Positions 1 to 64,000 of a stretch of 64,000 nt of DNA are shown one piece after another. Position 1 is the first letter of the stretch. Every line of letters starts with the position of its first letter. The notes below the pieces were generated by a model. It was not told the DNA's origin, made no database searches, and was given only the letters and a program-made list of their open reading frames with translations. Location of the stretch: the NCBI GenBank assembly GCA_963849325.1, contig CAWKHF010000007.1:128001-192000 (forward strand), given 5' to 3'. The DNA comes from an uncultured Planctomycetota bacterium (GTDB lineage: Bacteria; Planctomycetota; Planctomycetia; Gemmatales; Gemmataceae). A program made the translations under genes and the position numbers.

Positions 1-947
1 TTCTCGCCTTGCAGATACACCTCCAGGTGAATGTCATAGGTCGTGCGGGGATCGTCGCGCAGGTAGGGCAAGGGCGGCGGCTCCTGCGGCGGCGCGGCGG
101 TGCGAAACGGTCCCAGCGCTTCCATCGTCACCACCCACGGCGAAATCGACGTGGCGAAGTTCTTGCCGAGAAACGGTCCCAGCGGTACGTACTCCCAGGA
201 CTGAATGTCACGTGCGCTCCAATCGTTGAGAAGCACCATGCCGAACAGGTGGTCCTCGGCCGACGCAATGGGAATGGGCCGACCTCGTTCGTTGCCCGGA
301 CCCACGAAGACGGCCATCTCCAACTCGAAGTCGAGCGAGCGGCTCGGTCCAAACGATGGCGCGGCGGCGTTGTCGGCCTTGCTCTGGCCGCACGGCCGCC
401 GCACCGGGATGCCGCTGACGATAACGGAGCTGGCGCGTCCGTGATAGGCGACGGGCAGATGCAGCCAGTTGGGCATCAGTGCCTTGTCCGGGCCGCGGAA
501 CATGCTGCCGACGTTGCTGGCGTGCTCGCGCGACGAATAGAAATCGGTGTAATCGCCGATGTCGGCCGGCAGCAACATTTCGACCTCATCGCTGGGAACG
601 AGGACGCGGGCCAGCAGTTCGGCATCGTCGCGCAGCGTCGGCTCGTCGGCGCGGAGCAATCGGCTGAGGGCGGCGCGGACCTCGCGCCAGGCCGTTCGGC
701 CCAGCGCCATGAAGGCGTTGAGCGTCCCGGTGTCGAACACGTGCCGGCCCTGGGCGGCCGGCACATCGAGCAGCCCCAGCGCTTCCAGCACCGTCACGTC
801 GAGGACGTGCCCGCCGATGGCGACGACGATAACGCGCTCGCCGCCGCGCCGCCGGCCGACACCGAAAGGCAGGTTCTGGATGGGAAAGTGCGATTGGGGC
901 GGCACCGGCACGAAGGAGCGCAGCCCTGGGTCGGTCGTCGGATTCAT
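1..947 (-). CDS. fahA: Fumarylacetoacetase (runs off the window start)
   Basis: My translation of the minus strand from ATG 947 (not in the ORF track): MNPTTDPGLRSFVPVPPQSHFPIQNLPFG...IGDYTDFYSSREHASNVG...WLHLPVAYHGRASS...LDFELE...LLNDWSARDIQSWEYVPLGPFLGKNFATSISPW, the typical FAH motifs. Confidence 0.95.
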   Translation of the reverse strand, partial: MNPTTDPGLRSFVPVPPQSHFPIQNLPFGVGRRRGGERVIVVAIGGHVLDVTVLEALGLLDVPAAQGRHVFDTGTLNAFMALGRTAWREVRAALSRLLRADEPTLRDDAELLARVLVPSDEVEMLLPADIGDYTDFYSSREHASNVGSMFRGPDKALMPNWLHLPVAYHGRASSVIVSGIPVRRPCGQSKADNAAAPSFGPSRSLDFELEMAVFVGPGNERGRPIPIASAEDHLFGMVLLNDWSARDIQSWEYVPLGPFLGKNFATSISPWVVTMEALGPFRTAAPPQEPPPLPYLRDDPRTTYDIHLEVYLQGE

Positions 948-985
948 GGACACGCCTCCGGGCGACTGGAACGCTAGAAGACAAT

Positions 986-1075
986 AAACCGCCAAGGCGT
1001 CAAGGGCGCCAAGAGAAGAAAGCGAGAACGAACCGATTCCTCTCTTCTCCCGGTCTTTTCCTGGTGCCTTGGCAG
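986..1075. repeat. Degenerate inverted 9-mer tandem repeat element (CGCCAAG-type)
   Basis: aaccgccaaggcgtcaagggcgccaag on the left, cctggtgccttggca on the right, around a purine-rich then pyrimidine-rich spacer. Confidence 0.45.
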
Positions 1076-1150
1076 TTCCTTCGGATGCGGATACACTCGT
1101 TGGATGACGGGCCTGGGGTATCATCGGGAACTTTCTTCGGTGGAGATGCC

Positions 1151-2363
1151 GTGAACGCCATCCGCATTTGCTGTCCGGGACTTCGGATCGTGCTGCTTCT
1201 CACCGCCATCTCGGGCTGTGCTCCTCGGCCCGTCGCCGATACGGCCTCGACCGGCGAGACGCCGGTCCCACCGAGTAGCGACTTCGCCATTCGCCTGCAC
1301 GGCGAGGAGCAACCGACCGTCGAAGTGACCGGCCTGCTCCCCGAACAGTTGCGGGCCTTGGCACGTCTCGAACAGACGCCGGAGCAGTGGCAGACGCTGT
1401 TCGCCGTCTACGTCGAGCGCAGTGGCGACCGTTCCGGGCAGCCGGCCATGCTCGGCTCTTATCGCGTCGAGAAGGACGTCCTCCGCTTCGAGCCGCGTTT
1501 CCCCCTCATGCGCGGCGTCGCCTACCGAGCCGTCTTCCGTCCCGCGCGCCTGCCGGGCCATGACGGCTCGTCGGAGCCGGCGGTGGAGACAGTCGTGCGG
1601 CTGCCCAAACCGGCGCCGGCGGCGCCGACGGTCGTGTCCCACGTCTATCCCAGCAAGGACGAGCTGCCCGAGAACCAGTTGAAGTTTTACCTGCACTTCT
1701 CCGCGCCCATGACCCAGGGGGATTCCTATAAGCATATCCACCTGCTTCGCTCCGACGGCAAGGAAGACGAGCGGGCCTTCCTCGAACTGCCGCAGGAGTT
1801 GTGGGACCGCGACGGCAAACGCTTGACGCTGCTGCTCGATCCTGGCCGAATCAAACGCGGCCTGAAGCCGCGCGAGGATCTCGGGCCGGCCTTGGAGGCC
1901 GGGCGACGTTACACGCTGGTCATCGACCGCGAATGGAAGGACGCCGAGGACAATGCGCTGAAAGAGAGCTATCGCAAAACTTTCCGCGTCCTGCCGGCCG
2001 ACGAGACCCAGCCCGATCCGAAGACGTGGAAGATGGGACCGCCCGCGGCGGGGACGACGACGCCGCTCGTCATGACGTCGCCGAAGGCGCTCGATCACGC
2101 TCTGCTGCGGCGCATGCTGTGGATTACCGACGCGATGGGCCGAAAAGTCCCCGGCGATGTGGAAGTGACGCAGCAGGAGACATGCTGGCGTTTCACGCCG
2201 ACGACGGCCTGGAAGGCCGGACGCTATCATCTCGTGGCCGACACGCCGCCTGGAAGACCTCGCCGGCAACAGCATCGCTCGGCCGTTCGAGGTCGATGTT
2301 CTCCATCCGGTCGAGCGTGCGATCAAGACGGAGACCGTGCAGGTCCCGTTCGAGGTGCGTTGA
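1151..2363 (+). CDS. Putative lipoprotein with Ig-like (Big_5-type) segments; one frameshift near 2245
   Basis: GTG 1151 after GGAG; hydrophobic stretch ending ISGC (lipobox-like); VYPSKDELPENQLKFYLHFSAPM, LWDRDGKRLTLLLDPGRIKRGL; continues in another frame as LEDLAGNSIARPFEVD...VPFEVR-stop at 2363. Confidence 0.65.
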
Positions 2364-2382
2364 GCCGCAGGAGGCGACAACG

Positions 2383-3981
2383 TCACGTCCGGATGCCGCC
2401 GGGGCCTTTGAAGGCGTCGGAGCCGCCGTGTGAGGCCGACCCCATCGTGCCGTCCACACCGATCTTGCCCTCCGTGATGTGGACGGCCTTGTAGCCGCCG
2501 CGCAGCCGATCCGTCAGAGCAATGATCCCGAAGACGACGACGAGCACGCACGGCAGCACGGCCACCCAGCGGAAGGCCCAGGCGGCGCCGTTCTTCTCGG
2601 CGTTCTCGATGACGCCCTTCTCTCGCTGTGCCGTCGCATCTCCCGTCTGGGCCTTTTCCGCGACGACGTTGACCGCATCCGGGTTGAGCTTGCGACTGCC
2701 CGACGGATAGAGGTGCTGCGCGATGACCGCCGGCATCCAGCTCTTTTCTCCCTCCTTCACGAGCGGGATGTCGACGCCGTCCTTGGCCTGGACCGTGGCG
2801 TCCTGCAAGTCGGCGGGGATCGCCTGGACCGTATAGGAATCGTAAATGGCCCCCATCTGCGGCAGCGCCTGCGAGATGGCGAGATTGCCGATCGAACCCA
2901 TCAGGCCCAGAAGCAGGGCGCCGCCCTTGGGGAAGCGCTCGGCCGTGACGCCGAGCATGGTCGGCCAGAAGTAGGCGATGCCGATGCCGAACACGGTGGC
3001 GGCCATGAAGGCGAGTACGGCGTTATCGACAAAGCTGAGCCAGTACAGGCCGAGGCCGGCCAGGATCGCCGAGCACGTCAACATGCCGACCGGCGACAGC
3101 TTGTGCGACAGAGGGCCGGCGAAGAAGCGCATGACGAACATCAGGCCGCTGGTGTAGACGAAAACGAGCGTACCGGAGACGTGGGCCGTGCGCTTGAGCA
3201 CCGATTCCTGCCACTGGTTCGGCCCCAGCTCGGCCGAGGCGGTCAGCAACATGCAGAAGGCCCACAGCAGGAACATCGGCCGCAACGCTTGCAGGAACAT
3301 TTCGCCGGTCGAGACGTTGTGCTGCACGCGCTCCGTCTGGGGGAACGACTGGCCCAGGCACATGACGCCGTAGACGACCAGCGGCAGGAGCAACAGGCCC
3401 ATCTTGACCTGCCACAACTTGAACCCGTGCAGGTCCACGTTGCCCAGCACGTCCGGAGTGACGACGAACGTGGCCAGCAGACCGCTCAGGATGAGTCCTC
3501 CCGGCCACCAGGCATGAAGGACGTTCAGCTTATGCGTTTTCTCGCGCGGAAATAGCGTGGCGGCCAGGGGGTTGATGGCGATCTCGACGAGGCCGTTGCC
3601 GGCGCCGACGATGAACGTCGAGACCCACAATACCCAGTAACTGGTGTTCGCTCCCTGCCCTCCCAGGCTTTTGATCGTGCTGTCCACGAAGGCGGCGTGC
3701 GACACCTCGGCGGCGAAGATGGTGCCGAGGATGCCGACCAGGTGGCACAGCCAGGCGCACAGCAGCACCTTGCCCATGCCGAGAAAATCGCACAACGGCG
3801 CGAACACGAGCATGGCGACGGCCATGCCCAGGAAGGCCGCTCCCATGATCTCGCCGACCGTCTGCTTGGTGAAGGCGAAGTCCGCCCCCAGCGGATCGGC
3901 GATGTCTTGCCGGATCATGAACGAGAACGCCGACGTAATGAGCGCGATGCAGCTCGCCACAAAGAGGCGCCGCGGATTCAT
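2383..3981 (-). CDS. MFS transporter
   Basis: About 12 hydrophobic helices; GAGNGLVEIAINPLAATLFP...KLNVLHAWWPGG; FWPTMLGVTAERFPKGGA. Confidence 0.9.
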   Translation of the reverse strand: MNPRRLFVASCIALITSAFSFMIRQDIADPLGADFAFTKQTVGEIMGAAFLGMAVAMLVFAPLCDFLGMGKVLLCAWLCHLVGILGTIFAAEVSHAAFVDSTIKSLGGQGANTSYWVLWVSTFIVGAGNGLVEIAINPLAATLFPREKTHKLNVLHAWWPGGLILSGLLATFVVTPDVLGNVDLHGFKLWQVKMGLLLLPLVVYGVMCLGQSFPQTERVQHNVSTGEMFLQALRPMFLLWAFCMLLTASAELGPNQWQESVLKRTAHVSGTLVFVYTSGLMFVMRFFAGPLSHKLSPVGMLTCSAILAGLGLYWLSFVDNAVLAFMAATVFGIGIAYFWPTMLGVTAERFPKGGALLLGLMGSIGNLAISQALPQMGAIYDSYTVQAIPADLQDATVQAKDGVDIPLVKEGEKSWMPAVIAQHLYPSGSRKLNPDAVNVVAEKAQTGDATAQREKGVIENAEKNGAAWAFRWVAVLPCVLVVVFGIIALTDRLRGGYKAVHITEGKIGVDGTMGSASHGGSDAFKGPGGIRT

Positions 3982-4078
3982 GGAGGACACTCCTGATACT
4001 CTGCTCCCAAACCCACGGGAGCGAGATGGTGTTTGGTATCATCTGCCGGACGCGATGTCAAATGGATTGGCCCATCCT

Positions 4079-6111
4079 TTAGCGAAGGGGATCGAAGTCC
4101 TGACCGAGCCGAGTGTACCACGTTTTCAGGTCCGCCAACTCCGACTTGGCACGCGGGCTGGCGTCGGGCAGCGTCACCGGCCGCGGCGCGACGAGGGCCG
4201 TCAACTGCTTGACGTCCAGCGCTTCGAGCAGACCGAAGCAGAACATCTCCGGCATCTGGTCCACCGACCGATTCTGCTCCAGCACTTCCTTGAGACTGCC
4301 CCACGCCCCATGCAGCTCCAGTCGGCCGATGGCTTTCTCCTCCAGTCCCGCCGCGACCAGAGCGATGAGACTCATGCGTGGGCCGACGGTGACGACGTGG
4401 AGGGGACCGTTCTTGTATTCGGTCTGCGACCATCGGGCCACCGCCGCCAGCTCGCTGGCCTGCACGCCGAGCGGCCGATCGCCCACCGCGGCCAACAGCA
4501 GCGCGAACAGAAAATCCTTCGCCGCCAACCGTGCCTCGCCGAAATAGAACAGATCGACCGCCAGGACGCGATGGCCCGCTTTCAGCAGGCGCTCGGCGTT
4601 GATCGGGTCGGCGCGGCGGCCGGCGTCGTTGACCAGGATGGTCGTCGCCTTCGGCTCGCCGCGCAGTCAGCTCGACGACCGGGACGGTCCACGCCTCGCC
4701 GAGACGGAGCTTCCAGAAGGTCGCTTTCAGACCGTCCTTCTCGGTGCCGTCCATGCGCGTCGCCTGCACGGTGAAATCGCGGGCGTGGACCACGGCGTGC
4801 AGCTTGTCGCGCTGCGTCTTCTGCCATTTTTCGGCCGCCGGCCGATCCGCAGGCAGGTCCGGAGCGAGCGGTAGTTTCCTGGCCAACTCCAGGGCGAGCG
4901 TGTTGAAGTCGGCGTTGTCAGTCGGGCAAATCCACGGCCAGGTCTTCCGCCGTCTTCACCTCCTTGTCCGACGGAATTTCGTCGCCCGAGTACGTCTTGT
5001 CACCCGGATAGAAGAAATCGCCGATCATGCGATAAAACGCCTGCCGATTGTCCTTTTCGTAGTTGTGCGTGCCGGGGTCGTCGTTGACGTGCGAACGCAG
5101 GGCCTTCTCCTGTCCGTACAGCTTGAAAATGGGGCGGGCGGCGTCGAGCAGCGGCGGCAGGGCGTAGCCGGCCTCGAAACAGCAATTGTCCTTCGCGTTG
5201 TAGGTCAGCAGCGTCGGCCGGGGAGCGCGCAGGGCGGTCAGGTGCGTGTAATCGGCGAAAGTGGCGAGATCGCAGGGCGTTTGCTCGGAGTCGCCGAGGT
5301 CCTTGAAATGATCGCGGACCTTGACGCGGAAGCTGGAATAACCGGCGACAGGGTTGGCCAGCTTGACACGCGGATCGAGCGAGCTGACGAAGATGGTCTG
5401 CCAACCACCGCCGGACAGACCGCTGACCGCGACACGCTCGGCATCGGCATAGGGCAGCGACAGCAGCACGTCGAGACCGCGCGTCATCGCCAGGTAAAAG
5501 GGAGCCACGCCGCTCGTGCCGCACAGATCGAGCTGGTTCATGCGATAGTGCTGAAGACTGGGTTTGCGCAGCTGCCCCATGCCGAACCACTCGACGTTGA
5601 GCACGGCCAGGCCGCGCTTGGCGAGGTTGATACAGCGGATTTGTTTGTAGCCGGCCGCCTTGCCCTTGCCGTCGTGGCCGTTGACGGCGAGCACGACCGG
5701 CATCTTCCCGGACAATTTCTCGGGTTCGTACAGCAGAGCGGGTATCCACAGGCCGGGCAGCGCCTCATAGCGCAGTTTCTTGATGCGATAACCGGGGCCG
5801 CCGGCGAGTGTATCGAACCATTTCACCTGCCCCTTGGCGTCGCGCCAGACGGCGGCCCGACCGCGGAAGACGACGCGGTCGAGGATGTCGCGGCGGAGGC
5901 GCTGAGCATACTTCTCCCACTCGTCCACCGTTTTCACCGCCGGCAGACGCGGGATGCGCAGCTCGATGCGGTCTTGCACGTCGAGCAGAGATTGGCGCGG
6001 CCCGATGATTTCGCGGGATAGCGCCTGCTCCAGGGGTGAGGGTTCGGCGGCGCGGACCAGGGAGGACATTGCGGACAACAACAGCAACAGGCACGAGGTT
6101 CGCTGGAACAT
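4079..6111 (-). CDS. Secreted acetyl-xylan-esterase-like alpha/beta hydrolase; frameshifts near 4920 and 4630
   Basis: Signal peptide MFQRTSCLLLLLSAMSSLVRA; GLSGGG nucleophile elbow; DPGTHNY; ORF pieces 4918-6144, 3978-4886 and 4079-4528 join into one protein. Confidence 0.75.
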
Positions 6112-6335
6112 GGAAGGTCTCCGGGCGAGTCCGCGGCAGGCCAAGCGGCGAGGAGCGATTCGGCAGCGATCATACCCGCGCGCCGTGCAAGTCGCAACTT
6201 TTCACCGACTGTCCGCCGCGCCGGAGTTCGTATTGATTCACTTGGCGGGGCCATCCAGAATAAGCAACGCTCCGCGAACGAGCGGCCGCACGGTAGCGGC
6301 CGTGTTGCTTTTTCCCGACTTATCGAGGCGAACCG

Positions 6336-7454
6336 ATGCCGTCAGGCGCGAAGTATGTCGTCGGCGTTCCCAACGAAATCAAGACCCACGAATCGCGCGT
6401 CGCCCTGATCCCCGTCGGCGTCGAGGAGCTGACGCGAGCGGGGCATCGGGTGCTCATCCAGGCCGGCGCCGGCCAGGGCAGCGGCATCAGCGACGAGCAG
6501 TATCGCCGCCACGGCGCCGAGATCGTGCCCGGCGCCGCCGACGTCTGGCGGCACGCCGACCTCATCGTCAAGGTCAAGGAGCCGCTGCCGGTCGAATGGC
6601 CGCTGATGCGTCCGGGCCAGATCGTCTTCACCTACTTCCACTTCGCCGCCGACGAATCGCTGACGCGCGCCGTCATGCAGTCGGGCATCACCGCCATCGC
6701 CTACGAGACCATCCGGGACGCCCAAGGCCGGCTGCCGCTGCTGACGCCGATGAGCGAGGTGGCCGGCCGCATGAGCATCCAGGAGGGGGCGAAGTTCCTG
6801 GAACGGCCGTTCGAGGGCCGCGGCATCCTGCTCGGCGGCGTGCCGGGCGTGCTGCCGGCCAACGTGGTCATCCTCGGCGGCGGCGTCGTCGGCGCCAACG
6901 CCGCCAAGGTCGCCGCCGGCCTGGGCGCCAACGTCACCATCCTCGACATCAACCTCGACCGCCTGCGCTACCTCGACGACGTGATGCCGCGCAACGTGAC
7001 CACGCTGTACAGCGACCGGCACAACATCCTCGACAGCCTGGCTCGCACCGACCTGCTGATCGGCGCCGTGCTCATCCCCGGTGCGCGAGCGCCGCACCTG
7101 GTCCGCCGCGAAGACCTCAAGCGCATGCCGCCGCGCGCCGTCATCATCGACGTGGCCATCGACCAGGGCGGCTGCGTCGAAACGTCCCGGCCGACCACGC
7201 ACAGCCATCCGACGTTCATCGTCGATGACGTGGTGCATTACTGCGTCACCAACATGCCGGGCGCCGTCGGCCGCACCAGCACCTACGCCCTGACCAACGT
7301 GACGCTGCCCTACGTGCTGCAGCTGGCGCGCAAGGGATTCGACCGAGCCATCGGCGAGAACGCGGCGCTGCGACAGGGCGTCAACATTCACGGCGGCAAA
7401 GTGACTAATCCTGCCGTGGCCGCCACCTTCGGCTTGGAGTGCGCCACGCTCTGA
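6336..7454 (+). CDS. ald: Alanine dehydrogenase
   Basis: GVPNEIKTHESRVAL, KVKEP, LPLLTPMSEVAGRMS, GGGVVG, DVAIDQGGCVETS, HYCVTNMPGAV. Confidence 0.97.
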   Translation: MPSGAKYVVGVPNEIKTHESRVALIPVGVEELTRAGHRVLIQAGAGQGSGISDEQYRRHGAEIVPGAADVWRHADLIVKVKEPLPVEWPLMRPGQIVFTYFHFAADESLTRAVMQSGITAIAYETIRDAQGRLPLLTPMSEVAGRMSIQEGAKFLERPFEGRGILLGGVPGVLPANVVILGGGVVGANAAKVAAGLGANVTILDINLDRLRYLDDVMPRNVTTLYSDRHNILDSLARTDLLIGAVLIPGARAPHLVRREDLKRMPPRAVIIDVAIDQGGCVETSRPTTHSHPTFIVDDVVHYCVTNMPGAVGRTSTYALTNVTLPYVLQLARKGFDRAIGENAALRQGVNIHGGKVTNPAVAATFGLECATL

Positions 7455-7856
7455 GGAAAGCCAGTAACCCCCCGAAGAATAGAGGAGGGTGGGGGAAAAT
7501 GGCACCGATTGAGGTTTTTCGCTTGACAGCGGGATGCCGTAGATTTGGACTATCTGTATTCGAACGTGCGCCCGAAGCAGGGGATGAGGGCGCGCTCGAA
7601 GAACAAGTTCGGCTTGGGTTTGCCAAGCCACGGGAATACGGCCAATCACTTTTGAGCGACGAGGACGAAAGGGTTACAAGGTGGTGGGAAGATCGGCGAT
7701 TGTGTCTACTCACACGATCCGTCACATCCTGCTTTCTTCGGTAAGTCCTTTCCTGGTCTTGTGATCGATTTCTTCCTCGAAGTCCGATGGGCGAATTCCA
7801 GCCCATTGACCCTTCGAGGATTGCATCCAAAGGCGATATTTTTAGGAGGGAATACC

Positions 7857-9005
7857 ATGAAGGGTAAAGGCAAGATCAACCGTCCGAAGCCTGCCGCGCC
7901 AATGACAGGGGACCAGATACTTCGGCGGGAAAATGTGGTGAAACGGCAGCCCCTGCCCAAGGAGTTGCAAAACCTCAAGTCCGCGAATAGTTTCGCCAGT
8001 GCGAGTCAGGTCAGCCTGGAAAAGATCGAGATCCCTTCCGGAGATGGTTTGCAGACCTACCGCATCGGTGGCGGACAGAAGGTGATGCGCGGCCTGCCGA
8101 CGACGGAATTCGTTCGTCTAAAAAGGGACGAGGTCAAGGCCGCCTCGCCAACCCTGCCTTTACCGCCGCCCCGCATCCCCGACTGGGCCGACGTGATTTA
8201 TCACCCGAAGATGGCGCCGCCCATCGCCCGCCGCCCCATGCGGCGCGCCAACGGCAAGCGGGTACAGCCGCTGTACATCTTCAACGGCGGCCGGCAGGCA
8301 TTCTTCCCCTCCGGCTATCCGTGGCAGTGCATCGGAAAAATCTTCGTCTGGAATGATCCCTACAGCGCCAACTGGTCCTGGACCGGGAGCGGCGTGCTGG
8401 TAGGCCGTAACGTCGTGCTGACGGCGTTGCACGTCGTGCCCTGGGCCGCCAACCCCGCGATGATGCAGTTCATACCGGCTTACTACAACGGCGCCTCTAC
8501 CCTGGGCCCTGACGTGTACTCCTACGTCAGCGCCACGTCGGCGTACTACCAAGAGCCGAGTCCAAACCCGGATAAGGCCGCGTGGGACTTTGCGGTACTG
8601 CGGCTGATCGACCCCCTCGGCGACAGTCTGAGCTGGTTCGGCAGCAAGACCTATGACGATCACTGGAACGACGGCAACTACTGGACGCTCGTGGGCTACC
8701 CCGACCTCGTTGCCGGCGGCGCACAGCCGTCGTGGCAAAATGGGATCAGCTTTCACGACGTTGACGACGACGGCGATGCACGGGAGCTGGAAACCGATAA
8801 TGGCGACGCCTCACCGGGCGACTCCGGTGGCCCCTTCTTCGGCTGGTGGGACGGGGAGAGCGGACCCTCCGTGGTCGGCGTGGCTTCGGCACAGGAGGAA
8901 GAATGGGTCATCTCCTTGATCCCCTACCCCGAGGACAATAATGTTGCTGCCGCCGGTTCACCGATGGTCGATCTGATCAAATGGGCGCAGACCAACTGGA
9001 CATAA
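7857..9005 (+). CDS. Trypsin-like (V8/glutamyl-endopeptidase-type) serine protease
   Basis: AGGAGG before ATG 7857; triad motifs VLTALH, WDFAVLRL, GDSGGP. Confidence 0.85.
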   Translation: MKGKGKINRPKPAAPMTGDQILRRENVVKRQPLPKELQNLKSANSFASASQVSLEKIEIPSGDGLQTYRIGGGQKVMRGLPTTEFVRLKRDEVKAASPTLPLPPPRIPDWADVIYHPKMAPPIARRPMRRANGKRVQPLYIFNGGRQAFFPSGYPWQCIGKIFVWNDPYSANWSWTGSGVLVGRNVVLTALHVVPWAANPAMMQFIPAYYNGASTLGPDVYSYVSATSAYYQEPSPNPDKAAWDFAVLRLIDPLGDSLSWFGSKTYDDHWNDGNYWTLVGYPDLVAGGAQPSWQNGISFHDVDDDGDARELETDNGDASPGDSGGPFFGWWDGESGPSVVGVASAQEEEWVISLIPYPEDNNVAAAGSPMVDLIKWAQTNWT

Positions 9006-9098
9006 AAACGGGAAAAGAGACATCGTAGAAATTCACGCCGAACAATTGCAGAGCTTGGGATTCAGGAAAACCCGGAAACGAGTTGAACGGCGTGCGGC

Positions 9099-11201
9099 TC
9101 AGCGCGGCGCCTTCTGAGGGGCGGGGACCGCCGGTGCCGGAGCGACGATGTCAGCGCCGACGCCTGCCGGAGCGTCTCGACGCATCTGCCAGCGGCCGAC
9201 TGCTTCCGCAGCGTCCTCGTCGAGCATCCACGTCAACGCGATGTCTACGACCGTCGCCGACGCCGCCGGCAGTTCCCGTTGACGAAACTCGACGCGCACG
9301 CCATCGGATAGGCGTTTGACCGCGAACATCGTCGGCGGCATCGTCGCCATCGGTGTGCCCATTTCGCGGAGATAGCGCAGGGCACGAAGATGTCCGGCCG
9401 TTTGTTCGTCGCTGTCGGAACCGATGCGGGTGACGTGGGCCAGCAGTTGCCGACAAGACAGCAATCCCAGGGCACTGACCGGGCCTTCGGCGTGTACCGC
9501 AGCCAGGCCGCGCGGCAGATTGAGCAGGTCTTTCGGCCGAGCGCTGTCACGCAGTGTCGCGGCCACGCGGCCGCGATGCCAGCCCAGCACGATGATCTTA
9601 CCTCGCCGACCGTAGTGAGCCGGCAAGCCCTGGAGATCCGGGTCGGCTGTCTCCGCCGTGAAGGAATGAACGATCTGTCCGGCGATCGTGTGCCGATGGG
9701 GTTCGGCGACCTTCGCACCCATGCCGTAGAGACGAGGCAGCACCGATTCGAGATCCCTGGCGGCATCCTCGTGGACAGCCTCAATCACGAGGACCGGATA
9801 GACGCCGGCTTCCTTGTCGGGCCGGCCGACCAGATGCACCGCCACGGCGGCCGACTGGATTTTCGCCAATACGTCTCGCCCCAGGCGCAGTTGCAGGCTT
9901 TTTTCCAATTCACCAAGCGCCTTGCTCGGCGGAGGTGTCTTCTCGTCCGCTTCTGCGGCGAGGGCGTCGGCCAGTTTGAGGACACGGGCCAGAGTGACGG
10001 GTCCGTCCGGCAGCGGCACAGCGAACAGAGCGAAGGCGTCGGCGGGCACGGCACGCAGCAGATTGGGACTGATCTTTTCGTTCGGCAGCAGTTCAAGGAG
10101 AGGACTGGTCTGTTTCTCTTTCATGCGCGCCTCGAAGCGGCAGACGAATTCGCCCTCGTGCAGCGACCAACCGGCCGCGGCGTAACGCATACCGGCGGGA
10201 TTGACTAACTCCTGGAAGACCGTCCATTCGTAGGTGTCGCGGCGGTGCTGGGCCTCGACATCGCGGAGGGCTGCTCGCAGCTTGGCGGGATCGCGCTTCT
10301 CTCCCTTGGCCAGGGGCCGCAGCCGAATCTCGTCCTGAAGGCGGATCAACTCACGGCGCAGAAGATCGTTAAGACAGCGCGTCAACCGTGGTGGATCGAT
10401 CCAGGTGAACAGGCCGGGACGATTTCGCATCTCGGCGGCGGCGCGAAACGCCGGCACGGTCGCCAGCGATGGATCGGACGGCTTGCCCTTGAGGCGGCGG
10501 ACCATGTCGCTGACGGACTCGGGCGTGGAACCGGCCGCGATGACACCGGGCATCAGCGCCAAAAAGCATCCGTATTCCGGCTTTTCTTCTGCCTCCCCTA
10601 CCGGCATGTCTTCGAGCCGGGCGACGGCGTAGGTAGCGCGAGGCCGTGGACCGCGGAGGAGACGCACGAGCGTGGCGGCAGGCTCCCAAGCTCGCCGGGC
10701 GATTTCCGGCCGCTTGCGCTTCTCGGCGTCACCGATCTGGAGGATCGGCACGCCCTCGACACGGGCGATGCAGCGGACTTCACCGCTTTCCATCAGGGCA
10801 ATGCCCAGAGCGAGAGGAAGCATGCGACTCTTGCCGGTTCGCATCGCGCCGACGATCTCGGGGTTGCCGTCCTTGGTGAAGCCGGTCAGGGCCATGCAAC
10901 CGCCCTGCCAATCGCCCAACTCGTCGATGAACTCCGGACTGGCGAGCCAGGCGAAGAGGAAAACCTCCTCCATGTTCCTCTTCTTCGCCTGGTGAGCATA
11001 GAAGGAGACGGGATTCTGGAGGTAGGAACCCTTGACGAGCGCGTGCAGCTCGCGGGCCAGGCGCGATGGGTCGTGCAATTCCAGGTAAGCCAGGGTGCGG
11101 GCGGGAACAAGGTTGGCCAGGTCGTGGACCTCGGCGGAGGCCGGCCCGGCCAGGACGAACAGCAGACACGTCGAGCCGGCGAAGCGGAGGCGACGATTCA
11201 T
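9099..11201 (-). CDS. Secreted hypothetical protein (possibly DUF3352-like)
   Basis: ~700-aa ORF with signal peptide MNRRLRFAGSTCLLFVLAGPASA followed by LVPARTLAYLEL. Confidence 0.6.
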   Translation of the reverse strand: MNRRLRFAGSTCLLFVLAGPASAEVHDLANLVPARTLAYLELHDPSRLARELHALVKGSYLQNPVSFYAHQAKKRNMEEVFLFAWLASPEFIDELGDWQGGCMALTGFTKDGNPEIVGAMRTGKSRMLPLALGIALMESGEVRCIARVEGVPILQIGDAEKRKRPEIARRAWEPAATLVRLLRGPRPRATYAVARLEDMPVGEAEEKPEYGCFLALMPGVIAAGSTPESVSDMVRRLKGKPSDPSLATVPAFRAAAEMRNRPGLFTWIDPPRLTRCLNDLLRRELIRLQDEIRLRPLAKGEKRDPAKLRAALRDVEAQHRRDTYEWTVFQELVNPAGMRYAAAGWSLHEGEFVCRFEARMKEKQTSPLLELLPNEKISPNLLRAVPADAFALFAVPLPDGPVTLARVLKLADALAAEADEKTPPPSKALGELEKSLQLRLGRDVLAKIQSAAVAVHLVGRPDKEAGVYPVLVIEAVHEDAARDLESVLPRLYGMGAKVAEPHRHTIAGQIVHSFTAETADPDLQGLPAHYGRRGKIIVLGWHRGRVAATLRDSARPKDLLNLPRGLAAVHAEGPVSALGLLSCRQLLAHVTRIGSDSDEQTAGHLRALRYLREMGTPMATMPPTMFAVKRLSDGVRVEFRQRELPAASATVVDIALTWMLDEDAAEAVGRWQMRRDAPAGVGADIVAPAPAVPAPQKAPR

Positions 11202-11371
11202 GTGCATCTTCCTTGAGCGTGAGGGGCAAACGGTTGCGTGTACCCTGCCTCTGTCCGTTGCCCGAATTGTAACAGACCCCTCAGTTTGAAACGAGTGCGG
11301 ATACGTTTCGCCGACGCGACATCGCAAGCGGTCTTGACGTTGGCCGGCGCGCGATTTATACCCGACGCGCT

Positions 11372-12469
11372 ATGAAAACCCTCGTCTCCTTCCTGGTGTT
11401 GGCAAGCTCCCTGACGCTGGCGGGTGCAGGCCGGCTGTCCGCCGGGGAACCGCCGAAGTCGCTGGAGAAGGGCAAGGTGCTCCTTCTCACCAACGAGCAC
11501 ACGATGGAAGGCGACATCGCCCGCGTCGGCGATGGCTACCGCGTGCGCCGGCTCATCGGCGAGACGTTGGTGCCGGCCGATCGCGTCCTGTGTCTGTCGG
11601 CGTCGCTGACGGACGCTTATGCTTTTCTGCGTTCACGGGCCAACCTGGGCGACGCGGACGAACGGCTGCGCCTGGCCAACTGGTGCCGGCTCAACGGTCT
11701 GCACTCGCAGGCGCTGGCCGAGATTCGAGCGGCGGTCGAATTGCGACCCGACCACGCCGAGACGCGCCTCATCCTGCAACACCTGGAACAGTCGGCGCCG
11801 ACGGCCGCTCCATCCGGGCCGGCGAAGACGGCGGCCCCGCTCGACACCGAGCCAGCGCCGCCGGTCGAGTTGACCACGGAGTCGCTCAGCCTGTTCGCCA
11901 CGCGCGTACAGCCGATCTTGATGAACACCTGCGCCAGCTGCCACGCCACGGGGAAGGGCGGCAAGTTTCGGCTGACACAGGCTTTCGAGAGCGGCCTCGG
12001 CAATCGGCGGACGCTGGAGCGAAACCTGTCGGCGGTGCTCGGCGAGATCAACGTCGGCCAGCCGGAATTGAGCCGGCTGCTGACCAAGGCGGTCAGCGAT
12101 CACGCCCACATGGGGCAACCTCCGCTCAAGGACCGCAAACAGACGCCGTATCGCACACTGGAGAGCTGGGTGAAACTGACCGTGGCCAACAATCCACACC
12201 TGCGCGATTCGCTGCCGGCAGCGGCCGCCGCGCCGGCAGCGCCGCCCTCGGCGTTCACGCCGGCTAACGGAACGCAATGGGGGGCGGACGCACGATCGCC
12301 CGTCTCCTCTGCTCCGCTGCCGCCTGCCGCGCCCTCGGCTCCCGTTCCGGTTTCCAACTCCGTACCCGCTGCGCCGCCCCCTGCCCCGATCGCCGGCCCG
12401 GCCGATCCGTATGACCCCGAACCGTTCAACCGCCAGATGCATCCCGAGACGAACAAGCCCAGCAGATGA
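11372..12469 (+). CDS. Secreted hypothetical protein with one CxxCH heme-binding motif and a Pro/Ala-rich tail
   Basis: Signal peptide; FATRVQPILMNTCASCH resembles planctomycete cytochrome c domains. Confidence 0.7.
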   Translation: MKTLVSFLVLASSLTLAGAGRLSAGEPPKSLEKGKVLLLTNEHTMEGDIARVGDGYRVRRLIGETLVPADRVLCLSASLTDAYAFLRSRANLGDADERLRLANWCRLNGLHSQALAEIRAAVELRPDHAETRLILQHLEQSAPTAAPSGPAKTAAPLDTEPAPPVELTTESLSLFATRVQPILMNTCASCHATGKGGKFRLTQAFESGLGNRRTLERNLSAVLGEINVGQPELSRLLTKAVSDHAHMGQPPLKDRKQTPYRTLESWVKLTVANNPHLRDSLPAAAAAPAAPPSAFTPANGTQWGADARSPVSSAPLPPAAPSAPVPVSNSVPAAPPPAPIAGPADPYDPEPFNRQMHPETNKPSR

Positions 12470-12470
12470 A

Positions 12471-12571
12471 ATAGGGACTAGGGAATAGGGACTAGGGGCT
12501 AGGGGCGAGAGAAGAATTCTTATTCAATGTCTTTTCTCGCCCTATTCCCTAGTCCCTATTCCCTAGTCCCT
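12471..12571. repeat. Inverted heptamer tandem repeat (TAGGGAC/TAGGGAA ... GTCCCTA/TTCCCTA)
   Basis: atagggactagggaatagggactaggggctaggggcgaga - AT-rich spacer - tctcgccctattccctagtccctattccctagtccct. Confidence 0.9.
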
Positions 12572-12591
12572 GTTCCGAAGGAGACGAACGC

Positions 12592-13996
12592 ATGACCGAC
12601 CGTCCGCTCTCGCCTCCGAGCGCTTCCGAGCTGTATCGCCTCTGGCGCCTGCGGGGAGAAAGACAAAGGAATCGTTCGGGAGGCAGCAGCCTGGGCCTGG
12701 CCCTGGGATTGTGGCTGGTGCTGGCCGCGGCGGTCGGCGCGCGGACGCTGGCGCGGCCGGCGAGTCACACGGTCTTCCCCATTTTCGCGGCCAGCACGGA
12801 ACACTGGTGGAGCGATCAACCGCTGTACCATGACGATCCGGACCTGGACACCTTCCGCTATCCGCCGGTCTTCCCGTTGTTCGCGACGCCGTTCACGGCC
12901 CTGGGACTGTCCGTGGGAGGCATCCTCTGGACGTGGGCCGGCATGGCCGTTTACGTCGCCGGCCTGTGGGGATTCGTGCGCGATGTGATTCCGTCGGCGT
13001 GGACGCGACAGCGGACGGCCTTGTTTCTGATGCTGGGCGCCCTCGGAGGCGCTGCGCGGCGTGTGGAACGCACAGAGCAACGCCCTGATGGTGGGACTGC
13101 TCCTGCTGGGGGCGGCGGCCCTGGTGCGCGCCGTTAAGGGCGACCGTCGGGCCGACGCCGGGTCGCGCTGGTGGCTGGCGGCCTTCCTGCTAGCCGCGCC
13201 GGCGTGTCTGAAACTGACTCCGCTCCCCGCCGTGCTGCTCCTGTGCGCACTCTGGCCGCGTCGTCTGGCGTGGCGCTTGAGCGTCACGATGGCCGTCTTC
13301 TTCGCCCTACCGTTTTTGACTCGGCCGCCCGAGGTCGTGCTGGAACATTACCGCGATTGGATGGAACATTTGCTGGAGTCGGGCAGCGCCCGCTGGCTCG
13401 GATTTCGGGACGGCTGGACGGTCTGCCTGGTACTGCGGCACGTGTTCGGTGGCGAACCCGGCCCGTTGGCGTTGCGCGAGCCGATCGATTCCTCATGCTA
13501 TCGCCTGGTGCAGTTGGTAACGGCCGCCGGCGCCCTGGTCTGGTGCCTGGGACAGCAGCGCCGCGCCGCCCGGCTCGGCCTGGGCTGTCGCTGGCTGGTC
13601 CACGTCACCTTGAGCATGGGCCTGGCCTGGATGATGTTGTTCGGGCCGGCCGTCGAGCACGCCACCTACGTCTTCCTCACGCCGCCCCTGGCCTGGGCGC
13701 TTCTGGAGCGACGGACCTGGCCGCACGGTCAGGGACTGATCCTGGCGGCATTCGGGCTGGTCATGATTCTCGGCTGGGGAGCGGTCACGCGCCTGCTTCC
13801 GAGTTGGCCGGTATTGTTGACGACACTACCGGCCGGCACCGCCCTGTTCGCGTTCTGGCTGATCGGCTACGCTCGGGTGGCCCAGCCCTGCGGCGTTCTC
13901 GGTCGATCCGGCTTCGCGCCGAGCGAAGAGGAGCGAGACCCACGGCACGGACCCTTCCGGCGCTCCGGCGCTCGCCGCGCCGGCTTCCAGTCCTGA
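12592..13996 (+). CDS. GT87/DUF2029-family membrane glycosyltransferase; frameshift near 13050
   Basis: FRYPPVFPLFATPF, WNAQSNALM, LKLTPL, multiple TM helices. Confidence 0.75.
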
Positions 13997-14358
13997 ACCT
14001 CCTCCTCGACCGCGGAGGATCGCCGGCCGCTCAACGGTATCCTTTCACGAAAGAGGAAGGCGTGGACATGGCTCAGTTCCTGGTGCGGGAAGACAGGGGG
14101 TAATTTCCACCGCGCTCCAGCCGACCACGCCGACATGCCGATTTCCCACCCAAGTAACAGCTGCACACCCGGGACACGCCGGCAGTCATTATAGCGAGAG
14201 GCTGTGTCGGCCTTGGCCTGATAGAATAGACACGACGCCAGCGGCGAATGGGCAGTCCGGGAGGCTTCGCTGCTCCCTGTCCTCCTTGATCCGCATGGGG
14301 CGATGTTCTATCTTCAATCATCATCCGTCCGTGTCATGCCCCTGCTTTCTCCGAGGAT

Positions 14359-17300
14359 ATGATGCGCTCCGTCACTCTCTGTGCCGCCGCCTTGTTGCTC
14401 ACCGTTCTCGCCGCCGCTGGCCGTTCCCAGAACAAGCGGGATCCCAACGTCGCTTCGACGCCGCACCGCACGCCGGATGAGGAGCGCAAGCTGTTTCGTC
14501 TGCCGCCGGGCTTCGAGGTCCAGCTCGTCGCCGCCGAGCCGGACATCCACAAGCCGCTCAATCTCGCCTTCGACGACCGCGGCCGACTGTGGGTCACGGA
14601 AACGGTCGATTATCCCTTCCCCGTCCCACCCGGTACGATGCCGCACGACGGCGTGAAAGTCCTCGAAGACTTCGGACCCGACGGCCGGGCACGCAAGATC
14701 ACCACCTTTGTCGATCGCCTATCTATTCCCATTGGCGTCCTACCGTTGTCGGACCCGGGCCGCGCGAAGCTCTCGTCTTCAGCATCCCCTCGATTTATCG
14801 CATGCGCGACAACCACGGCAGCGGCTACGCCGACAGCCGCGAGGTACTTTACTCCGAGTACGGCCGACGCGATACGCACGGCCTGACCGGCTCGCTCACC
14901 TGGGGCTTCGATGGCTGGGTCTACGCCTGCCACGGCTTCTCCAACGATTCAACCGTGCGGGCACGGGACGGCAGCTCGATCCACATGCAATCGGGCAACA
15001 CCTACCGCATCCGGCCCGACGGCGGCCACATCGAGCCGTTCACACACGGTCAGGTCAATCCGTTCGGTCTGTCGTTCGACGCCCTGGGCAACCTGTACTC
15101 GGCGGACTGTCACACGCAGCCGATTTATCAGCTCCTGCGGGGCGCCTGGTATCCGAGCTTCGGCAAGCCGCACGACGGACTCGGTTTCGGCCCGGAGACG
15201 TACAAGGGCTACACCGAATCGACCGCCGTGGCCGGCATCGCCGTTTATGCCGCCGATAATTATCCGCCGGCCTGGCAGGGCAGCGCCTTCGTCGGCAACG
15301 TCATCAGCCATCGCCTCAATCAGTTCGCCATCGAATGGCACGGCTCCAGTCCCAAGGGCGTGCTGAAGCGTTTCCTCGAATCGGACGACCCGTGGTTCCG
15401 GCCGGTCCACGTGCAACTCGGACCCGACGGAGCGCTGTATGTCGCCGACTTTTACAACCGCATCATCGGCCATTACGAGGTGCCGCTGACGCACCCTGGC
15501 CGCGATCGCACCAGCGGCCGCATCTGGCGCATCGTCTACCGCGGCGATGACCACGGCGGCACCCCCGCCCCGCGCGGCGACTGGACCACGGCGGCGGTCG
15601 AGGATCTGGTCAAGGACATGGGACATCCGAATTTGAGCGTGCGGATGAAGGCAATGAACCAGCTCGTCGCGCGCGGCGGCAAGGAGGGACAGCAGATGGT
15701 GCGCGACCTGTTGGCGTCCGACGCGGCGAACGCCTGGCAGTGGATTCATGGCTTGTGGACGCTGGAGCGCGCCGGCACGCTGGAGAACGCGCTGCTGGAG
15801 AAGGGAGCCAAGCACAAGGACCGCGGCGTGCGCGTGCATGCTCAGCGTGTCCTGAGCGAGCGAACCAGGCTGACATCGGAGCAGCACGCGCTGGCCCTGG
15901 CCGGTCTGAAGGATCGTGACGCGAACGTCCGTCGTGCGGCTGCCGACGCCCTCGGTCGCCACCCCGACGCGGCGAACATCCGACCGCTGCTTGACCTGCG
16001 CCAGGAGGTGCCCTCTGACGACACGCACCTACTGCACGTCGTCCGCATGGCCCTGCGCGATCAGCTCCGGCCCTCCGCCAACTGGGCGAAGCTGCCGGCG
16101 GAGAACTGGACCGAGCGCGACGCCCGCGCCATCGCCGACGTATCGCTGGGCGTGTCCAGCGCCGAGGCGGCCGCGCACCTGCTGGGGTATCTGCGCCGGT
16201 ACGGCGAACACGGCGACATGCTGCCGCGCTGTGTGCAGCACGTCGCCCGTTACGGCGCCGAGCCGGTAACCAAGCAACTGCTGGAGTTCGTCCGCGCCGA
16301 CCAGCCGCAGGACCTTGGCCGACAGGCGGCCCTCTTCCGCGCCATCGAACGTGGCACCCAGGAGCGCGGCGGCAAACTCGTGGGGCCGGTGCGCGCCTGG
16401 GCCGTGGACTTGACTGACCGTCTGCTCGCCTCGAAGCATGGCCCGGACCTGCAAGCCGGCATCGAGCTGGTGGGCGTGCTGAAGTTGAAGGACCAGCAAG
16501 GGCGGCTGGCGGAGATCGCCGTCCAGCGCGAGACGCCGGAGGGACAGCGTAAGGCCGCCCTCGACGCTCTGGCGAACCTCGACGCTCGCCGCCACGCCGC
16601 CGTACTTGGCGGCGTGCTCTCCGACGCCGAATCGCCGTTCGCCCTACGCGAGCAGAGCGCCAACCTGCTGGCGCGATCGAACCAGCCTCAGACGCAGGCG
16701 GAATTACTCAAGGTCCTACCCACGGTGCCGGCTCGCTTGCAGACCGTCATTGCCACGGGACTGGCAGGTAGTCCCACCGGGGCCGAGAAGCTGCTCGAAG
16801 CCGTCAAGGCCGGCAAGGCGTCGGCGCGGCTGTTGCTAGATCCCGCCGTTGCACTGCGTCTGAAGACAGCGAAAATCCCCAAGCTGAAGGAACGCCTCGC
16901 GGAGCTGACCGCGGGTCTGCCGCCGGCCGGCAAGGACATGCAAGACCTGCTCAAACATCGGCGCGACGGTTTCCTCAAGGCGAAGCCGGACGCCTCCGTC
17001 GGCGCTCAGGTCTTCGTCAAGAACTGCGCCAACTGCCACCAGGTCGGTGGGCAGGGCGCCAAGATCGGGCCGCAGCTCGACGGCGTCGGCGTCCGCGGAC
17101 TCGACCGCCTACTCGAAGACGTCCTCGATCCCAATCGCAACGTCGATCAGGCATTCCGTCTGACGACGCTCAACCTCAAGAAGGGACAGGTCGTCTCCGG
17201 GTTGCTGCTCAAAGAGGAAGGAGCGGTGCTGGTGCTGGCTGACGCGCAGGGCAAAGAGGTGCGCGTGACCAAGGACGCGGTTGAGGAGCGCGGCACGTCG

Positions 17301-17417
17301 CAAATCTCGCCGATGCCAGCCAACTTCGCCGAGCAAGTCCCCGAGGCGGACTTCTACAACATGCTGGCCTATCTGCTGAGCTTGCAGAGCAAACCCGATA
17401 AACCAGCCGGCAAATAA
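14359..17417 (+). CDS. PVC-type heme-binding membrane-bound dehydrogenase-domain protein; frameshift near 14765
   Basis: FRLPPGFEVQLVAAEPDIHKPLNLAFDDRGRLWV; DPWFRPVHVQLGPDGALYVADFYNRIIGHYE; HEAT repeats; CANCH...IGPQLDGVG...SPMPANF. Confidence 0.9.
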
Positions 17418-17560
17418 TCCGCTGGAGCGCCGCTGGATCCTTCCATTCCGCACCATCGTTCTTTTCGTGATAGGATTGTGCAACTTGGACGACCAATCCG
17501 GGCGGCCGGAACAGAGAAGAGGCCTTGTTTCCGGCCGCCTCGGACGTCCTTAGCCGCACA

Positions 17561-18700
17561 TCAGCCCGCGTCGTAAAGCAGGCCGGTGGCGTCGCGGAGG
17601 GTAAAAGCGATCTCCTTCATCTGCATTTCATCCCACCCCGAATAGACGACGTAGGCCGGGAAACCGTGATCGCGGCTCAGCGATACGTGGAACGTGACCT
17701 TGTGAATCGCAAGGTAGTACCAGATCAATCCCGGAATGATGCCGGAGATGAAGAGAACAAGCAGAATGATGTAATCCATGTTGCTGACGTCGCGGTGCTG
17801 GCCGCTAGCGATGCCTTCGTAGCCGCGCACTTCGGTCGTCTGCGGCATCAGGGGAACAAAGCAGACACGCCAGGTCTTGATTAACTCGACCCGACCGCGC
17901 GGGTCGCGTATCAGGCGAATGCGGGCGTAGGTGCCGAGCAGGAACCCCATCATCAGCGTGAACAGGAGGAAGGAGCCGACGAAGACGCCGAGTTCCGCGC
18001 CGCCGACGAAAACGCCGATTAGCCCCAGCGTCAGCGACACGGCCTCACAGGCGCCGAAGAGGGCCAACCGCGTTGACAGGGAGTAGTTCGTCTCCCATTC
18101 GCGTTCGATCGGCTGGTAAGTCTTGACGACCTTCTTGCGTTTGCGGAAGTGGAAGCCGCAGCGCACGCACAGCACGGAACCAGGCGGCAGCACATAGGTG
18201 CAGTCAGGGCAGCGGACTTCGTCGCCCCCCTCGACGCCGTAGGGCGTCGAACCTTCCTCCTCGTCGCCCTTGTCGTCTGGATCATCCACGGAGGGCCACC
18301 AGACCGGCTCCTGCTGGCCGGCCGGCACCTTGTCGGGGTTACAGTGGGGACACTCGCCCTGGCGGCGGATGAGACGTCGGCAGCGGCGGCAGGGGAAGCG
18401 CGGCTCGGCAACGGCCGGCTTCGGCTCGGGCCGTTCCTCCGGCTCGGGAGCGCGGAAACGCGGCGATTCGTCCGCCTCCGCGCGGTTTGGCGGGTCATCG
18501 GGCAGCCAGCGGACTTCTTCTTCCTCGACCTCGGCCGACCTGGCTGTCGGGTTGGGGCGTGCCCGGCTGGGGGAGTCCGCTTCCTGACGGGCGGACTCCG
18601 GCACCGAGCAAATGACGCCGCAGGGGCACTGGATTTTGTTGCGCCGGTAGCCGTCGGGGATCGGCACCGGCTGCCCGCAGCCCTCGCAAATGAGCCTCAT
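17561..18700 (-). CDS. Zinc-ribbon-containing membrane protein
   Basis: MRLICEGCG..CPCG, CRRC..CPHC, CPDC..CVRC, then three hydrophobic segments. Confidence 0.7.
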   Translation of the reverse strand: MRLICEGCGQPVPIPDGYRRNKIQCPCGVICSVPESARQEADSPSRARPNPTARSAEVEEEEVRWLPDDPPNRAEADESPRFRAPEPEERPEPKPAVAEPRFPCRRCRRLIRRQGECPHCNPDKVPAGQQEPVWWPSVDDPDDKGDEEEGSTPYGVEGGDEVRCPDCTYVLPPGSVLCVRCGFHFRKRKKVVKTYQPIEREWETNYSLSTRLALFGACEAVSLTLGLIGVFVGGAELGVFVGSFLLFTLMMGFLLGTYARIRLIRDPRGRVELIKTWRVCFVPLMPQTTEVRGYEGIASGQHRDVSNMDYIILLVLFISGIIPGLIWYYLAIHKVTFHVSLSRDHGFPAYVVYSGWDEMQMKEIAFTLRDATGLLYDAG

Positions 18701-18843
18701 CCGCAGGTCTCCCCTCGGCCAATGTCGAAACGACTGAAACCGTCTCCATCGTATCCCGCGTGGAGCACGGACGCCACAGCGACGCGACAACGGGCCATAG
18801 AATGACAGCAAGGAAGACCTCAGAGGCACGAACCCAATGCCTT

Positions 18844-18932
18844 TTGACCACGGATAACACGGATAACACGGATAAAACCCAAGAAGCGTTCTGGTTTTCT
18901 TTATCCGTGTCATCCGTGTTATCCGTGGTTAA
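18844..18932. repeat. Inverted 9-mer tandem repeat (CACGGATAA x3 ... ATCCGTG x3)
   Basis: ttgaccacggataacacggataacacggataaa - spacer - tttatccgtgtcatccgtgttatccgtggttaa. Confidence 0.9.
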
Positions 18933-18970
18933 ATGTGCCTTTTGTTAGTGGCCTTCACGGAGATCGAGCG

Positions 18971-19793
18971 ATGCGCGTGGCGGCGGTTCAGCTCACCTCG
19001 ACGGCGGACAAGTCGCGCAACCTGGAGGCGGCCGGGGCATTCCTCGCCGCCGCGGCGCGAGAGGGGGTCGGCTCGTGGTCCTGCCGGAGATGTTCAACGT
19101 CCTGGGCGATCCCGAGGTGCTGCGTGCGGGCGCCGAAGCGCTGGATGGCCCGACCCTGCGCTGGCGCAAGAGCAGGCGCGGACGAACGGCGTCTGGCTCC
19201 TGGCCGGCAGCATCATGGAGCGCGTCGCCGATCAAGATCGGCTGTTCAATACCTCCTGTCTGATCGACCCCCAGGGCGAACGGCGGGCGACGTACCGCAA
19301 GATTCATCTGTTCGATTGCGACGTACCGGGGGCGAGCCTGCACGAGTCGGTCACGGTGATGCCGGGCCGCGACATCGTCGGCGCCGAGGCGGACGGCGTT
19401 TCGCTGGGCCTGTCGATCTGCTTTGACCTGCGTTTCCCGGAGTTGTTCCGCATCCTCGCCCTGGGCGGCGCCCGGTTGATCGTGCTTGCGTCGGCGTTCA
19501 CCGAGCGAACCGGCCGCGATCACTGGGAAGTGCTGGTGCGGGCGCGGGCGATCGAGAATCAGGTGTTCGTGGTCGCCGCGAATCAGGTGGGCGCGAGTAC
19601 GCCGAAGCTGCGCTGGTTCGGACGGTCCATGATCGTCGATCCGTGGGGCATCGTGCTGGCGCAGGCGCCGGACCACGAGGGACACATTGTCGCCGATCTG
19701 GATTTCGCGGCGCAAGACCGGATGCGGACGCAACTGCCGAACCTGGCGAATCGCCGACCGGAAGCCTATGGCTGGCCGACGAGAAGCGGATGA
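18971..19793 (+). CDS. Carbon-nitrogen hydrolase (Nit1/deaminated-glutathione-amidase-like); frameshifts near 19070 and 19160
   Basis: MRVAAVQL, VLPEMF, YRKIHLFD, GLSICFDLRFPE, RARAIENQ, GRSMIVDPWG (E-K-C triad). Confidence 0.9.
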
Positions 19794-19982
19794 GCTATCC
19801 CGATGAATGCGTTGGGATGCCGACTATCCCTCCCTAAAGATACTCAAGCCTTTACTTCCCACTGAAGAAAGGTTGGCGCGGCTGGAAGCCGCTGCCCGTG
19901 ATGCGACAAGACAAAAAGCGACCGCAGCTTGAAGCAGGCGGACCGTGAGGCATTTCCTGTGTTGGGTTCTTAAAGAGAACAA

Positions 19983-21434
19983 TCACTTCGGGGACTTGCC
20001 GAAAAGTTTCTCCATCGACCGTTGGTGTTGTTCGAGGATCTCTTTCAAGCGGGCGGGGTCTTCCGGAAAACGGCCCTGGTCATCGGTATCCGTGATCCAC
20101 TTTTCCAGCACCGTCCGAAAGCGTTTCAGGGTCTTTTCGTGTTCAGGCAAGGCAGCCAGGTTGGTCAGTTCCCACGGATCGGTCTTCAGGTCGTACAGCT
20201 CCTCCGTCGGCCGGCGCTCGGCCATGAACTTCGCCTGGGCCGCGTTCAGCTTGCCCTCGGCAAACAGCTGGCGCATGAGAGGAACGTTCGGATTCGTGTG
20301 CTCCGCGTAGACCATGCGCTGGAGATAAGGGCGCTCGGGATAGAAATTGCGCAGGTATCGATAGCGGTCATCGCGCACGACGCGCACCCGGTCGACGGCT
20401 TCATCGCAGCGGTCGGCGGCGCAAAAGACATACGCGCGGCGCTTCGCTCCCTTGCCTAGAAACGGTTGGCCGTGCATCTGGTCCGGCAGCGGCACACCTG
20501 CCAAAGCCAGCGAAGTGGCCGTCACATCGATCAGGCTGACCAGATCGTCGCTGGCGGAGCCGGCGGGGATCTGGCCGGGCCAGCGCACCAGCAAAGGCAC
20601 GCGAAAGCCCTGCTCATAGGCGAAATACTTGCCGCGAAAACACTCCCGCCCGTGATCGCCGAAGAAGAACACGATGGTGTTGCCGTCCAGACCCTCCTCT
20701 TTGAGCAGGTCCAGCACCTTGCCGATTTTTTCGTCCAATGTTTGGATCGAATCGTGATACAAGGCCCAGTCTGCCCGCGTGACGGGATGATCGGGCAGAT
20801 AAGGGGGCAGCTTCACTTTGTTGGGGTCGGTCGGATTCCGCTTGGCTTTTTCGTAAGGGCGGTGTGTTTGGTGGAAATTCACCTGAGCATAAAACGGCTG
20901 GTGCCCTTTGAGGTCCTTCCACTTTTGAGAATCAAAAGGCTTACGCTCGGGTTTGAAATTCCAGTCTGTCTTGCCCGTGCCTGAGAAACCGATGGCCGTG
21001 GGAAACTCCTTGATGTTGGCCGCGAAATAACCGGCCTCGTGCAGGCGGTCGGTGATCAAGCGCACGCCATCCGGAAGGCGATAACCGTCGTTGCGATGGC
21101 TCCTATGATTATGGGCGCCTATCGAGGTCTGATACATACCCGTGCAAAATGCCGAGCGCGACGGCGAACAGACGCTCCCCGTGGAAAAGGCGCGGCGATA
21201 CTTCCGCCCTTGTGAGGCGAGCTTGTCTAGTTGAGGCGTGCGGGCGTCCGGATCACCGTAACAACCGAGATCGCGCCCGAGGTCTTCGCCGATGAGCCAA
21301 AGAATGTTTGGCTTTGGGAGCAGCTTGTCTGCGGGGAATGCTGCTGCCGGGCGGAGGAGAAGAGCCAGCGGAGCCAGCGCCGCGAACGACACAAGCCACG
21401 ACAACGACCCTCCGCGAGAGTCAAGGACACGCAT
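19983..21434 (-). CDS. Sulfatase (formylglycine-dependent)
   Basis: KPNILWLIGEDL, CSPSRSAFCTG, GKTDWN, FFGDHG, EELYDLKTDPWELTNLA. Confidence 0.92.
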   Translation of the reverse strand: MRVLDSRGGSLSWLVSFAALAPLALLLRPAAAFPADKLLPKPNILWLIGEDLGRDLGCYGDPDARTPQLDKLASQGRKYRRAFSTGSVCSPSRSAFCTGMYQTSIGAHNHRSHRNDGYRLPDGVRLITDRLHEAGYFAANIKEFPTAIGFSGTGKTDWNFKPERKPFDSQKWKDLKGHQPFYAQVNFHQTHRPYEKAKRNPTDPNKVKLPPYLPDHPVTRADWALYHDSIQTLDEKIGKVLDLLKEEGLDGNTIVFFFGDHGRECFRGKYFAYEQGFRVPLLVRWPGQIPAGSASDDLVSLIDVTATSLALAGVPLPDQMHGQPFLGKGAKRRAYVFCAADRCDEAVDRVRVVRDDRYRYLRNFYPERPYLQRMVYAEHTNPNVPLMRQLFAEGKLNAAQAKFMAERRPTEELYDLKTDPWELTNLAALPEHEKTLKRFRTVLEKWITDTDDQGRFPEDPARLKEILEQHQRSMEKLFGKSPK

Positions 21435-21567
21435 GAGGAATAGCTCCTGTGCGGCCGGGAGGAATCCGGGAAATAGTCTCTCGGAAGTCCCACGCCTGGA
21501 TGACTTCACCGATCTTTCCCAGATGGCCCTCTCCCGGGGTCCGGCTACGACGCCAACGGTTGATCCT

Positions 21568-21861
21568 ACCATGGAGCCAACTTCCCAACGACGTGTGTTT
21601 GCGGATGGAGGCGGCGCGGAGGGCCAGCACGAGAAAGACGGCCTGGCAAGCGTCCTCGGTATCCTGATCGTGTTGGAGCACTCTCCGGCAGACGCCCAGG
21701 ACCAGGGGACCGTAGCGCTCCACGAGGGCAGTGAAGGCTGCCTCGTCGTGAGAAGCGAGGAAGCGCTGGAGTAGTTGATGGTCGGGGAGCGCGGCCAAGG
21801 TCTGCCCAGCCGCCAGCAGGCGCAATTGCTGCAAGACGTGTCTCATCTGCCCGTTGGCCAT
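21568..21861 (-). pseudogene. 5' fragment of a Gemmata-type ECF sigma factor (region 2 only)
   Basis: GGAGGGAG RBS; MANGQMRHVLQQLR...DHQLLQRF...DEAAFTALVERYGPLVLGVCRRVL...EDACQAVFLVLA..AASIR...LGSWLHG, after which similarity stops. Confidence 0.8.
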
Positions 21862-21944
21862 GTTCGCTCTCCCTCCCAACTCTCGACCTCTATCTCCATG
21901 GTGTCCGGGAGAGCCGTTCTCGACATGGTATTTTTCGTCGCGGG

Positions 21945-22502
21945 TTATTTATCTCCGCGAGCCAGCAATTCCACTGCGGCGCGGAGGCCGCGATGGCTCT
22001 CGAAGAAGCGCTGGGCCAGGCTGTCCATCAAGGTGAGGAACGAAAGCAGATCGTTGACGCGGCGGCGCCGGTCGGCGGCTTGCGGCTCTTCCGCCGCCGC
22101 GCCTAGCGTCTCTACCGACAGGCGTTCGCGGCACTGCCGCAGCGTGTTAAGGATAGGATCGATTTCGCGCCGCTTGCGCTGGGCGGCGACCAGGGTGAAC
22201 ATCTCCCACACGTCGCTGAGCGATTCGTAGTAATCGCGACGGTCGCCGCGCTTGTGGACGCGGCGAATCAGGCCCCACTCGGCCAGCTTGCTCAGGCTCA
22301 TGCTGACGTTGCCGCGCGAAATGCCCAGGCGGTCCATGATGTCGTCCATCGAAAGAGCGGCGCCCGTGACAAAGAGGAGACCGTGAATCTCGGCCATCGT
22401 CGGACTGATGCCCCACAGCGAACTCATGCTCCGCCACAGCCCGACGAACTCCTCCTCAACTTCGTCGAGGGTCCGCGCCAACTCCGCCCGGCGAGTTTTC
22501 AT
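21945..22502 (-). CDS. GbsR/MarR-family transcriptional regulator
   Basis: FVGLWRSMSSLWGISPTMAEIHGLLF...SMDDIMDRLGISRGNVSMSLSKLAEWGLI...GDRRDYY. Confidence 0.88.
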   Translation of the reverse strand: MKTRRAELARTLDEVEEEFVGLWRSMSSLWGISPTMAEIHGLLFVTGAALSMDDIMDRLGISRGNVSMSLSKLAEWGLIRRVHKRGDRRDYYESLSDVWEMFTLVAAQRKRREIDPILNTLRQCRERLSVETLGAAAEEPQAADRRRRVNDLLSFLTLMDSLAQRFFESHRGLRAAVELLARGDK

Positions 22503-22587
22503 TGCTTTTAGCCCCTTCAAGAAAGCATGAAAACATCGTAACCTGAACAGAAGGGCCAATCAAGTTCCCGCCCCTTCGTAACGATCT

Positions 22588-22650
22588 CCGACCAGCCCGG
22601 AGCGCCAGCGACGGGTATTTAACCCGTCGCTGGCGCTCCGGGCTGGTCGG
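22588..22650. repeat. REP/REPIN-like palindrome (29-bp arms)
   Basis: ccgaccagcccggagcgccagcgacgggt-attta-acccgtcgctggcgctccgggctggtcgg. Confidence 0.9.
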
Positions 22651-22691
22651 GAGACGACATCGACTTGCAACGAGTGGAAGCCGAACTTGCC

Positions 22692-23355
22692 ATGTCGTAT
22701 CACCTGCGCGTCAAAATTTGCGGAGTCACCACGGCGGCCGACGCGCGGTTGGCGGCCGAGCTAGGTGCCGACGCGATTGGGCTGAACTTCTATCCGCGTT
22801 CGCCGCGCTGTCTCGGACCCGGCGCGGCAGGCCATCCTGGAGACGCTGCCGCCCTTCGTCGCGGCGGTCGGCGTCTTCGTCGATTGGCCGATGCGTCAAG
22901 TGTTCGAGCAGGTGCAGGCACTGAGGCGCATCCACGTCATCCAGTGGCACGGCCAGGACCGCGAGCTGAGCGATTGTTCCCCCTATCACTACATCGCCGC
23001 CTTTCCGGTGCGCGACGCCGCCAGCCTGGAGGAAATCGAGCGCTATCTGGAGGCGTGCCGAAGGATGGGCTGGCTGCCGTCGGCCTTGCTGTTGGACGGC
23101 CACGCGCCGGGCCAGCACGGCGGTACGGGACAGACGGCGCCGTGGCGATTGCTCGAATCGTTCCGCCCCGGCGTGCCGATCTTCCTGGCCGGCGGTCTGA
23201 CGCCGGACAACGTCGCCGAGGCGGTGCGCCTCGTGCGGCCCTACGGCGTCGATGTCGCCAGCGGCGTCGAGCACGGCCCGGGGCGCAAGGACGCCGACAA
23301 GATGCGCCGCTTCCTCGCCAACGCCCGCGAAGCGGCGGCCCGACTGGAAACGTAG
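22692..23355 (+). CDS. trpF: Phosphoribosylanthranilate isomerase; frameshift near 22820
   Basis: LRVKICGVT, GADAIGLNFYPRSPR, LLLDG...GGTGQT, FLAGGLTPDNVAEAV...PYGVDVASGVE..PGRKD. Confidence 0.93.
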
Positions 23356-23555
23356 TTCTCCCTCTCGCGCCTCGACCCAACTTCTCCAATCTACCTCGCG
23401 TTTTCTTCCTTTCTCCCTGACTTCTCGGCACAGCCGTTCCGGCCGGCATTTCCGGTTTTTTTCCTTCATTTTTCCGATAACGGCGAACGATAAGAACAGT
23501 GTCAAGCCTTGTTGTCCAGGCGGTGTATCGGTGTCCTTGCAGGAGTATCGCGGCG

Positions 23556-25045
23556 ATGAGCCTCCGTGATCCTCAGCCCACGACCGGGCCGTCCCAGCGA
23601 GAGCGCCGGTCGCGCCGGGCCGTCATTCTGACTTCCTACAAGACCGGCGCCACGCGCGGCAAAAACCTCGGCGTCCCCGGCTACTCCTACGACATCGTCG
23701 CCCAGTTGTTCGTTCCGCTGCTGTCGCGCTGGGGAGAAGTCCTCCAGGTGGCGCGCGAGGCGGGTCCGCTGGAGGAGGCCGTGCGCGAGGCCCGGCGGCG
23801 CGGACTCGATCCGGTCCACGTCAGCTTCCTGCCCTTCCAGGACGTTCGCTTAACGCCGTCGGCGCCGAACGTGATCGTGCCCGCCTGGGAGTTTCCCGAC
23901 GTGCCCGACCACGTCTTCGACGGCAACCCGCGCAACAACTGGGTCGCCACCGCCCACCAGTGCGACCTGGTAATCGTCGGCGGACAGTTCACCGTCGATT
24001 CGTTCCAGCGGGCCGGTATCCGCACGCCCATCCGTGTCGTGCCGGTGCCGACGCCCGACGAATACTTCCGCATCTCGGCCTGGAAAGCCGACCAGCACGT
24101 CCGCATTCCGTGCTCCGCTTACGTCTTCCCCCATCCCGAGGTAGCCCGACAGCGCCCTGTGGGACGCCCCGGAGCTGATCGGACCGGCGACGCCGCGGCC
24201 TCCGGTGCGTCGCTGCGAGGCCGGCTGCGCGATAAGGCGCGGCTGGCGTACCGCGATTATTTTAAGCCGCTCGTGCCGCCGGCCATGCACGGCCTGCTCA
24301 AGGTCGCGGCGCGGCGTGCCGGCCGCGATTCGTGGGACCGCTACGTCGAGAGCTGCCGCCGGCCGCACCTGGATCTGTCGGGCGTCGTCTACACGAGCAT
24401 CTTCAACCCCGGCGACGGCCGCAAGAACTGGGAAGACCTGCTCACCGGCTTTCTCTGGGGCCTGCGCGACTGCGCCGACGCCACGCTGGTCGTCAAGCTC
24501 GTCACCAAGGACCGCACGTGGATCGATCGCATCCTGACCTACTACCGCGGCCTGGGCCTGGCGCACCGCTGCAAGGTCGTGTTCATCACGGACTATCTGA
24601 AGCACGGAGCACATGCTCGATCTGGTGCGGGCGAGCACCTACTACCTGACGGCCACTCGCGCCGAGGGCAATTGCTTGCCGGTCATGAACTACCTGGCCG
24701 CCGGTCGGCCGTGCGTCTCGCCCTGCCACACGGCCATCAGCGATTATTTCACCGAAGAGATGGGTTTTGTCGTCGATACGCACCCGGAGCCGGCCATCTG
24801 GCCGCACGACAATCGACTGCGCTTCCAGCACCACCTGGGGCCGCATCGTTTGGCCGTCGCTGGTCGAGCAGATGCGCCAGAGCTACCACGTGGCCCGCCA
24901 CGATCGGCCGGCTTACGACGCCCGGAGCGAGGGCGGTCGGCGCAAGATGTCGCAGTGGGCCAGCGCCGAAAGCATCTGGCCGCGTCTGCGGGCGGCCCTG
25001 GACTTGATCGACACTCTGCGGCCAGCCAAGGGGGAGGCCGCATAG
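23556..25045 (+). CDS. GT-B (GT4-like) glycosyltransferase, paralog 1; frameshifts near 24605 and 24828
   Basis: VPAWEFPD, SIFNPGDGRKNWEDLL, ATRAEGNCLPVMNY. Confidence 0.75.
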
Positions 25046-25164
25046 ACGGGGCCCTTTCTTCATTCGTTAGGCGATTCGAGAGGAGCGTCTGGCGCGAGCC
25101 GGCGGCGAGGTCATCCCCGCCGCCCCGGTCCTCCGTGCGCGTCGCGCTGCCCCAAGGGGACTAC

Positions 25165-26633
25165 ATGAACGGCGAACCGCTGCTTCTCGTCACCTCGATG
25201 TACACCGAGGGCGACCTGGCCCGTCGCCTGGGGCGCGATGCCTACTCCTATCGCTACGTCTATCGCGCCTTCGCGCCGCTGCTGGACCGCTGGGGCCATC
25301 ACCGCGAGGCATCCGGCCCACGCGGCCGACATCGAACAGGCCGTGGCGCGAGGCGAGCCAACACGAGCACGCGCCGATCCACCTCAGCTTCTTGCCGCTG
25401 CACCTGATGGACGTGGTGCCGGGTGTGCCGAACATCGCCGTGCCCGCCTGGGAGTTTCCCGACATCCCGGCCATCGACCTGGAGAACGATCCGCAGCAGA
25501 ACTGGGCGCGCGTGGCCGAGCAGGTGGACCTGATTATCACGCACACGCAGTTCTCGCGCGCCGCCTTCCTGCGGGCCGGCGTGCGGACGCCGGTACACGT
25601 CGTCCCGGTGCCGATCCGGCCGGACTATTTCGCAGGTGCCGGACTGGCGGCCGGGCCAGCGCGTCGTCCTCGATTGTCCGTGCTACGTCTTCCCGCAGCC
25701 CGCCACGCTGCCCGGCCGCCGCGTCCGTGGGTCAGCACGGAGACCGGCCATTTGCCCGCGCGCCCCAGTCTCCGCCAGCTGTACAAGAAGTGCGTCAAGG
25801 CCATGCCGGAGCGGTTCGGCAAGGCGATGCACCGTTCGGCCCGTGCCGTCCGCGCCGCCGTGTGGTCGGCCCGGCAAGTCCTCCAGGAGACCGACATCCG
25901 CCGTCTTTATCCGCCGCGGCCCAGACCTGGAACTGTCCGGCGTCGTTTACACCGCCATCCTCAATCCGTTCGACGCCCGCAAGAACTGGCAGGATTTGCT
26001 GTCGGGCTACCTGCTGGCCCTCCAGGATCGCGACGACGCCACGCTGGTCGTCAAGCTGGTCGTGTCGGCGGAGTGGGAGGCGGAGGCGCTGGCGGAGATT
26101 TTCGCCTTCTATCGCAGCACCGGCCTGAGCCATCGCTGCCGCCTGGCCTTCGTGACGGCGTATCTTTCCGAGGAGCAACTCGTGGAGCTGACGCGGGCCA
26201 GCACTTATTACCTGAACACGTCACGGGCGGAGGGGTCGTGTCTGCCGCTGCAAAACTTCATGGCCGCGGGCCGGCCGGCGCTGGCCCCGCCGCATACCGG
26301 CATGGCCGACTCCCTCGACGAACAGTGCGGCTTCACGCTGGAGTCGCACCCGGAGCCGGCCGGCTGGCCGCAGGAGATCGGCGGCGGCTATCGCACCACC
26401 TGGCACCGCCTGGTTTGGCAATCGCTGCACGATCAACTGCGGGCCAGCTACGAGATCGCCCAGTCACGGCCAGCCACGCTATCCGGTCCTGGCGATCGCG
26501 GTCGCGGGAGCGGATGCGGCAACTGGTCAGCGCCGACAGCGTGTGGCCACGGCTGGCCGCCGCCCTCGATGAGGGTGCGGCGATCCACCGCCGGACGGAC
26601 ATGCGGAGCCGGCCCTGCGTCAAGGCGGTCTGA
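25165..26633 (+). CDS. GT-B (GT4-like) glycosyltransferase, paralog 2; several frameshifts
   Basis: VPAWEFPD, AILNPFDARKNWQDLL, NTSRAEGSCLPLQNF; collinear with paralog 1. Confidence 0.75.
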
Positions 26634-26656
26634 GGCGGCGTCCACAGGGGCAATTC

Positions 26657-28001
26657 ATGGGCCGAGCGTCGATCCTTCTGCTCGCGGGACTGGCGATCCT
26701 GACCGGCACGGCCGGCTGCTCGCTGTGCGGCCATCGCCAGCGACAACGACTGCGACGACCGAGACGGCCGAGCCGGTCCTGCCGGAAGTCGCGCGGACGC
26801 CCCTGGAGCCGGACCTGCTCGCGCTGGCCGCGCTCGGTTCGGCCGGCCGAGCCGCCCGCCGATCCGCAACCTCCACTCTGCCTACCGCGCTCTCACTCCG
26901 CAGCAATGCCAATGCCTGGCGGCGCAGCACGCGCCGACCGCCGACGCGCTCGACCGCCAGCGGCAAAAACTCCAGGAGCAGGACGAGAAAGCCTCCGTCT
27001 GTGCGGCGGTCACCAAGTCCGAGAAACAGCGTGCCTTTCAGGAATCGATGCTGCTTTACAGCGCCCTGGAGGTCCGCGACGACTTCGCCGGCCAGACGCT
27101 GGAGTGGTACTACCAGCTCGCCGGCGCCGAGGCCAAGGCCGACCTGCTCGAACAGCCAGCCTCGACCGCGGCCGCGATACGCTGGAACGCATGGAACGCC
27201 TGAAAAAGCAGGGCATCCGCCTGCCGGCGCCGATCGAGGAGTATCAGCGCCAGATCGTCGACGCTGCAATTACAGCAAGCGCAAAACCAGCTGACCATCG
27301 AGCAGCTCAACAGCAAGCTACGCCAGGCCCTGGGGTTCGATCCCGGCTCCGCCTGGCGACTTCTGGCCGGACCCGGGCGTGCCGCTGGGCACGGAAACAG
27401 TCCCCGACGTGGAGGCGGCCGTGCATCTGGGCCTGGCCCAGCGGCCGCAGCTTCTGTTGCTGCGCGGCATGATCGCCAACCTCAACAAGGACACGCTGGA
27501 TGCCGCCCGCCAATTTCTCAGCACGATCAGCCCTCTGCTCGGCCATGGCCAGCTCCCGACCCCGCTGCAAGGTGACGACCAAGGCGGCGAAGGTGTTCCA
27601 CATCCAGCCGGGCCGAAACGCTCGAGGTCGAGTCCGTCCGCGCCCAGCTGACCGAATATCTCCGCGAGCGCGAACGGGTCGTGGCGGCTGAGGTCCGCGA
27701 GGCGGTCTACGAAGTGAACTTACGGCGCGAGTCGATCCTGCTGGCCCGGCAAGTCGCCGACCGCTGGCACGAGCGCATCCAGGACCGCGAGAAACAGCAG
27801 GCGCAGGGCATGCCGGTCTTCGCCGACCTGACCACGGCGTACATGGAGTGGTACAAGGCGCGCGGCGAGGTGGTCAAGGAGTTCCTCGGCTGGAAGATCG
27901 CCGCCGTCAAGGTGAAGCAGGCCCAAGGCGTTCTGCCGGCCGAATGCGGCTACAGCGGCGAAGAATGCTGCGTCGCCGGCGGTCGGCATCATTCCGGCTA
28001 G
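26657..28001 (+). CDS. Lipoprotein with TolC/outer-membrane-efflux-like helical repeats; several frameshifts
   Basis: Lipobox LTGTAGC; LEWYYQLAGAEAKADLL, EAAVHLGLAQRPQL, VAAEVREAVYEV...WKIAAVKVKQAQGVL. Confidence 0.55.
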
Positions 28002-28006
28002 AATCC

Positions 28007-28073
28007 GAGCCTGAAGCGTAAGCGAAGAAACGACAACCTTCGGTTGTCGTTTCTTCGCTTACGCTTCAGGCTC
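28007..28073. repeat. REP-like palindrome family B, copy 1
   Basis: gagcctgaagcgtaagcgaagaaacgacaacc-ttc-ggttgtcgtttcttcgcttacgcttcaggctc, between convergent genes. Confidence 0.92.
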
Positions 28074-28088
28074 CGAAAGATTGTCGCG

Positions 28089-29224
<1,136 letters not shown>

Positions 29225-29228
<4 letters not shown>

Positions 29229-30406
29229 CCAAACACCTCCGCCGGGTCGGCTGTCTTCACCTTGCGCAGGGCGAGCAGGCCGGACAGCACGCACATGAGG
29301 GACGTCAAACTGAAGATTAACAGGATGCGTAAAGGCGTCAAGTGCATGGGCAGCCCGACCAGCAAGTCCAGGCCGCGATAGAGCAGCGCGCTCAGCGCCA
29401 GCCCCGGCAGGAAGCCGAGTACGGCCAGCCACAGCGCCTCGCGCAGGACCGTGCCGTTGAGGTAGCCGCCGGCGTAGCCGATGGCCTTGAGCGTGGCGTA
29501 CTCGGCCAGGTGCTCGGCCACGTCCGTCGAGATGATCTGGTAGCAGATGACGGCGCCGACGATGAAGCCCATGCACAGACCGAACTGGAAGATGAAGCCG
29601 ACGGGCGTGGCCGTCTGCCAGTAATGCTTCTCGGCGGCGATGAATTCGCCCTTGGTGAACACGTTGACGTCGTCGGGCAACAACTCGCGGACATGCCGTC
29701 GAGCCGCCTCGACGTTGGTCCCCGGCTCCAGCTGGACGACGCCGACGTCGGTCAGGTGGAGCGTGGCGTTGGGCGACAGCTCGTTGGGAAACAGCCGGGA
29801 GTAAGTCAGGTCGCTCATGACGACGCTGCCGTCGCTGGCGAAGTCGGTGCCCAGCGTGAAGGTGTCGGTCACGTGGACGGTATGCTGGGCCAACTCGCGG
29901 TCCATGCCCGCATGGATGTGGCCATACTCGCGCTTCGATTTGAGGTCCATGAGTACGTTGAAGGGAATTTTCAGGTCGGCGCGGTGGGCATTGATGGCCG
30001 GGTTGGTCAGCACGGGCTGTTCGGGGTCGAAGGCGATGACGCGGATGGGGTGAGTGCTGTGCCGCTGGGCCTCGGCGACGCCCGTGTCCTTCCAAAAGGA
30101 CGAGACGTATTCGAGATAGACCGGAAACGCCCGACGCACGCCGGGGACCATGCGCGCCTGTTCGAGACGCTGGCGCGTGAACTGTTCCTTGATGGCCAGG
30201 GCGTAGCGGGCCTTGCTGACGAGGACCAACTCGCCGTTGAACTGCTCGATCAGCTCGACCGAGGCGTCCAACAGCGCGTTCCAGAAGCCCAACTCAACGA
30301 ACATGAGGAAGACGGCGAAAGCGACGGCGAGGACGCGGACGAGCAGGCGGCGCTTGTCGTGCGTCAGGTTGAGCCAGGCCAGCGGCACGCGGGAGAAGAT
30401 CGACAT
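29225..30406 (-). CDS. devC: DevC-family ABC permease
   Basis: PLAWLNLTHDKRRLLV..LAVAFAVFLMFVELGF, YQIISTDVAEHLAEYATLKAIGY, LRKVKTADPAEVF. Confidence 0.9.
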
Positions 30407-30407
30407 A

Positions 30408-31580
30408 TCAGAATAGCTCCGCGGGATCGGCGGCCTTGACCTTGCGCAGCGCCAGCAGGCCGGACAGCGAGCACATGACGATCGACAACAGCAGTACGCC
30501 GCCGGCCCGTCCCCAGGTCATCGACAACAGCAGGCTGGTCATTTCCCGGCCCAGGGCGTACAGGGCCAGCGCCACCACGAAGCCCGGCAGATAGCCGAGC
30601 ACCGCCAACGCCAGCGCCTGCCGCAGCACGACGCCGGACAAATAGCGCGGGCCGTAGCCGATGGCCTTGAGCGTGGCGTACTCGGCGAAGTGATCGGTGA
30701 TGTCCGTGGCGATGACCTGGTAGACGAAAATCACGCCGACGATGAGGGCCACGACCACGCCCAGGAGGAAGATGATGCCGACTGAGGTGCGGTACATCCA
30801 ATACTCCCGTTCGCGCTGCTCGACCTCGCCGCGCGTGAAGACGCGGACCTCGTCGCGCGGGCTGGTGGTGTACAGGGAGCGGGCTAGGTCCGCCTTGACC
30901 GCGTCGGCCCGAGCGCGCGCTTCCGGCTTGAGCTTGATTAACCCAAGGGCGGGCTGTTGCAGCGCCTTGGCGGCGTTGAGGCGGGCGTAGGTGCGGTCGC
31001 TGGTCAGGACCATGCCGTCGGAGCCGTAGCCGGTGCCGATGGTGAACTGGCCGACGACCTCGACGGTGGTTTGGTTCAACTCGGTCTCGACGCCGCGATG
31101 GCGCGGCCCGAAGTAATTGCGAGTGCCGGTGTCCATCAGCACGGTGTCCGGCGTGCGCAGCCGGCGCAGGCACTTATCGGCCGACTCGGTACGGAAGACG
31201 CGCTCGCGCCGCCACACAGGGTCGTCGAGGTTGCAGGCGAGGACAAGGATGGCGCGGCGCTGCTTGCTGCGGTCCTGGATGCGCCAGGTGGACCAGTCGA
31301 TGTACAGCGGCGAGACGTTGGCGACATCGCCGTGCTCCAGTGCCTGGTAGACGCGGTAGAGAGGAAAGCTGCGAGGCCGCGTCGTGTTGAGATAATTACT
31401 CGACAGCAGGACCAGGTCGAAATCGAGGGCGTCATACAGCGTCGTCGAGGCCAGCTCGGCGGAGCCGTAAAAACCCAGCTGCATGAACACGAGCAGAATG
31501 GCGAAGGACACACCGAGGACGGCCACGAGGGTCCGCACCGGCTGATGCAGCAGGTTCCGCAATACCAGGGGCGTTTTCAT
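30408..31580 (-). CDS. devC: DevC-family ABC permease (second copy)
   Basis: MKTPLVLRNL..QPVRTLVAVLGVSFAILLVFMQLGF, YQVIATDITDHFAEYATLKAIGY, ADPAELF. Confidence 0.9.
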   Translation of the reverse strand: MKTPLVLRNLLHQPVRTLVAVLGVSFAILLVFMQLGFYGSAELASTTLYDALDFDLVLLSSNYLNTTRPRSFPLYRVYQALEHGDVANVSPLYIDWSTWRIQDRSKQRRAILVLACNLDDPVWRRERVFRTESADKCLRRLRTPDTVLMDTGTRNYFGPRHRGVETELNQTTVEVVGQFTIGTGYGSDGMVLTSDRTYARLNAAKALQQPALGLIKLKPEARARADAVKADLARSLYTTSPRDEVRVFTRGEVEQREREYWMYRTSVGIIFLLGVVVALIVGVIFVYQVIATDITDHFAEYATLKAIGYGPRYLSGVVLRQALALAVLGYLPGFVVALALYALGREMTSLLLSMTWGRAGGVLLLSIVMCSLSGLLALRKVKAADPAELF

Positions 31581-31593
31581 CGGCACCCCTTTC

Positions 31594-31652
31594 GTTTAGC
31601 CGCGACGCGCAGCGGAGCGCGGCTCGCGCTCCGCTGCGCGTCGCGGCTAAAC
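31594..31652. repeat. REP-like palindrome family A, copy 1
   Basis: gtttagccgcgacgcgcagcggagcgc-loop-gcgctccgctgcgcgtcgcggctaaac. Confidence 0.95.
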
Positions 31653-31680
31653 AAGGATTTCGACGGAGTAGAACCGTGTT

Positions 31681-32859
31681 TTAGCGTGTACCATCGGCCC
31701 GCCCCGTCTCAATCTCGACCCGGACTTGATGCCCGATCAGGTCGGCGACGCGCTGGGGCTGGTCCAGTTCGACCTTCACGTCCACGACGCGATTATCCAC
31801 GGCGGCGCGCGGGTCCAGATCGACCACCCGCTCGGCCAATACTCGATCCCTTCCATACGACCCGGCCGGTCAGCGACTCGTCCGGCTTGAAAATGTGGCT
31901 GGTCACGGTCGCCTTCTGGCCGACCTGGACGCGCTCGATGTCGGTCTCGTAAACTTCGGTTAGAACGATCATTTTCGCGGTGTTGGCCAGCTGCAAGATG
32001 GGCTGGCCGCGGACCAGCTCGCCTTCGTGAACGTGGATGCGGAGGATCTTGCCGCCCGTGGGCGCCGGACTTGCGTCTCCTTGAGCCGTTCGTTCGCCTG
32101 GGCGATTTGCTGCTCGAGCAGCTCCAGCGAGATGGCGCTCTGGTTGCGCTTCAGCTCGGCCTTGGCGGACTCCAGCTGCGCCTTGGCCAAGCTGCGGTTC
32201 AGCTCTTGGCCCTTGCTCATCTTTTTGTACTGGCATTCGGCGGCGACGAGTTCGGCGTGGATCTGGTTCCGCAGTAGTCGTTGCTTTTCCTTGTCCTGAT
32301 CGGCGACGGTGTCCCCGGCCGCGACGTAGCGCTCGTAATCCCTCTTGGCGTTTTCTTCCTGGGCCTTGAGAAAGTCGATCTTGGTCTTCTGCGCCTCGAT
32401 TTCGAGGGGTTCGACTTCCTCGATCTGCTCGCCGCGAATCTCTTCGACGTGGATCTGGGCGTTGCCACTGGCCGTGATGGCCTGCAAGCGTTTCTTCGCT
32501 TCCTCCAGCTGCGCCTCCGCCACTTTTCGTTCCAGCTCGCGCAAGGTCTCGCTATCCAGGACGGCCAGCAACTGGCCCTTCTCGACGTGGTTGCCCTCCT
32601 GCACCTTCAGCTGGGCGATGCGATCCGGCACCGACACGCCAACCGAGAGCACGTCGTCCTTGGGCTCGATGCGTCCCAGGGCAACAACCTTGTCGAGGGC
32701 GCCGTCCGGCCCGCTGTCGCCGCCCGCTTCCGACGGCGCCGCCGGATTGCCGCGCAGCGAGACCGTGACCCAGCCGGCGGCGAACCCAGCGCCCAGGGCC
32801 GCGATGGTCAGGAGTATCCACAACCCCGTATGCCCGCGTCTCTGGGGTTGAGCCGGCAT
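31681..32859 (-). CDS. devB: DevB/HlyD-family membrane fusion protein; frameshifts near 32065 and 31825
   Basis: N-terminal TM, VVALGRIEPKDDVLSV...IAQLKVQEGNHVEKGQLLAVLDS, coiled coil, EVYETDIERVQVGQKATV, DNRVVDVKVELD...GTR-stop at 31681. Confidence 0.85.
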
Positions 32860-33175
32860 GGTTAAGCCTCGCCTTCGAGAGAGCCGTCAAGGACAAGAAA
32901 CCACAAACGAGTCAAGATCGTTAAAGAATGATAAACCCCGTTTCTCGGTGAAGGCAAGCTGCTTTTCGCAACCGCGCCTTCCGCGTCCGTGGCGCCGCTG
33001 GAAAAATCGGCATCCTCCGCGGGGAGATGGCTCGGCCTTGCGCCGTCTTCCGCGCCGCGGCGCCCCTCGCCACCCCGGGTTGATTTGCCCACCCGCTCGC
33101 ACTACAATCTGAGAGGGTCATGGGTTGATCGCCTGAAAAAATGCCACACCTTTCCGCTACCCTTGTCCCCACAGG

Positions 33176-33249
33176 ATTCAGTGACGTCGCAAGGCGTTGA
33201 GCAGAGCAGAGCAGAACGTTTTACCGACCGCGCTCGCAAGGGGATGCAG
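33176..33249 (+). repeat. Diverged tandem duplicate of the clpC leader and codons 3-14
   Basis: 33176-33209 matches 33251-33284 (29/34); 33214-33249 matches 33306-33341 (30/36) and reads [12 protein letters not shown]. Confidence 0.85.
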
Positions 33250-33299
33250 AATTCAGTGATGCCGGAAGGCGTTGAGCCAAGCAGCGGGGAGATTATCGG

Positions 33300-35822
33300 A
33301 TGTATGAACGCTTCACGGATCGCGCCCGCAAGGTGATGCAGCTGGCCAACCAGGAGGCCCAGCGCTTCAACCACGAGTACATCGGCACCGAGCACATCCT
33401 CCTGGGCCTGGTCAAGGAAGGCTCCGGCGTCGCCGCCAACGTCCTCAAGAACCTCGACATCGACCTGCGCAAGATCCGCCTGGAGGTCGAGAAGATCGTC
33501 CAGTCCGGCCCGGACATGGTCACGATGGGCAAGCTGCCCCAGACGCCGCGGGCCAAGAAGGTCATCGAGTACTCCATCGAAGAGGCCCGCAACCTCAACC
33601 ACAACTACGTCGGCACCGAACACCTGCTGCTGGGCCTGCTGCGCGAGCAGGAGGGCGTGGCCGCCCAGGTCCTCATGAACCTCGGGCCTCAAGCTGGAAG
33701 ACGTGCGCGAGGAAGTCCTGAACTTACTGGGGCACAATATGGCGACGGAAGAAAGCGGCGGCGGCGGCGGCGGCGAACGGCAGACGAGCAAGGGCAAGTC
33801 CAAGACCCCGGCCCTGGACAGCTTCGGCCGCGACCTCACCGAACTGGCCCGCCAGGGCAAGCTCGACCCGGTCATCGGCCGGCAGAACGAGATCGAGCGC
33901 GTCATCCAGGTCCTCAGCCGCCGCACCAAGAACAACCCCGTCCTGCTCGGCGAGGCCGGCGTCGGCAAGACCGCCATCGTCGAGGGCCTGGCCCAGCTGG
34001 TCGTCGATAGCAACGTCCCCGAGCTGCTGCGCGACCGCCGCATCGTCGTCCTCGACCTGGCCATGATGGTCGCCGGCACCAAGTACCGCGGCCAGTTCGA
34101 GGAGCGCATCAAGGCCGTCATGAACGAGGTCCGCCGGGCCAAGAACACCATCCTGTTCATCGACGAGCTGCACACGCTCGTCGGCGCCGGCGGCGCCGAA
34201 GGGCGCCATCGACGCCTCCAACGTGCTCAAGCCGGCCCTGGCCCGCGGCGAGATCCAGTGCATCGGCGCCACCACCCTCGACGAGTACCGCAAGTACATC
34301 GAGAAGGACGGCGCCCTGGACCGCCGCTTCCAGCAGATCATCGTCAACCCGCCCTCCAAGGACGAGACGATCGAGATCCTCAAGCGGCCTGCGCGACCGC
34401 TACGAGGCGCACCACCGCGTCCAGATCAAGGACGAGGCGCTGGAGGCGGCCGTCGAGCTGTCCGACCGCTACATCAGCGGCCGCTGCCTGCCGGACAAGG
34501 CCATCGACGTGATCGACGAGGCCGGCGCCCGCGTCCGCCTCAAGGCCATGACCCGGCCGCCGGACCTCAAGGAGCATCGACGGCCAGATCGAGCAGCTCA
34601 ACCAGGAGAAGGAGGCCGCCGTCGCCGAGCAGGACTTCGAGAAGGCCGCCCACCTGCGCGACCAGGCCGACAAGCTCAAGAAGAAGAAGGAGACCGATCA
34701 CCCGCGAGTGGCGCGAGAAGTCCAAGGAGATCGACGGCGTCGTCGATGAGGAGGTGATCCCGAGGTCGTCAGCAAGATGACCGGCGTGCCGCTGACGCGC
34801 ATCGACGACGACGAGACGCAGCGCCTGCTGACGATGGAAGACGAGCTGCACAAGCACGGTCGTCAGCCAGCACGAGGCCATCAAGGCCATCGCCAAGGCG
34901 GTGCGCAAGAGCCGGGCCGGCCTGAAGGACCCGAAGCGGCCGATCGGCAGCTTCATCTTCGCCGGCCCCACCGGCGTCGGCAAGACGCTGCTGGCCAAGC
35001 AGCTGGCCAAGTTCATGTTCGGCGACGAGAACGCGCTGGTGCAGATCGACATGTCCGAGTACATGGAGAAGCACAACGTCAGCCGGCTCGATCGGCGCCC
35101 CGCCGGGCTACATCGGCTACGAAGAGGGCGGCCAGCTGACCGAGAAGATCCGCCGCCGGCCGTACAGCGTGGTGCTGCTCGACGAGATCGAGAAGGCCCA
35201 CCCCGACGTCTGGAACATGCTGCTGCAGATCATGGAGGAGGGCCGGCTGACCGACAACGTCGGCCGGACGATCGACTTCAAGAACACCATCCTGATCATG
35301 ACGACGAACATCGGCGCCGAGCAGATCGCCGGCCGCCGCGAGTTCGGCATCCACACCGCCGGCGCCGCAACGAGGACGCGACCTACGAGGCCATGAAGGA
35401 GCAGCTCAAGGACGAGATGGAGACGCAACTTCCGGCCGGAGTTCCTCAACCGCCTGGACGACATCATCGTCTTCCGCAGCCTGACCGAGGACGACCTCAA
35501 GCACATCATCGACATCGAGCTGGCCAAGGTGACGAAGCGGCTGACCGAGAAGGGCCTGACGCTGGTGCTGACCGACGAGGCCAAGGACTTCCTGATCGAG
35601 AAGGGCACCAGCCTCGAGTACGGTGCCCGGCCGCTGCGCCGGGCCATCGAGCACTACCTCGAAGACCCGCTGTCCGAGGACTTGCTGCGCGGCACCTTCG
35701 AGGGCAAGGACACCATCACCGTGCGCGTCAAGGAGGAGAACGGCGAGAAGAAGCTGTCCTTCGACGCCACGACGACCGCCACGCCCGAACTGGTCGGCGC
35801 CGGCAGCGAGGCCAAGAACTGA
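33300..35822 (+). CDS. clpC: ATP-dependent Clp protease ATP-binding subunit ClpC; about ten frameshifts in this assembly
   Basis: [90 protein letters not shown]. Confidence 0.95.
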
Positions 35823-35850
35823 CACCCGCCGGTCCAAAACCGCAACTTCT

Positions 35851-35883
35851 GAGGGGCACCTGGCAAAGGTGCCCCTCTTTTTT
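35851..35883 (+). terminator. Intrinsic terminator after clpC
   Basis: gaggggcacct-ggcaa-aggtgcccctc followed by tttttt. Confidence 0.8.
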
Positions 35884-35889
35884 CTCTTC

Positions 35890-35956
35890 CGTTTAGCCGC
35901 GACGCGCAGCGGAGCGCGGGAACCTCCCGCGCTCCGCTGCGCGTCGCGGCTAAACG
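35890..35956. repeat. REP-like palindrome family A, copy 2
   Basis: Same arms as 31594, different loop. Confidence 0.95.
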
Positions 35957-36032
35957 TGAAACGGGTTGCTCGATGCGTCCTTGAATGTTTCCGATTGGAA
36001 ATGCGCTTCGATAACAACGCTTCCAGGTCGAA

Positions 36033-37332
36033 TCATTTCCCGGGAACTTTAAGGACTTTACCCATCGTTTGAGTTAACAAATGTTCGCTCGGCCGCGCCA
36101 GGGCCACGGTCGGCTCGTAGCCTCCTTCGAGGTATGCCTTGTCGGTCGGGATGTAACCGGGGCCGCCGTCGCCGTAGCCGGCCACGCACACGAAGGCGTC
36201 TTTGCGTATCTCCTGGGCCTTGAGCTGGTACTCGATGAACGGCTCGCCCGGCAGGTGCAGCACGACGGCCTTGCCGAAGTCGAGGCAGGTCAGATCGATC
36301 GGCCGATCCTGGCGCTTCAGCCAGGCGAGTTGGAAGGCGGCGTTGCCGCGGCGCGCCTTGACGGCGGCGGCGTCCGCCAACACCTTGCGGCTCTCCTCTT
36401 CGCCGAACGACTTCTCGCGGCGCGGCGGCAGGTGGATCGGTTCGACGCGCCAGTCCCAGCCGGTTAGCGCGTGTCGCTGGGTCGCTTGCCAGGCCGCTTT
36501 CAAGGCGGCATAGACGCGATCGCGCAGCACGGCGCGGTTGGCCCGCGAACCATCGTTGTATTTTCCGGCCGTGACGTTGCCGGCGCAGCCCGTGAAGTAC
36601 ACTTGAAAGACCTTGGGATCGTCGTCCTGCCGTTTCTGCCGCGCCAGGCCGCAGAAATCGGCACTGACCCGGCCGTCGCCGTAATAGCTCATCGGGTGGG
36701 TGGCGTAGTAACTCAGGGCGGCCAGCGGCCGGTCGTCCTTCCAGAAACTCAGCGTTTTCAGCCAGGGATCGATCAGTCCCTCCGGCGCGTCACGGACTTG
36801 CGGATCCTTGGTGGCGCTGTAGCGCGTGAAGCGGACCTTGCCATTGTCGCCGACGATGCGACGATTGGAGGCGACTTGCTCGACCCGCGCCTGACCGAGA
36901 CCCAGATGCGTGAAAGACGAGGTTTTTTTGAGCGATTCTTGCAGGGCGTCGGCGGACTGACCGACGACGCGATCGAAGAATTTCAGGTCCAGCGACGGCG
37001 GCGCGCCGGGTACGCCGTCGAGAAGCCGCTGCGCCTCCACATCGGCGAAGGGAGCGTTGTGAGCATGGATGCAGTGGACGGCGACTCGTTCCGGCGTGGT
37101 ATGCGCCGCACTGCGCCAGGGTCTCGCGCCACTGGCGATTGGCCTTGTTGCGCAGACCGCACCAGTCCACGGCGCACAGCACGACGGGGGCGCCGGCGCC
37201 GAGCAGGACCACGCCCAGCGCCCGCAGAGGGTCGTCCACGCCGCGCACCGGCTCGATCCAGCCACCGCACAGGGGATGGCCCGCAGGGGGCGTCGCAATC
37301 GACTGAAAGATCGCTAGATGAAGTGCCGGCAT
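36033..37332 (-). CDS. Neutral/alkaline-ceramidase-like hypothetical hydrolase; frameshifts near the 5' end
   Basis: TPPAGHPLCGG, VAVHCIHAHNAP, YYATHPMSYYG, FTGCAGNV, HLPGEPFIEYQL, AGYGDGGPGYIPT...GGYE. Confidence 0.7.
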
Positions 37333-37402
37333 GGTTGTTGCTCTCCCAGAGGTAGGGCGGTCGGCGCGGGTTTATCGTATGAAATTCGAGCAGTAAGTTC
37401 CC

Positions 37403-37461
37403 CGTTTAGCCGCGACGCGCAGCGGAGCGCAATGCGCTCCGCTGCGCGTCGCGGCTAAACG
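37403..37461. repeat. REP-like palindrome family A, copy 3
   Basis: Same arms as 31594, loop aat. Confidence 0.95.
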
Positions 37462-37654
37462 AAGGGATTTGTAGACAAGACCTTCCACCATGACTCCGAG
37501 GGGGAGAAAGAAAGTTTTTGTCCGCTCGCTCTTATTTTGGCGTTGTCAGAGATGAGCGAAGTCGCTATAGGGCTGCCTTCTTGTCGGATGATTTCGGGGG
37601 AACGAAGCCGCGGGGGCGCCGCGCTGCGCGGTGGCGGCGGGAGGGGGACTATCC

Positions 37655-38021
37655 ATGACGGCCAATCCGTTGCTCAACCACATCTTGAGCGACGAGCGAC
37701 TGACGAGCGGTTTAGGTGACGCGGAAGCCCGCGTTCTGGTAGAATGGCTGGTGGAGCAGGCGGAAGAGCTGACGCGGATCGCCGCCGCCGCAGAGGCCGA
37801 CTCCGCGGTGCGGTGGCTGTGCCGCCGGGGCAGGGCCGTGGCTCATTTCGTCCGCCTGTGGTGCCTGGAAGAAGCGCGGGGCCGCCGGGCAGCTGGCCGC
37901 CGCCGAACGCTTCGCCTGGCCGCTTCCGGAGTCCAACGCCGATCCGTGCGAGCTGATGCAAGCCATCGTTTCCTGTGAGAGCGATCAGTTCTGGCAACAA
38001 CGCCGTCCCCTGGCGGCCTGA
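37655..38021 (+). CDS. Small hypothetical protein; frameshift near 37880
   Basis: GGAGGGG RBS; MTANPLLNHILSDERLTSGLGDAEARVLVEWLV...; continues as QLAAAERFAWPLP...DPCELMQAI. Confidence 0.6.
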
Positions 38022-38173
38022 CGAGGATCTTTTTATGAAAAAATCTGCTGATTGGGAAAGATAGGGGCTTGTACGAGGGGCTAGAAGTGAATATGGTGGA
38101 GTGATTTCCAGGGTCAACGTCGAGACGTACACCTTTGTTGTTCAGGTAATCCCCGCGGGGATGAGGTGAAGTT

Positions 38174-40300
38174 GTGAACGCCGCGACTAACTCTCCTTCC
38201 AGTCCTTCCGACCTCGAGCAAGAGCGTCGCCGTATCGCCCATCGGCTGGAAGAAGTCGCCAAGCTGAGCGACACCAACGTCCCGCCCGGGGCCTTTTACG
38301 GCGAAATGCTCAAGCGTCTGCTGGAATCGCTGGCCGCCCCCGCCGGTGCCATTTGGCGCGTACCCCACAGGGCAACTTGCAGCTCCAGTACCAGATCAAC
38401 ATCAAGGAAATCGGTCTGGAGCAGAACGAAGAAGTGCGAAAAAGCCACGAGGAACTGCTGCGGCAGGCGGTGACGCAGACGAAGCCGTTCCACGTGCCGC
38501 CGCGCAGCAGCGTCGGCACGCCGGAGCCGGGCAAGACGCCGGCCGGCAACCTCACCGATTACACCCTGCTGATTTCGCCTATCCTGGTCAATCAGCAGAT
38601 GGCCGGACTCATTGAGGTCTGGCAGGGCGCCAATCGGCCGCCGCAGGCCATCACCGGCTATCTGCAGTACATGGGCTTCATGTCGGAGCTGTCTTCGCGC
38701 TATCAGCGCAATCAGCTCATGGGACAGTTGGCCGGCCAACAGCAGGTATGGTCGCAGCTGGAGGCGTTCGCCCGGCAAGTCCACAACAGCTTGAATCCCA
38801 CCGAGGTCGCCTACCTGGTGGCCAACGAAGGCCGCCGACTGATCGAATGCGATCGCGTCAGCGTGGCCGTGCGCCACAGCTCCAAGGCGCGCATCGAGGC
38901 CGTCAGCGGCGCCGACGTGGTCGAAACGCGCTCCAACCTCGTTCGCTTGATGCGTACCCTGTGCGAGCGCGTGCTGAGCTGGGGCGAGAAGCTGGTCTTC
39001 AACGGCACCCGCGACGACAGTCTGCCGCCGAAGGTGCTGGCGGCGCTGGATGCGTACCTGGCCGAGAGCAATAGCAAGCTGCTGGTCGTGCAGCCGTTGA
39101 AGGACGAGCGCGAGAAGGAGAGTAAGCGGCCGGCACGCTCCGCTCTGCTCATGGAGTGCTTCGAGCCGCCGGCCCAGCCGCAGCAGATCCTCGCCCGTCT
39201 CGACGTGGTCTCTCGTCACGCCACGCCCGCCCTATACAACGCCGTCGAGCATCGCCGCATTCCGATGCGCATGCTGTGGCTGCCGTTGGCCAAGGTGCAG
39301 GAGGGCATCGGCGGCAAGGCCAAGGCCATCTCCGCCGTCGCCGTTGCTCTGCTCAGCGTCCTGGGCGCCGCCCTGTATTTCGTGCCTTATCAGCTGAAGA
39401 TGGAATCGCACGGCAAGCTGGTGCCGTGGGCCCGTCGCGTCATCTATCCGCCGGCCAACGGCACCATCATGAAGTTCGAGGTCGAGCCGGGCGACGTCGC
39501 CCGCGAGGATCGACGCCTGGCGACCGTTTTCGACCTTGAGTTGCAGAAGAAGTTGAACGCCATGATGGAGATGATCGCCGGTGCCGAGACGGAGATGCTC
39601 CAGGCGCAGGCGAACGCCTCGACGCACCGGGCTAGCCCAAGGCGACAAGATCACCTACCGCGAGAAAGCGCGGATGCACGAAGACCTGGTGAAACGCAAG
39701 AGACAGGAGTTGTATGAGTTCATTCAGCGTACCAACGCCCGGCCCGATAAGCCTGGCGAATTTGAACTCCGCGCCCCGCGGTTGACGGACGAGGAACGGC
39801 TGCGCGTCATTCGTCCGGAGTGGACCGTCCTCAACGGCAACTTCAAGGAGGAGTGGACCAATCGCATGGCCCGCCCCTCCGATCCGATCCTGCGCCTGGG
39901 CGTCAAGGATGGACCGTGGGAGATCGAACTGCGCATCCCGCAGAAACACATTAGCCAGGTGCTCAAAGCGTACGAACACAATGGCGGTCAGCCGCTCGAC
40001 ATCGAGTTTTTGCTCCGCAGCGATCCGACGCGGACGTATCGGGGCAAGCTGTACCGCGAGAAAATCGCCGGCGAGGCCCTGCCCAACCGCGACGAAAAGG
40101 ACGAGCCGGAGCCGGAGGTTCTCGCCTACGCCAGCATTGATGACGAGAGCATCGATCCGGCCTACCGCCTCTCACGCGAATCGCTGACCAGCGGCACGGA
40201 AATCCACGCCAAGATTCGCTGCGGCAAACATCGTCTGGGATATGCCCTGTTCTACGGGGTCTGGGAGTTCTTCTACGAAAAAGTCGTCTTCTTCTTCTAA
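38174..40300 (+). CDS. GAF-like domain / HlyD-type periplasmic adaptor fusion; frameshifts near 38360 and 39630
   Basis: FARQVHNSLNPTEVAYLVANEGRRLIECDRVSV...IEAVSGADVVETRSN; TM; GKLVPWARRVIYPPANGTIMKFEVEPGD; GTEIHAKIRCGKHRLGYALFYGVWEF. Confidence 0.8.
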
Positions 40301-40402
40301 GAGCCAGGAACACCGAGAAACATCGGCGAGCCGAAGCCAACGGCGCGAGGGCAAAGGTGCCCTCATGCCCACACCCCCGGCTCGCCCCGAGGAGTCGAAT
40401 CC

Positions 40403-42591
40403 ATGATCCGCTGGATAGCCGTCTGTGTGCTGCTGTCGGCGTGTGCCGTCGCCGCCGTTTGGGCGGTCGCCCCGAAAACCATCGTTGAGGACAAGGCTTC
40501 GCCCCCGTCGTCCCCTGCCGCCAAAGCCTTCGAGGCGCAGGGTGCGCCGGCGGCGGATAACAATCCTACACCCAGGGCGCCGGCGACCCTGCCTGGAGTG
40601 CGGCCCACGCCCGAGCTTGTCGAGTACAAGGACACGAAGCAGGCTGCCAGCGCCGAGCCGATCCACATCTATGGCTGCCGGCTGGTCATCGACCCGATCC
40701 AGGAAGTCCCCACGGAAAAGGAAGGCAAGATTGCTATTCATCGGCACCGAAGTGTTGCCCGGCGAGGTCGTGCCTGCGGACAAGAAACTTCCCGAGGCGG
40801 AGATCGGTTTCCTGGCCGTCCCCGTTGGCAAGGATGAAGAAGCTTCACGGACGGGGAGAAGCCCTTCCAACTCGATCCGAATTCCTCGACCCGGTATCGC
40901 CGTCTCCGCGAGACCGATCCGCTAGAGCCAAACAAGATCGCACTGGCTCGGGAGTTCCGGCCTGTCCGCAAGCTCCAGGTCGGCGACAAGGTGAAGCGCG
41001 GCCAGCTGCTGGCCCTGGTCAACCCGCGCAAAGTCGTTCGACGATGTGGCCATGAAGGTTGCCAAGATCAACGCCGCCGAGGCCGACCGCCACTCCGCCG
41101 AGAAACAGAAGAAGGAATTCGCATCGGCGTTGGAAGCTCGGCATGGATGCCAACCGCCGCGTTCCCGGCACCGTGTCCAGGGATGATGTGGAGGCCTGTG
41201 AAATTGCAGCGTGAGAAATACGGTTCGGAGGAGGAAGTCAAGGAGGCCGAGATCATCAAGGCGCAGCGCGAGCTGAACGCGGCCCTGACCGACCTGCGCA
41301 TGCACGAAATCCGCGCCAGCATCGACGGCGTCATCAAGGCCATCTACAAGAACGCCGAGGGCGAGGCCGTCAAGCCGCTGGAGTCGGTCCTGCAAATCCA
41401 GAACCCCGAACGGCTGCGCGTGGAAGGACTGCTGGAAGTGCAGGAGGCGCTCAAGCTCAAGGTCGGCATGAAGGTCATTGTCGGGGCGAGCCGGCCGGAG
41501 GCCCCTCACCTGGTCATCAGCGGGCACCTCGCCACGGTCAACGCCGTCGCCGTCAGCAAGGGCAAACGGCCGATCGTCGTCTCCGGCAGCGACGATGAGA
41601 CGCTGCGCGGCTGGGACGCGACCACCGGCGACAGGTTGTGGAAGTTGGAGGGGCTGCGTCAGCCGTCCGCGCCGTGGCCTGCACGCCGCCGACCGCCAAG
41701 AGCAACCTCGCGCTGTTCGGTTGCGCCGACGGCACGGTTCGCCTGCTCGATTTGGACAATCCCAAGCAGGGATCGCGTGACCTGGCCGAGCGGCATCAGG
41801 GTGGCGTCAACGGCGTGGCCTTCAGCCCCAATGGTGAGGTGTGCGCCACCTGCGGCGACGACCGCACCATTATCCTGTGGAAGACCGAGAGCGGCGAGTT
41901 GTTGCATCGTTTGACGTACCATCGCGGGCCGGTCACGTCGGTGCAGTTCGCGTCGGCCGACCGGCTGGTGTCGGCCGGCCGCGACGGCCGCCTGGCGGTC
42001 TGGGACGTCGAACCGGGCAAGCCGCCCGTCAAGCTGCCGCCGACCTTCGAGGGTCGCACCGCCGAAGTCTCCCAGGTCGGCGTCAGCCCCGATGGCCGCA
42101 CCGTCCTGTTCGACCAGGGCAAGGAACTGCGTCTGTTGTCGTTGGCCGACAAGCGGATCGAGGGCACGGTGCAGAACCCGTCGGACGCCATGAATTTCTC
42201 GACGATGGCTCTGTTCGCGCCGGACGGCAAGACGATCCTGACCAACGGCTCGGCGGCGGCCAAGCTGCAATTGTGGCGGACGCCCGGCCCACAAGGGCGA
42301 GCCTCGGAACTGCGCCAGCTCATCTGGGGCGGGGCTCCGGCCACCTGCGGAGCGTTCGCCCCCGAGGACGGCTCCTTCGCCGTCACCGGCACGCAGGACC
42401 ATAAAGTGCTGCTGTGGACCATGCCGGAGAAGAACGAGATCGAGAGTCGCCTGGAGGCCCACCTGATGCTGGTCGAGAAGTACCTCGACACGCAGTCGCG
42501 GCAGGTCCGCGTCTGGGCCGAGCTGCAGAACCCCGGCTGGCTCATCCCCGGCACTCAGGCCACCATGGTCGTTCCGCCGCAGCAGAAGTAG
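40403..42591 (+). CDS. HlyD-type periplasmic adaptor with an inserted WD40 beta-propeller; several frameshifts
   Basis: Signal/anchor; GDKVKRGQLLALV; EIRASIDGVIKAIYKNAEGEAVKPLESVLQI; WD repeats (SGSDDETLRGWD, TCGDDRTIILWK, SAGRDGRLAVWD); ends VEKYLDTQSRQVRVWAELQNPGWLIPGTQATM. Confidence 0.78.
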
Positions 42592-42602
42592 CTGGAATAA
42601 CA

Positions 42603-42670
42603 TCGTTTAGCCGCGACGCGCAGCGGAGCGCGGCAAGCGACGCGCTCCGCTGCGCGTCGCGGCTAAACGA
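42603..42670. repeat. REP-like palindrome family A, copy 4
   Basis: Same arms as 31594; lies between two co-oriented operon genes. Confidence 0.95.
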
Positions 42671-42685
42671 GAATCGGTGACATTC

Positions 42686-45250
42686 ATGGATACCACCACT
42701 CCCGCCAAAGACCTCGAACGACGCAAGCAAGTGCGCGTCCGCCTGCGCCGCGACCTTGCCATCGAGGCGCAGAAGTACGAAGGCCGCACCTTCCACGTCG
42801 TCAAGGATCCCGTCAGTCTCCGCTACTACCGCCTCAAGGACAACGAGTATTACCTACTGCAATTCCTCGACGGCCAGCACACCCTCGAAGATGCGCAGAA
42901 GGAGTACGAGAAGCATTACCGCCCTGACCGCCTGAAGCTCGAAGACGTGGAGTCGTTCGCCCAGCAGCTCATCAACGCCGGCCTGGCCCAGAACGAGTCG
43001 CCGTGCGCCGGCAAGCAGCTCTACGACCAGCGGCAAAAACGCCGCCGCTCCGAGTGGATGCAGACGCTGACCAACATCCTCTACATCAAGATACCCGTCT
43101 TCGATCCGGATCGGCTGCTCAAGCGCATGATCCGCTGGCTGGGCTGGATCTTCTCGATGTGGTTCTTCGCCGTCAGCGTCGGCGTCATGCTGGCGGCGGC
43201 GATGCTGGTGATGACCCACTTCGAGACGTTCCGCTCCAAGCTGCCCGATCAGAACCTGTTCTTCCGCTTCAAGACCGTCGTCTATCTGTGGTGCGCCCTG
43301 GGCGTCGTCAAGGTCATCCACGAGTTCGGCCACGGACTCAGCTGCAAGGTGTTCGGCGGCGAGGTCCACGAGATGGGGGCGCTGTTTTTGTGCCTATCGC
43401 CGGCGCTGTACTGCAACGTCTCCGACGCCTGGACGCTGCCGAACAAGTGGCATCGCATCATCATCAGCGCCGCCGGCATCTACGTCGAGCTGGTCATCGC
43501 CGCCATCGCCACCTTTGTCTGGTGGCACACGCCGGCTTATCCGTTCGTCAACAACCTGGCCCTGAGCCTGATGGTGGTATGCAGCGTCAGCACTGTGGTC
43601 TTCAACGCCAACCCGCTGATGCGTTACGATGGCTACTACGTCCTGGCGGACTGGCTGGAGATCCCCAACCTGCGCGAGCGCTCCAATCGCTTCCTCAAGC
43701 ACCTGACGCTGGAGCACTGCCTGGGTGTGGAGGTGCCGCCCGAACCGTACATGGCCCTGTGGCGGCGCATCCTGTTCGTGACCTACGCGGTGGGCAGCTA
43801 CATCTACCGCTGGGTCGTGACCTTCACCATTTTGTGGTTTTTGTATTCGTTCTTGCGGCCGTACAAGCTGGAAGTCATCAGCCAGGTGCTGGCCATCGGC
43901 TCGGCCGCGTCGATGGCTGGCTGGCCGCTGTATCGACTGGGCAAGTCGATCTACCGACGTGGGAGACTCCCTGACATGAAGAAGTGGCGTGTGGTGGTCA
44001 GCGCCGCCGTGCTGACGGCGCTGCTCCTGTTCGCCTGCCTGGTCCCCGTGCCCGTCAGCCGCATTCGCGCTCGGGCCATGCTCCAGGCAGACCCGTCGGC
44101 CTCCGGCAAGGTCTACGTTCGCCACGCCGGCATCCTGACCAAGCTGTACGTGCGGCCCGGCGATACCGTGGATGCGGGCGACGTGCTGGCCGAGTTCTCT
44201 GACCGCGAACTCGACGCCGATCTGCTCAAGGCACGCATCGAGCGCGATCATGCCGCCGAGCAGATCAAGGTGCTCGAACAGCGAAGGATGCGCAACAACG
44301 ATCCCGCGGAAGTCGGGAAGATCAACGAGGAGACCGCCAAGCTGGAGTCCCAGCGGATGGACGCGGCAGTTCGCGTGGCGGCGCTGGAGAAGGTCCACGA
44401 TCAGGATCTGGTGTTGCACGCGCCTTGCTCCGGCGTCATCGGCATGGCTCCCTCGATCGAGGACGTCAGTCGCTTCTTCCAGGACGACCCGAGCGCGCCG
44501 TTTTGTTCCATCAACGAGCCGGGCCGCGTCCGCGTGTGCGTGCCGCTGGAGACGCCGGAGTTCAACCGCCTCAAGGAAAACCTGGAGCAGCTGTCCGACG
44601 CGGCGACGGCCACGCGCAAGCTGATGAAGAAGCGCGTCACCGTCTCTTACGACAAGACGCGCCTGGCGGACGTGCTGGCCGATCTGCAACATCAGGTCAA
44701 GGGGTTGCACTTTCAGCTAGACAAGGACGGCGGCGTCTCCGAGAGCCTGCCCGTCTCGTACCAGGCGAAGAATCAACGGCTGGGATGGGTGCTGGACGGG
44801 GTGTTCGAGAAGCTGGGTCTGGGCTTCGTGCTCCAGTCCGAGCCGGACGGCGAGCACGACGGCTGGCTGCTGGTGCGGGCGGGTCGGGAACGCGGCGAGC
44901 CGGAGGGCGGCCGGCGCCTGGCCGATCTGGACGTGACCATCCGCATCCAGGGCCGCGATACCCAGACGTGGAAGGGCAAGGTCCGCCAGCTGCCCGAGTC
45001 GGAGGCCAAGTCGATCCCGCTGGCCCTGTCCAACCGCGGCGGCGGGCCGGTGGCCGTCAAGGCGGCCGCTCCCGGCAACGCCTTGATCCCGTCCACGCAG
45101 CATTACCTGGTTTATGTCGATCTCGTCGATGCCGACGCGTCGATCCTGCCCGGCGAGATGGCCCAGGTGAAAATCTACTGCCAGCCCGAGACCTGCCTGC
45201 ACTGGCTCTGGCGCACGCTCAATAGCACCTTCGATCTCGGTCTGATGTAA
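42686..45250 (+). CDS. PqqD/RRE-like + M50 (site-2) metalloprotease + HlyD-type adaptor fusion
   Basis: N-terminal VVKDPVSLRYYRL...LLQFLDGQHTLED...FAQQLINAGL; HEFGH (HExxH); NANPLMRYDGYY; GILTKLYVRPGDTVDAGDVLAEF; LHAPCSGVI. Confidence 0.85.
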   Translation: MDTTTPAKDLERRKQVRVRLRRDLAIEAQKYEGRTFHVVKDPVSLRYYRLKDNEYYLLQFLDGQHTLEDAQKEYEKHYRPDRLKLEDVESFAQQLINAGLAQNESPCAGKQLYDQRQKRRRSEWMQTLTNILYIKIPVFDPDRLLKRMIRWLGWIFSMWFFAVSVGVMLAAAMLVMTHFETFRSKLPDQNLFFRFKTVVYLWCALGVVKVIHEFGHGLSCKVFGGEVHEMGALFLCLSPALYCNVSDAWTLPNKWHRIIISAAGIYVELVIAAIATFVWWHTPAYPFVNNLALSLMVVCSVSTVVFNANPLMRYDGYYVLADWLEIPNLRERSNRFLKHLTLEHCLGVEVPPEPYMALWRRILFVTYAVGSYIYRWVVTFTILWFLYSFLRPYKLEVISQVLAIGSAASMAGWPLYRLGKSIYRRGRLPDMKKWRVVVSAAVLTALLLFACLVPVPVSRIRARAMLQADPSASGKVYVRHAGILTKLYVRPGDTVDAGDVLAEFSDRELDADLLKARIERDHAAEQIKVLEQRRMRNNDPAEVGKINEETAKLESQRMDAAVRVAALEKVHDQDLVLHAPCSGVIGMAPSIEDVSRFFQDDPSAPFCSINEPGRVRVCVPLETPEFNRLKENLEQLSDAATATRKLMKKRVTVSYDKTRLADVLADLQHQVKGLHFQLDKDGGVSESLPVSYQAKNQRLGWVLDGVFEKLGLGFVLQSEPDGEHDGWLLVRAGRERGEPEGGRRLADLDVTIRIQGRDTQTWKGKVRQLPESEAKSIPLALSNRGGGPVAVKAAAPGNALIPSTQHYLVYVDLVDADASILPGEMAQVKIYCQPETCLHWLWRTLNSTFDLGLM

Positions 45251-45271
45251 GCGAGACGTAGTTTCCAACCT

Positions 45272-45335
45272 CTGAGCGGGGGGCTGACGCCCCCTGAGTC
45301 TTGCAAGACTCAGGGGGCGTCAGCCCCCCGCTCAG
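45272..45335. repeat. Perfect 64-bp palindrome (REP-like)
   Basis: ctgagcggggggctgacgccccctgagtcttg|caagactcagggggcgtcagccccccgctcag. Confidence 0.95.
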
Positions 45336-46429
45336 CGTTGCAACACGTCGGGACGCACGAACTCGGCGCCCTGAATGCGGATGCGCTTGAGCGGCCATAC
45401 TTCGGTCGGCGTGACGATCTTCGGCCCTTGCTCGGTGATGAGGAAGGTATCGCAGCTGGACGCGGCGCCGGCGCTGGCGTTCCAGATGACGCTCCAGCCG
45501 GCCTGGAACAACTCCTCCGTCTGCGGCATCAGAGGCATTTCGATGGCGGCGCGGCCGGTGAGGTAGCCTTGCGGCGCCAGTTGCCATTCGTGCTCGAAAC
45601 CACTGATGAGATAAATGCGCCGCCCGGCCAGGAGAATCTCGCGCGGCACGGCGTCCGGCCAGGTCGAGGCGAGATAACTGGCGCTGACCCGGCACACCGC
45701 ATTGTGGTCCTGGCGAAGATCCGCCGGCGGCTCGCCGAAGCACACCGCTCGGCTGGCCGTGACGTAGACGCCATACTTGCGGGCCGTCACCATCAGCACG
45801 GCGTAATGTTCCAGCGTCGCCGACGTGAAGCCGAAACGGCGATACAGGCGCGAACGACCGTCCACGGCGACGCCGACGTGCAAGGGCAGGATGCCGCGAT
45901 GAATGAGGCGATGACTGACGTGGCCGGCGATCTCGCGTTCGGACTCGCCCCGCGACAGCGTGCGGCAGGTTGCTTCGAGGGCGTGTGCCAGGGTCTGTCC
46001 CACGGCCAGTTGGCAGGCTTGTTCGTAGGCCGTCAGACGGCGGCGCAGGCGGCGCATCGGCTCGGCCACGTTGACGACGCCGGGACAGGGCCGATCGCAG
46101 GCTACCTTGCGGTTCTGACACAGGTCGGCCAGGATCTGATCGCGGCCCCAGTGCCAGGGCCATTCCTTCAACTGGAAGCCCAGGCCATCGACTTCCTCGT
46201 CAAAGAGGCGCAGCGAATCGACGTTGCTGGCGATGATCCAGCGATGTTCGCCGTTGCAGTAAGCGGCCGGCTCCGCGGCCGGGTCGCCCAGCCCGCGCGA
46301 CATGGCCCCACCCGTCAGCCAGGCGAAATTGGCCGGGTCCAAAAGCAGCAAGCCTTCGCATCCGACTTCCTGGAGCAGTTCGGCCACCCGCGCCACCTTG
46401 GCGTCGATGTCGGCCCGCCGGTCCGACAT
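45332..46429 (-). CDS. M24-family (Xaa-Pro peptidase-like) protein; start may lie upstream at GTG 46486
   Basis: LLLLDPANFAWLTGG, LRLFDEE, RRRLTAYE, GESEREIAG, ARKYGVYVTASRAVCFG, IWNAS..DTFLIT, RPDVLQR. Confidence 0.75.
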   Translation of the reverse strand: MSDRRADIDAKVARVAELLQEVGCEGLLLLDPANFAWLTGGAMSRGLGDPAAEPAAYCNGEHRWIIASNVDSLRLFDEEVDGLGFQLKEWPWHWGRDQILADLCQNRKVACDRPCPGVVNVAEPMRRLRRRLTAYEQACQLAVGQTLAHALEATCRTLSRGESEREIAGHVSHRLIHRGILPLHVGVAVDGRSRLYRRFGFTSATLEHYAVLMVTARKYGVYVTASRAVCFGEPPADLRQDHNAVCRVSASYLASTWPDAVPREILLAGRRIYLISGFEHEWQLAPQGYLTGRAAIEMPLMPQTEELFQAGWSVIWNASAGAASSCDTFLITEQGPKIVTPTEVWPLKRIRIQGAEFVRPDVLQR

Positions 46430-46829
46430 GGCGTCCACGTGAGTTGCACCGGCGATGAGAGTGGTGGGTTGCACAAGCGTTTCCACAGTCACGTCAGGGC
46501 CCTCGAAGCCTTTACCTAGACCACCCTCGTTCGACAAGGAACGCGGACGCTCTCTCGACCCGGACAACCTCGTCCGCCCACTCTGCCCGCGCGTCTCCGG
46601 GCGACGGCACTCCTTGGGAGCTTCGGCCGATGGCTTTCGGGACCTCTCTGTGAGGATACCACGAAGCCGCTCCGAACCGGAATCCTTTTCTCCTCGGCAG
46701 GCACCCGTCGTGGCGCTTCAGAGCGCGGGCGTCCCGCCCGCCGGATGCCGGGAGAGAAATGTTGTCCGTCCAGCGAGGCTTCCGTGGTAAACTGAAAACA
46801 CGCCTTGGTCCCGCATCGAAAGGCCATCC

Positions 46830-48170
46830 ATGCGTCAGCCCTTGCTCCGCGCCGCGCTTCTCCTCGGCTTTGTGGCGAACACTCCATCCCTCCGCGCCGG
46901 ACTGTACTACTCCGGCGAAACCTTCGCCGAGCTGCCGTCGCAGTGGCGCGGCTTCCTGCTCGATCAGCGTAGTCTGCGCACCCTCGCCGTCAAATCGACC
47001 CCGGCCGTCCCCGCGGGACCGATCCGCCAGCGCTACGAAGCGGAAGCGGTTCGCCTGACGAAGCTCGCCGGCCAGCGTCCGCTGACCGCCGACGAGGCTG
47101 CGGATCTCGGGGCGCTGTATGTCCGACTCGGCGAACTGGGGAAGGCCATCGACGTGCTGCGGACGGCCCAGCGCCAATCCCCGAAGCACTTCCATCTGGC
47201 CGCCAACCTCGGCACGGCCTGGCAAATGCAGGGCGACCTCGCCCAGGCCGCCGCCGCGCTGGAGCAGGCCGTCCGCCTGGCGCCCGACAAACTCCGCAAG
47301 GCCGAGGAGCTGCACCTCAAGCTCGTCCGCCTGCGTAGCCGGCAGGCGAAAGATGCTCAGGATCTCGATGATTTGTTCGGCGTCGCGTACGTCGGCCCCA
47401 GCGGCCGGTTCGAGCCGGGACGACTCGCCGAGGCTCAGCGCAAACGCCTGCCGGCCAACGCGGTCGCCCTGGTGCAGCAGCTGGCGCTGTGGCTGCCGAG
47501 CGATGGCCGCTTACTGTGGCAGCTGGCCGAGCTGGCCGGGTCCAACGGCGACATCGCCACCGCCGCCGCCATCATGGACGGCTGCGTCACCGAGTTCGGC
47601 CTGCGCGCCGCCGACTTGCGCAGCCATCGCCGAGCCTATCGCAGCGCCGCCGAGGAACGCACCGCAAAGGGAGAAAGCGACGTCAAGGCGGCGCACGAGG
47701 GCCATCCCGGACTGTTCAAGCCGCGCTCGCCGCGACCGCTCGTGCGCAAGCTCGATCCCATGCCGCTGCCGCCCATCGATCCCAAAGGGGTCAACGCCCT
47801 GCCGTGGTCGGTTGTCACCGAGACGGCGCTGGATCGGCAGTATCGGCCGACCTTCCCGCGCTACCTGAAGGAACTGGACGGCAAGAAGGTGCTGCTGAAC
47901 GGCTACGTACAGCCGTTGGGAGAAGACGCCGAGCTGAGCGCGTTTCTGCTGATCGAATATCCGGTCGGCTGCTGGTATTGCGAGCAACCGGAAATGACGG
48001 CGATTGTGCTGATCGAACTGCCGGAGGGCAAGACATACAACTTCACGCGCGGTCAGGTCCAGGTCCGCGGCAAGCTCGTCCTCAACGCCCGCGATCCCGA
48101 GAACTTCCTCTACACGCTACGCGATGCCGAGGTCAGCCAGAAAGAGGAAGGCTCCTCCGCGAGAAAGTAA
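46830..48170 (+). CDS. Secreted TPR protein with C-terminal DUF3299-like domain
   Basis: Signal peptide; ADLGALYVRLGELGKAIDVL, ANLGTAWQMQGDLAQA; LKELDGKKVLLNGYVQPL...FLLIEYPVGCWYCEQP. Confidence 0.75.
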   Translation: MRQPLLRAALLLGFVANTPSLRAGLYYSGETFAELPSQWRGFLLDQRSLRTLAVKSTPAVPAGPIRQRYEAEAVRLTKLAGQRPLTADEAADLGALYVRLGELGKAIDVLRTAQRQSPKHFHLAANLGTAWQMQGDLAQAAAALEQAVRLAPDKLRKAEELHLKLVRLRSRQAKDAQDLDDLFGVAYVGPSGRFEPGRLAEAQRKRLPANAVALVQQLALWLPSDGRLLWQLAELAGSNGDIATAAAIMDGCVTEFGLRAADLRSHRRAYRSAAEERTAKGESDVKAAHEGHPGLFKPRSPRPLVRKLDPMPLPPIDPKGVNALPWSVVTETALDRQYRPTFPRYLKELDGKKVLLNGYVQPLGEDAELSAFLLIEYPVGCWYCEQPEMTAIVLIELPEGKTYNFTRGQVQVRGKLVLNARDPENFLYTLRDAEVSQKEEGSSARK

Positions 48171-48171
48171 C

Positions 48172-48411
48172 GTGATTGTCGTGCTGATTATTTTCCTGTC
48201 GGCCACCGCGTTCTTGATTGTCTTGATTTACTTCCTTTCCCAGGACCGCAAGCGCGGCGAGGTCCGGAGTTTCCGGCAGCGTTTTCGGGAGAGACGACGA
48301 TACCCGCCGCCGGAGCAACCGATCGACCCCATTTTTGCGTTTGATGAACCTTCGGTCGAGATAAAGAGGGACAAACCCGGCGATTCCAAAACGCGGAGGC
48401 TGAGTCGCTAG
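48172..48411 (+). CDS. Small single-pass membrane protein (tentative)
   Basis: GTG immediately after the previous stop; IVVLIIFLSATAFLIVLIYFL followed by a basic tail. Confidence 0.45.
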   Translation: MIVVLIIFLSATAFLIVLIYFLSQDRKRGEVRSFRQRFRERRRYPPPEQPIDPIFAFDEPSVEIKRDKPGDSKTRRLSR

Positions 48412-48415
48412 ACCA

Positions 48416-48477
48416 GCGTGGCGACCAGGGTAAAATAACGAAAGAAACATTCCTCCCTCGGCGCGGCGAGACGTTGG
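48416..48477 (+). repeat. 62-bp diverged direct repeat, copy 1 (upstream of the TA pair)
   Basis: 54/62 identical to 49461-49522 by manual alignment; contains GGGTAAAAT (-10-like). Confidence 0.85.
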
Positions 48478-48513
48478 GGGCAATTCCCATTCGACAGTCG
48501 GAGGTATAGCTCT

Positions 48514-48817
48514 ATGAGCCACCCGTTGACGGTTGAGTTGAGCGATGCGGTCTACGCCGCACTGCAACTCCACGCACGGGCGACCGCGCAATCTCCTGCG
48601 GAATTGGCCGCCGCAGCCCTGGAGCAGCGCTTCGGCATCCCCGATGGAATGCGCAGTCGGCGCGCACCCGGCGACCGAGGCCGAAAAACAAGCGGCGCGC
48701 GAGCGATTTGAAAGTCACTTCGGCGCCGTCAACCTCGGCCACGCGACAGGGGTGGACAACGCGGGCATCGATGCCGACCTGGCCCGCGCTTACGCCGACA
48801 GCCACGAGGAAGGCTGA
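48514..48817 (+). CDS. Putative antitoxin; frameshift near 48660
   Basis: GGAGG RBS; MSHPLTVELSDAVYAALQLHA...; ARERFESHFGAVNLGHATGVDNAGIDADLARAYAD; TGA overlaps the toxin ATG. Confidence 0.7.
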
Positions 48818-49209
48818 TGCTCCTGGACACTTCGGGCCTGCTCTGTCTGCACCACCAAGCCGAGCTGTTCCACCGCGAGGCTTGTCGAGCTTACCAGGCA
48901 GCTCGCGTCCGGCTGACGCACGGCTACGTGCTGGCCGAGTTCGTCGCGCTGGCCCAGGCACGGCGTCTCCCGCGTCTGGCCGCGCTGGCTCTCGTGGCCG
49001 ATCTGGTGGCCAACCCGGACATCCAGACGGTGTGGGGAGACGAATTGCTGCATCACAAGGCGATGGCGCTGCTACAGGCCCGGCCGGACAAGACGTATTC
49101 ACTATGCGATGCGGTGAGCTTTGTCCTGATGCGGCAGTGCCAAGTCAGCGAAGCCTTGACCACAGACCACCACTTTGAGGAGGAAGGCTTCCGCAAGCTG
49201 CTGGGATAG
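48817..49209 (+). CDS. vapC: PIN-domain (VapC-like) toxin
   Basis: MLLDTSG...YVLAEF...DKTYSLCDAVSFVLM...ALTTDHHFEEEGF. Confidence 0.9.
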   Translation: MLLDTSGLLCLHHQAELFHREACRAYQAARVRLTHGYVLAEFVALAQARRLPRLAALALVADLVANPDIQTVWGDELLHHKAMALLQARPDKTYSLCDAVSFVLMRQCQVSEALTTDHHFEEEGFRKLLG

Positions 49210-49460
49210 GGCAAGGCATAGCGGTCGGGAAAGAGACGCGCAAAGCACGGCCGAACACCTCCAAGGCTCTCGGTGGCCGGATGCTGGAGCCGGCCGAGGC
49301 CATCCTATTGGATTCCAGGAGATCAACGTTACCGGAGACGGGTCTAGTCGAGGCGATGGATTGATCCTCACGATCTCCCCCTCCTCAACCGCAAAAGCGC
49401 CGCATCTGTTCACGGCCATCCTCCCAGCCGTGGCGGTTAGACGGGATACGCGATGCTCCG

Positions 49461-49522
49461 GCGCGGCGACTAGGGTAAAATAACTAAAGAAGCGTTCCTC
49501 CCTCGACGCGACGAGACGCTGG
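49461..49522 (+). repeat. 62-bp diverged direct repeat, copy 2 (upstream of the acyl-CoA dehydrogenase)
   Basis: Partner of 48416-48477. Confidence 0.85.
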
Positions 49523-49555
49523 AGGGCGATGCCTCATTTTTCGGGGAGGTCTCCG

Positions 49556-51328
49556 ATGGCCCTGACCGCCGCGCAGCTGGAACAACAGAAACAAGCGGCC
49601 GAGGAATTGCTCTTTTCCGGCCCGCAAACGCTGGGCTTCGCCAAGGGGCTGTTCTTTGGCCACTTCAACGCCGCCTTGCTCAACCCTTATCCGCACCTCC
49701 GCGCCGAGGAGCGGCCCGGGCCGACGAGAAGGTGGCCGAGGTGCGCCGTTTCTGCGAGGAACACATCGACGCGGCGGCCATCGACCGCAACGCGGAGATC
49801 CCGACCAACGTGGTCGCCGGCCTGGGTCGTCTCGGCGTCCTGGGCGCGACGGCGCCGCCGGAGTACGGCGGGCCGGGCCTGTCACAGCTGGCCGCCTGCC
49901 GCATCATGGAGGTCATCGGCGGCCATGACGCCGCCGTCGGCGTCTTCGTCAACGCCCATCACAGCATCGGCATCCGCGCCCTGCTGTTGTTCGGCACCGA
50001 GGAGCAGAAGCGTCGCTGGCTGCCGCCGCTGGTGCGCGGCGAACAGCTCGCCGCCTTCGCCCTGACCGAGCCGGAAGCCGGCTCCGACGCCAGCAATGTG
50101 CAGACCACGGCCACGCCCACACCGGACGGCAAAGCCTACGTCCTCAACGGCAGCAAACGCTGGATCACCAACGGCGGCATCGCCGGCGTCCTGACCGTCA
50201 TCGCGCGCACGCCGGCGCAGGGGCCAGCAAGAAGAAGGAAATCACCGCCTTCCTGGTGACGCCGGACATGCCCGGTTTCAAGGTGCTCGACCCGCGCATG
50301 GCCAAGACGGGCATTCGCGGCACGGCCACCGGCCGGCTCGCCTTCGAGAACATGGTCGTGCCGGCCGAGAACGTGCTCGGCCAGGTCGGCAAGGGTCTGC
50401 GCATCGCGCTGACCGTACTCGACTTCGGCCGGACCACGTTCGGCGCCTGCTGCACCGGCGCGGCCAAAACCTGCGTCCGCGCCGCCGCCACCCATGCGAA
50501 ACAGCGCGTGCAGTTCGAGCAGCCGATCGCCGATTTCGAGTTGGTCAAAAAAAAGATCGCCTGGATGGCCGCCCATGCCTTCGCCATGGAGGCGACCACC
50601 AGCGAATGCGCCCACTTCATCGACAGCGGTTTCGACGACTACATGCTCGAAACGGCCATGCTCAAGGTGTGGTCCACCGACGCCCTGTGGCAGATCGTCA
50701 ACGACACCATTCAGATTTTCGGCGGCAAGGCATACTTCACCGACGAGCCTTACGAGCGCATGATGCGCAACGCGCGCATCAACACGATCGGCGAAGGAGC
50801 CAACGACGTGCTGCGGGCGTTCATCGCCATGGTGGGCATCAAGCCGGTGGCCGACCAGTTCCTGAGTATCAAGCACGCGCTAGAACACCCCATCCGCGAC
50901 ATTGGCACGCTCCTGAGCTTCGGGGGCAAGCAGCTGCGGCGCGCTGGACGACGCCGGACGTGCCGGTGCAGAACAGCGCCCTGCGCGAGCCGGCCCAGGA
51001 GTTGGCCCGGCGCGTCCGCGACTTCAGCTTCGCGGTGCAATCGATGCTCATGAAACACCGTGAAAATATCCTGTTCCGTCAATACGTGCAGGAACGGCTG
51101 GCGGACGCCGCCTGTGAGCTGTATGCGTCGAGTTGCACGCTGGCGCGGCTGGATGCACTGATGACGACGGGCAATGGCCATGCGGATGAAGTAACGCGCG
51201 ACGGGACGGTGGGACGGTACTTCCTGCGCCTGTCCAATCGTCGCATCAAGCAGTGCCTGGCCGCACTATCCGATAACGACGATGCCGAAACGACGGCGAC
51301 GGCGGATGCCGTGCTGGCGAAGTATTGA
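49556..51328 (+). CDS. Acyl-CoA dehydrogenase (VLCAD/ACAD9-like); frameshifts near 49720, 50220 and 50940
   Basis: NAHHSIG, AFALTEPEAGSDA, LNGSKRWITNGG, LDFGR, RVQFEQPIADFELV, IQIFGGKAY, RINTIGEGANDVLR. Confidence 0.92.
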
Positions 51329-51342
51329 CGGAAAGGTGTCCG

Positions 51343-51396
51343 TCCGAGCCTGAAGCGTAAGCGAAGAGTGCTCTTCGCTTACGCTTCAGGCTCGGA
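51343..51396. repeat. REP-like palindrome family B, copy 2
   Basis: tccgagcctgaagcgtaagcgaagag-tg-ctcttcgcttacgcttcaggctcgga, between convergent genes. Confidence 0.92.
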
Positions 51397-51415
51397 GAAG
51401 TTTTGTCCGCTCGTT

Positions 51416-52810
51416 CTATTCCTTGCCGCCCGATGACGGTTTCGGCATCGGAATGAGTTGGCCGGTACTCGAGCCTGTGCCGCCGCGCAACGGCGTGGCA
51501 CGCGGGCGCGGCGGCTTGGCCGGCACTTCCGGCTCTGGTTCCAGCTCTTCCGGCGTGGCTTCCGGCTCCTTCGGCTGCGCCGCCTTCAAGGACAGCGAAA
51601 TGCGGCGCTGCTCGCGATCAACGCTCAGCACCTTCACTTGCACTTCCTGCCCCTCCTTCACGATGTCGCCGACGCGGAAAACGCGCTGCGGCGCCAACTC
51701 GGAAATGTGGATCAGCCCCTCGATGGCCGGCTCCAACTCCACGAAGGCGCCGAAGTCCATCAACCGCGACACCTTGCCGGAGACGACTTCGCCGACGTGA
51801 TACTTCTCGGACACATTGTCCCACGGACTCGCCGTCAGTTGCTTGAGTCCCAGGCTGATTTTGCGGTGCTCGCGATCGATCTTGAGCACGACCACCTTAA
51901 TCGATTGTCCCGGCTGCACGACGGTGGCAGCGTCCTTGACGCGCTGCCAACTCATCTCGCTGACGTGCAGCAGGCCGTCCACGCCGCCCACATCGACGAA
52001 GGCGCCGAAGTCCTTGACGGAGCGCACGATCCCCTGCCGAACCTGCCCCTCGGCCAACTCGTTCCACGTCTTTTCGCGCATCTCCTCGCGCTGTTTCTCC
52101 AGTAGGGCGCGGCGGCTGACGACGAGGTTGCGCTCGACAACGTCTACCTCGGTCACCAGGCAGAGCAGGCGCTGGTTGACGAATTGTTCGGCGTCCTCGA
52201 CGCGGTAGAGGTCGATCTGACTGATGGGCATGAAGCCGCGGATGCCGTTGACATCGACCGAGAGTCCTCCCTTGTTGGTGGCGGTGACGCGGGCCTCGAC
52301 GGTCATGCCGACGGCGACGCTGGACCAATCGGCCTCGACCGCCGCTCCCTCGCGCGACAAGAGCAGAACGCCGTTGGCGTGATCGAAGCCCTCGATGGTG
52401 ACGTCGATCTCGGTGCCCAGCGCCGGCGGTCCCTCGGGGAACTGCAGCAGCGGCAAGACGCCCTGCGTCCGGCCGCCGGGCAGGTCGATGAAAACGTCCT
52501 GATCGTGGATGCGGAAGACCTTGCCCTTTTTGGGTCCGGCGTCGGCGGCGGAGCGTTCGCGGCGAGCCGGTTCGGCGTAGAGGTCCTTGTCGGACATACC
52601 GGACATCGCTTCTTGTAATTCGCGCTCCATCTCCTCGTCGAAGGCGTCGATCTTCTTGCCGAAGCCGTAGGATTGCTCGTGTTGCAGCGACGGCACCGAT
52701 CCGCCGCGCTGCGGCGGTTTCTCGCGCGGCGGCTTCTTCGAGGCCGGCGGTTCGGCGGGCGCTTCGGTGGGGGGAGACGTGGGCTGGGTGGGTTTCTCGG
52801 CGTCGCTCAT
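51416..52810 (-). CDS. S1 RNA-binding-domain protein (short ribosomal protein S1-like paralog, four S1 repeats)
   Basis: NKGGLSVDVNGIRGFMPISQI, DFGAFVDVGGVDGLLHVSEMSW, DFGAFVELEPAIEGLIHISEL. Confidence 0.88.
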   Translation of the reverse strand: MSDAEKPTQPTSPPTEAPAEPPASKKPPREKPPQRGGSVPSLQHEQSYGFGKKIDAFDEEMERELQEAMSGMSDKDLYAEPARRERSAADAGPKKGKVFRIHDQDVFIDLPGGRTQGVLPLLQFPEGPPALGTEIDVTIEGFDHANGVLLLSREGAAVEADWSSVAVGMTVEARVTATNKGGLSVDVNGIRGFMPISQIDLYRVEDAEQFVNQRLLCLVTEVDVVERNLVVSRRALLEKQREEMREKTWNELAEGQVRQGIVRSVKDFGAFVDVGGVDGLLHVSEMSWQRVKDAATVVQPGQSIKVVVLKIDREHRKISLGLKQLTASPWDNVSEKYHVGEVVSGKVSRLMDFGAFVELEPAIEGLIHISELAPQRVFRVGDIVKEGQEVQVKVLSVDREQRRISLSLKAAQPKEPEATPEELEPEPEVPAKPPRPRATPLRGGTGSSTGQLIPMPKPSSGGKE

Positions 52811-53311
52811 CGTGTTCACCTTGCGCGAAAGGGCGGAAAAAACAGGGCCGCGAGCGTCCCGGTCGTTTCAAGAATGCCAGGACACGTGAGGACTCCGATG
52901 CTCCGTATCATCACGAATGGGAGCAAAGGGTCTCCCCATGCCTTCGTATCATTGTACCATTACGCCCGCTGTCGTCCGCTCCGTCGCTCCTTCTGCGCTG
53001 GAAGCTCTCCGTCCACTTGCCGCTGCGAAGGCGAAACCGCGAGCCCGGGAAGTGAGACGTTGCTCTCCGCAAAGGCGATAATTCTCCTGCGACTCGCCTC
53101 GACCTTCCATCCTGCCCTCTTTCTCCGCCTTCTTTCTGTTCGGTAAGCCTCCCGTTGGGAATCCAGGTATTAGAGTGGAACAAGTGAGAATCGTAAGACG
53201 CCGCACCCGGCGCGGAAGAGCAAGATGCTTTCTCCGTCCAAGGTGCGCGTGGACCAGGCGAGGCTCCCCAATATCGCCTCGCTTCCCCTTATCTCTCCTG
53301 GAGACCCTTTC

Positions 53312-53773
53312 ATGTTCCGTCACCTGTTCCGTTCTCGTAAAGAAACTCGGCCCACGCGTCCGGTCTTCCGGCCGGCCCTGGAAAACCTGGAGAGCCGTGA
53401 GGTCCCGACCAATGTGGCTCAAGTAAGTGCGGCCTTGCAGGAGTTGCCTGGGGCCATCAACAACCTGGGCATAAACATCGCGGCCCAAAACGTCAAGAAC
53501 GGCGAGGCCAACTTCAACATTATCCGTAACAACGTCCAAACGCTCAGCAACAACGCCATCTTCTTCGCCCCCGGCCCGCGCTTGCAGATCGACACCGCTC
53601 TGTTCACGGGCGGTTTCCAGCTGTATCAGGATTCCTTTCAGCTCCTCCAGCTTGGTGATCAGCAAGACGCGAACCTGGTGGCCCAGGTTGGCGTTCAAGC
53701 GGTCCTGGGCGGCTACTTCGACTACCTGGCGATGTCCAACGGTATCAGCAAGGGCAACTTGACCCTGTCGTAG
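53312..53773 (+). CDS. Small protein with a planctomycete-type N-terminal LExLExR motif
   Basis: GGAG RBS; MFRHLFRSRKETRPTRPVFRPALENLESREVP followed by an Asn/Gln-rich helical region. Confidence 0.75.
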   Translation: MFRHLFRSRKETRPTRPVFRPALENLESREVPTNVAQVSAALQELPGAINNLGINIAAQNVKNGEANFNIIRNNVQTLSNNAIFFAPGPRLQIDTALFTGGFQLYQDSFQLLQLGDQQDANLVAQVGVQAVLGGYFDYLAMSNGISKGNLTLS

Positions 53774-53789
53774 ACGCTGGGACCGAGTT

Positions 53790-53842
53790 GAGCCGCGACC
53801 GTCGGGGAGCGATTGCGGATCGCTCCCCAACGGTCGCGGCTC
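53790..53842. repeat. REP-like palindrome
   Basis: gagccgcgaccgtcggggagcgat-tgcgg-atcgctccccaacggtcgcggctc. Confidence 0.88.
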
Positions 53843-53958
53843 GGACGTCGTCCGAGGACCGATGCTCTCTCCGCGTGGTGGCGGCGGCCGAACGTTCCTG
53901 CTAACATAATTTCTTTGGACCGCCACGCCCGCCCCCCGACGCACCCGCGGAGCCGGTC

Positions 53959-55137
53959 ATGGACCCCGTTCTTTTCGACGAACTCGAACGCACCCTCGGC
54001 GCCGAGGGAGCGGACGCCGCCATCGACCGCCTGTGTGATCGGCTGCGTCAGCAGAAGGACTACAGCAGTCTGTTTTACGCCCTGCTGATGCGCAAGCGCC
54101 GGCAGCTGGGCGTCTCGCCCATCCCGACCGGGCCGGCCCAGGAGCTGCCGGAGAACACGCACGCCGACTACGAAGAGTCCATCCGTCAGGCTGCCCGTGA
54201 GGTCGGTCGGCTGTTTTTGCAGGACGGGCAGCTGCCGCAAGCGTGGGCGTACTTCCGCATGCTCAACGAGCCGGAACCTCTGCGCCAGGCGCTCGAGGCG
54301 TACCAGCCCCGAGAGGACGAAGACCTGCAATCGCTGGTGCAAATCGCCTTCTATGAGGGCGTCCATCCGAACAAGGGCTTCGACTGGGTGTTGCAGCGCT
54401 TCGGCCTGTGCAGCGCCATTACCACCCTGAGCAGTCAAGAACTGCCGCATCCCCCGGAGGCGCGGCAATACTGCATCCAGGCCCTGATCCGCGCCTTGCA
54501 CGCCGAGCTGCGCGACCGCCTCACCGCGGACATCGAGCGCCACGACGGTCGGCCGCCCGCCGAGGCCGACACTCCGCCGAATACGGTCGGCGTCATCCGC
54601 AAGCTTCTCGCCGGCCGCGATTGGCTGTTCGCCGACGACTCCTATCACATCGACCTGTCGCACCTGTCCAGCGTGGCGCAGATGAGCATGAACCTGACGC
54701 CGTGCGACGAACTGGAGATGGCACGCGAGCTGTGCGCCTACGGTCAAAGCTTGTCCGGTCGCTTCGTCAACCCCGGCGACCCGCCCTTCGAGGACCAGTA
54801 TCGCGCCATCGGCATTTACCTGGCCATCCTGACCGGCGAGAACGTCGAAGAAGGGTTGGACTATTTTCGCGCTCAGGCCGAGCAGGCCGATCCCGAGACG
54901 GTCGGCACCTACCCGGCGCAGGTGCTGGTGAATCTGCTTCTGCGGCTGGACCGGCCGACGGAGGCGCTGGCCGTGGCGCGGAAGTACCTCGCCGCCGCCG
55001 ACAATCGGCAGCTGTCGTGTCCGAGCATCGTGGATTTGTGCCAGAAGGTGGGCGATTATCGGACACTGGCCGAGGTGGCGAAGGAGCAGGGCGACCCGGT
55101 ACATTTTCTGGCGGGATTGCTGGCCTCGCGTCCGTAG
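53959..55137 (+). CDS. Hypothetical all-helical protein
   Basis: 392-aa ORF with GGAG RBS and codon usage like neighbouring genes; no motif recognised. Confidence 0.75.
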   Translation: MDPVLFDELERTLGAEGADAAIDRLCDRLRQQKDYSSLFYALLMRKRRQLGVSPIPTGPAQELPENTHADYEESIRQAAREVGRLFLQDGQLPQAWAYFRMLNEPEPLRQALEAYQPREDEDLQSLVQIAFYEGVHPNKGFDWVLQRFGLCSAITTLSSQELPHPPEARQYCIQALIRALHAELRDRLTADIERHDGRPPAEADTPPNTVGVIRKLLAGRDWLFADDSYHIDLSHLSSVAQMSMNLTPCDELEMARELCAYGQSLSGRFVNPGDPPFEDQYRAIGIYLAILTGENVEEGLDYFRAQAEQADPETVGTYPAQVLVNLLLRLDRPTEALAVARKYLAAADNRQLSCPSIVDLCQKVGDYRTLAEVAKEQGDPVHFLAGLLASRP

Positions 55138-55181
55138 CCGCCTGCGGCTTCGCGCCCGTGGAGCGTGAAGCCATAAGCGGC
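55134..55181. repeat. Degenerate REP-like hairpin between convergent genes
   Basis: gccgcctgcggcttcgcgc...gcgtgaagccataagcggc. Confidence 0.55.
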
Positions 55182-55190
55182 ACCGAACGG

Positions 55191-55943
55191 TCACTCCTTG
55201 GCGACCTCCGCCATCAACTCTTCCGACATGTTCATGTCCGTAAAGACATTCTGCACGTCGTCGTGGTCGTCGAGGGCTTCGTGCAGGCGGAGAACCTTTT
55301 TGGCCGTCTCCAGATCGGCGTCGATCGGCGCCTTGGCCAGTTGGCTGATTTCGGACACGATGGTGGCGATGTTGTTCTTTTGCAGTGCTTCCTGCACCTT
55401 GGCGAAGTGCGACGGATCGCAGGTGATCTCGAAGGTGCTGCCGGCGCGCTTCAGGTCGTCGGCACCGGCGTCCAGGGCAATGCTCATAAGGGTGTCCTCG
55501 TCGGCGCCGAGGGCGTTGACGCTGAACAGACCCTTGCGCTCGAAGCGGAAGGCGACGTTGCCGGCGCTGCCCATCTTGCCGCCGCCGCGCTCGAAAATCT
55601 TGCGGATCTCGCCGGCGGTGCGGTTGCGGTTGTCGGTGACGACATCGACCAAAAAGGCGACGCCGCCCGGACCAATGCCCTCGTAGGTGATCTCCTCGAA
55701 GACCAGCCCCTCGACTTCGCCGGTGCCACGCTTGATGGCGCGTTCGATGTTGTCCTTGGGCATGCTGACCTGCCGCGCCTTGTCGATGGCGTAGCGCAGC
55801 TTGAGGTTCATGTTCGGGTCGCCGCCGCCGTGGCGGGCGGCGATGATGATCGCCCGGCTGAGCTTGCTCCACAGCTTGCCCCGCTTGGCGTCGACGGCCC
55901 CCTTCTTATGCTTGATCGTCGCCCAGTGGGAATGGCCGGACAT
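55191..55943 (-). CDS. yebC: YebC/PmpR-family protein
   Basis: MSGHSHWATIKHKKGAVDAKRGK, GGGDPNMN, YEGIGPGG, TDNRNRT, LDDHDDVQNVFT. Confidence 0.96.
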   Translation of the reverse strand: MSGHSHWATIKHKKGAVDAKRGKLWSKLSRAIIIAARHGGGDPNMNLKLRYAIDKARQVSMPKDNIERAIKRGTGEVEGLVFEEITYEGIGPGGVAFLVDVVTDNRNRTAGEIRKIFERGGGKMGSAGNVAFRFERKGLFSVNALGADEDTLMSIALDAGADDLKRAGSTFEITCDPSHFAKVQEALQKNNIATIVSEISQLAKAPIDADLETAKKVLRLHEALDDHDDVQNVFTDMNMSEELMAEVAKE

Positions 55944-55959
55944 GGCGTCTCCTTCTTCA

Positions 55960-56016
55960 TCAGTTGTCAGTTGTCAGTATCGCTTACTGACAACTGACAA
56001 CTGACAACTGACAACT
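55960..56016. repeat. Inverted heptamer tandem repeat (CAGTTGT ... ACTGACA)
   Basis: tcagttgtcagttgtcagta-tcgct-tactgacaactgacaactgacaactgacaact. Confidence 0.9.
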
Positions 56017-56026
56017 CTGGATTGAT

Positions 56027-58345
56027 TCATGGTGTCAGGAGGCGAAGTTTCTCCTTGATCTCCCGGTAGCGTTCGTCGGGCCGGCGGCGTCCGCCCGACT
56101 CGTACAGTTCGATGGCCTTTTTCCAGGCCTGGCCGGCCTTGGCGATGTCCTTGAGACGGAAGCAAACGTCGCCGAGGTGGTCCCAGACAACCGGGTCGTC
56201 GTCGCCGTTGGGCAGCGAGCAGGCTCGCTCCAGCTCACGGCGGGCGCCGGTCCAGTCGCCCTTGCGGAACAGCACCCAGCCCAGGCTATCGACGAAAGCG
56301 GCGTTGTCGCGGTCGCTGTCCAGGCTGACCCGCGTGCTCTTGTCGCTCTGCCGCTGCCGGCGGTCCAGCTCCAGCGCTTTGCGAATGCGCTTCTCCGCCT
56401 CCTCCAGGTTCTTGTTCCGATCCGCCCACAGATAGCCCAGGTCGTTGTTGGCCGTGGCGTCGTCGGGGTCGTCCTTGAGGATCAGCAACAACTGCTCCTC
56501 AGCCTTGTCGTGCTGATGGACGGCGGAATAGATCGCCGACAACTCCGAGCGAATCGTGTGGACGTCTCCGGGTTGATTATACTCGCTCAAGAGTGTCTGA
56601 CACTCGGCGATGGCCTGTTCGGTCTTGTCAGCCTGGCGAAGAAGCTCGGCGCGTTCGAGGCGGCAGCGCAGGGCGGTGTCGCGGGCGGCGGCGGTCTTGA
56701 CGGCCTCGTCGGCGGCCTCCAGCGACTCGCGGACGTGGCCCAGGGCCATGTGCGCCAGAGCCAACTCGCGGAGAAAGAGCAGCCGATTGGTGTTCTTGGC
56801 CGTGTTCAGCCCCTGATTGCACAGGGCGATGATGGCCTCGTTCTTGTGGGCCAAGGCCAGCACCAGGAGCAGGCCGGAGTAAACCTCGTGTTCGTTGTCG
56901 CGGACGTTGAAGCCGCCGGGAGCACGCCCCAGGCAACTGCGGTACAGCGCCTCGGCGGCGTCGAGCTGGCGCGTCCGCGCCGCCAGGTTGGCCAGCATCA
57001 ACCGCGTCGCATACGACAGGCCGGGTCGAAACAACAGACGCTGCCGGGCGGCCGGCAGCAGGAACTTGACCAGCTCGGCGTCGTCGCGCAGCACGACCAG
57101 CATGGCGCGAGCGTGTCCGGCGGCGCGCTGGGCCGCCTCTTTGCGTTCCTCCTCCTGTCGTGCCGTCTCCGGGGCAGCGCCGTCCGCCTTCTTGTCGCCG
57201 ACCGACTCGGTGGCCTTGCTCAGTGCTCCGTCCAGCTGCGTCAGCAGTCGCTCCGCTCCCCGCTGCCGATCTTCCTGATACAGTCCGAACAGACCGCGAT
57301 ACACCTCCGGCGTCGGCGATTCCTGGAGCAGACGTTTGTAGATCGGCTCGGCTTGCTGCTGTCGGCCGGCCCGGCGATACTCGCGCGCAACAGAAGCTGC
57401 AACGCGACGTTGTTGCGATCGGCCAGGGCCGATTTCTCCAGCGACGGCACGACGTCGGCATCGCGGCCCAGCTGGCGCTGCACCTTGATGCGCAGCTCGT
57501 AGCCGTCCATGCCCTGCGGCTGCGAACGCAGGTACTGCTCGATCTGGGTCAGCGCCTGGCCCGGCTGTCCCTGCTCGACGTAAACCTCGGCCAGGTTGAA
57601 CGACAGCCGAGCCGAGCGTGGCCGGTCCTTCTGCATGGCCTTCTGAAAGGCCACGACGGCCGCCTCGATCCGTTTACCCTTCAAGCAGACACGGCCGAGG
57701 TGTTCGTAGGTCTCGGCCGCCTGCGCGTCGATCTCGTCGCGGTTGAACGGCCCCTGTTCCATCAGTGCTTCGGGGTTATCGAGAATGGCCGTCACCTCGC
57801 GCAAGCTTCTTCTCGGCCTTGCCCAGTTCGCCCGCCTCCTCCTGAAGGATGCCGAGGTCGTAGAACACCTGGGCGCGGACCTCCAGGCGGTCCTTCAATC
57901 CCGGACAGGCGGCCGTCCGCGCCAGCACGGCGCGAGCTTCCTTGGTCTGTCCGAGGGCGCGAAGCTGGCGAGCATAGCGGTAGCCGGTCTCGAAGTCGTC
58001 CGGCTCCAGTTCGAGGACGCGGCGACAACTGGCCAGAGCGTCATCGCCGCGATCCAGGGCGGTGTACAAAGAGATGAGCGTGCGATGGATGGCCGCCGAA
58101 TCCGGGTCCAGACGCCGCGCCTCCTCGAAGGTGTGCGTTGCCTCGACAAGGCGGTTGGCGTGCTGTTGAATCACACCCAGGCCGTAGAGCTTGACGGCTT
58201 CGAGGTGGTCCAGCTCCTGGCGCGTGGCCGGCTTGAGCGGGACGTGACGCGCGGGCGGATCGGTCTCCGGCGGCGCCTGGGCCGACAACGCCGACATTCC
58301 CACCAACAGTAAACCCGCCACGGACGAGGAAACGAGCCGCGACAT
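56027..58345 (-). CDS. Secreted TPR-repeat protein; frameshifts near 57800 and 57390
   Basis: Signal peptide MSRLVSSSVAGLLLVGMSALSA; many TPRs; ANNDLGYLWAD...NAAFVDSLGWVLFRKG...DPVVWDHLGD. Confidence 0.85.
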
Positions 58346-58592
58346 GGTTTTTATGTACCTCCCGCTCCTGTCCGCCCTCGGTCCTTCCTCGACCGCGGGC
58401 CGTTCGCCGGAAGTCCCGGCGCGGAAGGATTGTACACGGATCGGCCAAGATTTCCTAGCGGGGATCGAGCGAAGGTGCTTCGACGGCTTGATATTTCCCA
58501 TCGGCGGGAGTGCGGAAGATCCCAAGGTAGCCGGCCTGGGCGATGCGTCGCTAGCCAGACGCTCCGCATATTCGTCCACCACCCGCCGCACG

Positions 58593-58742
58593 TCACCAGT
58601 CGGAGGGGAGAGGATGGCCATCATCGGGCACGAGGGCCATCCACCAGGTATTGGGACTCATGCCCTTGGAGCAGAAGCGCACGCTGCCGTCTCCCAGGGC
58701 CGCCACGATGCCTCCAGTGTGCCCACTGCTGGCCACCTCCTG
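58593..58742 (-). pseudogene. Orphan 3' fragment of a DUF1559 gene
   Basis: ASSGHTGGIVAALGDGSVRF...DDGHPLPSDW-stop (H-x9-DG motif), homologous to the end of 58994-59947. Confidence 0.85.
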
Positions 58743-58909
58743 GCGGCGTCGAAGCGTGCGAGGCGTTCGATCCAGGCTTGCCGAACGGCGTCGCGTGAAC
58801 AGGGTGCGGTGGGTGCAGGAGCGGGTTCGGTCATGGGAGGTCTTCGTGTTTGGTGGCAAGACCTCGATGGTAACCAACTCGTCAATCACGCGATTCGTCG
58901 GGTGCGTAC
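58743..58909 (-). mobile_element. IS66-like remnant: left end plus start of tnpA
   Basis: Minus strand starts GTACGCACCCGACGAATC (IS66-like terminus) followed by MTEP...RDAVRQAWIERLARFDAA, which resembles IS66 TnpA N-termini. Confidence 0.6.
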
Positions 58910-58993
58910 CCTGTGCGTTCAAATTGGCACGGTTTGGCCAAATAATTGACACGAAACCAGCCGTTTGCACCTCACCAGTCAGCGGGGAGCGCT

Positions 58994-59947
58994 TTACCAA
59001 TCCGCGGGCAGGGGGAGGCCGTCGTTGGCCACCATAGCGATGTTGAAGGTGTTCTGACTGATGCCTTGGCTGACGACGCGCACGCTGGCATCGCCGAGGC
59101 CAACCAGCAAGGCGTTGGTGTGGCTGCTGGACGGCCAATAAAAGAAGCAGTCGTTACTGTTGGTGACGTTGAACTGTGGCTGAATGCTGGGCGACAGGCC
59201 CGGGAGGCTGCCCGCAGTCATTTTTTTTCCCCAGTAGGTCTTGGCGGCATCAAAGGGCGCACCGACAACGGGACAATCGAATCCGACCCCCGATGCCCAG
59301 TGATTGGTCGCATAAGTCCCTGCCGGGCAGTATGCCGTTCGCTCGGTCCAGAAAATGGTGTTGGACAAGCCATCGGGAATGTCGCTCTGGATCTTGCAGC
59401 TTCCCCTGGACTGGACCCTGGTAACGTTCGTGGTCTTCGGCTTCACCGATGCTTTGCCGAAGACCTGAGCGTTGGCGCCGTAGGAGACGAGGCTGCCCAG
59501 AGTTTCCCCTCTGGCGGACATGGCTGCCGTGAGCGTGACATCGCTGGGACACTGCAAGCCCTTGATGACCGAGGGGGAACCTGTACCGTAGTTGAAAGGC
59601 TTGTCGTAACTTCCCTGTTGGACGACCGCGTCGTACAACGCTTGCTGCTCCAGGTAGGGAAACAACCAAAACAGGGCCGACATCTGAAGGGCACCAGAGG
59701 GGACGGGCCACTTGAACGGGTAGCATGAGTGAGGCGGCGGCAGGTAGCCTTGGTTCGCGTCGGTGCAGTTGTGGGTGGCCAGGCCGATCTGTCGGAGATT
59801 ATTCATGCACTGAGCGCGAGCGGCGGCCGCGCGGACTTTCTGGATGGCGGGCAAAATGATGGCCAAGAGCGTGCCGATGATGGCGGTCACTACCAGCAGT
59901 TCAATCAGCGAATAGCCGTGACGGTGCAGCTCGTGATGTTTTCGCAT
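58994..59947 (-). CDS. DUF1559 protein with prepilin-type N-terminal cleavage/methylation motif
   Basis: GYSLIELLVVTAIIGTLLAIILPAIQKVRAAAARAQCMNNLRQIGLA, LFPYLEQQALY, DIPDGLSNTIFWTE, SSSHTNALLVGLGDASVR. Confidence 0.93.
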   Translation of the reverse strand: MRKHHELHRHGYSLIELLVVTAIIGTLLAIILPAIQKVRAAAARAQCMNNLRQIGLATHNCTDANQGYLPPPHSCYPFKWPVPSGALQMSALFWLFPYLEQQALYDAVVQQGSYDKPFNYGTGSPSVIKGLQCPSDVTLTAAMSARGETLGSLVSYGANAQVFGKASVKPKTTNVTRVQSRGSCKIQSDIPDGLSNTIFWTERTAYCPAGTYATNHWASGVGFDCPVVGAPFDAAKTYWGKKMTAGSLPGLSPSIQPQFNVTNSNDCFFYWPSSSHTNALLVGLGDASVRVVSQGISQNTFNIAMVANDGLPLPADW

Positions 59948-59975
59948 GGCAATGCCCTCTGGAGGGTGGCGTGCT

Positions 59976-60765
59976 TCAGTCTCTCTTCTTCGACGCCAAC
60001 CAGTCGTAGAGTCCCTTGGGATCGTAAGCCTCATGCCGAGATCTCATGCCCACCGTCCCGCACCTCCGTGTAACGCACGTCGGCTTTGGCTTCCCGGAGC
60101 TGTTTTACGAGGTCGCGCTCGCGCTTGACGGGGGCCTGTTTGTCTTTGGCTGCGTGAAAGATCCAGGCGGGGATGTGTCGCACCTTGGCTACATCCGGGC
60201 TGATGAAGGAGCTGACCGGGACGACGGCCGCCCATTTGTCCGGATAAGCCTCTGCCAATCGCCAGACGCCCATGCCGCCATTGGAGATGCCAGTCAGGTA
60301 GACCCGCGTTGGATCAATGTGATGGCGGCGGATGACATAGTCCAGCGCCGTCATGGTGTCCTCGACCTCAGCGCTTCCCGTCTCCCATTTTCCCGTCGGA
60401 TCAATGGGGAAGAAGGCGACGAATGGAAACGAACCGTTGGGCTTGTTAGGGCCGAATGAATTGGAGATGGACAGGGGAAGTCCAGCTTTGAAGAGCCGCG
60501 CCTTTGTCTTTTCTCCGTAACCGTGCAAATAGACGATGAGGGGAAACGGTCCCTTCTCCTTCTGGAAATGCGGTGGAACGTACAGGCCGTAGGATACCAG
60601 CTCGGCGTCCAACGGCGTGCCTTTATTGTACTGGCCCAGATAGAACCCCGGCGGCATAAAGGACGCGGCCTCTTCGTGGGAGAGGTTCGCGTAAAGCTCG
60701 CTGGCGATGGGGTACAGACAAAACAGCACCACAAGGACGAATGCACCCATCGCCACATCCAGCTT
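59976..60765 (-). CDS. Predicted peptidase/carboxylesterase (alpha/beta hydrolase); frameshift near 60035; 5' end abuts the IS
   Basis: FPLIVYLHGYGE, IDPTRVYLTGISNGGMGVW, IPAWIFH..D, GGHE, then in another frame EAYDPKGLYDWLASKKRD-stop at 59976. Confidence 0.8.
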
Positions 60766-62089
60766 CAGTAGTTTCCGGTGAGTGTGAATCATGATACCAT
60801 GCCCCAACTCATTCATACATCCGATGTTCCGTGGCGATTTCATCGTGGATACCCAAGCGTGCTTCGGCCCAGTGTTGCAACCACACCAGCATCTTGCGAA
60901 AGCTCAAACGCCCCAGATTGATCCGCCGACCGCCTCGCTGACGACGCGCCAACACCTGCCCATGCAACCACACCCAGACGTTGCGCAAGAGCAACGCCAC
61001 CCCCACGTACAACAAACGCAGCAGCGGATCGCGCGTGCAGGTCCGAATCCGCGCTTGGTGCATCTGACGGTAACTCGTCTCGATGGCGAACCGACTCCGA
61101 TACGTCTCCTTCACCCACGTGTACGACGACGGACGCAACGGCCCGCCGAAGGCATACACCAACGCCTCACGGCCATGCCGCCCCCGCTCGCCGCGACGGT
61201 TGCGACACTTGATACACACCCGGAACCGCGCCCGGCGTTTGGCGGCGTTGGTCATCGTGTACTCGGCCCAGCCGCTACGCTTGCGGCCGGCGAAAACCCG
61301 GCTGCCCGACGGTCCCTTGGGGTGGTCGGCCTTGCGCCGCGCAGCACCAACGGCATCAACCAGGCGTAGCGGGCATTCTGCAGGTAGCGGATGACGTCCA
61401 CGCTGCAAAAGCCGCGGTCCAACAGCAGATAACGCGGGCGGATGCCGGCCCGCGCCGCCTCACGCAGCAGCCGCTTGAGCACCTCCGGCATGGCGTCGTG
61501 GCGGGCCACCGGGGTGAGGGCAACGGTGAAGCGTCGGCCCTTCTGGATGACGTAGGCGGTGGCGTAGGCGTGGAAGTGGCTGGTGCCGCTCTTGGCTTGG
61601 CTGCGGTAGACCTCGTCGGCGTGGTGCAGGGGTCTGCCGTGGTAGGGGATGAGCACCAAGTCGATGGCCAAGGGCTGGCGGCGTCGGCGTAAGGCGTGGG
61701 GCAGGTCGCCTTGCAGGGCGCGGTTGAGGCGGCGTTGCAGTTCGGCGTAGTCAGGGAGGGTGGCGAGCAGGGCGTCGTGGGCGGCGGTGTCGGAGGGCGC
61801 GTCGCGGAGGGCGGCGCAGGCGGCGGCCAGAGAGATGATGCGGCTGGCGGCGTAGCAGAGGACGGCCCACAGGGTATCGGCTCGGCAGCGGGGGCCGTGG
61901 TCAGCCAGGCGGAGATATTGTTGCATCCGGGCGCTGACGTGGGCGTGGACGTGGGCGGGGGTGAGTGTATACTGCCGTTGTCGCATGGCTCCCTCCTGGA
62001 ATGTCCTTGGTGGTACAAGTCATTCTCAGGAGGAGCCTTGCGATTGTCTCCCTCACCCCTCCTCCCTCAGCCCGAACCGGAAACTACTG
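60766..62089 (-). mobile_element. ISH3-family insertion sequence with perfect 14-bp TIRs
   Basis: CAGTAGTTTCCGGT at 60766-60779 and ACCGGAAACTACTG at 62076-62089 enclose the transposase. Confidence 0.88.
60809..61986 (-). CDS. ISH3-family DDE transposase; frameshift near 61345
   Basis: LAIDLVLIPYHG, AKSGTSHFHAYATAY, LLLDRGF, YRSRFAIETSYRQ...LRLLYVGVALLLRNVWV. Confidence 0.88.
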
Positions 62090-62466
62090 AGATTCATCGA
62101 CGTTCGGGCAAACTCTCGTATTTGGTCTATCCTGAGTTCGAGAACGACCCCCATCCGGCGCTGCTGCGGTCTGTCCGCGTGAACCTGCGGACCCGGCAGA
62201 TCGCCTGCTACGACTACGCGCAGAACGCCAATCCGCCTGTCCTGCACCGCAAGGAGTCGTTCCTCGGCCCGGATCATCTGCTCCGTGAAAAGTTCGCCCG
62301 GCTGACCGCGCAGGAAGAGAAGTCCGGCTTGCTGGACGATCCGAGCGGGATAGGCACAAGGGAGGGCTGGTCGAGGAGGCTGGCTGAACGTGGCTTCGCG
62401 CTAAAGGGGCACCGGCTTGTGAGAAGCAACGCTCCGCGTAATGGCCCCCGTGCGCTGCAAACCTAA
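62090..62466 (+). pseudogene. 3' fragment of a DNA-phosphorothioation-associated putative methyltransferase-like gene
   Basis: KLSYLVYPEFENDPHPALLRSVRVNLR...YDY..NANPPVLHRKESFL...KFARLTAQEEKSGLL...IGTREGW; begins exactly at the IS end. Confidence 0.72.
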
Positions 62467-62496
62467 ACGGATTCACAGATTTTCAGATTTACAGAT

Positions 62497-63220
62497 TTAC
62501 GGCAGGCTTGGTTCCTGGTCCTTGCCTTGCCGCTCCATCGCAATGCGTTCCTGGAACGTCATCCGCGGCTTCATGTCTGATTTTTCCGCCGATGCCGGCG
62601 ACAGTGCTGCCCCTGTCCCTGATGCGGCCTCGGACTCAATTGGTTGGGCTGAGGCGGGAAGCGCCTCTGTCTTGCGGCGGATGCGCGCCGTGATGGGTTC
62701 CTCGGCGGTGGAGTGCTTCTGCCGGATGCGCTGCGGCGTGGCCTCGATGGTGTGGGCGGCCTTGAGCGCCTTGATCTTCTCGGCCAGTTCGGAAACGCTC
62801 GGCCCCTCCTCTTTGTCTGACTGATATGCCGCACCGGAAAGGCCAGCCCTGAGCTGGTCGCGCAAGGCGGTCAGTTCGGAGAGGTAGGCATCAAGAGTGA
62901 AGGGCTTGCCGAGTTGTGCCTGGTAGTCGCGCAGCTGGGACTCGGCAATGCCGATGTCTTGCCGCACACGGAGGCATTCGGGGCCGTAGCCTCCGGCCAG
63001 GCGTTCCAGGGCGTTCAGGACAGCGCGTGGCCCCTGGTGTTCGCGTGAGAGGCCGGACTGACGGGTCATCGCGCCTTCCAGGTACACGTCGGGCGGGAAT
63101 TGCGGATGCAGGATAAGGCCAAAACGCAGGCTCCGGTAGATGCCGAGCGGCACGCGGGTCGTCTCCTGGGCGTTCCGGGGCAAGGTATCGAGCCGGCTGG
63201 CCAGGATGGCGGGCGCAATC
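62497..63220 (-). pseudogene. 3' fragment of a large helicase/DNA-methylase-like gene of mobile elements (tentative)
   Basis: LGIYRSLRFGL...AVLNALERLA...IAESQLRDYQAQLGKPF...LSELTALRDQL; no catalytic motifs in the fragment. Confidence 0.5.
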
Positions 63221-63294
63221 GCGTAAGCCGAGCAGGGCGACCAGGCGTTTGCCGGTCATCGTGCCGTTTGCCTTCAGCAGAGTCCCGCCGTAGG

Positions 63295-63510
63295 TGCTCG
63301 AAGTGCAAGGACGGCCAGGGCCAGGCCGTCGAGCCCGTCATGGTGGCGATCGCGCGGATCGCGCAGCTCAAGAAGGCACTCCAGCTGTCTCTGGTCGTGC
63401 GGGCCGAGGAGCCGGAGCCCAGCGACGGGCAGCAGAAGGCGAAGTCGGGGGCCAACGGGCACAAGCCGCACAACCGGCTCAACGGCATGACCGCCGCCAC
63501 GGCAAAGTAA
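63295..63510 (+). pseudogene. Probable 3' fragment of an unknown gene
   Basis: Coding-like codon bias: KCKDGQGQAVEPVMVAIARIAQLKKALQ...TAK-stop, followed by a GC hairpin. Confidence 0.35.
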
Positions 63511-63525
63511 TCGAGGAAGTCCCTT

Positions 63526-63553
63526 GGGGGCGGGGCTGGCGCTCCCCGCCTCC
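63526..63553. terminator. GC-rich hairpin between convergent ORFs
   Basis: gggggcgggg-ctggcgct-ccccgcctcc. Confidence 0.45.
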
Positions 63554-63577
63554 AGGATTGAGAGTCCGGCCGGAAGA

Positions 63578-64000
63578 TTACGACTGCACCCCACAGCGCC
63601 AGCGGACCAGGAACTCGCTCACCGCCCGCCGGTCGCGCTCCTCGGGCAAGCTCGACTCCTCGTACGCCCTGTCCAGCAGACCCTCCAACTCCCGCACCTG
63701 GGCGTCGTGAAAAGCCCAGTCCAGGTCCGGCGCAGACCCTTTCTCCTCTCGCTTCTGCGCGATCAGCTCGCCCAGGAATGGCCGCTGGTACTCCTGGGCC
63801 AGCCGGGGCAGGTTCGCCTCCACCTCGCCGGTGCGCAGCAAGTGGATGCCGGTCAGCAGCACGCGGTAGGCGTACAGCACCGTCTTGGTGATCTTCGGCT
63901 CCTGCTTGTCGAGCAGCTTGCGCTGCGTGGCGATGAAGCCTCGATAGTGATGGAAGTGGTGCCGGGTGACGCATCGCCGCGCCAGGGGCCGCAGCGCGTC
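63578..64000 (-). CDS. Nucleotidyltransferase (RlaP/YcgL-like), 3' part; runs off the window end
   Basis: CVTRHHFHHYRGF...KTVLYAYRVLLTGIHLLRTGEVEANL...SSLPE...VSEFLVRWR. Confidence 0.8.
   Translation of the reverse strand, partial: DALRPLARRCVTRHHFHHYRGFIATQRKLLDKQEPKITKTVLYAYRVLLTGIHLLRTGEVEANLPRLAQEYQRPFLGELIAQKREEKGSAPDLDWAFHDAQVRELEGLLDRAYEESSLPEERDRRAVSEFLVRWRCGVQS

Follow-up and report, generated by a model that had tools for sequence, protein, structure and literature searches.

We identified in a Gemmataceae (Planctomycetota) genome a three-gene operon that, on balance, probably encodes the inner-membrane and periplasmic parts at the core of a TolC-type, ABC-free secretion machine for proteins with an LExLExR (LEPRxLL-type) leader. 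Proteins with this nonhydrophobic N-terminal leader are the likely cargo of the trio, which likely represents the predicted export machine for ~65 dispersed, surface-type proteins sharing the tag, and one stand-alone copy of the trio apparently serves dozens of dispersed clients in this genome. Such a link joins two orphans, a widespread ABC-free secretion-like gene set without known cargo and a planctomycete export signal without a known machine. If true, the leader-recognition logic of RiPP pathways has been reused to export very large proteins, much of how planctomycetes build their surface proteome would be accounted for, and a short portable tag for large-protein export may be possible. 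Culturable planctomycetes and laboratory Proteobacteria allow a direct test of the leader-trio link.

The three genes are co-oriented in the window (the whole 64,000-nucleotide stretch analyzed), where the earlier note had placed them, and have the following features:

38174..40300, plus strand: gene 1, with GAF-like domains in tandem on the cytoplasmic side, a single transmembrane helix, and an HlyD-type membrane-fusion module
~38356 and ~39635, plus strand: two frameshifts in gene 1
40403..42591, plus strand: gene 2, with a hydrophobic N-terminal anchor, a Pro/Ala-rich linker, and a membrane-fusion module with a WD40 propeller in its beta-barrel
42686..45250, plus strand: gene 3, intact from the ATG at 42686 to the stop (854 amino acids), with an RRE, an M50 intramembrane protease, and a membrane-fusion module
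42728..43000, plus strand: RRE/PqqD-type winged-helix domain by predicted structure, gene 3 residues ~15-105
43319..43333, plus strand: HEFGH zinc-binding motif by alignment, gene 3 residues 212-216
43604..43633, plus strand: NANPLMRYDG by alignment, gene 3 residues 307-316, with the third zinc ligand Asp315
44591..44908, plus strand: lineage-specific insert of ~105 amino acids by alignment, in the gene 3 adaptor barrel

Across its main part, gene 1 is 72-75% identical to intact orthologues, which contain GAF and HlyD-type domains, and gene 2, which has ~6 frameshifts, is 45-77% identical, piece by piece, to intact orthologues containing HlyD_3 and WD40 domains. The GAF match was weak in the window piece of gene 1 (Pfam, E 0.04) and slightly above the cut-off in the gene 1 orthologue of locus L009. 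In a structure model of the intact L009 orthologue of gene 2, the WD40 propeller sits within the adaptor beta-barrel; propellers filled the match list when this model was used for a fold search, and the adaptor part was not covered by matches. Thus, the three adaptors with different partners proposed earlier were recovered, with GAF in gene 1, WD40 in gene 2, and RRE-M50 in gene 3, but the WD40 propeller is inserted rather than appended. Likewise in agreement with the earlier note, a domain search of the operon and its neighbors found neither an ABC ATPase nor an RND pump or TolC within the operon. Judging from sequence comparison, the frameshifts in genes 1 and 2 are probably indel errors of the assembly, since 5 of 19 sampled genes of the assembly were similarly split, gene 1 and a 94%-identical Clp ATPase being among the five. 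True pseudogenization may be an alternative.

Gene 3 is the only RRE-M50-adaptor gene found in a search of the genome. In Pfam, Peptidase_M50 scored above the cut-off and PqqD and HlyD_D23 below it. Structural modeling of the N-terminus, the test named in the earlier note, bore out a PqqD/RRE winged helix: residues 15-105 modeled as a three-strand/three-helix RRE whose best structural matches were RREs solved with leader peptides, including the lasso-peptide B1 protein 6jx3 (Z 11.4, rmsd 2.4 Å over 84 residues; 2.4-2.5 Å over 83-84 residues for 6jx3 and 5v1u together). The HEFGH and NANPLMRYDG motifs are intact as had been noticed, and HExxH and the third-ligand Asp were present in 102/102 aligned sequences from Planctomycetota and Proteobacteria. 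The membrane domain has a site-2 protease fold (Z 7.6 for 3b4r, 9.1 for RseP 9j83, and 8.1 for SpoIVFB 8vjl), and the conserved site predicts proteolysis. The ~105-residue insert, which occurred in 13/91 full-length aligned sequences and had no meaningful Pfam match, resembles a small stand-alone signal-peptide protein of the same genome (G000:C14:51398), and may be secretin/TonB N-domain-like. The RRE-M50 part was matched at E<=1e-30 by 5,563 clusters (50% identity), a count that may include related peptidases.

The best NCBIfam match of gene 3 was the daptide leader peptidase NF041824, at 190.9 bits and below the cut-off of 300. Similarly to gene 3, the member MpaP is an RRE-M50 fusion with a conserved HExxH and Asp, and its leader motif ELExMEAP resembles LExLExRxxP with similar spacing (PMC10036551). 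In contrast, MpaP has no adaptor module, and its substrates are short peptides that leave the cell through ABC transporters (PMC10036551), whereas the candidate clients of the trio are hundreds to thousands of residues long. Daptide loci also feature short precursors ending in a C-terminal Thr and the enzymes MpaB, MpaC, MpaD, and MpaM; these enzymes were absent from the trio neighbors scanned. Complex prediction weakly suggested a leader-RRE/M50 complex, with a score of 0.57 (reported without its interface) versus 0.02 for the best control, contact agreement between runs of at least 78%, and partner pLDDT of at least 54. The mark used was reached by 116/157 solved pairs and 2/215 mismatched pairs, but at 0.60 or below just 18 of the solved pairs reached it, along with both of the mismatched ones. 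The score might be accounted for by resemblance to RRE-leader complexes of known structure.

The earlier note had invoked a leader-dependent substrate without naming its class, and a candidate class emerged from a leader census, plasmid neighborhoods, and genome co-occurrence. The source genome contains 67 leader motifs with a basic stretch upstream, compared to 0-3 for five scrambled motifs. A Met lies within 60 residues upstream of the motif in 61/67, and a hydrophobic signal-peptide core was found in 0/61 of these proteins. Half of the long leader-bearing proteins scanned (8/16) contain Ig, cadherin, PKD, CARDB, DUF11, or RHS domains. The motif we counted is the planctomycete cell-surface signal RRLxxExLExRxLLA / LxLExLExRxxP (PF07595; NF012209), which is credited to Studholme 2004 (cited in PMC8567305 and PMC3343278) and found in 52 genes of Tuwongella immobilis, including those for 8 of its 10 longest proteins (PMC8567305). 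The available text of these papers assigns no export machinery to the signal (PMC8567305, PMC3343278), and our literature search, which covered few subscription papers, found neither an export route in print for the tag nor a published link between the leader and the trio module. The window itself holds one candidate client, unlinked to the operon and without a Pfam match of note:

53312..53773, plus strand: short ORF with a basic stretch and then an LExLExRxxP leader (motif at 53378), by motif match

We surveyed 301 Planctomycetota genomes for co-occurrence of the RRE-M50-adaptor module with the leader as defined by the curated profile NF012209. Both were present in 50 genomes, the leader without the module in 3, the module without a detected leader in 43, and neither in 205, so that the module occurred in 50/53 genomes with the NF012209 leader versus 43/248 without it. 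Outside the class of the source genome, the counts were 39 with both, 3 with the leader only, 26 with the module only, and 204 with neither; p-values for such counts overstate the association because the genomes are related to each other. Within one family of 15 genomes, 4 had the module and 3 the leader, with all 3 being module positive. Neither NF012209 nor our own profile matched a leader in 27/93 module-positive genomes among the best 27-29 candidates per genome, and loci such as L197, L199, and L200 had no leader gene within 20 kb. A re-search at E<=0.01 found no module in five leader-positive, module-negative genomes. PF07595 was rejected as a leader detector: it was above its cut-off in only 5/301 genomes and noisy at E<=0.02, where the corresponding counts outside the source class were 9/17/56/190 (p 0.22, no association). 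Of 10 module-negative PF07595 matches inspected, 9 looked wrong-frame or unrelated, and 1, on a 6-kb contig (G210), looked real.

Neighbors of the module in other phyla are giant leader-bearing proteins. A large leader-bearing ORF adjoins the module or sits just upstream of it in 19/22 proteobacterial plasmid loci; the upstream gene lacks the leader motif in the Phyllobacterium and Magnetospirillum loci, and leader genes are only far off on the replicon in that of Indioceanicola. Proteobacterial copies would each stand beside one giant client, whereas the single copy here would have ~65 dispersed clients. The symbiosis proteins of Chlorobium, of which two are LEPRxLL giants, are reported to stay in the periplasm while the cells live freely (10.64898/2026.03.19.712371). 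According to the available text of a preprint, Aeromonas MbpA belongs to an ABC-type Lap system, and that of an Azospirillum paper names no export route for the DUF4347 proteins it lists.

A candidate motor is encoded elsewhere. A shortened SecA_DEAD paralog, unlinked and frameshifted, lies on another contig (G000:C1, ~105.9-107.8 kb). Its C-terminal piece scored 138-144 bits on paralog profiles versus 101-107 for the canonical SecA of the genome, and it stops shortly past the second motor domain, without the wing/scaffold tail. The description "ATPase-less" therefore held for the operon but not for the lineage, which encodes this paralog and in many relatives places it next to the module. Because 11/18 annotated plasmid loci contained no SecA paralog within the stretch examined, the energy source does not appear uniform. 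One proteobacterial subtype has no SecA paralog gene in its locus. A score-based survey for the paralog in the 301 genomes was discarded, as canonical SecA passed as well (192/301); an open frame of at most 790 amino acids occurred in 49 genomes, 47 of them module positive, by hand count among the 150 matches listed (62 further matches were uncounted). For the outer membrane, the source genome has ~12 TolC-type (OEP) genes elsewhere, and a tblastn search found no match in it to eight module-linked TolCs; TolC was present in 10/18 annotated plasmid loci. The neighborhood survey revealed no conserved ABC transporter by the operon, consistent with the earlier note, as an ABC ATPase occurred near the trio in just 2/80 related loci and in 0/18 annotated plasmid module operons. 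Two local candidates were rejected as partners, an ABC exporter at 28.1-32.9 kb of the window on the minus strand (near 2/80 related loci) and a Clp ATPase at 33.3-35.9 kb (near 1/80).

The gene set itself has been described: Kamneva, Poudel, and Ward reported the trio in 2015 and proposed its M50 protein as a pore (PMC4452313). Their description was computational and, in the available text, names no substrate, leader, or RRE (PMC4452313). Their locus contains all three trio members (Peptidase_M50-HlyD, HlyD secretion protein, and GAF-HlyD), no ABC transporter, and a SecA paralog without the SW domain; partners may sit elsewhere in the genome, with TolC linked just sometimes, and the available text does not mention the WD40 and 105-residue inserts of our trio (PMC4452313). 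The trio shares with type I systems (HlyB-HlyD-TolC, LapBCE, and SiiCDF) membrane-fusion adaptors and, as predicted here, a TolC-type exit and large repeat-rich surface cargo (PMC8277102), but has three unlike adaptors and an M50 protease with an RRE instead of an ABC ATPase in the operon. Canonical type I substrates use an uncleaved C-terminal signal and are exported in one step, whereas the candidate clients of the trio share an N-terminal motif. Peptidase-containing (PCAT/C39) transporters similarly couple N-terminal leader cleavage to export, but their cleavable leaders accompany cargo below ~10 kDa, with large cargo carrying C-terminal signals (PMC8277102), and the three trio proteins have no C39 or ABC domain.

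These comparisons suggest a model in which the cytoplasmic RRE of gene 3, as predicted from its fold, would bind the leader and the M50 domain would remove it, probably right after the xxP/xLL motif end by analogy to daptide leaders. The shortened SecA paralog would then feed the unfolded chain into the machine, and the three adaptor modules may together build a tube across the periplasm, with a TolC encoded elsewhere as its docking partner. More speculatively, the GAF domains may regulate or assist cargo recruitment, and the WD40 propeller may be a Gemmataceae-type periplasmic accessory. In its fullest form, which we advance tentatively and grant somewhat less than an even chance, the trio would define a distinct system, neither type I nor Sec, in which the N-terminal tag is read by the RiPP-style RRE and cut off by the intramembrane M50 zinc protease, which also acts as the gate in the inner membrane, while a stripped SecA motor pushes and three different adaptors form the tube to TolC. 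This system would be the missing machinery of the 2004 planctomycete signal, acting as a general surface pathway for dozens of clients, including RHS-repeat proteins, in Gemmataceae and relatives and exporting some of the largest known proteins in Proteobacteria and Chlorobium.

We consider unlikely a two-step route in which the RRE-M50 protein removes the leader, SecYEG and the SecA paralog carry the protein across the inner membrane, and the adaptors and TolC act only from the periplasm outward. The motor belongs to the SecA family, and to our knowledge no M50 domain is known as a protein-conducting pore. The periplasmic holding reported for the Chlorobium proteins also fits two steps better (10.64898/2026.03.19.712371). 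However, the wing/scaffold region through which SecA contacts SecYEG (PMC4452313) is missing from the paralog, SecY could not be opened by a hydrophobic core because the leader contains none, and two of the adaptors are joined to domains in the cytoplasm (RRE and GAF), which suits a continuous conduit.

It seems more doubtful still that the leader proteins are exported as cargo yet left uncut by the M50 domain, which would instead serve as a pore or scaffold or cut a regulator upon a GAF-sensed signal. The site-2 proteases RseP and SpoIVFB, which gene 3 matches structurally, cleave membrane-tethered regulators, and the data examined contained no cleaved client N-terminus. The pore proposal of Kamneva et al. 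(PMC4452313) also points this way, whereas zinc ligands invariant in 102 sequences would be needless in a pure pore and the nearest characterized family is an RRE-fused leader peptidase. We find it very improbable that a conventional ABC transporter encoded elsewhere powers the adaptors, which would make this a type I system of the usual kind with adaptors added: the exporter set 5-10 kb upstream on the opposite strand (an adaptor, two FtsX-type permeases, and an ATPase) and a standard type I ABC near one plasmid locus would suit this reading, but the scarcity of ABC ATPases in the neighborhood survey argues against it, and the SecA paralog is the linked ATPase wherever one is linked. Hardly any weight falls on maturation and export of a small daptide- or epipeptide-like ribosomal peptide. 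RREs are best known in RiPP pathways, and RiPP peptidases (NF041824 and NF058609) head the list of family matches, but both matches fell below cut-off, the scanned neighbors include no tailoring enzymes, and the other-phyla neighbors are giant proteins with the leader.

The single stand-alone copy that apparently serves dispersed clients and the proteome support in the relative T. immobilis are new. The adjacent T. immobilis genes GMBLW1_34420, GMBLW1_34410, and GMBLW1_34400 match the trio in annotation and size, with orthology judged by these and gene order rather than by alignment, and their products were detected in membrane fractions (PMC8567305). An unlinked 75-kDa SecA without the SW domain was detected in fraction S3 of the same organism (PMC8567305).

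The three genes described in the earlier note lie where it had placed them and carry the domains it had assigned: a GAF-containing adaptor (gene 1, 38174-40300), an adaptor with a WD40 propeller (gene 2, 40403-42591), and gene 3, which combines an RRE-like region, an M50 protease, and an adaptor. Gene 3 and a set of exporter genes upstream of the trio were as follows:

42686-45250, + strand: gene 3, 854 aa, unbroken
28089-32859, - strand: separate ABC exporter set, with an adaptor of HlyD type, a pair of FtsX-type permeases, and an ABC ATPase that has a fused cyclic-nucleotide-binding domain

We found two frameshifts in gene 1 and about six in gene 2. Because 5 of 19 sampled genes with close homologues were likewise split across frames in the assembly, gene 1 among them, these breaks are probably assembly indels. 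Another of the five, a Clp/Hsp100-type ATPase gene (window 33300-35896), is spread over three frames despite 94% identity to a relative, which points to indel errors in the assembly. Close relatives possess intact versions of gene 1, with GAF plus HlyD-type domains, and gene 2, with HlyD plus WD40 domains, and the nearest named relatives are Gemmataceae. We compared 80 related loci, with each species represented by one genome: 64 had the C-terminal part of gene 1 and 64 a WD40 match, both upstream of gene 3 in an order that was nearly always kept; many of the misses were at contig ends. Loci of Isosphaera and Pirellula type contain a short, propeller-free gene 2. An AlphaFold2 model of an intact gene 2 orthologue (L009; pLDDT 91.6) contained the propeller at approximately residues 200-510 (Z 36.6 to WD40 structures) and places it as an insertion between strands of the adaptor beta-barrel. 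The ABC exporter and Clp genes of the window were rejected as conserved neighbours of the trio, being kept at only 2 and 1 of the 80 loci, respectively. A small gene without a Pfam family directly 5' of gene 1 (window 37655-38020, + strand), apparently frameshifted too, had a match in 23 of the 80 loci, ahead of gene 1 in 22 and elsewhere in 1, and may be a fourth operon gene of limited lineage range.

In gene 3, Peptidase_M50 was the Pfam match above cut-off, with PqqD and HlyD_D23 below it; the top NCBIfam match, the daptide intramembrane peptidase NF041824, scored 191 bits, below its cut-off of 300. Residues 15-395 were modelled (pLDDT 84.4) as an N-terminal domain of three strands and three helices followed by a membrane domain. 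The N-terminal domain had 6jx3 and 5v1u, RREs solved with leader peptides, as its top structural matches (Z 11.4), and the PqqD/RRE-like reading of this region is thus borne out by the predicted fold. The membrane domain of the model matches site-2 proteases. A Foldseek search with the whole model of residues 15-395 returned nothing at E≤0.001, with these same structures still ranked first. The M50 motifs were intact, as had been claimed: HExxH and the third-ligand Asp were kept in 102/102 aligned sequences (the window and 101 of 102 loci), whose sources range from Planctomycetota to plasmids of E. coli. This conservation of the zinc ligands argues for gene 3 encoding a working protease. An insert of ~105 residues in the gene 3 barrel, for which no Pfam family was found, is present in 13 of 91 full-length sequences. 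A small stand-alone protein of the source genome with a signal-peptide-like start (L006, G000:C14:51398-51724) is 40% identical to this insert.

We searched the source genome for the leader, an N-terminal LExLExRxx[P/L] motif with a basic stretch before it, and obtained 67 matches versus 0-3 for five scrambled patterns. A Met lies no more than 60 residues upstream in 61 of the 67 (median distance, 31), none of these 61 has a hydrophobic core, and the open frame after the motif has a median of 602 residues. Among 16 scanned examples, mostly long, 8 contained Ig, cadherin, PKD, CARDB, DUF11, or RHS domains; the others comprised one DUF3466 protein, one spurious match, and six without any match. 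The motif is the planctomycete cell-surface signal (Studholme 2004, as cited in PMC8567305), and 52 genes of Tuwongella immobilis carry it; the accessible part of PMC8567305 assigns no export machinery to the signal. Its spacing is similar to that of the daptide leader motif ELExMEAP, which has Pro at -1 and is bound in RRE-dependent pathways (PMC10036551). Nine leader-bearing genes, most with near-identical N termini, stand in tandem at G000:C5:133-161 kb, a local expansion of candidate clients.

The leader and the RRE-M50-adaptor module tend to occur together across Planctomycetota. An RRE-M50 profile matched 96 of 301 genomes, 93 of which were counted as module-positive after three weak partial matches were scored as negative, and the module was in 28 of 29 genomes of the source genome's class. 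The curated NCBIfam leader model NF012209 matched 53 of the 301 genomes, and 50 of these were module-positive. Outside the class, 39 genomes had leader and module, 3 leader only, 26 module only, and 204 neither, a distribution whose significance the Fisher p-values overstate because the genomes share kinship. A contrast within one family of 15 genomes points the same way: the module was in four and the leader in three, all of them module-positive. Our own leader profile matched 57 genomes, 53 of them module-positive, and is not independent because it was built with leaders from four of the sampled genomes. The Pfam model PF07595, whose matches are noisy, had no association with the module outside the class. 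When we read 10 leader-like matches of module-negative genomes, 9 appeared to be wrong-frame or unrelated text; the tenth looked real, but its contig is 6 kb long and its genome has 6% contamination. Conversely, 27 module-positive genomes had no match to NF012209 or our profile among the candidates scored, at most 27-29 per genome, and reading 20 neighbourhoods of such genomes revealed a divergent leader in 3 and several neighbourhoods without any. At three other Planctomycetota loci (L220, L222, and L225), a leader-bearing gene either sits within the module, separating adaptor 2 from the GAF adaptor, or immediately precedes the GAF adaptor.

A tblastn search against plasmids returned 90 records, 22 of which were taken for taxonomic spread. 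NF012209 was over cut-off in 17 of these 22 versus 0 of 14 control genomes. In 10 records the match is within a large gene upstream of the module, at 18-48 codons from its annotated start, and 3 more have a variant motif in the upstream gene that scores under cut-off. For six others, in which annotation is lacking, the origin intervenes, or 14 kb separate the two, the link was deduced from open-frame length or distance and is probable. The survey for linked substrates proposed in the earlier note thus gave a leader-bearing large gene at 19 of 22 plasmid loci. The exceptions are Indioceanicola, with leader genes elsewhere on the replicon; Magnetospirillum, with a perhaps truncated upstream gene lacking the motif; and Phyllobacterium (L101, plasmid NZ_CP050303.1), in which the module lies behind a 1412-aa HrpK-domain-annotated gene without the motif, which could mean a second class of cargo or decay of the locus. 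On an E. coli plasmid (L108, NZ_CP081687.1), the module follows the gene of an Ig-like protein of 4,459 aa whose leader is a variant one.

No ABC ATPase was in any module operon among the 18 annotated plasmid loci. Neither other candidate partner is universal there: TolC was found in 10 of the 18, and a shortened SecA_DEAD protein, the SecA paralog, in 6, with none in the fetched stretch of 11 and one locus cut by the record's start. Because the paralog is linked in some annotated loci and none is in the fetched stretch of others, we distinguish two subtypes, one with the SecA paralog, often with DUF3467/SapC, and one with DUF4347-type cargo and TolC and no linked ATPase. Enterobacterial plasmids carry the paralog-free subtype (18 Escherichia and 8 Citrobacter records). 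In the source genome, a cadherin/Ig-repeat gene with the leader is followed after ~1 kb by a DUF3467 gene (L228, G000:C10:355070-355288), matching the order of giant gene, then DUF3467 in proteobacterial module loci; the DUF3467 product is a candidate cargo chaperone.

The description "ATPase-less" holds for the operon of the window and not for the organism, since a SecA paralog is encoded on another contig of the genome. By score, the C-terminal piece of this protein sides with the paralog class, and it stops short of a wing/scaffold tail. About 12 TolC-type genes all lie away from the operon, and none was identifiable as cognate. Kamneva et al. 2015 (PMC4452313) described the same gene set centred on a secondary SecA_DEAD protein, with no ABC transporter and the M50 protein proposed as the pore; in the available text of that paper, neither a substrate nor an RRE is named.

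Together, we consider it highly likely that the leader proteins are clients of the module. In our model, the RRE of gene 3 would bind the leader, the M50 domain would take it off, the SecA paralog, where present, would drive the chain, and the three adaptors would lead it to a TolC, with the GAF and WD40 domains perhaps having roles as well. This full one-step, leader-cleaving export we regard as moderately likely. A complex prediction of RRE-M50 with a 42-residue leader scored 0.57 versus 0.02 for the best control (contact agreement of at least 78%, partner pLDDT of at least 54), a pass that may reflect likeness because solved RRE-leader complexes exist. In calibration, 116 of 157 solved pairs and 2 of 215 mismatched pairs came up to the mark, but those that did so at ≤0.60 comprised just 18 of the solved pairs along with the two mismatched ones. 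The prediction lends weak support to such a complex. The foremost competing model is export in two steps, via SecYEG and the periplasm, which receives some support from a Chlorobium preprint (10.64898/2026.03.19.712371); in the portion available, the two giant proteins of that study are reported to have LEPRxLL domains and are said to be without known transport signals.

The gene set was published in 2015 and the leader in 2004; our literature search, which covered a minority of subscription journals, found no publication joining them. The window adds a stand-alone, single-copy form of the module with ~65 dispersed candidate clients; the phylum-wide leader-module test, the predicted propeller insertion, and proteome support in T. 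immobilis are also new. In the T. immobilis proteome table (PMC8567305), the products of adjacent genes annotated as HlyD (80 kDa), WD40 (74 kDa), and M50 (86 kDa) were each found, for the most part in the membrane fractions S2 and S3. A 75-kDa SecA that lacks the SW domain and is encoded at an unlinked site was seen in S3 only; we equated these with the trio and the SecA paralog by annotation, size, and order. Two leader-bearing proteins of the source genome, of ~2000 residues each (L234 and L235, G000:C6:604840-610830 and 797424-803942), contain RHS repeats. If these leave by the module, its cargo would extend beyond adhesins to proteins of interbacterial competition.
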